A DNA stretch of 63,959 nucleotides, filler included, from Octopus bimaculoides (GCF_001194135.2; 8 parts of 8 records of this genome joined end to end with filler, not necessarily neighbours in it); one strand, 5' to 3'; shown: positions 1 to 63,959, counted from the whole stretch's first letter. Made by a program: numbers and translations. Notes: generated from the letters alone by a model not told the origin.

Positions 1-109
1 ATATATACATACACAATATAAACATAAATATATATTATACATATACATATACATACATACATACATACATACATGCATGCATACATACATACATACATAC
101 ATACATACA

Positions 110-140
<31 letters not shown>

Positions 141-522
141 GTATATATATTTTACATTTGCAACAGTCTCAGAAGCTCTGTAAATGGACATGGACACTGC
201 CTTCTCTCCTAACTAAAACATCAAAAATTCTATTTAATACATTATTTTCAAGCATGCTGTAGAAGAATTTTCCCATTAAATTCCAGCAAACAATAAAAGA
301 ATCGCGAAGCTGGAAAGCATCCAGAGTTAATGACACCTAACTATGTCTAAATCAAATCCTAATGTTTGGCACTGCATACTCTAAAACTTAGAATTGTTTA
401 AGAGCATAGCTGCAAATGGTTTTTGTAAACAATCAATTAATTCAGGCTCTGTTGTGTTTCCTATGTGATGCACACACACACACACATACACACATACACA
501 CATATGTACAAACATACATATT

Positions 523-906
523 TGGTGGCACTCCGTCGGCTACGACGACGAGTGTTCCAGTGGATCCGATCAACGGAACAGCCTGCTCGTGAAATTAACG
601 TGCAAGTGGCTGAGCACTTCACAGACACGTGTACCCTTAACGTAGTTCTTTGGAAGATTCAGCGTGACACAGAGTCTGACAAGGCTAGCCCTTTGAATTA
701 CAGGTACAACAGAAACAGGAAGAAAGAGTGAGAGAAAGTTGTGGTGGAAGAGTACAGCAGGGTTCGCCACCATCCCCTGCCGGAGTTTCGTGGAGCTTTA
801 GGTGTTTTCGCTCAATAAACACTCACAATGCCCGGTCTGGGAATCGAAACCGAGATCCTACGACCGTGAGTCCGCTGACCTAGCCACTGGACCATTGCGC
901 CTCCAC
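523..906 (-). mobile_element. tRNA-derived SINE family A, full length
   Basis: Head GTGGAGGCGCAATGGTCCAGTGG...GGTTTCGATTCCC (A/B boxes). Same family as 13268-13636, 47386-47472 and 63659-63959. Confidence 0.9.
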
Positions 907-1199
907 ATACATACATATACATATAGACATACACACACTCACACTCACTCACACTCACTCACACACGCTCACACACACACGCGTGCGCACGTACGTACAC
1001 GCACAGTTTGTTTAAAATCCTGTACAATGCGAAAATGGAAATACAAGATGGAACACTGAAGTAAGGAAGACTAACAATTAGCATTTTACCTTTCGATACC
1101 TTATGGTTCATACTTCTTTGTTTAAAGAAAATGGAAGATTGTATCAAGCTGGTATCATTTGCTGAGATATATCGGAGGGAAAGACATGACATGAGTAGA

Positions 1200-1830
1200 C
1201 TGGTATGGCTGCAATAGCCAATGCCCTTCTCGTTGTTGTGTTTATTGCTAATGGACTGCTTTGGTTTATGAATGAAGATGGCCTCCCTAATCTTTAAATT
1301 ACCGATGTTCCTTTCTGTTGCACTGACGATAACCTGAAGTCTTTCGCGAAGCGTTTCGTGGGGTGATTTTTTTTATCTGAAATGTTTATCACCACGTGCA
1401 TCTTGATGCCAGTATACAGTTTTCTGAGGGCACAACCGATATAGGAACCAACACATTTATCGAAGACTATTTGGTACACAACGTAAACTACCAAGATGCA
1501 GGTAGATAGAATACGAACTTGGTGCATATTTGGTTGACGATACCTTAACAGGAATTTCGACAAAGAGAGACTAGTCTGTATCATTTCTATGTACAATCCA
1601 TTTCTACGGATCCTCCATGGATTACATCAGTGTTCCTGTTCTCAAAATATGACAGTCTCAGGAGGCATTTACCATTTCTTGAAAGGCGATACTTCCTTTG
1701 TGATATATCAGTATACTGGCTTTCTGTGTATATGTGTCAGTTGAAATCTAAATGTATTAGGTATGTTACTGAAGGTATACAATTCAAGCCTAACGTTGTG
1801 TTCATAATACTCGTAACTTTTAAATAGCTC
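1200..1830 (-). mobile_element. Penelope-like element remnant (RT thumb end plus GIY-YIG endonuclease)
   Basis: Minus-strand translation gives HRKP, then VVYQIVFDKCVGSYIGCALRKLYTGIKMH (GIY-YIG), then KIREAIFIHKPKQSISNKH. Stops and frameshifts present. Confidence 0.8.
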
Positions 1831-2934
1831 TATATATCTACCTGTTATATATACTGACTACTTCAGGAAACAAACTTTAAGAAACAAGACAGCCATACTG
1901 ACTACTTCAAGAAATAAGCGCAGTTTCTAGTCGCTAAGTTGTGGTGTTTATGCTATGCTATTTATTTGTTTATTTTAATTTACTATGTTAAAATGAAACC
2001 CTATTTTTGAGCAGAACATCGATGGAAAATGAATACTCTCATTTAAATTTGCTCCAAGATAAAAAACTGCTTGATGACAAGATTCTTAGTTGGGACTTCT
2101 TATATCATTCATAGTATTATGTATCTCTCTCTCTCTCTCTCTCTCTCTCACGCACGCACACACACACACACACACACACACATGTACATATANNNNNNNN
2201 NNTATATATAAAATTATGAATATACATATGTTTGGGGGAGGGACAATTGGGGGTACGTACTGACTCTTTTGTTGTCTGTGTTTCAGTTTTGACAATTTTC
2301 ACTTTTAAGATTATAACTGGCTTGACATAACATGGAAGCAATCTTTATCTCCGCCATGTTCTCTTTGCGAGTACATTAAACCCTCCTTATTTGTGTTTAC
2401 TGGAGCAGAATAAAATCATAAATAAACCCACCGATAACAAACAAAACCGAAAGCCGACAAGATAAAAAAAAAAGAAAGAAAACACAAACAAACGAACACA
2501 TATAAAAAAACAAAAACAAAAAGCAAAATAGATATTTTTCCCCTCTCAAAATTTGACAGGATAAGAGAGTCTAGAAAGAGATAAAAATGAGTAAATAGGT
2601 ATACGAATTAGAAAGAGATCTGTCTGTGATATAACATGTGATGTTTTTTCAAAGGCTGCAACGAACCCTCGCTTTATATGTTCTGAGGTCCTCATTAGCA
2701 GCAGGCCACACAAAGAGGGTAATGTTTTCGCGTTAAAACTTCCGAGAAAAAGACAAGCTGAACTATAACTTTCAAAGATAAACAGCCAGTCAGTGTCTGT
2801 CCATTCATCAACTCAGTGGGTGTAGATAGGGGTTCTAAGAAAGCAGAAAGGAATTCTTTGCATATATGAAAGAAGACTTCAGACGAGAAAAGATACACAC
2901 ATATACACATAGACAACAAATGTTGCAGTAAAGG

Positions 2935-2985
2935 AACAACAACAACAACAACTATTAATATTATTATTATTATTATTATTATTAT

Positions 2986-3032
<47 letters not shown>

Positions 3033-3085
3033 CCTTGTGGCAAATAAATGAAATCATTATTATTATTATTACTATTACTATTATT

Positions 3086-3120
<35 letters not shown>

Positions 3121-3128
3121 TATTATTA

Positions 3129-3172
<44 letters not shown>

Positions 3173-3251
3173 TGGTTATTTTTTGCCATAAGGACGACGA
3201 ACGAGGGAGATAAGAATTCTTAGGATCGCGACAACGTTAACTGTAATAATA

Positions 3252-3294
<43 letters not shown>

Positions 3295-3480
3295 TTAATA
3301 ATGATTTCTTTGATGAGATTATGAAGAATATTAACTTTCTACACATAAAAAAGGAGTAAATGAATGTTTCTCAAAATAACCAAATAAATTATATTAACAA
3401 TGATAACAATAATAATGAGAAGAAAAAGAAGAAGAAGAAGAAGAAGAAGAAGAAGAAGAAGAAGAAGNNNNNNNNNNNNN
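2935..3480. repeat. Compound trinucleotide microsatellites (AAC, ATT, AGT, CAT, AAT, AAG). Representative of dozens of AT, GT, GA, ACAT, AGAT, AGGT and AAT tracts across the window
   Basis: Directly visible. These tracts generate most of the low-complexity ORFs in the track. Confidence 0.95.
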
Positions 3481-3619
3481 NNNNNNNNNNNNNNNNNNNN
3501 NNNNNNNNNNNNNNNNNNNNNNNNNNNNNNNNNNNNNNNNAGAAGTTATACCTGGACTCTCAACACTACACACTATCCAAAAAATAACCCTACTAGGAAC
3601 AGTCCACCTCCTACGTAAG

Positions 3620-4102
3620 TGGTCTTGCGGCTCTGCATCTGGAGAAGCAAGTCTGTGCTGCCCGGGTGCTGAACAGATGGAGCGGTTAAATTGCTCGGGG
3701 TCTGGTTCGTTTCGGGCATCAAGATGGACAAAAAATGGGACGAGGTAATGAGAACTGGGCTGAGAGGAATCTAGCGGAAGCTATCACTGAAAGGTCGGGT
3801 AATGGTGGCTAATGCGTGCATCACATCCGTCATCTATTACTGCCTGACTGTCATGTCTGGATACACTGGAGTGTATACTCTTTCGCTTCTTGTGAAAGGA
3901 ACGCGCTCCCATAGTCAGGTGATCCATCTGTTGCCAACACCTGTTTCAAGGTGACTGAGCATGCTATAGCTGATGATGTGAAAACATGTGCTGAAGCTAC
4001 ATCTTCAGCGCTTCCTGGTGGTGAACAGGTTTAGTCAACGTTCGCCGGATACGTATTTCTCGCTGCTCATCTCTTTGACGGAGCTGCAGTCAAGGGACAG
4101 GA

Positions 4103-4156
<54 letters not shown>

Positions 4157-4960
4157 CACTAGGGAAGTAGAATGTCTTCAAGGGCCCACAGCCCTCAGCC
4201 GTTTCGGTCACTGAGGTAGGTGGAAAATNNNNNNNNNNGGGCCCACAGCCCTCAGCCGTTTCGGTCACTGAGGTAGGTGGAAAATCCACTTTAGCGTTCT
4301 ATGGAGGATTAGTGGCAGGTAAAAACGAAGACAATTTTTCGGGAGATTCTAGGCGTCGAAATTTATCGACTAGCCGCTCTCTTCCAGAGAACTTTCAACC
4401 CAGGGCTGCTGAATAACTTCCGGGAATCCCCGGCCTAGCAGTACTACTGTGGAGCATTGCCTGTCGGAGATAAACCCTACCGGCATGGAAGTGCCATCAG
4501 CCAAGCATGTCCGAAATGCATGCAGAGTGACGAAACTGTCCTGCACGTACTAGTCCAGTGCCCTGCTGTCTCGTGGTCTCGTGAACACCTGTTGTCACGT
4601 GTGGGACGGATCCAGCTATCAACTGAATCCATCGTGTAGATTACCCCGCCTACTTCTTTTAACCTGAAAGAGCAAGCAATTTTTATACGCCTGATGACTG
4701 TAGCGAAAGAAGTCGTATGATGTATGCGACTGAAGAGGCTGAAGGCAAACATTTTCCTCTTTGGCCAGTCCCTCATCAACAGAATTTGTTAAGGAAAAGA
4801 AAGATGGAGAAGGAAGTGCTGCCTTCTGATCATTTTGTTGAAAGATGAATGACGGTGCGAGCATAGTTCGAGTGAAGGACCCTGCGCTGTGCATACGTCT
4901 GTAAATCGGATATAAAGAACTGAGACAAGGCATTTTCCCCAGACATCAGGGCACCCATGG
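3620..4960 (+). mobile_element. Tx1/L1-clade LINE 3' fragment
   Basis: KLLGVWF...DKKWDEV, LSLKGRVMVANACITSVIYYCLTV and a zf-RVT-like RHGSAISQACPKCMQSDETVLHVLVQCP. Broken by frameshifts, a (GA)n run and a gap. Confidence 0.8.
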
Positions 4961-5230
4961 TTTTATTACATGTTTTATCATGAACAGCCCTCGAACATCT
5001 CCTTCTTATTGAGGAATTTTGATTGTTATAAATTTATTGTTAACTCCCTTTTTGATTATTGTTAAATCTATTTACAGGCAGAACCCCCCTCACCAACACA
5101 CACGCTCATACAGATATACACACTCAACATTTCGTCCTATGCCGATCTTAATGTTTTTCTTAATGTAAACCCTTCGCGTCTAATAAGGAAATCATCATCA
5201 TCACTATCATCATCATCATTATCATTATTA

Positions 5231-5315
<85 letters not shown>

Positions 5316-5630
5316 CAACAACATCAACAACTAGATTTCGTGAATGCTGTAAACCTATTAGCAATAGCTAATGAACAAAAGAAACAGAGAAGTGTCACTT
5401 CTAAAATCCCTTCGCGAACTTATCGCTAGATATGAGATATTTCGAAAATGTCTCATATAACGCAACCCTTCTGATCATCTCGTTGTGCTAATTTATTTAT
5501 ATATTTCACTGTTTGCATCATTTGATATTCTGGAAGGGTAGACATCAAAGGGAACAGTTACGATTAGTTTTAAAATGATATATATGTACGTATGAGGCGT
5601 GTATCTGTGTGTGTATGTGTGTATTATAAT

Positions 5631-5686
<56 letters not shown>

Positions 5687-5699
5687 CAACAACAACAAC

Positions 5700-5805
<106 letters not shown>

Positions 5806-5940
5806 NNNNNNNNNNNNNNNNNNNNNNNNNNNNNNNNNNNNNNNNNNNNNNNNNNNNNNNNNNNNNNNNNNNNNNNNNNNNNNNNNNNNNNNNNNNNNNN
5901 NNNNNNNNNNNNNNNNNNNNNNNNNNNNNNNNNNNNNNNN

Positions 5941-6027
<87 letters not shown>

Positions 6028-6311
6028 TATATATGTATATATATACATACACACACATATGTATGTATATGCATATTTATGTATGCAGTTATACACACAC
6101 ACGCACACACTAAAGATATGGGCGTGTATACCTACGACACCTATATACGTGTATGGGTATAAATATACGTGTGTATGCGTTTATATCGTCATTATTATCG
6201 TATTAACGAATGTTTTCTCCATGTACCATTGGGTGGAGGTCTATGTGTTTATGTGTTATGCATGTATGCATATATGTGTCTGTGTGTATGCGTGTGTGTG
6301 TGTGTGTGTGA

Positions 6312-6372
<61 letters not shown>

Positions 6373-6589
6373 CGCGTGTGAATGTATATATACTGACTGC
6401 TTTCTCGTATACGAGCAAAGTCATTGCTAGAAAGACTCACTGAAATGAGTCATTGATAATGCAACGTGAGACCCTTATATGACACCGTGAGCCCCGCCAA
6501 GGATTTCCACATTTTATTGCATAAAGCAGTTGTGCTCACTGGCTAAAGGAACCGGTGCCACAGCCAGAGTATGAAGTCTTTTGCATATA

Positions 6590-6664
<75 letters not shown>

Positions 6665-7423
6665 TATCTTTGCTCTTTACTCTTTTAGTTTTACTTGTTT
6701 CAGTCATTTGACTGCGGCCATGCTGGAGCACCACCTTTAGTCGAGCAAATTGCCCCCAGGACTTATTCTTTGTAAGCCTACTACTTATTATATCGGTCTC
6801 TTNNNNNNNNNNNNNNNNNNNNNNNNNNNNNNNNNNNNNNNNNNNNNNNNNNNNNNNNNNNNNNNNNNNNNNNNNNNNNNNNNNNNNNNNNNNNNNNNNN
6901 NNNNNNNNNNNNNNNNNNNNNNNNNNNNNNNNNNNNNNNNNNNNNNNNNNNNNNNNNNNNNNNNNNNNNNNNNNNNNNNNNNNNNNNNNNNNNNNNNNNN
7001 NNNNNNNNNNNNNNNNNNNNNNNNNNNNNNNNNNNNNNNNNNNNNNNNNNNNNNNNNNNNNNNNNNNNNNNNNNNNNNNNNNNNNNNNNNNNNNNNNNNN
7101 NNNNNNNNNNNNNNNNNNNNNNNNNNNNNNNNNNNNNNNNNNNNNNNNNNNNNNNNNNNNNNNNNNNNNNNNNNNNNNNNNNNNNNNNNNNNNNNNNNNN
7201 NNNNNNNNNNNNNNNNNNNNNNNNNNNNNNNNNNNNNNNNNNNNNNNNNNNNNNNNNNNNNNNNNNNNNNNNNNNTGGATATTAAATATTAAATATTAAA
7301 TATTAAAGGACTAGTATACTTTCTTGCATTTTAGCAGTCTTCAAGGTCCCATGTTGTGACAGTAATGTTTCAACTATATATGTATTACGTATGTGCATAT
7401 ATTTATATATATACAAACACACA

Positions 7424-7455
<32 letters not shown>

Positions 7456-8089
7456 GGTAGGTAGGTAGGTAGGTAGGTAGGTAGGTAGGTAGGTAGGTAG
7501 GTAGGTAGGTAGGTTGATAGACAGATATGCAGAAGCAGCCAGACGGTATGGGAGAGGAGAGAGAGAGATAGAAAGATTGGGGTAGATAATACATTCACAT
7601 ATATTTTCATAGTAAAGATCTTTAACTCCATACTATGTTTTCATAATAGTCATCGTTAACTACAATTAAGTTATTTTTCACAGAAGTCTCTTTATATAAG
7701 TAAACTTTAATTAGAATTATGAGAGCAACAATGACTGTTTTAAGATGTAGAATGAAATGGAAGAATCTCGAATATCTCTTATAAAACATCATACTCATAT
7801 ATATACATATGTACCCGTGTGTGTGAGTGTGCTTGTGTGTATGTATGTATGTATGTATGTATGTATGTATATATGTATGTATGTATGTATGCATGCATGT
7901 ATGTATGTATGTATGTATGTATGTATATATGTATGTATGTATGTATGCATGCATGTATGTATGTATGTATGTATATAACGTAAAAATGACACAGGACGAC
8001 AAAAGAACACACGGACAAAAATCACACGCATCCCTCATCAGTTATCAGCCAAAAGTCATCACAGTTTCGTGCCATTATCAATACGATTG

Positions 8090-8482
8090 GGCGCAGGAGT
8101 GGCTGTGTGGTAAGTAGCTTGCTTACCAACTACATGGTTCCGGTTTTATTCCCACTGAGTCTTCTACTATAGCCTCGGGCCGACCAAAGCCCTGTGAGTG
8201 GATTTGGTAGACGGAAACTGAAAGAAGCCTGTCGTATATATGTATATATATATATATATGTATGTGTGTGTATATGTTTGTGTGTCTGTGTTTATCCCCC
8301 CAACATCGCTTGACAACCGATGCTGGTGTATTTACATCCCTGTAAGGTAGCGGTTCAGCAAAAGTGACCGATAGAATAAGGACTAGACTTACAAAGAATA
8401 AGTCCTAGGGTCGATTTTCTCGACTAAAGGCGGTGCTCCAGCATGGCCGCAGTCAAATGACTGACGCAAGTAAAAGAGTAAG
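8090..8482 (+). mobile_element. CORE-type SINE family D (OR2-like), full length with internal (AT)/(GT) microsatellite
   Basis: Head GGCGCAGGAGTGGCTGTGTGGTAAG; tail GCGGTGCTCCAGCATGGCCGCAGTCAAATGACTGA...GTAAAAGAG. Confidence 0.9.
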
Positions 8483-9096
8483 ATTGCTCATTTTGGTAGC
8501 ATTAACAGCAGAAGCTGCTGGTATAAGTGAGCGGGCGTAAAAGGTGGTAAGAATAATGAAAAAAGCGACACATGAAAGTGGTATATTTCAGCTGTGAGTC
8601 AGCATAGAGCAAGACGTCCAGAAATGACCCCAATGAAAAAAATGTTCTGTAGGACTTGAAGGGGAAAGTAGAGAGCTAGAAAGATAGAAAGATAGGAGAA
8701 AAGATGGAAGAAATAGATAACAAAGTTAGAACGAGAAATGGAAAAAATAAGACGAACCCGGGGCTAGATGTGAAAGTTATGGCGAGAGCACGGGAGAGCA
8801 TGACTGAGCTGGTCAACGGTCAAGCAAGAAGAGGATGGGTGAAAGGTGAAACAGGATGGTCAGGTGGTACCTAAAATGGAGGAGAGAGAGTAAAAAATGG
8901 GAGAAGGGCAGAGCGAAAGACAGGGAGTGGTGAGAGGAAAGGATCGTGCATAGATACACATACATATATACATCAAGGAGTAAATGCACACTCACTCGCA
9001 CATACATATTATACACACAAATACACACACACACATACGCACACATATACATATATATATGCATAAAAATATAGATAAATACTAATATATACATGT

Positions 9097-9181
<85 letters not shown>

Positions 9182-9633
9182 GGGAGAATGCGCAATGGAC
9201 CTCTAGCGAGAGATTAATAAACGTTGAGCGATTTGTCTTCCTGAAATAAGGAAGTAGTCAACTTTTTACAGTGAGTTGTTAGCATATTTTACATCTCTTT
9301 TTCAACATAAGCGTTTATTTTGTGTTAATATATGTGCAGACACACACAGACACCAGACAATCACACGCTCACATACATATATACACCCAGACACACATAT
9401 ATGCGCACACATATGCTTATATATATAATGCGCTAGTTACTCTAGAGTTTCCCTGATCGGCAGCTGGTTCGTCAGATACGAAGAGACTTGTTTGTTTCTT
9501 TAGGATAAACCGACTACATGTCATGCCCAAGAAAAAATGGATTACTACATCAGCAAAAGTAATTGCACACTGCTGCGACATAATGTCTTTCTCTTGTTTG
9601 TTAATATTAAACTGTGAGTATACACATACAAGC

Positions 9634-9684
<51 letters not shown>

Positions 9685-9713
9685 CAGATAGATAGATAGA
9701 TAGATAGATAGAC

Positions 9714-9766
<53 letters not shown>

Positions 9767-9857
9767 CATTTCTTTTATTAGCCACACAGGGCTCAACGAA
9801 GATGGGACAAATACAATGTAGAGCTTTTCTTTTTGGGAGGGGGAAGGAAGGAGTAAA

Positions 9858-9957
9858 NNNNNNNNNNNNNNNNNNNNNNNNNNNNNNNNNNNNNNNNNNN
9901 NTTAATTAATTAANNNNNNNNNNNNNNNNNNNNNNNNNNNNNNNNNNNNNNNNNNNN
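9858..9957. other. Artificial scaffold spacer N44-TTAATTAATTAA-N44 (also near 25611, 35195, 52358, 56904, 59179 and 61380)
   Basis: An identical 12-mer giving stops in all six frames sits in the centre of a 100-bp N block seven times. Confidence 0.95.
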
Positions 9958-9987
9958 GAGTGTGTGTGTGTGTGTGTGTGTGTGCGA

Positions 9988-10030
<43 letters not shown>

Positions 10031-10196
10031 ATCGTGTGTGATCGTATGTGTGTGTATGATCACGAGTGTGTGAGTGTGTGTGTGTGTGTGTAATCATGCA
10101 TGAATGCGTACATATGTTTGTATGTGTTTGGTATATAAGTGTGTATATGTATGGAAATATGTTTAGCGTGAACCTCAATATACTTTAAGAAATGTG

Positions 10197-10570
10197 AGAC
10201 AGAGGCATGGCTGTGTGGTAAGAAACTTGCTTCAAGACCACATGGGTCTGGGTTCAGTTCCACTGCATGGCACCATGGACAAATGTCTTTTTTCTACAGT
10301 CTCAGGTCAACCAAAGCCCTGAGAGCAGATATGGTAGATGGAAACTGAAAGAAGCCCATTGTGTGTGGGTGTGTACCACCACCACTTGACCACTGATGTT
10401 GGGGTGTTTACATCCCTGTAACTAAGCAGTTCACCAAAACAGATTGGCAGAATAAATACCAGGCTTTGCAAAGAAAAAAAGGAAATAGGAATTGGGGACA
10501 GGCGATTCGGTCGCCTAAAATTCTTTGAGGTGGTGCCCCAGCATGACTGTCTTAATAGCTGAAACCAGAT
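10197..10570 (+). mobile_element. SINE family D
   Basis: Diverged copy with the same head, core and tail. Confidence 0.8.
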
Positions 10571-11420
10571 ACATCTCACACACACACACGGTTACACAGG
10601 GGTAGGTGAGAATGTTCCCCCACCCATCCATCCCGCCTTTCTACCCCCGTCACCACCCCAACACCCTTTCATGTGGGAGGCAGACAGAGACAAAATAAGC
10701 TTAAGAAAAAGAAAGAAAAACCCTAACACCAACAGACAATGCTACCCCATCCACACCCTGAAACTAGGGGTAAATGGCGGGGGAGGGGTAAGAACAGGGA
10801 TTAGGGTCTTTATTTCAGACAAGGAAGACACTGCAGGGTAGAGGCATGTGTGTGTGTGTATATACTTGTATAATGCATGTCTGCTATATGTGTAATATAT
10901 GCATACAATGTGTGTGTGTGTGTGCATGTGGATACATGTGTGCATGTGTGAGGATACCTGTGTGTGTGAGTGTCTATCTTGTCACACTCACATGTATACA
11001 CACACACACACACACACGCTATATATTTATGTACACTATACATATGTTGATGTATGTATACTTATATATAAGTGTGTATAAGTTACATATAGATAAATAT
11101 TCATGTGTATAATTTTTATCTATATAAAGAGAGTGTGTGTACACACATGCTTTACATAAATATATATGAAGATTATATTCATACATACATACATATGTAT
11201 GTCACACTATATGGATCCAACTAAGCTGAGAGCACTCACAAAAAAAAGTTTCTTAACGTACCATTCTACGAAAGATATAGAATGTATGGGACAAGAGAAA
11301 ACGATAAGGAGTGTATAAAGTCATAAATTATATACATGTGTGTGTGTGTGTGTGTGTATATGTATATATATACATATATATATAGGTATCATTACCATTA
11401 TTAATAATAATAAAGTAGCT

Positions 11421-11463
<43 letters not shown>

Positions 11464-12265
11464 GATATTTATAAAATATATAGTTTTAGGGAAAATAACC
11501 AAGTTTCAAGAACTCATCGATGAAAATCCACTATCACATATAGAAAAATTAATAATTAAAAGCACAATAAATGAGTATAATATAAAACAGAATAAATATC
11601 ATAAGATAATAATAAATATGTAAATATTTATATATATGTATATATACTTATCTATTTAAAATGTGTTTATGTATGCACATGTACATGCATTCACATCTTA
11701 CATAATATGCCCCAGCATGGTCACAATCTCATGAGTGAAACCAGCAAATTATATTTACACACACACACACACACATTTATATATATATATAAATATCTAT
11801 ATATATATTTATTGTGTGTGTGTGTGTGTGTGTGTGTTTGGTTAACATTTAGAAATGAAAGCAGAGTAACAGAAATGTGTAATTCTTCAAAAATTCCAGA
11901 GGGAAATAGTAAAATGCTTCATCATGGAAGTGAGAAGTCTGTGAGAAAGAAGAAAACGAAGGAACCGCGAAAGAGACCGAAAACCCAGCAAAATACTGTT
12001 GGTGCTTGGTGTAAACAGAGGTTCCATTTGCACCCTGTTTGGTATGGGAGTCTGCAGAGATGAGAGGCAGAGAGAAGAAAAGCAGTGGGGGAGAAAGTAT
12101 GGCACAGTGTGGACCAAAAGAAGACGGCCATTCCTTAGCAGAAAAGAGGAACCCTGAAAAATGTGATCTCTGACTGACATCTGATTAATGGAATGTCTCA
12201 CAGGGCAAGACATACAAGTGTGTTTTATATATATACATACATACATACATATATAGACAGATAGA

Positions 12266-12320
<55 letters not shown>

Positions 12321-12449
12321 AGTCTTATATAGTTGTATGGAAGTCCTGGAATGTTCCATTCCACTCCTTCAAATACACGCCCGAGTTCACATATTTCTAT
12401 ATAAACACAAGAGAGGTAATTATATACACACACATACGCATAACTTTAT

Positions 12450-12965
12450 TCTTTTACTCTTTTACTTGTTTCAGTCATTTGACTGCGGCCATGCTGGAGC
12501 ACCGCCTTTAGTCGAACGAAATCGACCCCAGGACTTGTTCTTTGTAAGCCTGGTACTTATTCTAGCTGTCTCACTGAACCTCTAAGTTATGGGGACATAA
12601 ACACACCAATATCGGTTGTCAAGCGATGTTGTGGGGAGGGGGGGAACTGCAGACACACAAACATATATGACAGGCTTCTTTCAGTTTCCGTCTATCAAAT
12701 CCACTCACAAAGGCTTTCGTCAGTCCAAGGCTACAATAGAAGACATTTGCCCTAGGTGCCATGCAATGGAAATGAACCCAGAACCATGTGGTTGGGAAGC
12801 AAGCTTCTCACTAGACAGCCATGCCTGCATCTACATACATACATTGTTTGACAACCGGTGTTGGTTTGTTTGCCTCCCCTGTAACTTAGCAGTTTGGCAA
12901 AAGAGACTGCAGGATAAGTGCCAGGATTAAAAATAAGTCCTGGGGTCGATTTATTCAGTTTGACC
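12450..12965 (-). mobile_element. SINE family D (minus, 12450-12830) abutting a plus-strand tail piece (12845-12965)
   Basis: Reverse-complement match to 17094-17502. Confidence 0.8.
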
Positions 12966-13267
12966 CTTACAGGAATAAATACTTTGGGCCAGTGTGATCC
13001 GCAGGAGGTCATCTTGCCATTGATTGTTGCCCATCGCAGAGGAACCACTGACCAAATCACTGCCGATTATCGGGGCAGACGTAGCCTGCGTTTGAAGTGG
13101 GTGGTACGCATTCTAGTTAACCCCCAACTGGGACCCTAACAGGGGCTAATAACCCAGGTCAGAGTAGGTCTGGGAACAATGGAGAGAGAACTCCTCCATC
13201 AAGGCCCCACCACCAGCTGCAGTTTAAAGTCTTACAAGACCCTATGACAGTGTGGTACTCTATAACA

Positions 13268-13636
13268 GTGGATGTGCAATGGCCCAGTGGTTAGGGCAGC
13301 AGACTCGCGGATTCGATCCTCAGACCGGGCGTTGTGAATGTTTATTGAACGAAAACACCTAAAGGCTCCACGAGGCTCCAGCATGGGATGGTGGCGAACT
13401 CTGCAGTACTCTTCCACCACAACTTTCTCTCACTCTTACTTCCTGTTTCTGTTGTGCCTGTAATTCAAAGGGCCAACCTTGTCACACTGTGTCACGCTGA
13501 ATATCCCCGAGAACTATGTTAAGGGTACACGTGTCTGTGGAGTGCTCAGCCACTTGCACGTTAATTTCACGAGCAGGCTACTCCGTTGATCAGATCAACT
13601 GGAAATTTCGTCGTCGTAAGCGACGGAATGCCAATA
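13268..13636 (+). mobile_element. SINE family A, near full length
   Basis: Aligns along its length with 523-906 and 63659-63959. Confidence 0.9.
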
Positions 13637-14302
13637 ACTTCTATGGAACACTTACAAACCACATCATTTCCAAGTCTGGTGACAGATCAAGGAACCTGCA
13701 AGATCACCTGACCTTTGCACTTGTAATTATTTCCTTTGGGGAGTGGGCTACCACAAAGAGAAATCAGTCGTGAATAGACCACACACACACATGGCATTGA
13801 CCCATTTTATCCCAGTGCCTACAACTGTAGACTTTGCCTATTATCACAGAACAGGTTGTCAACATGTAGTAGTACGGAGGGTGTGCACCGTAACAGCACA
13901 TTGCCACATTCACCATTTCTTGGTGATTCCCCTACTCCTGGTGGGTGACACCTTTGCCCCACTCAGGTGACAACCATCCAACTCATGGGTCTGTTTAGGT
14001 GGTCGTTGCTGGTGAAGGCTTTACAAGGTCACAGTGCAGATCTGACCTCGACCTCTTTTCGCTGCCTTTTACAAAACGGAGAGGAAACATTGCTTGTATT
14101 CTTTAACGGGCTTAAACAGTGTGACACACACACACACACACATATTTATATGTAGGGCTATTCAATTCAGTTTGGACAGAAAATCAGATTATTTCGGTTG
14201 TTTAAATATCTTTTTGTTTGGTTGCTAACTTAGAAAAAAAAATGCAAGACAAAAACATGAAAAGTATTTTTCGTTTTGTTGCAAAACTATTTTATGAAGA
14301 TG

Positions 14303-14657
14303 ACAGGTGCAATTGTGTGGTAAGAAGCTTTCTTCCCAACTGCATGGTTCTAGGTTCATTCCCAGTGTGGCACCATGGGCAAGTGTCTCCTGCTTAGCCC
14401 CAGGCCAACCAAAGCCTTGTAAGTCGATTTTATAGACAGAAACTGAATGAAGCCCGTGTGTGTGTGTGTGTGTGTGTGCCCCACCACTGCTTGACAGCCG
14501 GTGTTGGTGTGTTTACATCCCCCATAAATGTCTGAGCAAAAGAGACTGATTGAATAAGTATAAGGTTTAAAAAAAAAAAAAAACTGGGGTTGATTCATTC
14601 AAAGTGGTGCCCCAGCTTGACCGCAGTCCAGTGAGTAAAACAAGTAAAAGATAAAAG
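14303..14657 (+). mobile_element. SINE family D
   Basis: Same modules as 17094. Confidence 0.8.
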
Positions 14658-14884
14658 ATGTATTTTTCTTTATGTGATGGCGTACAAGCAACAAATATGT
14701 TCAGAGTTACAGTACATAGTTGTAATTTTCCTACTTTTAACCTTGTATTATCCCAAGGGCCACAAATGTAGACCTTCCAGGAAAACAGCAGTCCCCTTAA
14801 TTCAATGAAGCAGAAACTTCACCAGTGGCACGTAAAAAGCCCTTTTCAAGCATTGGTCCTCAGGCAGACAATGACAAATGACCG

Positions 14885-15170
14885 AGACCTGGGGTTAAAT
14901 ATCAATAGCAAGGAAAGACACATTAGATAATGTAGTCCGAGATACACTATGCCTGAATAGAAGATGAGACGGCCACAGCTGATGCCTCTTTGATCGTAGG
15001 TCTGTTGGCACAGGACTGACCTAGGGCTAAACCACAATAGCTAGGAGCAACACGAGATAATGTAGTCCTAGATACACTATGCCAGAATAAAAGACAGGAT
15101 CGCCACAAGTGGAACATCTTAGAATATAAGTCAGGTGGATCGAGACAGACCTGGGGCTAAACAACAAAAA
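14885..15170 (+). repeat. ~130-bp tandem repeat, 2.3 units of a dispersed family
   Basis: GACCTGGGG.TAAA...AGATAATGTAGTCC.AGATACACTATGCC recurs at 14887, 15018 and 15148. Confidence 0.8.
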
Positions 15171-16005
15171 AAGGATAGATGCTACGTACCCCTTAGATAA
15201 GACAACGGTCACGCTTCAATGCCTTTCAAGGGTTTCCCAAATCAGGGTCGACTTCGGAGGGAAGGGGACTAAAACTACACATCATCAAACTACACAATCT
15301 CTCTCCTCCCACCACCTCTCCCGCGATCTAATCTCTCTTTTTACCGCCCTTCATTTCTCCCCCCCCCCTCTCCATTACTTTCTACACTGTTCCTATTCCT
15401 CCCCCCCCCCAACTTTCATCTTTCCTCCCTTAATATAACAAGCACATCCCTCCCTCCCATCCGCCCCGGATAATGCTAATATGTTTCTTGGTTTTTCTTG
15501 ATGGATTCTAATCACAACACTTCGTCCTCCTCTTTCCTTTTGTCACACGACCCAGAAACGGGTTCGGATCGATACACACACACACACACACACACACACA
15601 CTACATACATAGATGTATGTACGTAGGCGAATGCATGTGCGTGTGTGTGTGTGTGCACGTATTTGTACGTGTGTGTGCATGTTTATGTATGCACGTTTAT
15701 ATATATATATATATATATATACACAGATACACACAGACACGGTTGTGTGTGTGAAGAGAAATCGACTCGGTCATATGATTATAATCGCGACGAACGACAA
15801 AAAGATACGCAAGTCCTGAATGAACACACCTGAGCACAAACATACGTGTGTGTGTGTGTACACATACACAAATATATACGTACAGAAGATAGTTATACGC
15901 ACACGTAAGAGGCACGATGCATATTAATGTGTATAATATATGTAAATATAGACACACACGATTTCACATCAGGAATCTTGCAAAACGAATACACAAACGC
16001 ATGTG

Positions 16006-16036
<31 letters not shown>

Positions 16037-16068
16037 AAAATATATACCTGTACGTGCAAACATACACA

Positions 16069-16117
<49 letters not shown>

Positions 16118-16156
16118 CACACAACTACAAAGTGTATAGCTGTATGTACATAGATG

Positions 16157-16191
<35 letters not shown>

Positions 16192-16207
16192 CATACACAC
16201 ACCACAT

Positions 16208-16432
16208 TACACTAATCCCTTGCCATATCGCGGTTCAGTTACCGCGGTCTATTATTTAAGCTTACGTCAATTCCTCCGTGGTGTTGTTTTGCATTTATAA
16301 TACAATAGATTTATACAAATTATAAAAATATTTTTTTTAAAATAGGCAGTACAGTACTGACTGTTTCTACTTCCCGGATTTTCACCTATCGCGGGGGTGG
16401 AGGGTTGTAACGTAACACCCGCGATAATCGAG
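16208..16432. mobile_element. pogo/Tigger-like MITE (partial second copy at 16960-17090; TIR also at 62147-62178)
   Basis: Ends TAATCCCTTGCCATATCGCGG and AACACCCGCGATAATCGAG. The TIR CGTAACACCCGTGATAGTCGAGGGATTACTGT recurs near 62150. Confidence 0.55.
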
Positions 16433-16583
16433 TACAAACTCATTCCGCAGTAAATTAAGGAGAAAGACAGACAGACAGAAAAAGCATGAGAGAAAAAGAG
16501 AGTCGACAAAACCATTATCTGTGTATTCTTCACGCAATTACAGACGTTCATATAAACATCATAATACCCCAATTGTGTGTATG

Positions 16584-16614
<31 letters not shown>

Positions 16615-17093
16615 CTTGTTTCAGTCATTGAACTGTGGCCATGCTGGGGCACCGCCTTGAAGAATCTTCGGTCAAATGAATCGACCCCAGAATTAATATT
16701 TTACTAAAGCCTGGTACTTATTTTATCTATCTCTTTTGTCGAACCGCTATGTAACTAAGCTTTGGTGCCCCACACTCGTTTCATTATTACCCTGTCAATT
16801 CATATAATGTATGCATACAAGCAAGTGTATATCGATGCACACACGCATAATATACATATGCTTGCATGTTTGTGTGTGTGTGTGTGTGTCTGTATATATA
16901 CAAACACGTGTATATGCATATGTAATGCATCTATGTGCATACAGCGATACTTGTATGTGCAGCAATCCTTCACCAGATTGTGGGTCACCTGTTGCAGTTT
17001 ATTATTTAGGCTTACGTCGATTCCTCTGTGGTGTTGTTTTGCAGTTAGAATAAAATATATGCAAGTTATAAAAATAATTTTTAAATATATATA

Positions 17094-17502
17094 AGCACAG
17101 GAGTGGCTGTGTGGTAAGTAGCTTGCTTACCAGCCACATGGTTCCAGGCTCAGTCCCACTGTGTGGTACCTTGGGCAAGTGTCTTCTACTATAGCCTCGG
17201 GCCGACCAAAGCCTTGTGAGTGGATTTGGTAGACGGAAACTGAAAGAAGCCCGTCGTATATATGTCTATATATGTATATGTATGTGTGTTTGTGTGTGTG
17301 TGTGTATTTGTCCCCACAACATCGCTCGACGACCGATGCTGGTGTGTTTACGTCCCCATAACTTAGCGGTTCGGCAAAAGAGACTGATAAAATAAGTACT
17401 AGGCTTACAAAGAATAAGTCCTGGGGTCGATTTGCTCGACTAAAGGCGGTGCTCCAGCATGGCCTCAGTCAAATGACTGAAACAAGTAAAAGAGTTAAAG
17501 AG
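17094..17502 (+). mobile_element. SINE family D, full length
   Basis: Contains CCTTGGGCAAGTG (CORE-like); aligns with 8090-8482. Confidence 0.9.
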
Positions 17503-17632
17503 TATACAGTACTGTTTCTACTTTGTGGACTTTCACCAATCGTAAGGGTTTTGGATAGTCAAGGGTTATTTTATCCAGAGGCATACTGGGTGTGTGTGTG
17601 TGTACACACAATGTCTGTGTTAATGTACTCAC

Positions 17633-17663
<31 letters not shown>

Positions 17664-17829
17664 TATAAACTAAAGCAATCTGAATTAAAACAATAGCAAA
17701 TAATTCTTTATGGTAGCAAGCTGGGAGAATAATGTGCACTGATCCAGAAAGATTGCATGGAGACACAGCAAGTTATATAAATCTGCCAATTTATTGTATC
17801 TCTACAGCATGAAACTATTCTGTACATTA

Positions 17830-17861
<32 letters not shown>

Positions 17862-18029
17862 GAAAAGGTAAAAACCCTTTCAATCACTAATGACCATGGG
17901 ATAGCACCTAGAAAATTGCCTCAAAGGCACAAGTCTTATCAAGGTTCTTTATGGATGACCAGCAGCCATACCAGGCTCCCCTCTCCACACCATTATACTA
18001 CACAGGGCTAGGGTTAGGGTTAAGGGTAA

Positions 18030-18348
18030 AGACCCCCTTCGGTCATGAAGGGCCATGGGATTGCACCTAGAAAGTTCCCCTCTGGGGCACAAGTTTGGGC
18101 AAAGTTACAGAGGACCAGCTGTTACCCACGCATACCAGCCTCCGCCTCGCCACAGATGTTATCCAGGGGAAAGGCAAAGGGGCCGATACAGCTTGGCACC
18201 AGTGACGTCACAACTCATTTCTACAACCTGAGAGAACTGGAGTAATGTGAAGTAAAGTGTCTTGCTCAAGAACACAACACACAGCCCAGTCCGGGAATCG
18301 AACTCACTACCTCATGACTGTGAGCCCGACTCTAACCACTGAGCCATG
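18030..18348 (-). mobile_element. tRNA-derived SINE family C (extra 3' piece at 17870-18000)
   Basis: Reverse complement of 25964-26292. Head GGCTCAGTGGTTAGAG...GTTCGATTCCC. Confidence 0.85.
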
Positions 18349-18884
18349 CAAGACAGGGATAGGTGAGGCACCAACAAACGAGGTGTATTAATCCGACACT
18401 CAAAAAAATGAACCAAACTCAACTATTTTAGAATTTTATATGAAAGAACAACATTCTACAGCAACTTATATTTTGTCTGCTATTCCACTAATGCTGCCAA
18501 CCGATATTCTTACAATGTAGAAATATGTATTCATTATTAATGAGAGAGAATGGCTACTATGAGACTGAAAAAAAGTAGCATGAGGCATATCTACACTTTA
18601 GGGCCCCAGAGACATTCGTCAAGATTTTATTCTCTGATCAGCCATTTGGTTGCAGTCATGCTGGAGAACCACCTATATATATATATGTATGTATGTATGT
18701 ATATGTGTGTGTTTGTTCCCCCCGCCACCGCTTGACAGTGTTGGTGTGTTTACATCCCCATAACTTAGCAGTTCAGCAAAAGAGACTGAAGTAATAAGTA
18801 CTAGGCGTAGAAAGAATAAGTCCTGGGATTGATTAGTTCAACTAAAGGCAGTGCTCCAGCATGGCCACAGTCAAATGATCAACT

Positions 18885-19255
18885 TTGATCATAGGTCTGC
18901 TGGATCAGGACTAACTTGGGGCTAAAAAAAACAAGGAAGGACACATTAGATAATTTTACTCCAAGATGCATCACGCCCGAGTAAAAAAAATGGGACAGTC
19001 TTAAATGCTAGGTATAAGGGATTAGGATTGACCTGGGGTTAAAATAACAAGGAAGTACATATTAGATAGTGTACTCTAAGATACATGTTGCCTGAATGAA
19101 AAAAAAAGGGATGGTCTTGGCTCCTAGGGAATTGACCTGGGGTTAAATAACAACAAGGAAGTATGGTTCAGATGATGTACTTGAAGATACATACACCTGG
19201 GATGGTTTTAAATGCTAGGTAAAGTGGATCAGGACTGACCTAGGGCTAAATAAAC
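18885..19255 (+). repeat. Same family, ~4 units of ~100-115 bp
   Basis: (GA)CCTGGGG.TAAA..AACAAGGAAG recurs at ~18912, 19030, 19134 and 19237. Confidence 0.75.
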
Positions 19256-19879
19256 TTTTAATACATTTCCTCCCCCCACCACACCTTTAGATGAATCTTA
19301 ATGAAGTGCGTTCTGCTCCTATCAACCGGGTAAAGACATTAGTTATGTATTTGGGGTACAGGGCGAGAGGGTGTACAGAGGGTGGGGGGTACTACAATCA
19401 GTTTTTATCATCAGAGTGATTATGTTACATGGTTATGGGGTTTGCAGGATCAGCACCTACCTGGGGTTAAAACAACAAGGCTAGCAAGTAATGTTACTGC
19501 GTTATCTATATTAACTATAAAACATGGGGCTTTCATAAACGCATGAAGACGAATGGAAATGAATGGATATCTGCACACACAAACAAACACACATTCACCG
19601 TCTGACATGAAAGTTCTGTTTTTAATATATTTACAGGTACAACATTAATTTCCCAAGATCGTTCCAGACAAATGAGTTTTTATCTCTCTCGCTTCCAAAC
19701 TAGAGAAAATACATGTTTCTAGGTCAATGTGCTCCAAATTAAATATTAAATTTACTTCAATAATTAAATGACCTACAGGTCCCTACCTGTACAATTAGTG
19801 TAAATTGGTGCAAATTCTAAAAAAAAAAAGCACCAGACCATCACTGTACGGAAAGTCTGTGTTGAATCTTTTACTCTCT

Positions 19880-20175
19880 TACTCATGTGAGTCATCTGAG
19901 TATGGCCATGCTGGAGCACTGCCTGGAAGCGATTTCTTTTTTAACCCTATCGGTCTCTTTTGCCAAACTGTTAAGTTACAGGGGATGTAAACACACCAAC
20001 ACCAGTTGTCAAGTGGTGGTGGTGAAGGGACAAACACACACACGCATTTAAATATCTACATACATAGACATAGAATGGGCTTCTTACAGTTCCTACCTTC
20101 CAAATCCACTCCGGAGACTGGTCAGCCTGAAGCTGTAGTTGAGAAGCAAACTCCTTACCACACAACCACGCCCAC
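19880..20175 (-). mobile_element. SINE family D, diverged. Further partial copies at 6660-6802, 16615-16762, 18700-18880, 32517-32700, 33445-33600, 36945-37200, 45783-45950, 48830-48995, 54720-54870, 55410-55660, 58445-58570, 62180-62347 and 62615-62780
   Basis: Recurrent CAGTCATTTGACTGCGGCCATGCTGGAGC and TTTCAGTTTCCGTCTACCAAATCCAC blocks. Confidence 0.8.
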
Positions 20176-20194
20176 ACCTATGTATGTCTGTATA

Positions 20195-20240
<46 letters not shown>

Positions 20241-21139
20241 CACCATTTACCATTTGTTTTCCATGCTGGCATGGGTTGGACAGTTTGACAGGAACGGGCA
20301 AAGCTGTTGTCTGCTTTGGGATGGTTTCTACTTTTAGATGCCCTTCCTAATGCCAACCACTTCGCAGAATATTCCGGGAGTGCTTTACCATGGTACTAAC
20401 ACCAGCAAGAATGCCAAGTTACTTGGAAGACAAAGACCTCTCACCTGGGAGAAGGAGTGGAACCGAGGGTGGTGGCTTTGTGCCAATTGAGAGGTGAGAC
20501 GAAAATAGAGGGGTAGAGAGAGGGGTCTTACTTTAGAGGAGATATTTGGCTACCCCAGGAGGAAGAGTTATCAGGGTACAGAGACAGAGAGAGAGAGAAG
20601 TAGGTGGGTGTTAGAGATGCATCAGGACCTATCCCCAGGTAACAGTGAGTGGGGAGTAAAAATGATAGGAAAGGTTCAGAGGGAGATGGCCTTTTCTAAT
20701 GCCAACCATTTTACAGAGTGCACTGGGTGCTTTTTACATGGCACCAGTGGAATCACCAGGTAACTTGCAAGATAAGGCACCCCTGCCCCAAACCACTCCA
20801 TAACTGAAACGGGGGGGGGGTAGAAACTGAGTGTGTGGTGGCTCTTTGCCAGGTGATGAAAGATTAAGGTATAACAACAGGAACAGGTATCTTGCCGTAA
20901 GGGAGATGCTTAATGATCCCAGATGGGATAAGGGACAGGAGAGAGAAAACTGCTGGGGCACCCAACAAGGTATAGGGAGAGGAATACATTACATACACAA
21001 GAAAATGAGATGACAAAAGAATAAATAAGTATCTTATGCATTCCATTAGCTTACAGCTGTTTCTGCTGCTGGATGCAGTGGATGTATAGTAAAGTGTCTG
21101 AGAAACAGCTTCATCAGAGGTTCAAACATAAAGTGTGTA

Positions 21140-21260
21140 TATGTATATATACATACAAGGAGGTGCTGAAAAGTTCCCGGCTGTAAGGGTATCGCGAAAG
21201 GCCTAGTTGGAGACCCAACATTCCAAGTTCTTTTACAGGACATTTTACATTTTTGAAAGA
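21140..21260. mobile_element. Mariner-type TIR fragment
   Basis: ACAAGGAGGTGCTGAAAAGTTCC, next to a TA-rich run. Confidence 0.45.
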
Positions 21261-21582
21261 CATCTTACAGAAATACGTTTACCAGAGAGTGAATTACGTA
21301 ACATTGGAGTTTCAAAGAGAGATACCTGACGGGTGGGAAAAAATCGTGAAAAATTGCTGAAATTACAGAAATTGGTAGAAACAAAGCCGAAGTGGGCGTA
21401 GGGAGGAAGGAAGATCCAAAACTATTCTCTCCACAATTTCTGGGCATTTTCTTTCATATTTTATCAATTTAATCATAATCTACACCTTCAAAAGCATATA
21501 TCTGCAAAATTTGATTAAAAATTATAGATTTTTCCGTAAGGGATGAGGAAAAGTGCATTGGGGCGCCAATCTGTAGTTATGC

Positions 21583-21632
<50 letters not shown>

Positions 21633-22313
21633 CCAAACATGTGTATATACTTATAAACAGACATATCTACACACACACAAATATTTATATATACATACTT
21701 GACAAACATACATTTCATTTTTGCATTTGGTTCGCATGATTATGTATATATACCAGGGAGTTCTGAAGCAATTCTATCGTAGAAATGCCATTTTCACAAT
21801 TCCAGAAACACGAAAAACTGGAATTGTCTTTTTTTTCTTTTCTTTTTGAGACTTTTATTCTTTGAGGTGTGGCAGTTAGCGTGACCTCGGGATTGACACG
21901 GGGCCCCCCACGAGAACAGAAGACGGTGGGGGTACGAGTGTCGGTGACCAGATCACAATTGGGCAACAACAATTTGGGCCGCACAACAATTAAATGATGA
22001 CATTTAGACATTTAATAGCTTTTGTGTGCACGTCTGTTTTTAATTGGTTAAAACTGGCTCTACCACGAGTTCATTGATACACACACAATGTTGTGTATAT
22101 TAGTTCCAAGATGCTCTGGAATGCATCGTCAGCGATATTTCTAGGCTCTCTAAATTGCCCTCCCCGATGTCATTGCTATACATCATATATATACATACAT
22201 ACTATATATACATACGCACAAACTGAATATAAATACACTATATAGATATATACATCCAATACATGTAGATGCTATATAATTTATGATTTACCGAAGATAT
22301 AGATAGATAAACG

Positions 22314-22357
<44 letters not shown>

Positions 22358-22824
22358 GTACACAATATGTATACACACGTCATGTACACACTGTATATAC
22401 ACATATTACATACATATATATATATACACTCTCACATTGCACAACGCCAAAGATAAAGATTCCTGTGTTCATTTATAAAGAGACTAATACACGCGCGCGA
22501 ACAAAGAGGAGCTATGTGCGTATATATACGTACGTGTCTATATATATATACACACATATATATATATATATATATATATGCACATATACAAACTTCATAG
22601 ATGCATAGAAAAGGTGTAATGCATTAGTATATATATAAATCCTGAATAAATGCGTGTATGTAGTGGGAACAAGTGCGTGCTTATGTATGTATGTATTATA
22701 AGGTGTACTTTGCAGGTCACATGCACATCATATGTGTATGTGTATATATATATATACATGTGTGTATAACGATGGTAATGAATAATGTGTGAGTCACTGC
22801 TTCTTCATGGGGTTGTAGACGTAC

Positions 22825-22883
<59 letters not shown>

Positions 22884-22987
22884 AACACACACATTCGTGA
22901 ATGTATATTATAATTTCTCTAAGTGAATGTGTGTGTGTGTGTGTGGCGGCTGCAATGACTTAACTAGTGTGTATGTGTACAATACAC

Positions 22988-23027
<40 letters not shown>

Positions 23028-23279
23028 TTACTATATATATATAGACAGATAGAGCGACAGATATACTGCGAGAGAGACCGAGAGATAATAGGTGGAGAAA
23101 AAGACACGGATTTAGGAGGGGAGAGAAAGAGAGATGTGAGGATAGAAGCGGAAAGAAAAGCAGGGAGAGGGACAGAGAGAGAGATGAAGAGTGAGACAGA
23201 CAAGCAGAGAGAGGGGAAGAGAGAGAGAGACAAGCAAATAGTGAGGAAGATATATATATAGAGNNNNNNNNNNNNNNNN

Positions 23280-23315
<36 letters not shown>

Positions 23316-24439
23316 CAATAACAAAAGGAGAGAGGTAGGCAGAGAAGAAAAGAGAAAGGATAGAAAGACATATAGAGACAGACAGATAGATAGATATATA
23401 AATATACATAGAGAGAGAGGGAGGGAGATATGCGCGTGGGTAACGGATTCTGGGGTAGGCCAGTGAAGGTATGTGGATGTCAGGATTCTTGTGAAGCTGC
23501 CCATATATATGAATGTATATATGAATGTGTGTGTGTGTGTATATGTATGTATATATATGTGTGTGTGTATAAGGGTGGCGGGGGCTTGAGCGTGCAATGA
23601 GTATGTGTGTGTGTGTGTGGTACGGTTTCCTGTCTGCGAGATATTTTTGGTAAAAAGATTCCAGTAAAGGGAAGGATATACACACACACACACACACACA
23701 CAGAGAGAAAGACAGATAGACAGACAGGTGATATATATATCCCTCCTTGCTTATATTATATACACATATGAATATATAATTATACGTTGCGTACTTATTT
23801 ACATATGAATGTATGTGTATACATTCGTAATGCACCTTCAAGTGATATATATGCACCAATGTATGTATAATCGCACATAGTGAATGTCAAAAATTGCAAC
23901 ATAGATCTATATATATCATATGTATACACAGACAAAGTAATTTAGGATTGAAACACACATATACATATATACATGACACATATACATGGATATACTCGCA
24001 TATACCTAATGATCGCTTGAGTATACACCCCTACAGACATACACATCTGTATACAAACGCATACATATATATACACAGGCGCATATATAAACACATAATA
24101 CACATATATACATATGCATATGTGCGTGCATATGCGTATGTGTATATACGCTTGCGTACATAACGAACGTTGAACTGAAATATACACACATTGACAAATA
24201 TACACACACACGCCCCTATACTGATCTTCGGGAACAACAGTTGTAAGCAGCCCCCAGCAATTAAAACCCCCAGAAAAAGACAATAAAAACGAAAGCACCC
24301 CAATATATACATCCGAAGTCAAATATATATATATACCATATAACTGTATATACAAATACGATGTATAATTAGAGCGAGAGAGAGAGAGATGTGTTAATTA
24401 CATGAAAACGAAAAACTAATTAATGAATTTTTTGAACTT

Positions 24440-24950
24440 ACCGAGAAAATATTAAATATATATGTGTTTATCTGTATATACATACATATATATATATATA
24501 TACGCGATCGCGTAGGTGTGTATATATATATGTATATATATGACAAAATAATTAAAAAAAAAACCCGCGAAGCAGAACGGGGCACCGACCAAACTGTAAG
24601 AATCTCACATAAAAAGTCTGCGCACTCGCGTGACGTCACACCGGAAGACTGCCTCCCCTTCACTAACTCAGCCTCGACTCAACTCAGCTCTGTCATTTTA
24701 ACCTTCAGCCTTTCTTTCTCTCTGTCTTCATCGCTTGCCCTTCCTCCTCCTCCTCCTTCTTCCCTCTCTCGTTCTGCCTGTTGTGTCTTCAACAAGTTAC
24801 ATTTCACACTCACAGTTCTTACTCATTCTCGCACACGCGCGCGCGCCCTCGCGTTCCTGCTAATCAGCCAGTTCTGGCTTGGTTTCGTTTCGTTTCGTTT
24901 CGTGGGTTTGGTATAACGTTTACTGAGCAGACATGCATTTTAGCTGTGGG
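24440..24950. promoter_or_regulatory. CpG-rich promoter-like island with adjacent CRE and ETS motifs
   Basis: TGACGTCA at 24631-24638, CCGGAAG at 24641-24647, TGCGCA at 24619. CpG density is far above the flanks. A pyrimidine-rich tract follows, and there is a minus-strand donor (cg|gtaagt) at 24441. Confidence 0.5.
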
Positions 24951-25066
24951 AATTCACAATGCTTTTTCTTCTTCTTCTTCATTCTTTTACTTTCTCTTTT
25001 TTTTTGTTTCTCCCGCGGATCCTATGTTTGATATAAAACAAGTGATGTATGTGTGTTTATCTATCG

Positions 25067-25114
<48 letters not shown>

Positions 25115-25284
25115 GTCTATCTGTCTGTCTATCTATGTGTGTGCAGAGCGAGATAGATAGATAGATAGATAAATGGAACGATAGATAGATAGATCGATAG
25201 ATAGATAGATAGATAGGTAGATTAAAATATAGATAAATAGAACAATAGATAGATAGATATAGAGAAAGAGTGAGATAGGTAGAG

Positions 25285-25567
25285 AAGCCTACATCAAGTG
25301 CATGGAGGGGGTAGTGCTGTCCTGGGTCAAGAGGGTGGCTGCTGGAAGGCCCTGTGTCTGGCAACAGGGCTCTGCACCATTCCGTACAAGAAGGAGAACC
25401 CAGTCTTGGCTGTCAGACAATTTCTGTGACCACATCACCCCTAACATCTGGCCACCTAACTCCCCAAACTGCAACTCCCTTCGTTATTATGTGTGGGGCG
25501 CAGATGAGTGAGAGACCAACAAAACTCCTTGTAACACCAAAGATGAAGTGAAGGCAAGGATTATGGC
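25285..25567 (+). mobile_element. maT/DD37D-type transposase fragment
   Basis: VWQQGSAP...WPPNSPNCNSLRYYVWG. There are 37 residues between the two mutated catalytic positions. Confidence 0.75.
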
Positions 25568-25963
25568 NNNNNNNNNNNNNNNNNNNNNNNNNNNNNNNNN
25601 NNNNNNNNNNNTTAATTAATTAANNNNNNNNNNNNNNNNNNNNNNNNNNNNNNNNNNNNNNNNNNNNCCCTATACACTATGACTGTGCCACTGAGTCAGT
25701 CATTCTGTGTGTGTATATATTATATATATTTCTCACATTTGATATTATTGATAATTCAGTTTTAGTCATCTGTACACCACATTATTATCATTGTTGTATA
25801 TCTCTCAACACTTAACACCAACCAACCATTGTTGATTATATCTCTTTCATACTTCTCTCTCTTTTTTTCTCTCTCTCTCTCTCTCTTACTTTATCATACA
25901 CAGACACATAACACAAAAAGTATCCAGTGTAATTTAGTGTGATAACAATAGACATATACTTAA

Positions 25964-26292
25964 GCCTGGCTCAGTGGTTAGAGCAGTGGGCTCACAATCA
26001 GGAGGTAGTGAGTTTGATTCCTGGATCGGGCTGTGTGTTGTGTTCTTGAGCAAGACGCTTTATTTCACGTTGCTCTATTTAACACAGCTGTAGAAATGAG
26101 TTGCAATGTCATCACTGGTGCCAAGCTGTATTGACCTTTGCCTTTCCTTTGGATAACATCAGTGACATGCAGAAGGGAGACTGGTATGCATTGGCGATCG
26201 CTGGTCTTCCGCAAACAACTTTGTCTCGATTTGTACCATGGAGGGGAACTTTCTAGGTGCAATCCCTCAGCCATTCATGACCAAAAAGGATC
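25964..26292 (+). mobile_element. tRNA-derived SINE family C
   Basis: GCCTGGCTCAGTGGTTAGAGC...TCTTGAGCAAGAC (CORE-like). Confidence 0.85.
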
Positions 26293-26722
26293 TTTACTTC
26301 AAGCCATAAACATACACACATGCACGCGTCTACACAGGTATACACCTCCCCCCTCCCCCCGCAGTTGTGCACCTCACAAACACAAATATGCATGTGCACA
26401 CACCCACACAACCACAGCAATAGCCATACACCTTTGCAGATATGAATGTGCCCATGCAGTTATGTACATGACCACATAGATATGTATGCACTTTCATAGC
26501 TATGAATGCACACATCAATGCAGATATGCATGCACCTTCTCAAATGTACACCCATGCAAATACACATGCACATACATTCCTACACAGGTATCCATAAATA
26601 CTGTTGAGTTTCTCACTAATTAAGACTGAAGGCCTCTTAGGGTCCTTTCCTTATATATTTGTTTGTTTCTTTTCATTTTGGCGATAATGGTTGATTGATT
26701 GATTATTACCAAATTATTTCAG

Positions 26723-26837
26723 GTGACTGTTCCAAAGGGAGATCGAGAATACCATGGTGGATCATTTGGTGAAGAAAGTTTTGTCCAGGATGATGATTAC
26801 CCATTGTCTATTTTACTCCAACACGTCTCCAAAAATG
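26723..26837 (+). CDS. Isolated internal exon, probably afadin/canoe-like (end of the second Ras-association domain)
   Basis: Acceptor attatttcag, donor aatg|gtaatg. 115 nt, phase 0-1, only one open frame: VTVPKGDREYHGGSFGEESFVQDDDYPLSILLQHVSKN(G). DDD.PL.IL.QH..NG resembles, from memory, the afadin RA2 end (LDDDECPLQIFREWPSDKG; canoe-type ECPLAILM.H). No partner exons found. Confidence 0.5.
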
Positions 26838-27259
26838 GTAATGTTCTTCAAAAAAATCTTTCTTCTTCTTGATCACAATCATCATTATTAGAATGAAGAG
26901 CTGGCAGAATTGTTAGCACACTAAGCAAAATGCTTCACATTTCATCTGTCTTTATAGTTTTGAGTTCAAATTATACCAAGGTTGGCTTTACCTTTCATCC
27001 TTTTGGGGTCGATAAAATAAGTACCACTGGGGTCGATGTAATCGACTTAATCCCGTTCCCCCAAGCTGCCTTTGTGGCAAAAGTTTGAAACCATCATCAT
27101 TATTATTATTATTATTATTATTATGGTTGTGAGCTGGCAGAATTGTGACTGTGCCAAACAAAATGCTTAGGTGCATTTCTTTTAGCTCTTTCTGTACCTG
27201 GTTCAAATGCTGCCGAGGTTGACTTTTCCTGTCATCCTTTCATAGTTGATAAGCCACCT

Positions 27260-27602
27260 TCTCCAGTACCTCCCCCCCCATTCCCATTCTTAAAGGATCT
27301 TTATCTTGCAAGTTAAGATGGTGACTTTGTCGGGGCTATAAAAAGCATGTAAAAAGCATCCAGTCCTTGCTGTAAAGTGATTGGTATTTGGAAGGGCATC
27401 CAGCTGCAAAAGACCATGCCAAAACTGACTCCACCAGTGCTGGTGTCTCATGAAAAGCACCTAATCCATTAGGAAGGGCATCCAAGCAGAAACCATGCCA
27501 AAACAGACAGTGGAGCCTGGTGCAGACCTCTGGCCTGCCAGCTCCTGTCAAGCTGTCTAACCCATGCCAGCATGGAAAATGGACATTAAATGAGGATGAT
27601 GA
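27260..27602 (-). mobile_element. Dispersed repeat family F, a SINE/LINE tail (also at 20240-20480, 20690-20800 and 33640-33800)
   Basis: Shared AGGAAGGGCATCC and ACCCATGCCAGCATGGAAAA.GGAC.TTAAATGA blocks. Confidence 0.7.
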
Positions 27603-27853
27603 AGGTACAGTGTTAAAAAACATAAAGATGTTGAAGGCTAAATATAAAAATGGTTAGCAAAATGTTGTACAAGAGTTCTATAATAATATTTAGATCCTTA
27701 GTAATATTTTCTGGAATGTGCTTGTCTGTCTGTCTTTGTAGGTTATCTGTCAAATNNNNNNNNNNNNNNNNNNNNNNNNNNNNNNNNNNNNNNNNNNNNN
27801 NNNNNNNNNNNNNNNNNNNNNNNNNNNNNNNNNNNNNNNNNNNNNNNNNNNNN

Positions 27854-27892
<39 letters not shown>

Positions 27893-29045
27893 TTGTGGTG
27901 CTGATGGCAGCCAACATTAAAATGATATCGGAATAGATTTGGGTTGAACAATAAATGATGCTTGGTTCTCCACATTTGTCATCTCTGTCATGGAAACATT
28001 AATATTTATTATGGAGCTTGTGATGTGATGGTTGAATTGTTAGAGTAGTAGAGCGGTAGCTAAACACTGCCTTACCATATTTGGTTATCTCGCTCTCTCT
28101 CTCTCCCCACTTCCCTCTACCTCTCTCATTCAACCTTTCATGTATGTACATGTGTATGTATGTATTTGTATTCATGTATGGACATATTTGTGTGTATATA
28201 TTTGTATTTGTGTGTGTGTGTGTGTGTGTGTGTCTCTCTGACTGTATAAATGTGAGTGTTTGTCATCTACTTAATGGTCATATACCCCTTCCACTACAGA
28301 TAAGATAATCACCAGTCATTGAAAGCTTCCTTCTCCCTCCCTGATTTATTTTAATATTTATAGTTAACTGGAAGAGGAGGAAAAGAAAGTACTGTTCACC
28401 TTCACAGGATCACCCCCCCCCACGAACTTCCCCAGTTTGTCAGTGGAGATCCAAAGTCAGTTAAACTTGAACTTTAGTTCATAGTCTATAGTGTAGATAT
28501 AGTCCTTCCAGGTAGGGTTAGTAAGAGGGCCAACTGCAGTGAAATGATGGCCATTTAGTTATTTAATCCCGGATCATTTCATTTCTGTTACATCTATGAT
28601 TGAAGTATGAGAGCCAATGCAGCCCCTATTTGGAAAGATGATGCAATGTGATTTGAGAAGGGTTTAGTCCTGTACTTCCTTCCTTGGTGCAGGGTTATGG
28701 AACCCTTTTAGCAGCAAGAGGAAATTGCAAGTGCATAAGAACGCCTGGGAGCACATCTGTGCTGAGGGAAGCGACTCTTTATTTAATTATATAAATTCAT
28801 AGATATGTAATTAGTTTTGAGTTACTGTACGGGTATTAAAACATTTAAGGCATAAATCATTTTTATCTTGTTTTTATCTGTGGCTTTGAAGAGTTTGTTG
28901 GAGGGGTGGGGGTTCGAATTTGATTATGGGGGAGAGGGAGGGTCCCCATTCTTGGCATAGATGATACTACATTAAAATGCAGCGATGAGATAAGGGAGTT
29001 GAATTAGTTAAGCTGCATATATATACATATTCCTGTGCCCACATA

Positions 29046-29120
<75 letters not shown>

Positions 29121-29172
29121 GTTTGTACATATACGTATGTATATATGCACATATATATATTTATATGTATAT

Positions 29173-29212
<40 letters not shown>

Positions 29213-29714
29213 CTTCAGGATTTAGAGACAGTGTTGTAGCAGTATAAAAAATAGAAAGGATACATCATGCTTGAGGACTAATGATGCATGTTATGTATGA
29301 GAGAGAGAGAGAGAGAGAGAGAAAGAAGGAAGGACTGAGACTAAAGGTGTTTATCTAGATGGCCTCAATTGTTTTTTTTTCTCTTCTTTTCTAGTTTAGG
29401 GCTGTTTGTGGTGTAGTAGTTGCTCTTTTGCAATATAGGTCACTCTTGAGCAACTAAACAACTAATCACGGCTGAATCTATTGTTTAGTCTAAGTCAGCT
29501 ATGACCAAGCAGATTCACAATGAAATGTTTTATTGTCATGGCTGTCTTATAATTAAAAAAAATTTTTTCTTATTTCTTGCATTTTGTATCCAGGTAGATG
29601 TTATTCCGTGTTTTTTTTGTTTTTTTTTTTTCAAGATTTTTTTTTTACGGTGGTCTTGTGTGATTTGATGTGAATTTTGCTACTGTATCTAACAGGTTGA
29701 CTGATCACATAGAT

Positions 29715-30034
29715 CAGGGGTCAGGGAACTTTTTTAACCAATTACCCCCAAAATATTTCTGTCTATGCCGACGTTACGCTCTTGATTTGAAAGGAAGAAA
29801 ATCATAGATTCTTTGAATTCAAGAAGTTTATGGAATCTATTTATATGAATCTATTTACACATCCATTACATTGGACAGATGTAGTGTTGCCAGAAGGAAA
29901 ATTTCTGTAGTAACAAGGAACATGTTTTTTTTTTTTTTTTTTCAATTTTACTTATATCTAATGAATCCTCATTACCCTCAAGAATTTCATTTTTACCCCA
30001 CTTGGGGTAATTCACCCCAGTTTGCCGACTCCTG
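29715..30034. mobile_element. hAT-type MITE
   Basis: TIRs CAGGGGTCAGGGAACT and AGTTTGCCGACTCCTG. 8-bp TSD ACATAGAT/ACATAGAG. Confidence 0.75.
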
Positions 30035-31221
30035 ACATAGAGGTTCTTTCATGTGTTCAGAACTGAGTTATGATCTGTCTGTATAGAGAAATCCTAGTTT
30101 TTAGGACTCAGTTTTAGTATTGGAATTGGCTACATTGTCCCATGAGAATGATTGTGGAGGGCCATTCAGTGCGTCCCTTTTTCCAGAAATGGAAAATGGA
30201 CGAGTAAGGGGTTCTTCTAGTAGGAAAATTGTTATTGAAACCAAAGAATCAACCTATATGTTGCACAGAACAGAAAGACATGATATAAATATTAAATTAG
30301 CAATAAGGATGGCAGACAGACAATCAGTAGAATGTGCCAGGTTATACAGAGTGAAGGTTTCTCTATAGATCATGAGTACATTTTCATCTTGTTCCATGAC
30401 CTCCCTCTTACTGTCTCCCCCAACCCCCATTTCAGTCCAATTTACCAAACTCTTTAAAGATTCAGTTAATGTCAGCTACCCGTTCATTAATCTCAATGCA
30501 TGTCATTGTCCTACTTGAGTTGTTTCCTCTTTGCTCATTTTAGTCTTGTTAATTATTCGCGATAGCTGACCAAGACCCTTAGTAATAACAACTGAAGCTG
30601 GCTTCAGTTGACTACATAACACTGATAAGGTCTAATAAGGTTGAAATGTGTCTTGCTGATACTTTGCCTCCAAACCAAGATCAAATGCTCCTTGAAGCAT
30701 GTAAATTAATTTTACAATTTGTGTGTGAATTATTTTTTTCTCTTCCCAAGAGAAATTTCAACTGAAATTTTTTTTGCAAACATCATTCAGTACATCATCT
30801 CCGTGACTGATTTACAGATGATATTTCTGTTTGATTGATGTTGAAGAAATGATATAAATAAAAAAAAAGGTGTGAGAGAGGCAGGTGTGTAGTAGGAGTA
30901 AAAATAGATGTGTGTATAGATTGTACGTGTGCAATGTATGTAGATGGATGAGAAATAATGTATCTGTGCAGATGGGCACGCGTGTAGCTTTGTGTGTTTC
31001 CACTTAGTATAAGAGCCATATAAGTTACATAGAACAGACGTAGGACTCTTATTACGAAATCTAAGCAACATTTCAATCCACTTTGCCAAATTCTATAAAA
31101 ACATTCTTGATTCAGTTAATAATGTCAGCTCATATCATCTTTTATCTTTATCCTTCCATTTCTTCCTTACTGAACTTTTTCTTTATAAACAAGTATTTCC
31201 TTATTCTCTCTCTCTTTCTCT

Positions 31222-31253
<32 letters not shown>

Positions 31254-31399
31254 TATTACACTTCGTCTCCCCTTCGGATTTTTATCAAAATGCAATTTGA
31301 TGTCTACCTTACAGTAATATTTGGCATCTTGGTTCATATTGTTGCGGTGATGGTTTTGATGAAGTGTTTAGTGTCAATGGTGATAGGACGCTCTTGCTT

Positions 31400-31910
31400 T
31401 CCTGTTTAACCCCAGGTTAGCCCCGATCAAGTAGACCTATGATCAAGGGTATTTCAGTCATGAATAGTCCTTGGCATAGCATACCAAGGGCTACATTATA
31501 TGATATGTGTCCTTTCTTTTTCAAAACATTAGGGTGGTTGTGGTTTGAGGCATGTTTGGCTTATTTCCAGCAGGTTGAGCGACTACATACAAATTAATTT
31601 CGTTGATGTTGTTGGCAATAGTTAAATGATTGACCCTGGCTAAGCAGATTTATGATCAAAGACATTCCAACATGACCACCATCTCCTCATCCTCTCGGGA
31701 ATTGTGTATCCAAGACTACATTACCCAGTCTATCCCTCTTTTCATGATGGCAGAATGTAATTTAAAGCAGATTGAGCTTCTATTTCTAGCAGGTCAAGTG
31801 ACCAATTGTTAATAGTAATGATATTGGCTGTTGTTGCTGTTGTTTAGCCCAAGGCAGACTTAATTAAGCAGATTTATGAACGAAGGCATTCCAGCCATGA
31901 CCATCCTATA
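31400..31910 (-). repeat. Same family, three spaced units in reverse orientation
   Basis: AGCAGA..TATGATCAAAG.CATTCCA.C.ATGACCA occurs three times. Confidence 0.7.
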
Positions 31911-32670
31911 TTTTTAGAGGCCCCTAACATATTTATCTGTATAAAATAGGTTAAATTAAGAGAGATTTAGCTTGCAAATATAACTTATAGGTCCTTGAAT
32001 TACACAGCAAGGTCTCTTGGCTTTTATCTTTTATGGGTTTCATCCAGAGGCTGTGGCCATGCTGGTGCACCGTCTTTTAAATTTTCTAAACTCCATCGTT
32101 TATGTTCTTATATTCCATACCAAATTTTGGTTTTTCTCTTCTGAAACTGGTTATTTAGTCAAAATATGAAAAAAACACACACAAAATGAAGTGAACTTAC
32201 ATCCTGATAGGTGGGACGGGAAACAGTCTTTGCCCACCCTCTTTACTCCTTTACTTTGTATATGATGATTCATTTTAATTTTTGAACAAAATTTTATTTT
32301 CTTGTGTATTCACGTCTCCATTTATAATTATTTTCTAATTAGTCTTCATTAAAAGCATTCTCTCACGTTATCTGTTAGAATTTTTTTTTTTTTTTCCTTC
32401 AATCTGTTTCCTTCAATTCTTGATTTTCAGATAAGGTAATTCACTTCATGTGTTCATGTCTGTCTGTCTGTTTGTCTATCTACATTTCATAGAGTAATTC
32501 TCATGTCTGGTCAGTTGGAGTGGCTGTGTGGTAAGTAGCTTGCATACGAACCACATGGTTCCGAGTTCAGTCCCACTGCGTGACATCTTGGGCAAGTGTC
32601 TTCTACTATAGCCTCGGGCTGACCAAAGCCTTGTGAGTGGATTTGGAAGACGGAAACTGAAAGAAGCCCG

Positions 32671-32710
<40 letters not shown>

Positions 32711-32914
32711 TTCAGATTTCTGTGGATGTTACTAAGTGTTGGGTGTGATCTCTAACTGATGTTCTGTATCTTTCCCAGCAGGTTGGTATATGTTCCATCT
32801 AGTTATTTTTCTAAGAGAGCCGATAAGCATTGTAATAAAGTACCAGTCAAGTACTGGAGTTAACAGTAGTGACAAAAACATCTCCCTTCAAAATTGTTGG
32901 TTTTGTACTGAAAT

Positions 32915-33045
32915 TCAAAACCATTCTTAATATTTTATTCAACATATTCCCCTCTCGGATTCACACACTTATTGCAGCAGTCTTTCAGTTTTTCTAAGCT
33001 CTGTAAAAGACCTCAGAAGGCCTTTCATGATACCCTTAAAATCAG
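32915..33045 (-). mobile_element. Mariner extreme 3' fragment
   Basis: Minus-strand translation LKDCCNKCVNPRGEYVE*. Confidence 0.6.
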
Positions 33046-33057
33046 NNNNNNNNNNGA

Positions 33058-33088
<31 letters not shown>

Positions 33089-33814
33089 CAAAGTATACGT
33101 ACGCCGCTATATTTTATATATAAAAAATGTGATATTATTAATGTAAGTCATATGTGTGTAGTATGTAATTGTACTATTTTCTTTGTTGTATATATGTCGT
33201 AATGTGTGTGTGGTACCCTGTAGTATTATATGCCATATGTTGTGTATATGTATGTGCAAATCCCAGTGGTATACTTACGTGTTTGTCTGCGTGTTTTTAA
33301 TTATTCCCCAAGGCATCTATTATTATTACGGGAATTGTTTGTTTTCAATCACAACTTTCTGCAGTTGCCTATTTCCAATGCTTTATTTTTTGACTGGTTT
33401 CTTCATATCATTGCCCATTAGAACTGATACATCATCACCACAACAGGTATAGCTGTGTGGTTAAGACGTTCACTTTCCAACCACATGGTTCTTGGTGCGG
33501 TGGCATGGTACGCGAGTGTCTTCTGTTATAGCCCCTGGCTTATCAAAACCTAAGTGGATTGGTTGACAGAAATTGAAAGAAGCCCTTTAGATATTGTGAG
33601 AGTATGTCTCTTTGAAACATCAAATGATTGTAAATGAACGTTTTTTTCTGCAGAAACATGTCTGGCCTTGAGGAAAATACCATCTTGCTTGGAAACCAGG
33701 AAAGGTTGGCAACAGGAAGGGCAACCCAGCTGTAGAAAATCGCTCTCAATAAACTCTGTCCGACCCATGCAAGCATGGAAAAGTGGATATCAAAATGATA
33801 ATGAGGATACTAAG

Positions 33815-34455
33815 GCCGGAAAATTGACAGAATTGTTAGAAATTTGGGGTGGAAAGTCTTGTTTTATCTCTTTGTGATCTGAGTTTAAATCTTGCTGAGG
33901 TCAACTTTGCCTTTCATCCTTCCAGGCTTGATAAAATGCTAGTCATTCTGGGGTCATATAATCGACTGCCCCCCTCTATCCCCTACCCCTGTACCTATAT
34001 TAGAAGTAATCATCTGGGTAGGAATTGGCTGAATCATTAGTGTCAGATGAAAAGCGTTGTGATGTTGCTTTCAATTCTTTATATTTTGAGTTCAAATCCT
34101 GCTGAGGCCTACTTTATCTTTCATTCTTATGAGGCTTCATAAAATAGTACTAGGATTGATTTCATCAGCTAACACCCACCACCAAAATTTTAGGCCTTGT
34201 GCCTATATATGAAACAATGTTTTTGTTACTGTTGTTACTACTACTAAGGCAGAGCTGATAGAATTGTTAGTAGATTGGATAAAGTGCTTTGCAGCATTTC
34301 TTCCAGCTCTTTACATTCAGAGTTCAAACTCCACCAAGGTTGACTTTGCATTTCATCCTTTCATGGTCATCAAATTAAGTACCTGTTGAGTACTGGGTTT
34401 GATTCCCCCCCCCCCCCGCCAAAATTGCTGGCCCTATACCAAAATTTGAAGCCAC
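33815..34455 (+). repeat. Three consecutive diverged family-E SINE copies
   Basis: GAGTT(C/T)AAA.C...GAGG...ACTTTGC..TTCATCCT recurs at ~33885, 34090 and 34325. Confidence 0.75.
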
Positions 34456-34507
34456 CACCATCATCATTACCAACATTATCATTATTATTTCCATCTTCAT
34501 CATCATC

Positions 34508-34548
<41 letters not shown>

Positions 34549-35059
34549 GAGTGTTTCATTCTGATCTTCCCAGCAAAGGTATCAGAACAAATTGAAGGTA
34601 GGACACCAACTTCCTTTCGTCTGTTTGGTGATGCATCTCATTGTGTTTTTTGGTTGCTCTTCCTTACCGATTCTCTTTCAGTTGCCTGCAATCTAAACTA
34701 AACTAATCAATTTATTTTAATTATTTGTTATTTTTGCTGTTTTTAAATTTTTTTCATTATATATTTGTTGTTGTTGTTGTAACTGATTGCATGAAACCAT
34801 TGGTTGTTATTTCTCTAAGGAATCTTGTGCAAAGTGTTAGCTGTGTAGTGAGTCACTCTTTGGAATAGTTTAACACAAAAGAAACCCGTTTTATGGGAAA
34901 TAATGTCTCCATAGTTCTAATTGTTGTTGTTGTTGTTTGGTGACTCTTGTCTGATTTGGTTGAGTAAATTTATCTTGGATGTAAACATTTGACTGTCATA
35001 TCTGACCATTCTGTCTTCATTGACAAGAATGTGTATTCGTGTTTGTGTATGTATATATA

Positions 35060-35090
<31 letters not shown>

Positions 35091-35118
35091 GGTAGATAGA
35101 AACTGAAAAAAGCCTGTC

Positions 35119-35150
<32 letters not shown>

Positions 35151-35425
35151 NNNNNNNNNNNNNNNNNNNNNNNNNNNNNNNNNNNNNNNNNNNNTTAATT
35201 AATTAANNNNNNNNNNNNNNNNNNNNNNNNNNNNNNNNNNNNNNNNNNNNATATATATATATATATATACTAGAGTTGATGTGGGTGCACTAAGCTGCCT
35301 CGTTTGAAAATATAAGGATGCAGTTAGTGCGTTGCTAGCCAGCTGGAGAAGACGTTTTCCTGGGGTTAAATAGCAGTAACATTTGTCATAACCGGGACTG
35401 CCACATTACATTGGCAAATAAACTT

Positions 35426-35468
<43 letters not shown>

Positions 35469-36867
35469 ACACACAAAAACCTAAAACTTCCATTCTCTGT
35501 TTGTCTCTCTCTTTCTCTCTCGCACACACTCACGCTAGTTGAACTCAATCCAATCTATGTAACATTCACTCTATGCTGAATAGTGGTACAGTATGGGCAG
35601 ATTTTTGAAATCCAACGAACCTTTATACAAATATACCTCTTCAAAGAGATGTGATAAACCTATTATAATGGGTAATATTACGTGTACTTTTCCTTTGTGA
35701 TGTAATCTTTGGACTAACAATGTTTGCAGCTGAGGAGAGCTTTACACCATCTTTTCTATCAATAATATACCTATGCTGATGGGATAACAGATTGTTTATA
35801 AAGCTTGAAACACGTGTACTGCGATATCCTTTGTGTTCTCTTTTTAATTTATGTTTGATATATTCTCTCACCTCTGCCACTATCTGGCATATACAGGTGC
35901 TTACACTTATCAAGTATTCCCTCTAAACTTACAGTACTTACGTGTATATATATATATATATATATATATCACTGCTTCACAACTGCTGTTCGTTTATTTA
36001 CTTCCACATAAGTTACTGGTTTGGTGTATTCGCTTTTCACGCGAAAACGGCTTCACCAATTGCTTCCATACTTGTGATGCATGAATAATTTGACCTCGGA
36101 CATATTTTAGGAGTCCNNNNNNNNNNNNNNNNNNNNNNNNNNNNNNNNNNNNNNNNNNNNNNNNNNNNNNNNNNNNNNNNNNNNNNNNNNNNNNNNNNNN
36201 NNNNNNNNNNNNNNNNNNNNNNNNNNNNNNNNNNNNNNNNNNNNNNNNNNNNNNNNNNNNNNNNNNNNNNNNNNNNNNNNNNNNNNNNNNNNNNNNNNNN
36301 NNNNNNNNNNNNNNNNNNNNNNNNNNNNNNNNNNNNNNNNNNNNNNNNNNNNNNNNNNNNNNNNNNNNNNNNNNNNNNNNNNNNNNNNNNNNNNNNNNNN
36401 NNNNNNNNNNNNNNNNNNNNNNNNNNNNNNNNNNNNNNNNNNNNNNNNNNNNNNNNNNNNNNNNNNNNNNNNNNNNNNNNNNNNNNNNNNNNNNNNNNNN
36501 NNNNNNNNNNNNNNNNNNNNNNNNNNNNNNNNNNNNNNNNNNNNNNNNNNNNNNNNNNNNNNNNNNNNNNNNNNNNNNNNNNNNNNNNNNNNNNNNNNNN
36601 NNNNNNNNNNNNNNNNNNNNNNNNNNNNNNNNNNNNNNNNNNNNNNNNNNNNNNNNNNNNNNNNNNNNNNNNNNNNNNNNNNNNNNNNNNNNNNNNNNNN
36701 NNNNNNNNNNNNNNNNNNNNNNNNNNNNNNNNNNNNNNNNNNNNNNNNNNNNNNNNNNNNNNNNNNNNNNNNNNNNNNNNNNNNNNNNNNNNNNNNNNNN
36801 NNNNNNNNNNNNNNNNNNNTGGTAGAAAAATTTCTTTAATTTTCCTACCCTGTATAATTATAAATAA

Positions 36868-36938
<71 letters not shown>

Positions 36939-37395
36939 TTCTTCTATTTTTTACTTGTTTCAGTCATTTGACTGTAGCCATGCTGGAGCGCATACATACA
37001 TACATACATACATACATANNNNNNNNNNATATATATATATATATATACATACAATGTTTCCATCTAACAAATCCACTCATAAGGTTGGCCTGAGGCTATA
37101 GTAGAGGAAGACGCCTGTTCAAAGTTCTACGCAGTGGGACTGAACCCGGAACCATGTGTCAGAAAGCAGACTTCATACCACACAACCACTCCTGCGCCTA
37201 TATATAGATGAATAAAGATAGATATAGCCAGTCTATGGCGTTACCCTGGGTTTCATGTTTATAAAGTGCTTAGATTTACAGTATTTCCTCAGACCTTTAA
37301 CCCATTGACCTACAGCCTCTCTAGACTGGCCATATCTATCTTAATCTAAATACTCTACTGCTCTATAACTTAAGATTGTGCCTAATATATATATA

Positions 37396-37689
37396 TTTGA
37401 AGATAAGCAACAAAAATTCAATAGGTTATAGCAGTACGTAAGTTTCGTACAAGCTCCATTTATTCATGTAGTGAGAACACCACAGAATGTACAATGAAAA
37501 TGTACTCCTCAGCTGCATAATGGAATTTCATTTTAGAAAGTCATTTTGAAGATGTTTGCAAAAAACAAGAGTAAGAGAAGAAAACATACCATCTCGACTA
37601 TGCTGATGTTCCACTACATGAATAAATGGAGCTTGTACGAAACGTACATACTGCTATAACCTATTGAATTTTTGTTGCTTAACTTCAAA
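37396..37689. mobile_element. Foldback element with ~82-bp inverted arms
   Basis: 37396-37478 is the near-perfect reverse complement of 37608-37689. Confidence 0.8.
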
Positions 37690-38696
37690 TTTTATTCACC
37701 AAATCTCTTGATTTTGTTTTTGGTTTTTATCCTACCAAATTCTGGNNNNNNNNNNNNNNNNNNNNNNNNNNNNNNNNNNNNNNNNNNNNNNNNNNNNNNN
37801 NNNNNNNNNNNNNNNNNNNNNNNNNNNNNNNNNNNNNNNNNNNNNNNNNNNNNNNNNNNNNNNNNNNNNNNNNNNNNNNNNNNNNNNNNNNNNNNNNNNN
37901 NNNNNNNNNNNNNNNNNNNNNNNNNNNNNNNNNNNNNNNNNNNNNNNNNNNNNNNNNNNNNNNNNNNNNNNNNNNNNNNNNNNNNNNNNNNNNNNNNNNN
38001 NNNNNNNNNNNNNNNNNNNNNNNNNNNNNNNNNNNNNNNNNNNNNNNNNNNNNNNNNNNNNNNNNNNNNNNNNNNNNNNNNNNNNNNNNNNNNNNNNNNN
38101 NNNNNNNNNNNNNNNNNNNNNNNNNNNNNNNNNNNNNNNNNNNNNNNNNNNNNNNNNNNNNNNNNNNNNNNNNNNNNNNNNNNNNNNNNNNNNNNNNNNN
38201 NNNNNNNNNNNNNNNNNNNNNNNNNNNNNNNNNNNNNNNNNNNNNNNNNNNNNNNNNNNNNNNNNNNNNNNNNNNNNNNNNNNNNNNNNNNNNNNNNNNN
38301 NNNNNNNNNNNNNNNNNNNNNNNNNNNNNNNNNNNNNNNNNNNNNNNNNNNNNNNNNNNNNNNNNNNNNNNNNNNNNNNNNNNNNNNNNNNNNNNNNNNN
38401 NNNNNNNNNNNNNNNNNNNNNNNNNNNNNNNNNNNNNNNNNNNNNNNNNNNNNNNNNNNNNNNNNNNNNNNNNNNNNNNNNNNNNNNNNNNNNNNNNNNN
38501 NNNNNNNNNNNNNNNNNNNNNNNNNNNNNNNNNNNNNNNNNNNNNNNNNNNNNNNNNNNNNNNNNNNNNNNNNNNNNNNNNNNNNNNNNNNNNNNNNNNN
38601 NNNNNNNNNNNNNNNNNNNNNNNNNNNNNNNNNNNNNNNNNNNNNNNNNNNNNNNNNNNNNNNNNNNNNNNNNNNNNNNNNNNNNNNNNNNNNNNN

Positions 38697-38985
38697 GGGG
38701 GGGGCTATATCTTGGAAATCCGCCGGCCCGGTGGTTTCCCTTAATGGCAGAATTAATAGTCGAGACTATTCAAGCATTTTATCTGATCAAATTCATCCTA
38801 TGGTTACGGAACTGTTTCCGGAGGGAAACGCAATCTTTCAGGATGATAATGCACCAATTCACATAGCCAAAGTTGTTACTGAATAGCGCAAAGAACATTC
38901 TAGTGAAGTTGAACATCTTATCTGGCCACCACAGTCCCCAGATCTCAATATTATTGAACATTTATGGTACATTTTAGAAAAAGTT
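38697..38985 (+). mobile_element. Tc1-like DD34E transposase fragment
   Basis: GAISWKSAGPVVSLNGRIN...IFQDDNAPIH...LIWPPQSPDLNIIEHLW. One internal stop; the 5' part is in a gap. Confidence 0.85.
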
Positions 38986-39134
38986 TGAGGCCTTGCGCTT
39001 CCAGTAGAAAAGATTTATTGAAGTTGAAAAAGCGTGACACACTGACATTCAGATTTATTATATTAGATATGTTTAATTTTGGGGAAACTTTATTTCAGTT
39101 CAAGTGAATTTTATATATATATGTGTGTATGTGT

Positions 39135-39233
<99 letters not shown>

Positions 39234-40479
39234 TATATATATGTATTAAAGAAAGCAAAAAATAAAACAAGAATGATAAAAGCAAAAGGTTGAATGTGTG
39301 TAAAAGAGCTCAGTATGTTGGCCACATAAATTTCTGTCAAAGAGATACAGTATTAAACAAAGTTGTATATCATCTCCCTTTCTCTCTTATTATTACTCCT
39401 ACTGCCACCATCAGCACTATAACTTTTAATAAAGCATCATCAACTCTCCCTAAATTTCTTTATCTCTCTTTGTCTCCCTTTCTTTTTATTTTTTTCTCTC
39501 TATCTGACTTCGCCACCACCCTCACCCTATGCCTACTATTACTCTCACCCCAGCACAAGGAATAGTAGAAGTGTCATTAAATAGGGAGAGCCTATTTGGA
39601 GAAACTTTAATTAGAATATATGAATTTTTCTCAAAGTTATGGGGAAAGAAAATCGTTGGGACATATACGTATAGGTATGATGCGGTTAACGTTCCGATTC
39701 GTTATTGTATTGCATTGCGCATGCATTACTGGAGGTCCATAGTAAATAAGTATTTTCTTAAAAATTATAATCGTAGATATCATTCACCCACGGCAGTTGC
39801 TGGATATATTTTTAAGGTCAACTTTTAGGTAGTCGGGAGCACTTCTAGGTTTCATCACAATTCCAGTTCTCAACCAAATTGAATGCGGTGTCTTTTAGGA
39901 ATGATGGCCCAGTCTTCAGATATGCTTTGAAATCAGATAACTGAAAATTGATTCATTAAAAAAAGTTTAGGTCAAAAAATGGGAGAGTGAAGTAAAACTT
40001 CGAATTTCAATCAAAATACCTCAGTTATTTTAAAAGAAAATTATAGACTATATAGATATAGACTATAGATAGGAGATAATAACAATTCAAAGTAATTAAC
40101 TGTGAAAAAAAGCTTTTGTGCGTTCCCGGAGAATATTACCCTCAGCAGCGCTAGTGTTGGTATATTCGTGAATAAGTCACTAACCGAAATAAGTGGATCT
40201 ATTGTTTAGGAGAATACTATTTACTTGTTTAAGCGTTGTATTGGATAAATTGAGAAAATAACTAAAATAGTTCAAATACCAAGAAATAAGCATACTGAAA
40301 ACGAATGGGTTATTTCCCTTGGTGGTTATTTCCAGGAGGGAATGGTTTATTTCCCTTGGAAGCTTAAACATTTTACTCTCACCTAAATGTTATTCCTCCT
40401 GCCGTTTACCCTAACATTTTTTCGAAATCAATTTATATTTAAAACCTCCCCAAATACATAAGCAATGTGCGTGTGAAGT

Positions 40480-40566
40480 TTAAGAAAAATCGGTCGAGCC
40501 GTTTTGGTGCAAAACGAGAACATACCGATACACACAGACAGACATTTTCAGTTTTAATATGTAAGA

Positions 40567-40629
<63 letters not shown>

Positions 40630-40630
40630 A
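40480..40630 (+). mobile_element. Possible end of a Helitron/HINE-like non-autonomous element
   Basis: AAAATCGGTCGAGCCGTTTT...ACAGACAGAC...TTTTAATATGTAAGAT followed by (CTAT)n, similar to microsatellite-associated helitron-like ends. Similarity recalled, not searched. Confidence 0.3.
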
Positions 40631-40959
40631 TGTATATGATTGTTAAAGAAGACAACCAACGTTAAGGCAAGGCAAACATCTCAACTTGTATACAATATTA
40701 TTATTGGAAAACATTTAAAGTCTTACAGCTGTTTCTGGGATATCCCCGAGTATGGGATATTCCGTCATCAGAGACAAATAGGGAAATGGGGGGAAAAGGA
40801 GGAAAAAAGAGAATGGTACGTATTAATGAGATGACTATACAGAAGAAGTGGTGAAAGAAATAAGTAGATGGAGAGGGAGGAGAGAAAAGAGAAAAGGCAT
40901 AAAAGTTTATAATTTAGTATCATGATGCTGCAGAAACAAGACCTTGAGTCCTTAGGTGG

Positions 40960-41368
40960 TGTCCTGAGTATATCCATGAGTGTAAATCCTTGGATACAAT
41001 CTGGTGTAGATTCATGTGGGTTAACATCTTGATATCATAAGTTTTTCGCCCAGAACAACATAGCGTCGCTTCCACACTCGCATTATTCGCCACATTTAGT
41101 CCCTGGGGAATCCATCTCCTCAAGATGAAAATGCATCTCAAAGGCCGTTTTGAGAACGTTGTTTTGAAATCCAGAGCGAATCGCAGAAAGTCCTCGACTC
41201 GCTTACGGAAAACGACTTTCTGGCCGGATTCCCAAAATAGTAGGAACGCTGAGATGGGTGTATTGCTGCACAAGGTGACTATTTCGAAGGAGACGAGGCT
41301 AAAACTAAGGTGAATAAGTTATTTTTTATTAAACATATCTTGTTCGGGAACCTTTTGACCACCTCGTA
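40960..41368 (+). mobile_element. Mariner 3' fragment with right TIR
   Basis: FFAQNNIASLPHSHYSPHL (a PYSPDLAP homologue) and CIAAQGDYFEG. Ends GGAACCTTTTGACCACCTCGTA. Confidence 0.75.
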
Positions 41369-41813
41369 TGATACGCACAGAAATCGTTTTAAATGTACAA
41401 AAGGCAACGTAATAAATTACAAAATAATTATTAGGTTTCCGAGGTCACCATGCTTTCACTAGACAGAAAGGAGAAATTGAAGAAATAATTAGAAGTAATA
41501 ATCCTACCTGTATCTTCAGGAATGGCTTCTGAAAACTTATTTTCCGATATTTCGGGAATTCTCTCATCAAGTTTAGCAACTGGTCTTTTGGTCCTAACGA
41601 AATATAGAAATATTTCATTAATTACTAGTGATTCTATGATTGTATGATTGTCTGACTAAGACAAAAATGTTAATTATTATAGTGTTACAAGTACTAGTAG
41701 TATTAATATTGATACACCTCAAATAAATTTATATGAATAAATTATAATAATTAAAAGTAAACAACAAAGTCTTCAATTTCATACGGCAAACCATTTGTGT
41801 GACACACTGTTTA

Positions 41814-42691
41814 TATCAGGTCATCCCATAAGTTCTGTCCGAATTTTGAATAAAGAAAACAAGTGATCAAATGTTATATTTAATTGAAATTTAATCATCA
41901 ATGTTCTTTCCCTGATTATCTATGACTTCCTTCCATCTATTTACAAGCTTTTTAATCCCATCAATGTAAAACTCTTTTGGTTTCAAAACGAAGAATTCTG
42001 AAATGTCAGTTCCGACCTCCTCTTGGCTTGCGAAAGTTATGCCCCACAAATCATTCTGTAAACTACAAAACAAATGGTAGTCTGAAGGAGCAAGGTCGGG
42101 AGAATAAGGTGGATGTGGAATTTTTTCCCAACCAAGCTCTTCAATCTTCTGTGATGTGATCNNNNNNNNNNNNNNNNNNNNNNNNNNNNNNNNNNNNNNN
42201 NNNNNNNNNNNNNNNNNNNNNNNNNNNNNNNNNNNNNNNNNNNNNNNNNNNNNNNNNNNNNNNNNNNNNNNNNNNNNNNNNNNNNNNNNNNNNNNNNNNN
42301 NNNNNNNNNNNNNNNNNNNNNNNNNNNNNNNNNNNNNNNNNNNNNNNNNNNNNNNNNNNNNNGTTCAAACGCTCTAATTGCTGACAGTAGACTTGAGCAT
42401 TGATTGTTGCATTAGGTGGTAACAATTCAAAGTGAATTACTCCTTTGCAATTACACCAGATAGAGAGAAGAAACTTTTTTCCATGAAGTTCCCTTCTCGG
42501 TTGTGACTGAGTTTTTCCCCTTTTACCAAGTCACTCTTTACGACGTTAAACATTTCGATAGAAGATCCATTTTTCATCACCAGTCACAAGTCTATCCAAA
42601 AAGGGTGAAATGAGTTTGCGAGAATGGAGAGAAGAGCAGACGTCTACTCGGGATTTGTGGTTGCTTTCGGACAATTCATGAGGCACCCATT
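41814..42691 (-). mobile_element. Mariner transposon, 5' part lost in a gap
   Basis: TA followed by TIR TATCAGGTCATCCCATAAGTTCTGTCCG. Motifs WVPHEL, LVTGDEKWIFY, LPPNATINAQVYCQQLERL and GIKKLVNRWKEVIDNQG. Confidence 0.9.
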
Positions 42692-44162
42692 NNNNNNNNN
42701 NNNNNNNNNNNNNNNNNNNNNNNNNNNNNNNNNNNNNNNNNNNNNNNNNNNNNNNNNNNNNNNNNNNNNNNNNNNNNNNNNNNNNNNNNNNNNNNNNNNN
42801 NNNNNNNNNNNNNNNNNNNNNNNNNNNNNNNNNNNNNNNNNNNNNNNNNNNNNNNNNNNNNNNNNNNNNNNNNNNNNNNNNNNNNNNNNNNNNNNNNNNN
42901 NNNNNNNNNNNNNNNNNNNNNNNNNNNNNNNNNNNNNNNNNNNNNNNNNNNNNNNNNNNNNNNNNNNNNNNNNNNNNNNNNNNNNNNNNNNNNNNNNNNN
43001 NNNNNNNNNNNNNNNNNNNNNNNNNNNNNNNNNNNNNNNNNNNNNNNNNNNNNNNNNNNNNNNNNNNNNNNNNNNNNNNNNNNNNNNNNNNNNNNNNNNN
43101 NNNNNNNNNNNNNNNNNNNNNNNNNNNNNNNNNNNNNNNNNNNNNNNNNNNNNNNNNNNNNNNNNNNNNNNNNNNNNNNNNNNNNNNNNNNNNNNNNNNN
43201 NNNNNNNNNNNNNNNNNNNNNNNNNNNNNNNNNNNNNNNNNNNNNNNNNNNNNNNNNNNNNNNNNNNNNNNNNNNNNNNNNNNNNNNNNNNNNNNNNNNN
43301 NNNNNNNNNNNNNNNNNNNNNNNNNNNNNNNNNNNNNNNNNNNNNNNNNNNNNNNNNNNNNNNNNNNNNNNNNNNNNNNNNNNNNNNNNNNNNNNNNNNN
43401 NNNNNNNNNNNNNNNNNNNNNNNNNNNNNNNNNNNNNNNNNNNNNNNNNNNNNNNNNNNNNNNNNNNNNNNNNNNNNNNNNNNNNNNNNNNNNNNNNNNN
43501 NNNNNNNNNNNNNNNNNNNNNNNNNNNNNNNNNNNNNNNNNNNNNNNNNNNNNNNNNNNNNNNNNNNNNNNNNNNNNNNNNNNNNNNNNNNNNNNNNNNN
43601 NNNNNNNNNNNNNNNNNNNNNNNNNNNNNNNNNNNNNNNNATATATACACACACACACACACACACATGCCATGTCAGGTTTATATTACGGTGCCAACGT
43701 CACAAACCAATATTATTAGCAATATTGGCCATGATATTAAGGCGAAAAGCTGGCGGGGTCTTTAGAACACTGGGCAAAATGTTTAACTGCAGGTTTTCAG
43801 TTTTGTGTCGCAAATATTTGTGTTGAAATATCGCACAAACACAGTTTGTTTTCATCGTATTAAAATATTTTATTTTAAAAAAAATATGTTTACGTCAAAT
43901 TGCACATTCTACTGTTAAAATTATTACTACGAATATTAATTCAGAATTTAATATAATAAAAGGGCGATTTGTGCAATTAATATTATCATAAAGAGGAATA
44001 CCAAATTAATATACCCCGTAGTTGAGGGAAAATATTGAATATTTATATGGATCAGATTGTGTGTCCTTACTATCTAGTAAGGACACTAATCCAAAATTTA
44101 GTGTTCATTCAACCACATTAATTACATTTAAGATTAAAATAATACAAAAACCCAATACATAC

Positions 44163-44253
44163 CAACGCGAAATTGCAGCCGCGATTCCCACGTTTAAGAT
44201 AGCAAACAGGATCAATGGAACTAGCATAAACACCAGGATATACTTTGTTTCTT
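44163..44253 (-). CDS. Transmembrane exon of the FTP-EGF gene
   Basis: Acceptor ctccaatttccag, donor cgttg|gtatgt. 91 nt, phase 1-2: ETKYILVFMLVPLILFAILNVGIAAAISR, with a ~22-aa hydrophobic helix. In frame with the EGF exon. Confidence 0.8.
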
Positions 44254-44300
44254 CTGGAAATTGGAGAAGTGTATTGTTTATATACGTTCATACGGACATC

Positions 44301-44348
<48 letters not shown>

Positions 44349-45782
44349 TAAACAGTCATATATGTATCATACATGATATACATACCTCACGAGAACGATT
44401 TTATTGTGGTATATGTCATATGGATGTGAGTTGTTTAGAAAGAGAATGATTTTTAAAATAACCATTTTTCTGGAAGTTATGAAGAAACAGAGTCGATGGG
44501 GTACACTTGTATATATATGCACATTGAGTTAACATAAGTCATGCTATAATTATGTTGCTACTATATATCTACATATCAGTTTGCTTCACTTCACTTTCAT
44601 TTTGTATGTAACAATATTTAATTATGTAACTGCATGTTATATATAAACAAAATATATATTTCTTTCATTCCGTTAGCGTCAAAAGAGTGACAATAATTTG
44701 AATGAGATGGGCTCAATTTTTCACTACACATAAACGAAAATAGGATATAATAGTATGTACGATGACACTGTGTAACGACTACTAACTATATCAAAAATCC
44801 ATCGTATTATGTGTGTGTGTGCGTGCGCGTGCGTGTGTGTGTGTATGTGCCTTATACAATTTATTGGCTGTAATCAGAAAGTTTTCATTGCTTTGTAGAC
44901 GCACGTTCCCTTAACTTAATTACATTTCACCTGGTATCTTTACAAATTCTATTATTGATGTTTGAGCTTCATTCATGTATTTCCTGCATTCTCCCTATGT
45001 GCGTGCCATTTGTAAATGTACGATTATACACTATAGAATATATGATACAATATCAAACCAATGTAAGACACATTTTTATGTATTTTGCCTTTAGTCCTGT
45101 TTTTTTCTTGTGTATGTGCATATATAGACGTGTGTATGAACCTTTCGAGACGGCAACGTTGTTCCATGGATGTAAGTNNNNNNNNNNNNNNNNNNNNNNN
45201 NNNNNNNNNNNNNNNNNNNNNNNNNNNNNNNNNNNNNNNNNNNNNNNNNNNNNNNNNNNNNNNNNNNNNNNNNNNNNNNNNNNNNNNNNNNNNNNNNNNN
45301 NNNNNNNNNNNNNNNNNNNNNNNNNNNNNNNNNNNNNNNNNNNNNNNNNNNNNNNNNNNNNNNNNNNNNNNNNNNNNNNNNNNNNNNNNNNNNNNNNNNN
45401 NNNNNNNNNNNNNNNNNNNNNNNNNNNNNNNNNNNNNNNNNNNNNNNNNNNNNNNNNNNNNNNNNNNNNNNNNNNNNNNNNNNNNNNNNNNNNNNNNNNN
45501 NNNNNNNNNNNNNNNNNNNNNNNNNNNNNNNNNNNNNNNNNNNNNNNNNNNNNNNNNNNNNNNNNNNNNNNNNNNNNNNNNNNNNNNNNNNNNNNNNNNN
45601 NNNNNNNNNNNNNNNNNNNNNNNNNNNNNNNNNNNNNNNNNNNNNNNNNNNNNNNNNNNNNNNNNNNNNNNNNNNNNNNNNNNNNNNNNNNNNNNNNNNN
45701 NNNNNNNNNNNNNNNNNNNNNNNNNNNNNNNNNNNNNNNNNNNNNNNNNNNNNNNNNNNNNNNNNNNNNNNNNNNNNNNNNN

Positions 45783-45824
<42 letters not shown>

Positions 45825-46238
45825 GACGGGCTTCATTCAGTTTCCGCCTACCAAATCCACTCTCAAGGCTTTGGTCAGCCCGAGGCTATAGTAGAAGACA
45901 CTTGCCCAAGGTGCCACGCAGTGGGACTGAACCCGGAACCATGTGGTACTTTCACATAAAAACAATAATAAAATTAATATCTCATTTATAACAGTGGAAT
46001 TAATGAGAGAGATTAAGTTCTGTTGAAATTCTTGTTTTCAAGAGAAAAATAACGTTTAGACTTTCCCCCAAAATTTTTTAATAATGCTTATGACAAATTA
46101 AATAGGGTTGGTAATGGTAATATCCCTAAATTATTGTGGATATGGATATGTGTAGTAACTGATGTAAAAAAAGATTTGCAAGAAAATCTAATAATCGCTC
46201 AGTAAGAGATTGAGTAAGAGATTAGTAGTTTATCTTAC

Positions 46239-46382
46239 CTTTGCATCTCTTGGAATTATTGTTCCAGTCATATCCCGTGATGCAACCTTTCTCACAATGT
46301 CCCGTGACTTGATCACATTTAGAACCTACACACAATTCACAACGTTTCATACACATATCTCCATAGAATCCAGGAACACATT
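46239..46382 (-). CDS. Exon encoding a laminin-type/SREC-MEGF10-like EGF repeat
   Basis: Poly-T tract plus tatcgcag acceptor, donor aaag|gtaaga. 144 nt, phase 1-1, 8 Cys: CVPGFYGDMCMKRCELCVGSKCDQVTGHCEKGCITGYDWNNNSKRCK. Confidence 0.9.
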
Positions 46383-46569
46383 CTGCGATAACAAAAATGA
46401 AAAAAAAAAAAAAGAATATTATGGTAACTGTATGTATTTCACTAACGTTAGTTGTAATAATATTTTATAGAATGGTTACGGTTTAAATTTGCGCTATTAA
46501 CTCATTGATGGCTACCATTCTTATAAATCAGTATTTTTTCAAGTGAAATAATAGATATACATAACTTAC

Positions 46570-46752
46570 GTAATACTTCCACTTCACAAAGAGTAAGCAT
46601 TCTCTCATCTCCTTCTAACGATATTTTGACATTACTTGAATTTACTGGGTTTTGACATTTAATATAGATTACTTGTTCCTCGTTTTCATTATTCATACTT
46701 TCAAAACAAAGTGATGATCCAAGGTAAACTTTAAATCCTTTCAGACTTTTAT
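46570..46752 (-). CDS. Exon encoding the C-terminal half of the F-type lectin domain
   Basis: Acceptor ttttgattctag, donor ttac|gtaagt. 183 nt, phase 1-1: KSLKGFKVYLGSSLCFESMNNENEEQVIYIKCQNPVNSSNVKISLEGDERMLTLCEVEVL. Ends in the FTP signature LTLCEVEV. Confidence 0.9.
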
Positions 46753-46879
46753 CTAGAATCAAAATATAAGAGTAAAAACTGAAATCAGATGTTAGCTACA
46801 TTGAGAATAATTTCGAAAGAAAAATAATTTCAAAAGATCACCAAGGCATGGGTCTCCCTTTCTTACAATTTGTCTAATT

Positions 46880-47365
46880 AAATAATTAGACGAGTTAGAT
46901 TGATTGACCAGAGGGTGGCATTATTTCTTCTCGGTGAGTCACCTTCCTTTTTGTTTAGGGAAATATTCCTCCGCAAGTTACCACCCGAGGTCCAGGCCCA
47001 CATAACTCAGACCCAGATCAAGTACCTGCGGTAGTTAGCGAAATCAGCTGACAAACATTTTTCATCCGGTGGGGGTTATGGTCAACGTCATAGTATCAGC
47101 CACGAGACATGGTAGAGTTAAGGAAGATGACCTGTGCTTCTACTACACAAAGTACAGGGAAAAGGCTACCAGGTGTAAACAACCATGTTGCTTCAAGATC
47201 CCTTGGCCATCGGCCCCGGGAAACTTCAGGGCCGGCCGCCATTGAATACTCTGTTGGTCAGCAAACACGATCAACTGCTCCTGTATGTCCATGATCTGAG
47301 CTTTTGACGTAGGTAAGTTCCTAATCGACAAAGGAGCAGAAGTCTGCATAATCCCAACATCGGCA
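46880..47365 (+). mobile_element. Gypsy LTR retrotransposon gag-protease fragment, intronic
   Basis: SPSFLFREIFLRKLPPEVQAHI, CFYYTKYREKATRCKQPCCF, a GNFRAGRH* gag end, and an aspartic protease-like FLIDKGAEVCIIP. Confidence 0.75.
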
Positions 47366-47385
47366 AGGGACCCTCGTTACGGAAA

Positions 47386-47472
47386 ACCACTTGCACGTTA
47401 ATTTCACGAGCAGGCTGTTTCGTTGATCGGATCAACTGGAACCCTCGACGTCGTAAGCGACGGAGTGCCAAT
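47386..47472 (+). mobile_element. SINE family A 3' fragment
   Basis: CCACTTGCACGTTAATTTCACGAGCAGGCTG...GACGGAGTGCCA. Confidence 0.85.
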
Positions 47473-47533
47473 AATAAACAATTGGAAACTTAGTAATAGC
47501 AATAACGAAAGTAGTAGTTTTAGCAATACTTAC

Positions 47534-47791
47534 GCTCTTTCATTCGATTGTATATTCTCAGTTGTGATATCACGTATGGTTTATCAAACATCACTTGCCA
47601 GTATGGATCGGTTTCAAATGTAGTTTGTGCACATGATTTATGTGGAAATGCATGGTCAAAATTACCGTCAACCGCCTTGTCGGATGTCATATTTAGTTCC
47701 ATGATTTTACATGTTCCATTGTAGAAAACGTCTGTTCCTAACTCTCTATAATTACTTGTTTGATTTGTTTGTTTACCTTGAGCAATATTAA
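47534..47791 (-). CDS. Exon encoding the N-terminal half of an F-type lectin (FTP/F5_F8-like) domain
   Basis: Acceptor ttttttcag, donor gagc|gtaagt. 258 nt, phase 1-1: NIAQGKQTNQTSNYRELGTDVFYNGTCKIMELNMTSDKAVDGNFDHAFPHKSCAQTTFETDPYWQVMFDKPYVISQLRIYNRMKE. Has the FTP hallmarks NIA.GK.T.QTS, AVDGN, C..T...PYW.V and IYNR. Confidence 0.9.
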
Positions 47792-49199
47792 CTGAAAAAA
47801 GATCGACGCCTGAATTAATATTCAGTACAAAGCTTTTAGTTCAGTATATTTAGAAAGTGTATTTTGTGAATCCATGATACATATCTATAGATCCAGTTTT
47901 CTGTACACAATAACATAAATGCAGTGTATACCTTAACATATACTAAGTCTGTATCGCCCAAAAGTATCAAATTGGAAACGGCAGTTATAACACAAAAACT
48001 TAACATTTATAAAAGAAATATACATAAAAAAACCTGTCAAGAATATCAAAAAAGTTATAATTACATCTTGTATAATTTCCTTCAATTCTACAAAAGGCTG
48101 AATTTTTAGCGCTAAATCATTTTACATTGCATACTAAAGAATTTTTAAAATTTTGATGTAAAATATTATCTGGGGAAATTTAATAAATATAAAATTATAT
48201 AGGTACAATTTCTTCTCAAAAAAATAATTCGTTAACGAAACCTTTTGATAGAATTATAATAACTTGCTTTAATCCCAACTTCAATTAGACGTATGAGAAC
48301 AACATTAGCATTATGATACAACAATATACTTCACCGATGATACAATAATCGAAATCTGAAAACTAGAAAGACTATCATCTAGGAATATGAAATGTAATAT
48401 ATTATGTAAGTAGAATGAGAAAAATACATCTCCAATGCATAAGTAATAATTAATTAATTGTATAGACTTTAGTATATACTACTGGTATGACACCCACTGG
48501 AAGGGTGAAAATTCAAAGTTAGTTTGGCTGAGTGGTGGAAATGAACTTGCAATAAGGAAAAGGACGACGTAAATAAATACTACTCTTCTGTTTCAGCTAT
48601 TCTTTCAACGATTAATATTTGTGATTCTTTTACAACTTCCATCCCTATATCGGATATGAGGGTTCTTCCTACGTTACACATTGATATATGTAAAGAAAAC
48701 ATGAAGCCCAATTCCACTTCCATTCACTGGTTTTCCAAGTAACATATATGAGAAAACTAAACACTATAAGATAATAAATCATTAATAAGTCATTAATAAG
48801 TTAATAAATCATTATATATATATAATATATACACGACGGGCTTCTCTCAGTTTCCGCCTACCAAATTCACTCACAAGGCTTTGGTCGGCCTGAGACTATA
48901 GCAGACGGCACTTGCCCGAGGTACCACTCGGTGGAACTGAACCCGGAATCATATGGTTGGGAAGCAAACTTCTTACAACACAGCCACTCCTGTGCCTATC
49001 TCTCTTATTTTGATTCCTTCAATTCCTGAATTGTTGATTCACAGTTCTTTAATTTATAGCAATGTGTCAGTCCACTTCCACTTTTCATCCTTCCACAACA
49101 AGTTGTACCGGTGCGTAATTTTCCCTCAACTCAGAAAACAAGAAATCCAACAGAAAAAATAAACTCAACAGCCCCAGGATAAACCTTTCCAGCATCTCA

Positions 49200-50030
49200 G
49201 GAAACCGAAGGACATCCTGTAGCAATAAAAATAAAACAAACAACCGACAAAACCGTCACTGTAACCACAACTTCAGCCACCAAATATTCCTTAACCAGAC
49301 AAATTATTCTTTTTTATCCATGGGGAACCTAGCAAAAGAATTTCAGAAAACTGCCATGGCTGTCACACTGTGCTCGTGGATCCACAGAACTTTCTGAACT
49401 AGAGATGCTCCTAATATTATCCTTCGCTTCTCTACGATCGTCCGTCCTCACACAGAATAATGTTATGCGTTCTGGTCGCTCTACACGAAAGTAACTATAA
49501 AAATTAAAGCACCCCAGAGATCAATCAAAGAAAAAGCAAGGTTTTGACTTCTGAGATCGGATCGCGAAGCTCAAGCTTTATTCCCTCCAACGCTGCCATG
49601 GATGCTATATCATTTGTATAATATGGAAAATATTCCAACATTGTCCAACTTCAAAATTCACTCTAGACTTGGTCCCAATGCCATCTGTCCTCTTCAAAAA
49701 TTGCCCTCGTCTCACATTACAACACTGAGACAGAACTATTTTGCTTCAACTGGCCCTCTGCAAATAACTCTTTGCACGCATGGGCGATGGTGCCCAAAGC
49801 ACGATTAAATGTCTTTATAGGTGCTGCTTTTAAGTTAGTCATGGCCTGGGTAAATTCTGGCCGAAATCTATCTAAGCATCTCCATACCCTGAACATATAT
49901 GTACTCACAGTATGTTGGCTTGTCACACTTCTCTCCATGCCATCCATCTTCGCAGCCATTTTTACAGAATCCATTTATTTGGTGACATGATTCCCCTCGA
50001 GAACAATGACATTCATTGGTACAGTCTTCT
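49200..50030 (+). mobile_element. CR1/Jockey-group LINE 3' fragment
   Basis: Fragments read WIHRTF*TRD, IVRPH, KLKLYSLQRCHGCYIICIIWKIF and QNYFASTGP, matching the RT C-terminal motifs LVRPHLEY and LYSL.RRR.. Confidence 0.7.
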
Positions 50031-50180
50031 CCATACAATTCTGGTGGACATCCTAAATTGGTAATATCGAGAGAGTTTCTTTCTAAATGAACATTAAAAT
50101 AAAACAGTCATTGAATACAAAATTCAACAACCTTCCACAATCTCACTAATCAGGTAACTTATCAATAAAAGATGATATTT

Positions 50181-51482
50181 ATTATATTTCATGTCATCTC
50201 ATGAGAAATGTCGGAGTTTTGGGGAGGAAAAAAGTGATCTAACTTTACATTTTATTAAAATTTAATCCTGGATATAATACCAATCATTATCGATATTTCT
50301 CTTCCATCTATCCATCAGCCTTTTAAAATTCCATTGGTAAAGATATCTTTTGGTTTTGGTGAGAAGGAAAAGAGGTTCGGTTTCGACCTCTTTGAGGCTT
50401 TTGAGTACTAATCCATCTAAACGATTCTGTAAGCTTCGAAATTGATGGTAATCAGAAGGGGTGAGGTCCGGCAAATAAAGCAGGTGAGTGATTTTCTCCC
50501 ACCCAAGTTCTTCGATTTTCTTCAGATGTAATCTTTGCAGTGTGAGGCCTTGAATTATCATCTTGAAACACCACTGCATTACCATTCACTAAAGCAGGCC
50601 TTTATTCAAAGCATGCAGGTGCTTTAATTCTTGGCAATAGGTGTGAGCAGTAATTGTTGCATTAGTTGGTGGTACCTCAAAGTGGAAAATTTTCACCAAA
50701 CAGAAAGAAGAATCTTTTTTTACTCGGAAGTCCTTTTAGATTGTGGTTTAACCTGTTCTTAACAGCTAAGCCATTCCCTGCATCGCTTACCGTTTTCTTT
50801 AAAAAATCCATTTTTAATCACCAGTCACTAATCTGTCCCAAAGTGGTGAAATACGCTCATGAGAGTGAAGAGACGAGCAGATGTCCACTCGTGATTTTTG
50901 GTTGATTTCTGTCAACTCATGGGGAACCTATTTTCCGAGTTTCGGCTCCTATCCAAGTCGTTGAAGATGGCGGCGAACAGTTGAAGAATTGGCAAGCAAG
51001 CTCAGCTTGCTTGCTAATTCTTCAACTGACACAGCATTATACTTCTCAAGCTCTAGCAACAGATGTTCATCGACAAAGCCAAATTCAACAGGGCGTCCCA
51101 TTCGCGGCCTCTCTCTTTGGCTGATTTTTGAAAATTGTTAACCAACTTCTGTAACTTCTTTCGTTCAAGCACTCTTCTCCACAAGCAGAATGGATATTTT
51201 GGATATTTTGTGTTACTTCTGCTGCACTGTTTCCCTTTTTGAACACATATAACATTATGTGCCTTAAACACTCCTTCGATCCGTCCATCTTTGAGCGGTT
51301 AATATTAGTAATTAATTCAATCAGATTATTCTATAAAAAGAAATTATATTAAGTTAAAGATTTCCAAATTCATATGTGTCTCAATCAATACATTTGACAT
51401 TTCAGAATACTGTAAAATTTGATAGAAATTACATATATGATATTTCGGACATTATTTTTGGGATGTCGTGATATATAATATA
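50181..51482 (-). mobile_element. Full-length decayed mariner transposon
   Basis: Imperfect TIRs at ~50181-50216 and ~51444-51482. N-terminus MDGSKECLRHIMLYVFKKGNSAAEV; C-terminus EELGWEKITHLLYLPDLTPSDYHQFRSLQN and MDRWKRNIDNDWYY. Multiple frameshifts. Confidence 0.9.
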
Positions 51483-51954
51483 TGCGTGTGTGTGTCTGTA
51501 TACAAATACATGTATATATATATATATATAATTGACGATTCCCTGCCCTGCATATCTATATATATATATGGGAGTATTTACGAAAAAAAACAACAGACGA
51601 AGACAGGTGGTGTAAACAACAAGTGGATGTATTAGTTTAATGCTCGGGAATAGAGAAAGTCTTTGACGTTTCGAGCTATGCTCTTCAACTGAAAGTAACA
51701 CGGAAAGAAACAAGGAGAAACAAATATATAAATGTAGTGGTCAGCGATCTATCATGGCGAATGAAGTAAAAAAATGTATTTACACAAATATTTGTGATCT
51801 ATAGAATTTATTTTGTATTAAAATGCATCCTTTTATTATTTGTATATTTATACTTATATATTTATCCAATATTTATCTTGTATTACAAATAATTTCAAAC
51901 CGCAAAATATTAATTCAATATGAAGTCGTTTAGATGAGTATTAAGGGATCTGGC

Positions 51955-52047
51955 GAAAAGTTGCTTTGTTGAAAAGTTGCTTCGATGAAAAATTGCTTCG
52001 AAGAGAAGTTGCGAGGTGAATTATTGTTTGATAAAAGGTTTTGCTAT
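51955..52047. repeat. Short 15-16-bp tandem repeat GAAAAGTTGCTTCGAT, 5-6 decaying units
   Basis: Units start at 51955, 51971, 51987, 52003 and 52018. Confidence 0.75.
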
Positions 52048-52114
52048 CAATGATTGCACTTAACATTTAGAAAAGCATTTAACAATCGTTTTATAAAGCG
52101 AGACATCAACATAC

Positions 52115-52258
52115 CAATTAATTTAATATGATAAACTTCGGCTATGCCATCGATATACAGTTTATCAGCCGTGGCATCACCAGTGCAAATTAACCTTCTT
52201 GCACTTGGTCGTAGCTTGCATTCTATTCCACTTGGATAGGTAACTTTCATTGTTGAAT
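52115..52258 (-). CDS. Exon of the FTP-EGF-TM gene; resembles the C-terminal half of a degenerate FTP-like beta-sandwich
   Basis: Strong acceptor (ttttctgtatgtactcttctcaacag) and donor (attg|gtatgt). 144 nt, phase 1-1, open: xSTMKVTYPSGIECKLRPSARRLICTGDATADKLYIDGIAEVYHIKLI. Splices in frame to 47791 (G|TT=V, giving VNIAQGK). Confidence 0.65.
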
Positions 52259-52457
52259 CTGTTGAGAAGAGTACATACAGAAAAATAGAAAATTTATGTC
52301 TGTAAATATTAAGNNNNNNNNNNNNNNNNNNNNNNNNNNNNNNNNNNNNNNNNNNNNTTAATTAATTAANNNNNNNNNNNNNNNNNNNNNNNNNNNNNNN
52401 NNNNNNNNNNNNNGAGAGAGAGAGAAGGAGAAAGAGGGAGAGAGAGAGAGGGGGGGA

Positions 52458-52488
<31 letters not shown>

Positions 52489-52654
52489 TGAAAGAGTGAG
52501 AGAGAGAGTGAAAGAGTGAGAGAGAGAGTGAAAGAGTGAGAGAGAGAGAGGACACAAGAGAGACACATTATGGGAATGAGAGATAGAAAGACAGAGAGAG
52601 TGTGTGTGTGTGTGTGTGTGCGCGTGTGCGTGCGCGCGTGTGTGTTTCTTCATC

Positions 52655-52895
52655 TGTATGTGTGTGTTATTTCTTTACTACCCACAAGGGGCTAAACACA
52701 GAGGGGACAAACAAAGACAGACAAACGAAATAAGTGGATTATATCGACCCCAGTGCGTAACTGATACTCCTTTAATCGACCCCGAAAGGATGAAAGGCAA
52801 AGTCGACCTCGGCGGAATTTGAACTCAGAACGTAGCGGCAGACGAAATATCGCTAAGCATTTCGCCCGGCTTGGCTAACGATTCTGCAAGCTCGC
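52655..52895 (-). mobile_element. tRNA-derived SINE family E
   Basis: Reverse complement of 54115-54325. Block CGACCCCGAAAGGATGAAAGGCAAAGTCGACCTCGGCGGAATTTGAACTC. Confidence 0.9.
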
Positions 52896-54114
52896 CGCCT
52901 CTGTATGTGTATGTGTATAACCCAGAATGCTACAGTGAGACGTAGTCATAAAAAAACATATAGATTTTTCACAGAGAACAAAAAAATATATATATATACA
53001 CCACAGACAGATACAGCTTGAGTGAGCGAATGTGTGAATGAATGAATAAATGAATGAATGAATGAGCGAGTGAGTGACTGAGTGGGTAAGGAAGAAAACG
53101 AGAGGAGACGGGAAAAGAGTTTTATAATATCGTGCCATGTGGTTTGTTTCTTCTTAGAGATATGAAACGCTGCCTAAGACTTTTATACACCGTTATATAT
53201 NNNNNNNNNNNNNNNNNNNNNNNNNNNNNNNNNNNNNNNNNNNNNNNNNNNNNNNNNNNNNNNNNNNNNNNNNNNNNNNNNNNNNNNNNNNNNNNNNNNN
53301 NNNNNNNNNNNNNNNNNNNNNNNNNNNNNNNNNNNNNNNNNNNNNNNNNNNNNNNNNNNNNNNNNNNNNNNNNNNNNNNNNNNNNNNNNNNNNNNNNNNN
53401 NNNNNNNNNNNNNNNNNNNNNNNNNNNNNNNNNNNNNNNNNNNNNNNNNNNNNNNNNNNNNNNNNNNNNNNNNNNNNNNNNNNNNNNNNNNNNNNNNNNN
53501 NNNNNNNNNNNNNNNNNNNNNNNNNNNNNNNNNNNNNNNNNNNNNNNNNNNNNNNNNNNNNNNNNNNNNNNNNNNNNNNNTATATGAAATCAGGCTACGA
53601 CAGCGTATCACTGACGATATCACAACGATATCGTTACATGATCGTTACGTTAGCAACAACTACTACAACAAACATCAACAACAACAACAACAACCGCACT
53701 ACTACTACTACTACTACTACTACTATTACTACAGCTGCTACTACTATCGCCAACAGTAGGAACAGCAGTCTGTGTGTAAATAACTGGAAAGAAGGCAAAT
53801 TAGAGAAGGCAGAAGAATTAGGAGTTAAGTGTAAGAATAAAGGAGGGAGTTGCCTGATTTATCTTATCGCCATATGGCCTTGTGGTTACGGGTGGTTCGC
53901 TCACGATCTTATGATCACGGTTTCGTTTACCCGACCGGCGGGAGCGTTGTTTGTTTTTGTTTTTTTGTGTGTGTGCAAAAGAGAAGAAAACACATTAGTT
54001 CACTTTAGTTCAGGTCACTCAGCTGTAAAAAATGAGTAATGTTGCGACGGACCGACGGACGGACGGTTCGGGGACAAACAAATGACCATACTACATGACA
54101 ACCATTCATAGATT

Positions 54115-54325
54115 AAGGCGGTGAGCTGGCAGAAACGTTAGCACGCCGGGCGAAATGCTTAGCGGTATTTCGTCTGCCTTTACGTTCTGAGTTCAAATTC
54201 CGCCGAGGTTGACTTTGCCTTTCATCCTTTCGGGGTCGATAATTTAGGTAATCGACTTAATCCGTTTGTCTGTCCTTTGTTTGTCTTCTCTATGTTTAGC
54301 CTCTTGTGGGCAGTAAAGAAATAAG
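54115..54325 (+). mobile_element. SINE family E (other copies at 26895-27250, 59235-59390, 60230-60445, 60590-60610 and 62365-62610)
   Basis: Head AGGCGGTGAGCTGGCAGAAACGTTAGC...GAGTTCAAATTCC. Confidence 0.9.
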
Positions 54326-55675
54326 ATAAAAGCAAACAAAATGTATCCAAATTTAAGTAACATAAGACATTTGGTGCGACGCTCAAATTCGCTACCCTAA
54401 TTCTACAACTACATTATNNNNNNNNNNNNNNNNNNNNNNNNNNNNNNNNNNNNNNNNNNNNNNNNNNNNNNNNNNNNNNNNNNNNNNNNNNNNNNNNNNN
54501 NNNNNNNNNNNNNNNNNNNNNNNNNNNNNNNNNNNNNNNNNNNNNNNNNNNNNNNNNNNNNNNNNNNNNNNNNNNNNNNNNNNNNNNNNNNNNNNNNNNN
54601 NNNNNNNNNNNNNNNNNNNNNNNNNNNNNNNNNNNNNNNNNNNNNNNNNNNNNNNNNNNNNNNNNNNNNNNNNNNNNNNNNNNNNNNNNNNNNNNNNNNN
54701 NNNGTTACAAACACGATCACAGAGACACACATACATATGCGATGGGCTTCCGCGCAGTTTCCATTTATCAAGTTCTCTCAGAAGGCATTGATTGACCCGA
54801 AGGTATAGTAGAAGGCACTTGCTCAAGGTACAGCGCAGTGGGGCTGAACGCGAACCCATGCAGTTGCAAAGCGAAATTCCTAAACCCGCCGTCTGTGATG
54901 TTTGTGATGGTGATGATGGTGACTATTACTACTGCTGCTGCTATTACAATCGACACGAGAAACGGGAACACACACGACTTAACCCAAAATAAACGGGACA
55001 CCTTTGTGGAATCCCAATTTGCTAGAAATCAAAGTCAAACTCAATTGAATCGGAATTTAGATTATACAACAGCACCTAAAAAGACGTGATTGTCATATCT
55101 GGACCACTCTGCCTTTGATTATAGGATGGTAAGTTAACGGCTGACCTGGGGCTACGCGGCAGCAATGATTATTAAGTCGACGTCAATAACAACAACAATA
55201 AGAAAAACAGAAAGGAAAAACAACGGCGGTAACTGTGGACAAAAACAATGACACGAACAATAACAACAACAACAGCAACACGAGAACTACAACAACAACC
55301 ACCAAGACGACAACAAAAACGACAACATTCAAGAAACAACAAGGGTGACAGCAATACAAATAAAAACAGCGACAGCGATGATAACAACAAGAACAACAAC
55401 AAAAGCTACATACTCTTTTACTTGTTTCAGTCATTTGACTGCGGCCATGCTGGGGCACCGCCTTTCGTCGAGCAAATCGACCCCGGGACTTATTCTTTGT
55501 AAGCCTAGTACTTATTCTATCGGTATCATTTGCTGAACCGCTAATTGACGGGGACATAAACACACCAGTATCGGTTGTCAAGCGATGCTAGGGTGACAAA
55601 CACAGACACACAAACACACACACATATACACACACACAGACACACACACACACACACACACACNNNNNNNNNNAA

Positions 55676-55929
55676 CAGGCTGCTCATGAAATTAACGTGC
55701 AAGTGGCTGAGTACTCCACAGACGCGCGTACATTTAACCTAGTTCTCGGGGAAATTTAGTGCGATATATAATGTGACAAGGCTGGCCCTTTTTGAATTAC
55801 AGGTACAATTCATTTCTGCCAGTTGAGTGTATTAGAGCAACGCGAAAATAAAGAGGCTTGCCCAAGGACACAGCGCGCCCCTGGGAATGGAATTCACGAC
55901 CTGACGATCGTGAGCCCAATACCTTAACC
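55676..55929 (-). mobile_element. SINE with a family-A 3' half and a different CORE-like 5' half
   Basis: Shares TTAACGTGCAAGTGGCTGAG...GAATTACAGGTACAA with family A, then diverges into GCTTGCCCAAGGACAC. Confidence 0.7.
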
Positions 55930-56240
55930 TAAAGGGTCTCAACCAGGGAGCATATGGCGCTTTGGGGCTCATATAAGAAATATAGTAAATTGGGTTCATT
56001 AGTATTTTAAGGGCCCTTGAAAACCATTTCGTCTTAGATATATTTAATGCAAGAAACAGCTTGCTTTTTTGTTTTTCCTCTGGAGCATTATATTAATTCA
56101 GTCTACACAAGTTAATGTGGGGAAAACAAAATAGGAAATTCGAAGGAATTATCTATAAACGTAGTTTTTAAACATTAAATGGCTCTGGAGGTTCCACCAG
56201 AATAAAACAGATGAAATAACAAAATGGTTGAGAACAACTG
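55930..56240. mobile_element. hAT-type MITE inserted in a SINE head
   Basis: Ends AAAGGGTCTCAACC and GGTTGAGAACAACTG. Imperfect 8-bp TSD CCTTAACC/CCCAAACC. Confidence 0.55.
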
Positions 56241-56349
56241 CCCAAACCACAATGCCACGCGACAATAACAATGACAGTAGCAAAAACGTTAATACCAGTA
56301 ATTGCCGTGACAAGAATATCTTTTCTACTCTAAGTACAAGGCCCGAAAT

Positions 56350-56860
56350 GTTTTAGGGAGAGGGCCAGTCGATTAGATCGACCCCAGTACGCAACTGGTG
56401 CTTAATTTATCGACCCCGAAAGGATGAAAGGCAAAGTCGACCTCGACGGAATTTGAACTCAGAACGTAGCGGCAGATGAAATACCACTAAGTATTTCGCC
56501 CGACGTGCTAACGTTTCTTATTTCTTTATTATCCACAAGGGGCTACACACAGAGGGGACAAACAAGGACAGACAAACGGATTAAGTCGACTATATCGACC
56601 CTAGTGTGTAACTGCTACTTCTTTAATCGACCCCGAAAAGATAAAAGGTAAAGTCGATCTCGGCGGAACTTGATCTCAGAACGTAAAGACAGACGAAATA
56701 CGGCGAAGTATTTCGCCCGGCGTGCTAACGTTTCTTATTTCTTTATTGCCCACAAGGGACTAAACATAGGGGGAACAAACAAGGACAGACAAAGGGATTA
56801 AGTCGATTACATTGACTCCAGTGCGTAACTTCTACTTAATTTATCGACCCCGAAAGGATN
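56350..56860 (-). repeat. Head-to-tail tandem array of 5'-truncated family-E SINEs, 217-bp period
   Basis: The same junction GCTAACGTTTCT|TATTTCTTTATT occurs at 56519 and 56736. The array runs into a gap. Confidence 0.9.
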
Positions 56861-57220
56861 NNNNNNNNNNNNNNNNNNNNNNNNNNNNNNNNNNNNNNNN
56901 NNNTTAATTAATTAANNNNNNNNNNNNNNNNNNNNNNNNNNNNNNNNNNNNNNNNNNNNAATATATATTTTTACCTTCTGTGTTTTTATGTATATGTATT
57001 TTTTTATTTTTTTATCAGTTTAAGAACCATGGTGATATTTATATGTGATTAAATGTTTGAGGGTTGGTGTTGTATATAAAGTCGTTGACTTGAATTTGAT
57101 GTTTGTTCTATAACCAATGTTTCTTTATCTTTGTCTCATTCACATTTGAGCACTTCTTTTGCAGTCCTATAAACCCTTTTGTTTCTATAAAAATATTATT
57201 TCTCGTTGTATATATATATA

Positions 57221-57786
57221 TAAAGGTGTTCATTAAAGATTTCCTCTGTCCCCCTTCCAGTTATTGCAGGAAACAGAACTTGTACAGGTGTAATCATACA
57301 TGTTTGTATGTTACATTGTAAATTGCAGCTTTCCACTAGAATTCATTTGTCTTTTACAGCTGCTGAAGTGGATTCAGGTGTTATAATGGAGCCAGTTGAA
57401 TGCAGATCAGTGATCAGGTTCTTTATACTTGAAAGGTCGTACACCAAAAGAGACTTTTAATGAGATGAAAGAAGTTTATGGTGACAATGCACCATCATAT
57501 GATGTAGTCAAGCAATGGCATCACCAGTTCAAATGTAGTCAGATGTAGGTAGAAACTGATCCTATTCCTGGACAACTACATTCCACCATTGATGATGACT
57601 CCATCCATAAAGTGGAGGATCACTGCATAACTATTCAGTAACTAGGTCTTCACAGGTGCATAAAGCAATGGGAGAAATGTGTCACCACTAGGGGTGGGTA
57701 TGTAGGGAAGGACTATTATGCCAAGGTTTGTTTATCCCAGTCCTTGGGAAGTAGGTCAGAGGAAATCTTTAATGAACATCTCTTGT
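57221..57786 (+). mobile_element. Internally deleted mariner (MITE-like)
   Basis: TIRs GTGTTCATTAAAGATTTCCTCTG (57226) and CAGAGGAAATCTTTAATGAACAT (57757). HTH N-terminus MEPVECRSVIR...YLKGRTPKETFNEMKEVYGDNAPSYDVVKQW is joined to the C-terminal RCIKQWEKCVTTRGGYV. The catalytic core is missing. Confidence 0.85.
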
Positions 57787-57814
57787 GTATTTATGTATGT
57801 ATGTAATGTATATA

Positions 57815-57855
<41 letters not shown>

Positions 57856-58391
57856 TTGTATATATAGTATGCACACACACACATTTATACATACATATAN
57901 NNNNNNNNNNNNNNNNNNNNNNNNNNNNNNNNNNNNNNNNNNNNNNNNNNNNNNNNNNNNNNNNNNNNNNNNNNNNNNNNNNNNNNNNNNNNNNNNNNNN
58001 NNNNNNNNNNNNNNNNNNNNNNNNNNNNNNNNNNNNNNNNNNNNNNNNNNNNNNNNNNNNNNNNNNNNNNNNNNNNNNNNNNNNNNNNNNNNNNNNNNNN
58101 NNNNNNNNNNNNNNNNNNNNNNNNNNNNNNNNNNNNNNNNNNNNNNNNNNNNNNNNNNNNNNNNNNNNNNNNNNNNNNNNNNNNNNNNNNNNNNNNNNNN
58201 NNNNNAGAAGACAAAGAAAGCAATTAGCCCATCTTTAATTACCAGTAGTAATTTTTATGATACTACTGTTCTCTGTTTTAATGCTATTGCATGTGAAAAT
58301 TCTATGTGAAAAGTTGAGGGCTGCATTGAAAACATTCCAATTTTCTAGTCTATCAAAACCATAACACACACACACTACACACACTACACAC

Positions 58392-58425
<34 letters not shown>

Positions 58426-58571
58426 TACACACACACACACACACATGTGTGTGTATACATATGTATGCATAGTAAGAAGCTTGCTTCCCAACCATATGGT
58501 TCCCAGTTCAGACCAACCAAAGCTTTGTGAGTGGATTTGGTAGACAGAAACTGGAAGAAAACCACTGTATG

Positions 58572-58870
58572 TATCAGCTCATTAAGAATGAAATGTCCGA
58601 TTTTGAACTGAAAGTCTATTTTACTTTATCTCAACAAAAAGCAATGCAGTTAATCAAAGTATGCACCTAAATTAGCAACATAATTTTACCATTTTATCGG
58701 TAGTTTATTTATGCCAGCAGCAAAGAATTCTGGAGAGCAAGAGGTGATGAAATCACGAAAGGCTGTTTTTGCATCTTCCTCAGATCTGAAGTCTTCTTTT
58801 TTGCAAAAAGTTGTCTAATGCCTGAAAAATGTAATAGTCAGTTGGTGCAAGGTCTGGTAAATATGGTGGA
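58572..58870 (-). mobile_element. Mariner 3' fragment with TIR
   Basis: FRSEEDAKTAFRDFITSCSPEFFAAGINKLPIKW*NYVANLGAYFD*. TIR TATCAGCTCATTAAGAATGAAATGTCCG. Confidence 0.8.
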
Positions 58871-59080
58871 TGAGAGAATACTTCCAAGTTCAGTTCCTGT
58901 GTGTAACTATGCATGCATGCATGTCTATATTTATGTATGTGTGTCTGTGTGTTCGTGTGTGTCTGTGTGTTCGTGTGTGTCTGTGTGTTCGTGTGTGTCT
59001 GTGTGTTCGTGTGTGCCTACATGCATGTGAGTGGGTACACATGTATGCATGCCTGCATGTACCCATATATCCTCTCTCTC

Positions 59081-59134
<54 letters not shown>

Positions 59135-59739
59135 NNNNNNNNNNNNNNNNNNNNNNNNNNNNNNNNNNNNNNNNNNNNTTAATTAATTAANNNNNNNNNN
59201 NNNNNNNNNNNNNNNNNNNNNNNNNNNNNNNNNNACGTCTGTCTTTACGTTTTGAGTTCAAATCTCACCGTGGTCGATCTTGCCATTCATTCTTTTGAGG
59301 TTGATAACATAAATACCAGTTGAGTACTGGAGTTTATGTAATCGAAATTACTCCCTCCTCCGAAACTGTTCATCTTGTGCCAGAAATTGAACCCAAGATA
59401 TAAGATTCACTTCGTTCCATTTCAAAATATTGGAATAATTTTCAAACGATTATAACAGCTACTAAACTCGAAAATTCAATAGCAGCTTACTTTGCAAATT
59501 GAAAATACTAAGAACATTATAAGAATAGACAGACATAGTCTAGTACAATACATGTTTCGGAAACAAAAAGACTGTCAAATTATATGTGCCTCACATGACG
59601 ATATAGAAATAATTTACCTGCACATCAGGTCGCATAGCTGTTAATTATGTGACTGTCCTATTCTTCTGCTCTTCCTCGCCCTTCGTCTGATAATTATTAC
59701 AATGATCATCAACATCATCATCACACACATATATCTCAG

Positions 59740-60020
59740 CGTCAACCGGCGACTATATTAAAAGACACTTCACCAAATTTTACACGCAGCAGGGGCCGAA
59801 GTCACCTCGTTACAAAATGAATTTGTGAAGCACTTCGTTCAAAATGGTTTATTGATTTATCCGCCGGTATTAATAGAAATTTTCCTGATAGTTTCAGGTA
59901 CTCGATTACCTCACCACGATTTAAACCAGTATTATGGCGCCATCTTTTCGATTAAATGCCGGAAATTGCTGGAATTCAGCAACAACTTACATGACATCGG
60001 AACATAGTACTCGCTAGATG
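59740..60020. promoter_or_regulatory. Possible promoter with a YY1-type motif
   Basis: ATGGCGCCATCTT at 59934-59946 (AAGATGGCGCCAT on the minus strand) within locally CpG-rich unique DNA. Minus-strand donor gag|gtaatc at 59909. Confidence 0.3.
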
Positions 60021-60447
60021 CAATTTTACTCTGGAAATTATGGATAGCTGTTGTAATTGTTTACCTCTGTTTCTTTTTATTGATCAGCCCCAATTTAAAG
60101 TGCATTATATCCATAGACGTCTGTCCTCTTTTTTTCTCATATATCTACTATTGTATTATTATTATTATAAGCATCGGAAGTAGTTTTTAATTGAAATAGC
60201 AATCACACTTTAGATAGACACAACGTTAAGGCGGCTAGTTGGCAGAATCGTTAGCACGCCGAGCAAAATGCTTTGCGGCATTTCATCCGTCTTTACGTTC
60301 TGAGTTCAAATTCTACCGACGTCATCTTTACCTTTTATACTTTCGGGGATCGAGAAAATGAGTATCCATTGAGCAGCAGGGTCGATGTAATTTACTTATC
60401 CTCTCCTCCGAACTTCCTGACCATGTCCAAAACTTGAAACCAGTATA

Positions 60448-60565
60448 CATTGGCTTGGTGCATAATTATTGCGGCTATTTTTCAACAAATTTTATTCAGC
60501 AAAAACAATAACAACATGTAACAAAAACATCTTTAAATGATTATTCCGGAGCATATTCACCAACT
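60448..60565. mobile_element. Mariner-derived MITE end
   Basis: TTGGCTTGGTGCATAATTATTGCGG resembles the Hsmar/MADE-type TIR TTAGGTTGGTGCAAAAGTAATTGCGG. Confidence 0.5.
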
Positions 60566-61435
60566 ACTTCAATTTCGTCCAGCGTGCTAACGATTCTGCC
60601 AGTTCGCCGCCTTCGTACAACTCGTGTTTACCACCAGCAGAGTGAATTGGAGCAACACGAATTAAAATGCCTTGCTCAATGATAGAAAGCGCCACCATGA
60701 ATCGAACTCCCGATCCTGAGCCAAATACGCTAACCACTAAGCTACAACCCTTCAATCCTTGCTGTACAGTTTTAAGATTATCGGAAGAATATATTTTCAA
60801 TTGTTTTCCCTTTTCAAGGTTGTAAGATTTGGCTGCTGTTTTTGGTAGTTGGATCGAATGCATACCTGTTTCCACACAGTGCGGTAAATTATTTATGTTG
60901 TTCATTGCTGAACTCATTTCTCTCGTTCATAAATACACCATTTTGGAAAACAAAATAACTAAAAGATTTTTTTTTATGATTGTATTCTATGGATGATTAA
61001 AAGTGTGATTAGAGTAAACATGCTTCAAAACTAGTAAACACTTCAAATGAATTGGAGGCTTGTGACGCTTATTTTTTAATGTAAACGGTTGTGCTTAAAT
61101 TTATTCTGAAATATTTTTCATATAATTAAGAACGACGATATTTCTTTCCTATAAACGAGATTATATTGGTGTGATTAATTATAAAGATATTCGCTTACCA
61201 TAATTTTTTTGGTTGTGAAAGTTGGGAAAACATTTGTGGAATACTGAAAGGAATGTGGAGACTCTACCTCGGATATGGGAATAGAGTTGAGGACAACGCT
61301 TTATCTAAAAGGAAAATAAAACGGAATTCTATTATNNNNNNNNNNNNNNNNNNNNNNNNNNNNNNNNNNNNNNNNNNNNTTAATTAATTAANNNNNNNNN
61401 NNNNNNNNNNNNNNNNNNNNNNNNNNNNNNNNNNN

Positions 61436-61470
<35 letters not shown>

Positions 61471-61887
61471 CGTTGTCTACTTATGTGTATATACGTGTAT
61501 TTGTATGCCTATCTCTCTGTATGTAGTTGTGTATGTGCCTGTATATATATATATATACGAGTGTGTATATTCGTGTACATGTCTATGATTGTGCTTATGT
61601 GATTTTCATGTATGTATGTGCGTGTATGCGTTTGTGTGCATATTAGCGTATGCCTGCATGTGTATATCGGTTTCTGTGTGTAAGTGTGTGTGTGTATATG
61701 TGTGTGCGTGATATAGAACGGTACATTATGCTCGTATGTCAGCTTATGTGTCTGTAACATTTGTGTGTGTTCGTACAACTAGCGCCATCTACGCTTATAA
61801 GAATGCGTGTCTGTGCGAAGAAGAGATGGAGACAGTAAGAGAATACGAGAAAGTATCAGGTCTATTCTGTACGCATACAATTTTCCG

Positions 61888-61889
61888 TT

Positions 61890-61936
<47 letters not shown>

Positions 61937-62130
61937 TGTGGTGGCGGTGATGGTAGTAGTAGTAGTAGTAGTGGTTGTGGTGGCGGTGATGGTAGTAGTA
62001 GNNNNNNNNNNTGGCGGTGATGGTAGTAGTAGTAGTAGTAGTGGTTGTGGTGGCGGTGATGGTAGTAGTAGTAGTAGTAGTAGTGGTTGTGGTGGCGGTG
62101 ATGGTAGTAGTAGTAGTAGTAGTAGTGGTA
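61888..62130. repeat. Compound (AGT)n-GGTTGTGGTGGCGGTGATGGT minisatellite
   Basis: At least four units, with a small gap inside. Confidence 0.85.
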
Positions 62131-63658
62131 GTAGTAGGGGGGGGCGTAACACCCGTGATAGTCGAGGGATTACTGTGTATGAATGTATGCATGCATGCAT
62201 GCGTGTTTATGCTCCTAACTTAGCGGTTCGGCAAGAGAGAACGATAGAATAAGTGTTAGGCTAACAAAGATTAAGTCCTGAGGTCGATTTCTTTAAGGCC
62301 GTGCTCCAGCATGGCCGCAGTCAAGTGACTGAAACAAGTAAAAGAATAAATATATGCGGCAGTCTTCTTTCAGTTGCTTATTTCTTTATTGCCCACCAGG
62401 GGGCTAAACATAGAGGGGACAAACAAGGACAGACAAAGGGATTAAGTCGATTACATCAACCCCCAGTGCGTAACCGGGTACTTAATTTATCGACCCCGGA
62501 AGGATGAAAGGTAAAGTCGACCTCGGCGGAATTTGAACTCAGAACGTAACGGCAGACGAAATACTGCTAAGCATTTCGTCCGGCGCGCAAACGTTTCTGC
62601 CAGCTCGCCTCTTTCGTCTTCTTTCAGTTTCTGTCTACCAAATCCACTCACAAGGGATTAATTGGTTTGTGGGTATATTTCTAATATCCCCTATGTGTAC
62701 ACCCTAATGTGCCATACAGTGAGACTGAACCCGGTGCCATGCACTTCGGATGCAAATTTCTTACCGTACAGCCACGCCTTCTCTAAGCTTATTGTGATAT
62801 GATTTTGATCTAGACATAAGTTTCCACTTCAGCTTGGTCAGTCGCAATCATGATCACGTGGTACTAAATATGGTTATTGTACACAAAATCGTCTGGTTTT
62901 CGCATTTCAAAAACCCGAAAAAGAAAAAGAACAAAAGAAAGAAATTATATAGACATATATACATATATATATATACATACATATATACATATATACATAC
63001 ATATATACATATATACGTACATATATACATACATATATACAAACATATATTGTCGTTATGACAGTCTGGAAGGTTTGTAAAGCGACTTATTCTAACCAAG
63101 TCGAAACACGTCTTTAGTTAAGAAATATTTAATCTCCGTTTCTGACAAACTGACACGTTTAACAAAGGACATTAGAGATTTTTGTCTGCTAATATAAAGA
63201 AAATGTATATAAATAAATAAATAAATGAACTTTTCAAGACGGAGTTTTTCTCAATTTATAAAAGAAAAAAAAAAGAATTTAATAGAAAAATAGAATATTT
63301 TTCTTTACTTCTTGTTCGGGAGCTGATGGAGATGGGAGTAAATATGTTTGTTACTACGATATGGACGTTATTCTTTATCATCATCTTTTGCGATACAGAA
63401 GCCAAAGGATGGAGATAAATAAAAGAGATTGCAAATAAAACATAGCCTTTCCTTGCTCTTTAACTCGAAACTAGATCTCATCTAGTATCGAACGCCAGTC
63501 AGCTGTGACTCTTTGTTTTCAGACAATACTTCTAGGCCTCTATTAAGTAAAGATGTCCCATTTTCATTAGAGAGTAATGTGTGATTTGGTTATCATTTCT
63601 AGCAGCTCGAGTGACCACGTAACAGCTCTCACTTTGACTGTTAGTTATTTTCTTGGAA

Positions 63659-63959
63659 GTGGAGGCACAATGGCCCAGTGGTTAGGGCAGCGGACTCGCG
63701 GTCATAGGATCACGGTTTCGATTCCCTGACCGGGCGTTGTGAGTGTTTATTGAGCGAAAACACCTAAAGCTCCACGAGGCTCCGGCAGGGGATGGTGGCG
63801 AACCCTGCTGTACTCTTTCACCACAACGTTCTCTCACTCTTACTTCCTGTTTCTGTTGTGTCTGTAATTCAAAGGGTCAGCCTTGTCACACTGTGTCACG
63901 CTGAATATCCCCGAGAACTACGTTAAGGGTACACGTGTCTGTGGAGTGCTCAGCCACTT
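63659..63959 (+). mobile_element. SINE family A, truncated by the window end
   Basis: Same head and body as 13268. Confidence 0.9.

What the first reader, a model, noticed from the sequence alone, without database searches (positions are those of the whole stretch)
44163..52258. Hidden multi-exon F-type lectin / EGF / transmembrane receptor gene
Five exons have canonical GT-AG sites and matching phases (1-1, 1-1, 1-1, 1-1, 1-2). They splice into one stop-free ORF: degenerate FTP-like half-domain, complete FTP domain, 8-Cys laminin/SREC-type EGF, then a TM helix. The exons are seen directly in the sequence. FTP+EGF+TM architectures are known to be expanded in molluscs and are mostly uncharacterised. 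A role as an immune or sensory cell-surface receptor is inference. The signal-peptide exon and cytoplasmic tail were not found.
Basis: partly seen in the sequence, partly recalled or inferred. Interest (0 to 1): 0.7.

Follow-up and report, generated by a model that had tools for sequence, protein, structure and literature searches.

The report
Annotated octopus lectin-like membrane receptor gene
The exons are real, but they belong to an Octopus bimaculoides gene already in public annotation (LOC106883470), an ordinary member, without the enzyme part, of a large mollusc family of lectin-like/EGF receptor tyrosine phosphatases.

Summary
The gene is not hidden. The spliced product is 100% identical to O. 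bimaculoides XP_014789979.1 / UniProt A0A0L8FHF4 (LOC106883470).

- a sixth 144-nt exon (EGF1, 50052-49909) between the half-domain and the FTP domain;
- a juxtamembrane tail exon (41593-41508);
- a terminal exon (39940-39933, Val-Ile-stop).

The signal peptide, a Cys-rich module and the first half of domain 1 lie beyond the piece's edge.

The assembly gap sits inside intron E-F. Both flanks are colinear with one O. sinensis intron that holds no extra exon.

The FTP domain is a true F-type lectin fold, but it keeps only one residue of the fucose-binding His/Arg/Arg triad (Q/R/S). The EGFs are SREC-type.

Close paralogues carry a tyrosine-phosphatase domain after the TM helix. This gene and its O. 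sinensis orthologue end after about 30 cytoplasmic residues.

The ORF, all splice sites and 23/23 cysteines are conserved, although dN/dS is 0.77 and the exons diverge faster than the introns.

Most likely it is a functional, non-catalytic cell-surface binding protein. Novelty is low.

The parts
52115..52258 (-). Exon A (144 nt, phase 1-1). It encodes the C-terminal half of 'domain 1', a short degenerate galactose-binding-like jelly roll. The first half of that domain, the Cys-rich module and the signal peptide lie beyond the piece's edge.
   Evidence: Splice sites. 100% match to P0001. Orthologous exon at L001 34782-34925 with AG/GT. Domain model at pLDDT 93. hhalign P=0.0065.
49909..50052 (-). 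An alternative acceptor at 50082 adds 10 residues (isoform X1).
   Evidence: (P0013).
47534..47791 (-). Exon C (258 nt, phase 1-1): N-terminal part of the F-type lectin (FTP) domain.
46570..46752 (-). Exon D (183 nt, phase 1-1): C-terminal part of the FTP domain.
46239..46382 (-). Exon E (144 nt, phase 1-1): 8-Cys EGF2. The exon is 97% identical, and its flanks 94% identical, to an extra EGF exon of the in-species paralogue L002.
45178..45782 (.). Assembly gap (N) inside intron E-F. It is bordered by (CA)n and a SINE-like repeat, and no exon is expected in it.
44163..44253 (-). Exon F (91 nt, phase 1-2): transmembrane helix, followed by basic residues (type I orientation).
41508..41593 (-). 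Exon G (86 nt, phase 2-1): juxtamembrane cytoplasmic tail (W)TKRPVAKLDERIPEISENKFSEAIPEDT. It is homologous to the juxtamembrane segment of the phosphatase-bearing paralogues.
39933..39940 (-). Coding start of terminal exon H: TTATCTGA, which reads (V) I stop. The acceptor and the sequence are conserved in O. sinensis (L001 61436-61443). The 3' UTR follows.
50262..51330 (-). Mos1/mariner transposase remnant inside intron A-B. It is not part of the gene product.
   Evidence: HTH_48, E=3.1e-10. Also present at the orthologous site in O. sinensis.

Best explanation
Shown. The piece holds the 3' two-thirds (eight coding exons, minus strand) of the already annotated Octopus bimaculoides gene LOC106883470. 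It encodes a type I membrane protein. The order is: [signal peptide, Cys-rich module and first half of domain 1, all off the piece], second half of a degenerate jelly-roll domain, SREC-type EGF, F-type-lectin-fold domain, SREC-type EGF, TM helix, and a cytoplasmic tail of about 30 residues with no tyrosine.

The gene belongs to a mollusc-wide family whose typical members continue after the same juxtamembrane segment into a protein-tyrosine-phosphatase domain. This gene and its O. sinensis orthologue stop instead. No PTP exon is found in the readable part of the piece or within 10 kb downstream of the orthologue's stop. The reading frame, all splice sites and all 23 cysteines are maintained between species. 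The lectin domain has lost two of the three fucose-binding residues; the orthologue has lost all three.

Inferred. The protein is a functional, non-catalytic cell-surface binding or adhesion molecule. Its ectodomain probably binds a ligand other than fucose through the variable loops of the jelly rolls. Having no enzymatic or tyrosine-motif tail, it would act through a partner, or as a decoy or competitor for the ligands of its phosphatase-bearing paralogues. Its fast, loop-centred divergence and its sequence exchange with paralogues fit a young, lineage-specific recognition family.
For: - Identity and annotation.
- Exon structure.
- Orthologous colinear locus with all AG/GT sites kept.
- Maintenance of the ORF. 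23/23 Cys are kept (P=8e-4). No stop has arisen (P about 0.005 in a neutral simulation). Only in-frame indels occur, against about 7.5 indels expected at the intron rate (P about 0.007). All.
- F-type fold.
- Triad Q/R/S: with the triad defined in PMC5712786.
- SREC-type EGF.
- TM helix and tail.
- Phosphatase in paralogues, including HCSAGVGRTG.
- Family spread across Mollusca. 2166 cluster representatives at E<=0.001.
- No PTP exons here or within 10 kb downstream in O. sinensis.
Against: - No transcript or protein evidence could be examined here.
- dN/dS is 0.77, not significantly below 1 (Z=1.17), so constraint on most residues is weak.
- No protein at least 90% identical from the newer O. 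bimaculoides annotation appeared, and no gene call with this product is on record. The locus may have been dropped, changed or not assembled there.
- The 5' exons are off the piece, so the intactness of the whole gene in this species is unverified.
- The O. vulgaris model (P0018) ends differently, so the C-terminus is model-dependent.
- The decoy/co-receptor mechanism is inference only.
Confidence: 0.6

Rival explanations
1. It is a decaying or unprocessed pseudogene, a relic copy of a receptor-phosphatase paralogue that lost its catalytic exons and now drifts neutrally.
For: dN/dS is 0.77 and not significantly below 1. Exons diverge at least as fast as introns. The fucose triad is lost. There is no matching protein in the newer annotation.
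Against: Eight exons are open. All 28 splice-site bases and 23/23 Cys are conserved with O. sinensis. The only indels are in frame. The neutral simulation gives P(no stop) about 0.005 and P(all Cys kept) about 0.0005. The intron indel rate predicts about 7.5 indels in the CDS. The short-tail terminal exon is conserved in two species.
Confidence: 0.12
2. It is a full receptor-type tyrosine phosphatase. The PTP exons would lie further downstream, beyond the piece or in its gaps, and the short-tail models would be a minor or truncated isoform.
For: The closest paralogues are RPTPs with a homologous juxtamembrane exon. The piece has large N gaps downstream (36117-36819, 37746-38696). The O. vulgaris model has a different C-terminus.
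Against: No PTP similarity (best E>2) appears in the readable 4.7 kb downstream in the window, or in the 10 kb downstream of the O. sinensis stop. In the paralogue L002 the next cytoplasmic exon follows about 1.5 kb after the juxtamembrane (tail) exon. The Val-Ile-stop exon and its acceptor are conserved in both species, and independent NCBI models use it in each.
Confidence: 0.1
3. It is a canonical fucose-binding F-type lectin receptor that works as an immune pattern-recognition or chemosensory receptor.
For: The domain is a true F-type fold. Some paralogues keep H/R/R. The family is fast-evolving.
Against: His52 is Gln and Arg86 is Ser, and the Cys82-Cys83 pair is absent. The orthologue has also lost Arg79. 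The triad is what contacts fucose in AAA (PMC5712786). There are no expression data and no signalling motif in the tail.
Confidence: 0.08
4. The exons are chance open frames with fortuitous GT-AG sites.
For: None beyond the AT-rich context, in which short ORFs are common.
Against: The product is 100% identical to a database protein. There are strong Pfam and PDB matches. There is a conserved orthologous exon-intron structure.
Confidence: 0.01

Closest known systems
O. bimaculoides LOC106883470 (XP_014789979.1 / XP_014789978.1; UniProt A0A0L8FHF4 / A0A0L8FGS0)
   Same: It is the same gene. The 8-exon splice product from the window is 100% identical over the model's 349 aa. Isoform X1 uses the alternative acceptor at 50082.
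   Different: The public models start at an internal Met in exon A. They do not include the upstream exons seen in the orthologue, which lie beyond the edge of this piece. No function has been studied, and no paper cites the identifiers.
O. sinensis 'protein draper-like' XP_029634479.1 (orthologue, locus L001)
   Same: The locus is colinear, including introns and a shared mariner insertion. Exon phases are identical. The protein is 74% identical and has the same short tail ending in Val-Ile-stop.
   Different: It is full length (signal peptide, Cys-rich module, whole domain 1). It has lost all three triad residues (Q/Q/S). There is a 3-nt indel in exon C, exon G is 6 nt shorter, and the introns are much larger.
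Mollusc FTLD-EGF receptor-type tyrosine phosphatases (e.g. O. bimaculoides XP_052834032.1/UPI00071E5C53, O. sinensis 'RPTP T-like' P0019; Haliotis, Crassostrea, Biomphalaria 'RPTP epsilon/alpha/kappa-like')
   Same: They share the same ectodomain modules, TM helix and juxtamembrane exon. Identity to the nearest paralogue is 63-71%. Even intron sequence is alignable.
   Different: They continue into one or two PTP domains (PF00102, HCSAGVGRTG). The window gene does not.
F-type lectins (Anguilla AAA 1K12, Morone MsaFBP32 3CQO, Streptococcus lectinolysin/SpX modules)
   Same: They share the fold and sequence family (E=2.4e-20 to 3cqo; TMt 0.71-0.77).
   Different: The fucose-binding triad is H/R/R in those lectins and Q/R/S here. 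There is no Cys82-Cys83 pair. This protein is membrane-anchored and flanked by EGFs, not a soluble lectin.
Draper / MEGF10 / MEGF11 and SCARF1 (SREC-I)
   Same: They share the 8-Cys EGF repeat type. The family profile's best solved match is SCARF1. This is why NCBI names the models 'MEGF10' or 'draper-like'.
   Different: This protein has no EMI domain, only two EGFs, and no NPxY/YxxL tail motifs. The name reflects EGF similarity, not orthology.

Membership tests
F-type lectin domain (FTLD / FTP; Pfam PF22633 F5_F8_type_C_2) | Profile match above the curated threshold and sequence similarity to solved F-type lectins | tested here: met
   PF22633 at 39.0 bits against a cut-off of 27.8, covering 1-91/91 of the profile. 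3cqo E=2.4e-20 and 1k12 E=6e-7.
F-type lectin domain (FTLD / FTP; Pfam PF22633 F5_F8_type_C_2) | F-type jelly-roll fold | tested here: met
   The top 11 PDB matches of the AlphaFold model are all F-type lectin modules, with TMt 0.71-0.77 for the single-domain chains and 0.39 for two-domain 3cqo, and E 5e-8 to 4e-6. The domain core has pLDDT 84-92.
F-type lectin domain (FTLD / FTP; Pfam PF22633 F5_F8_type_C_2) | Fucose-binding basic triad His52 / Arg79 / Arg86 (AAA numbering) | tested here: not met
   The alignment to 1k12 gives Gln / Arg / Ser. The O. sinensis and O. vulgaris orthologues have Gln / Gln / Ser. Some paralogues keep H/R/R. The triad is defined in PMC5712786.
F-type lectin domain (FTLD / FTP; Pfam PF22633 F5_F8_type_C_2) | Vicinal Cys82-Cys83 disulfide that stacks on fucose | tested here: not met
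   The aligned positions are Glu and a gap, in 'NRMKE-HKS'.
F-type lectin domain (FTLD / FTP; Pfam PF22633 F5_F8_type_C_2) | Measured binding of L-fucose or fucosylated glycans | not testable with these tools
   This needs recombinant protein and a glycan array.
Receptor-type protein tyrosine phosphatase (mollusc FTLD-EGF subfamily) | Homologous ectodomain, TM helix and juxtamembrane segment | tested here: met
   63-71% identity to P0002 over the ectodomain. Exon-by-exon correspondence with L002, including tail exon G.
Receptor-type protein tyrosine phosphatase (mollusc FTLD-EGF subfamily) | Cytoplasmic PTP catalytic domain (PF00102, HCX5R loop) | tested here: not met
   There is no PF00102 hit in P0001 or P0017. 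There is no PTP-like exon at E<2 in the readable piece or in the 10 kb after the O. sinensis stop. Caveat: N gaps and the piece's edge.
Draper / MEGF10 / MEGF11 | N-terminal EMI domain plus a long array of EGF repeats | tested here: not met
   The Pfam scan of the full-length orthologue P0017 shows no EMI. Only two 8-Cys EGFs are present.
Draper / MEGF10 / MEGF11 | Cytoplasmic NPxY and YxxL/ITAM-like motifs | tested here: not met
   The tail WTKRPVAKLDERIPEISENKFSEAIPEDTVI has no tyrosine.
SREC/SCARF-type (8-Cys) EGF repeat | Eight cysteines in the pattern C-x8-C-x3-C-x-C-x5-C-x6-C-x3-C-x8..12-C, and a profile match to solved SREC EGFs | tested here: met
   The pattern is seen directly. The family profile matches SCARF1 (8hna) at E=6.6e-12 and Tie2 EGF at 3.6e-5. 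Pfam on the window's own single EGFs is only sub-threshold (PF24887, 18.4 bits against 27).
Galactose-binding-domain-like jelly roll (for 'domain 1', half of which is exon A) | Jelly-roll fold related to F5/8C / CBM32 / FTLD | tested here: inconclusive
   The model has pLDDT 93.4 and pTM 0.85. The best PDB matches are CBM32, fucosidase C-terminal and CBM6 modules, but only at E 0.05-0.5 and TMq 0.45-0.59. hhalign against FTP gives P=0.0065 and probability 5.8%. The intron position and phase are the same as in the FTP domain.

The most novel reading that the evidence does not exclude
This gene is a conserved, phosphatase-less and fucose-triad-less offshoot of a mollusc-wide family of receptor tyrosine phosphatases with F-type-lectin ectodomains. 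That family is little described in the literature. The gene's exons evolve faster than its introns and swap segments with paralogues. On this reading it is a rapidly diversifying decoy or co-receptor that tunes ligand access to catalytic RPTP paralogues, analogous to decoy receptors in vertebrate immunity.
Probability: 0.25. Interest if true: 0.45.

Novelty: already known. Interest (0 to 1): 0.15.

Why it matters
For the scan, this is a correct exon-level reading of a gene that public annotation already contains, so it adds no new gene.

The wider context is mildly useful. F-type-lectin-fold plus EGF ectodomains fused to tyrosine phosphatases are abundant across Mollusca, yet two recent F-type lectin reviews do not mention them. 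Octopods also keep phosphatase-less copies.

If such copies act as decoys or adhesion molecules, they would be a route to the unknown ligands of invertebrate RPTPs. Nothing here is surprising to a specialist in mollusc gene families.

Tried and rejected
- Pfam on single exon translations gave almost nothing: only FTP-N above threshold, EGF1 sub-threshold, and a spurious Bunya_G2 hit for EGF2. Family profiles and whole proteins were needed.
- An exact look-up of the window protein in assemblies found no record. I could not place the piece in the chromosome-level assembly or recover its 5' exons.
- The first BLAST against fetched loci mixed L001 and L002, because both sit in one file. I corrected this. 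The apparent 'upstream tandem copy in O. sinensis' was really the O. bimaculoides paralogue L002.
- The search for PTP exons downstream, relaxed to E<=10, gave only chance hits.
- Literature searches for the gene identifiers found nothing. Two further searches found no paper on FTLD-phosphatase receptors.
- I considered a C-terminal PDZ-ligand reading of '-DTVI'. I dropped it because the orthologue ends '-PEVI'.
- I considered that the gap hides a second EGF exon, as in paralogue L002. I rejected this because the orthologous O. sinensis intron has none, although it cannot be excluded for O. bimaculoides itself.

Full report
**1. What is in the sequence**

The readable piece (35251-52313) has 35% G+C and is broken by six N runs. 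All the coding signal of the finding is on the minus strand.

- A, 52258-52115
- C, 47791-47534
- D, 46752-46570
- E, 46382-46239
- F, 44253-44163

Each has an AG acceptor behind a pyrimidine tract and a GTAAGT/GTATGT-type donor. Phases are 1-1 for the first four and 1-2 for F.

Between A and C lies a further 144-nt exon, B (50052-49909). It has acceptor ...ttag and donor gtgagt, and is also phase 1-1.

**2. Identity**

The six-exon translation is 100% identical over 99% of its length to a 349-aa O. bimaculoides protein. An exact cluster look-up names it UniProt A0A0L8FHF4 / XP_014789979.1 ('multiple EGF-like domains protein 10'). A second isoform is A0A0L8FGS0 / XP_014789978.1 (LOC106883470 isoform X1).

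Isoform X1 uses an acceptor 30 nt upstream of exon B, at 50082, which adds ERNSLDITNL. The gene is therefore already annotated, not hidden.

Exon G (41593-41508) encodes (W)TKRPVAKLDERIPEISENKFSEAIPEDT. A terminal exon starts at 39940 with TTATCTGA, which reads Val-Ile-stop.

The public models begin at an internal Met in exon A. The orthologue's upstream exons lie beyond the edge of this piece.

**3. The gap**

The N run at 45178-45782 lies in intron E-F. The O. sinensis orthologue (XP_029634479.1, 'protein draper-like'; locus L001) is colinear with window 39615-52313 at 83-93% nucleotide identity, introns included.

The sequences on both sides of the gap match the same O. sinensis intron in the same order and orientation. 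That 3306-nt intron contains no N and no family exon. It holds microsatellites and SINE-like repeats, which explains why the assembly broke there.

The frame does not depend on the gap. A second EGF exon like the one in paralogue L002 cannot be strictly excluded for O. bimaculoides, but the orthologue gives no support for it.

**4. Is it a live gene?**

All eight orthologous exons in O. sinensis keep their AG/GT sites and the frame. The only length differences are a 3-nt indel in exon C and a 6-nt donor shift in exon G.

Protein identity is 74%. dN=0.139, dS=0.179 and dN/dS=0.77, which is not significantly below 1 (Z=1.17).

Against simple decay:
- 23 of 23 cysteines are kept (P=8e-4 if the 90 replacements fell at random).
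- A neutral simulation at the observed divergence leaves the frame stop-free in only 0.5% of runs.
- The intron indel rate (7.1 per kb) predicts about 7.5 indels in the CDS (P about 0.007 for no frameshift).

So the scaffold of the protein is under selection while most surface positions are free or driven to change.

Oddly, the exons differ more than the introns do:
- exons, 13.3%;
- aligned intron bases, 8.25% (Z=4.5);
- pN (0.127) against the intron rate, Z=3.6;
- 200-nt exon flanks, 9.8%.

Part of this is exchange among paralogues. Exon E is 97% identical, and about 300 nt of its flanks 94% identical, to an extra EGF exon of the in-species paralogue L002. The same exon and flanks are only 88-89% identical to the orthologue. 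Of 89 polarisable exon differences, 58 have the window agreeing with in-species paralogues.

I could not separate gene conversion, diversifying selection and CpG effects.

**5. Domains**

- **FTP domain.** The 148-aa domain (exons C and D) passes Pfam PF22633 (39 bits against 27.8). It matches solved F-type lectins by sequence (MsaFBP32 3cqo, E=2.4e-20; eel AAA 1k12, E=6e-7). In a model of the whole product (mean pLDDT 68, FTP core 84-92), the top 11 PDB fold matches are all F-type lectin modules.
- **Sugar site.** The fucose site is not conserved. In the alignment to AAA, His52/Arg79/Arg86 are Gln/Arg/Ser, and the Cys82-Cys83 pair is Glu/gap. The orthologues have Gln/Gln/Ser, while several paralogues keep His/Arg/Arg. 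The role of these residues is taken from PMC5712786.
- **EGF modules.** Both have eight cysteines. A family profile finds the SCARF1/SREC-I EGF repeats as the best solved match (E=6.6e-12).
- **Domain 1.** Exon A is the second half of a 98-aa module. The first half is off the piece. Modelled from ten family sequences, the module folds confidently (pLDDT 93.4) into a small beta sandwich. Its nearest solved relatives are CBM32, fucosidase C-terminal and CBM6 jelly rolls, though only at E 0.05-0.5. hhalign against the FTP alignment gives P=0.0065, in the expected register. The intron splits both domains at the same place and phase.
- **TM and tail.** Exon F gives a 19-residue hydropathy maximum of 2.81 and a modelled helix at residues 292-320. 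It is followed by R-W-T-K-R, which fits a type I orientation. The tail has no tyrosine and is modelled as disordered.

**6. Family context**

The nearest O. bimaculoides paralogue is XP_052834032.1 and older versions of it, at locus L002 on CM046630.1. It has the same exons, followed about 1.5 kb after the tail exon by further cytoplasmic exons that lead into a tyrosine-phosphatase domain with HCSAGVGRTG.

A search with that protein shows PF22633 together with PF00102 in many annotated 'receptor-type tyrosine-protein phosphatase' models. They come from octopods, abalones, limpets, pulmonate snails, oysters, scallops, unionids and a chiton.

The exhaustive search finds 2166 cluster representatives related to the window protein at E<=0.001, and 68 at E<=1e-30.

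The window gene and its orthologue lack the phosphatase. There is no PF00102 hit. There is no PTP-like exon in the readable downstream 4.7 kb or in the 10 kb beyond the O. sinensis stop.

The NCBI names 'MEGF10' and 'draper-like' only reflect EGF similarity. There is no EMI domain, no long EGF array and no NPxY/YxxL motif.

**7. Interpretation**

Shown: this is an intact, conserved, already annotated type I membrane protein of the mollusc FTLD-EGF receptor family, without a catalytic tail and without the canonical fucose site.

Inferred: it is a non-catalytic cell-surface binding or adhesion protein that works through partners, or competes with its phosphatase-bearing paralogues for ligands.

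Rivals:
- pseudogene, about 0.12;
- RPTP with undetected distal PTP exons, about 0.10;
- canonical fucose-binding immune lectin, about 0.08;
- chance, about 0.01.

No expression evidence could be examined. No paper mentions the gene. Two F-type lectin reviews do not mention phosphatase fusions.

**8. Verdict**

Novelty is 'already known'. Interest is low (0.15). A modest upside remains if the phosphatase-less copies prove to be decoy receptors.

Noticed in passing
window 50262-51330 (minus), intron A-B; L001 36327-37755: A Mos1/mariner transposase remnant lies in the intron (HTH_48, E=3.1e-10, plus frameshifted DDE-part ORFs). It sits at the orthologous place in O. sinensis at 82-91% identity, so the insertion predates the species split.
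   Followed up: partly
window 42141-42691 (minus) and 38697-38886 (plus): Further mariner/Tc1-like transposase fragments abut assembly gaps, for example 'WVPHELSESNHKSRVDVCSSLHSRK...' and '...IFQDDNAPIHIAKVVTE'. Pfam gave no hit on the first of these short pieces; the second was not scanned.
   Followed up: partly
window 45783-45947, 48813-49027, 36991-37226: A SINE-like repeat of about 165-215 bp is present in three copies in the piece and about 19 copies in the 71-kb O. sinensis locus, at 70-95% identity. One copy borders the gap inside the finding.
   Followed up: no
window 43641-43675, 44290-44345, 45783-45815: (CA)n/(TG)n microsatellites border the N gaps. One lies about 35 nt upstream of the exon F acceptor. 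They probably caused the assembly breaks.
   Followed up: no
window 46044-46490 vs L002 16496-16952: A segment of about 450 bp carrying exon E is 97% (exon) and 94% (flanks) identical to an extra EGF exon of the in-species paralogue. The orthologue is 88-89% identical over the same segment. The O. sinensis counterpart of that paralogue (P0019) lacks this extra EGF. This points to recent inter-paralogue exchange or exon transfer.
   Followed up: partly
window exons A-G vs L001: Exons diverge faster than introns between the two octopus species: 13.3% against 8.25% (local flanks 9.8%). Even the non-synonymous rate (0.127) exceeds the intron rate. The cause is unresolved: gene conversion, diversifying selection, CpG effects or alignment bias.
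   Followed up: partly
L002 4092-7692 and 42704-54739: The NCBI model XP_052834032.1 of the paralogue starts at the exon-A equivalent. tblastn finds unannotated upstream exons (signal peptide, Cys-rich module, first half of domain 1). It also finds a second series of PTP-like exons downstream, either a D2 domain or another gene copy.
   Followed up: no
proteins (P0019-P0134): Receptor tyrosine phosphatases with an F-type-lectin-like (PF22633) ectodomain are annotated throughout Mollusca. Two recent F-type lectin reviews have no occurrence of 'phosphatase'. The architecture seems under-described.
   Followed up: partly
P0028 (Logan contig of 3255 nt): An intron-free 888-aa ORF from a sequencing-run assembly carries two complete tandem units: Cys-rich module, domain 1, EGF, FTP, EGF. 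It looks like a transcript of a related cephalopod gene. Its source organism was not identified.
   Followed up: no
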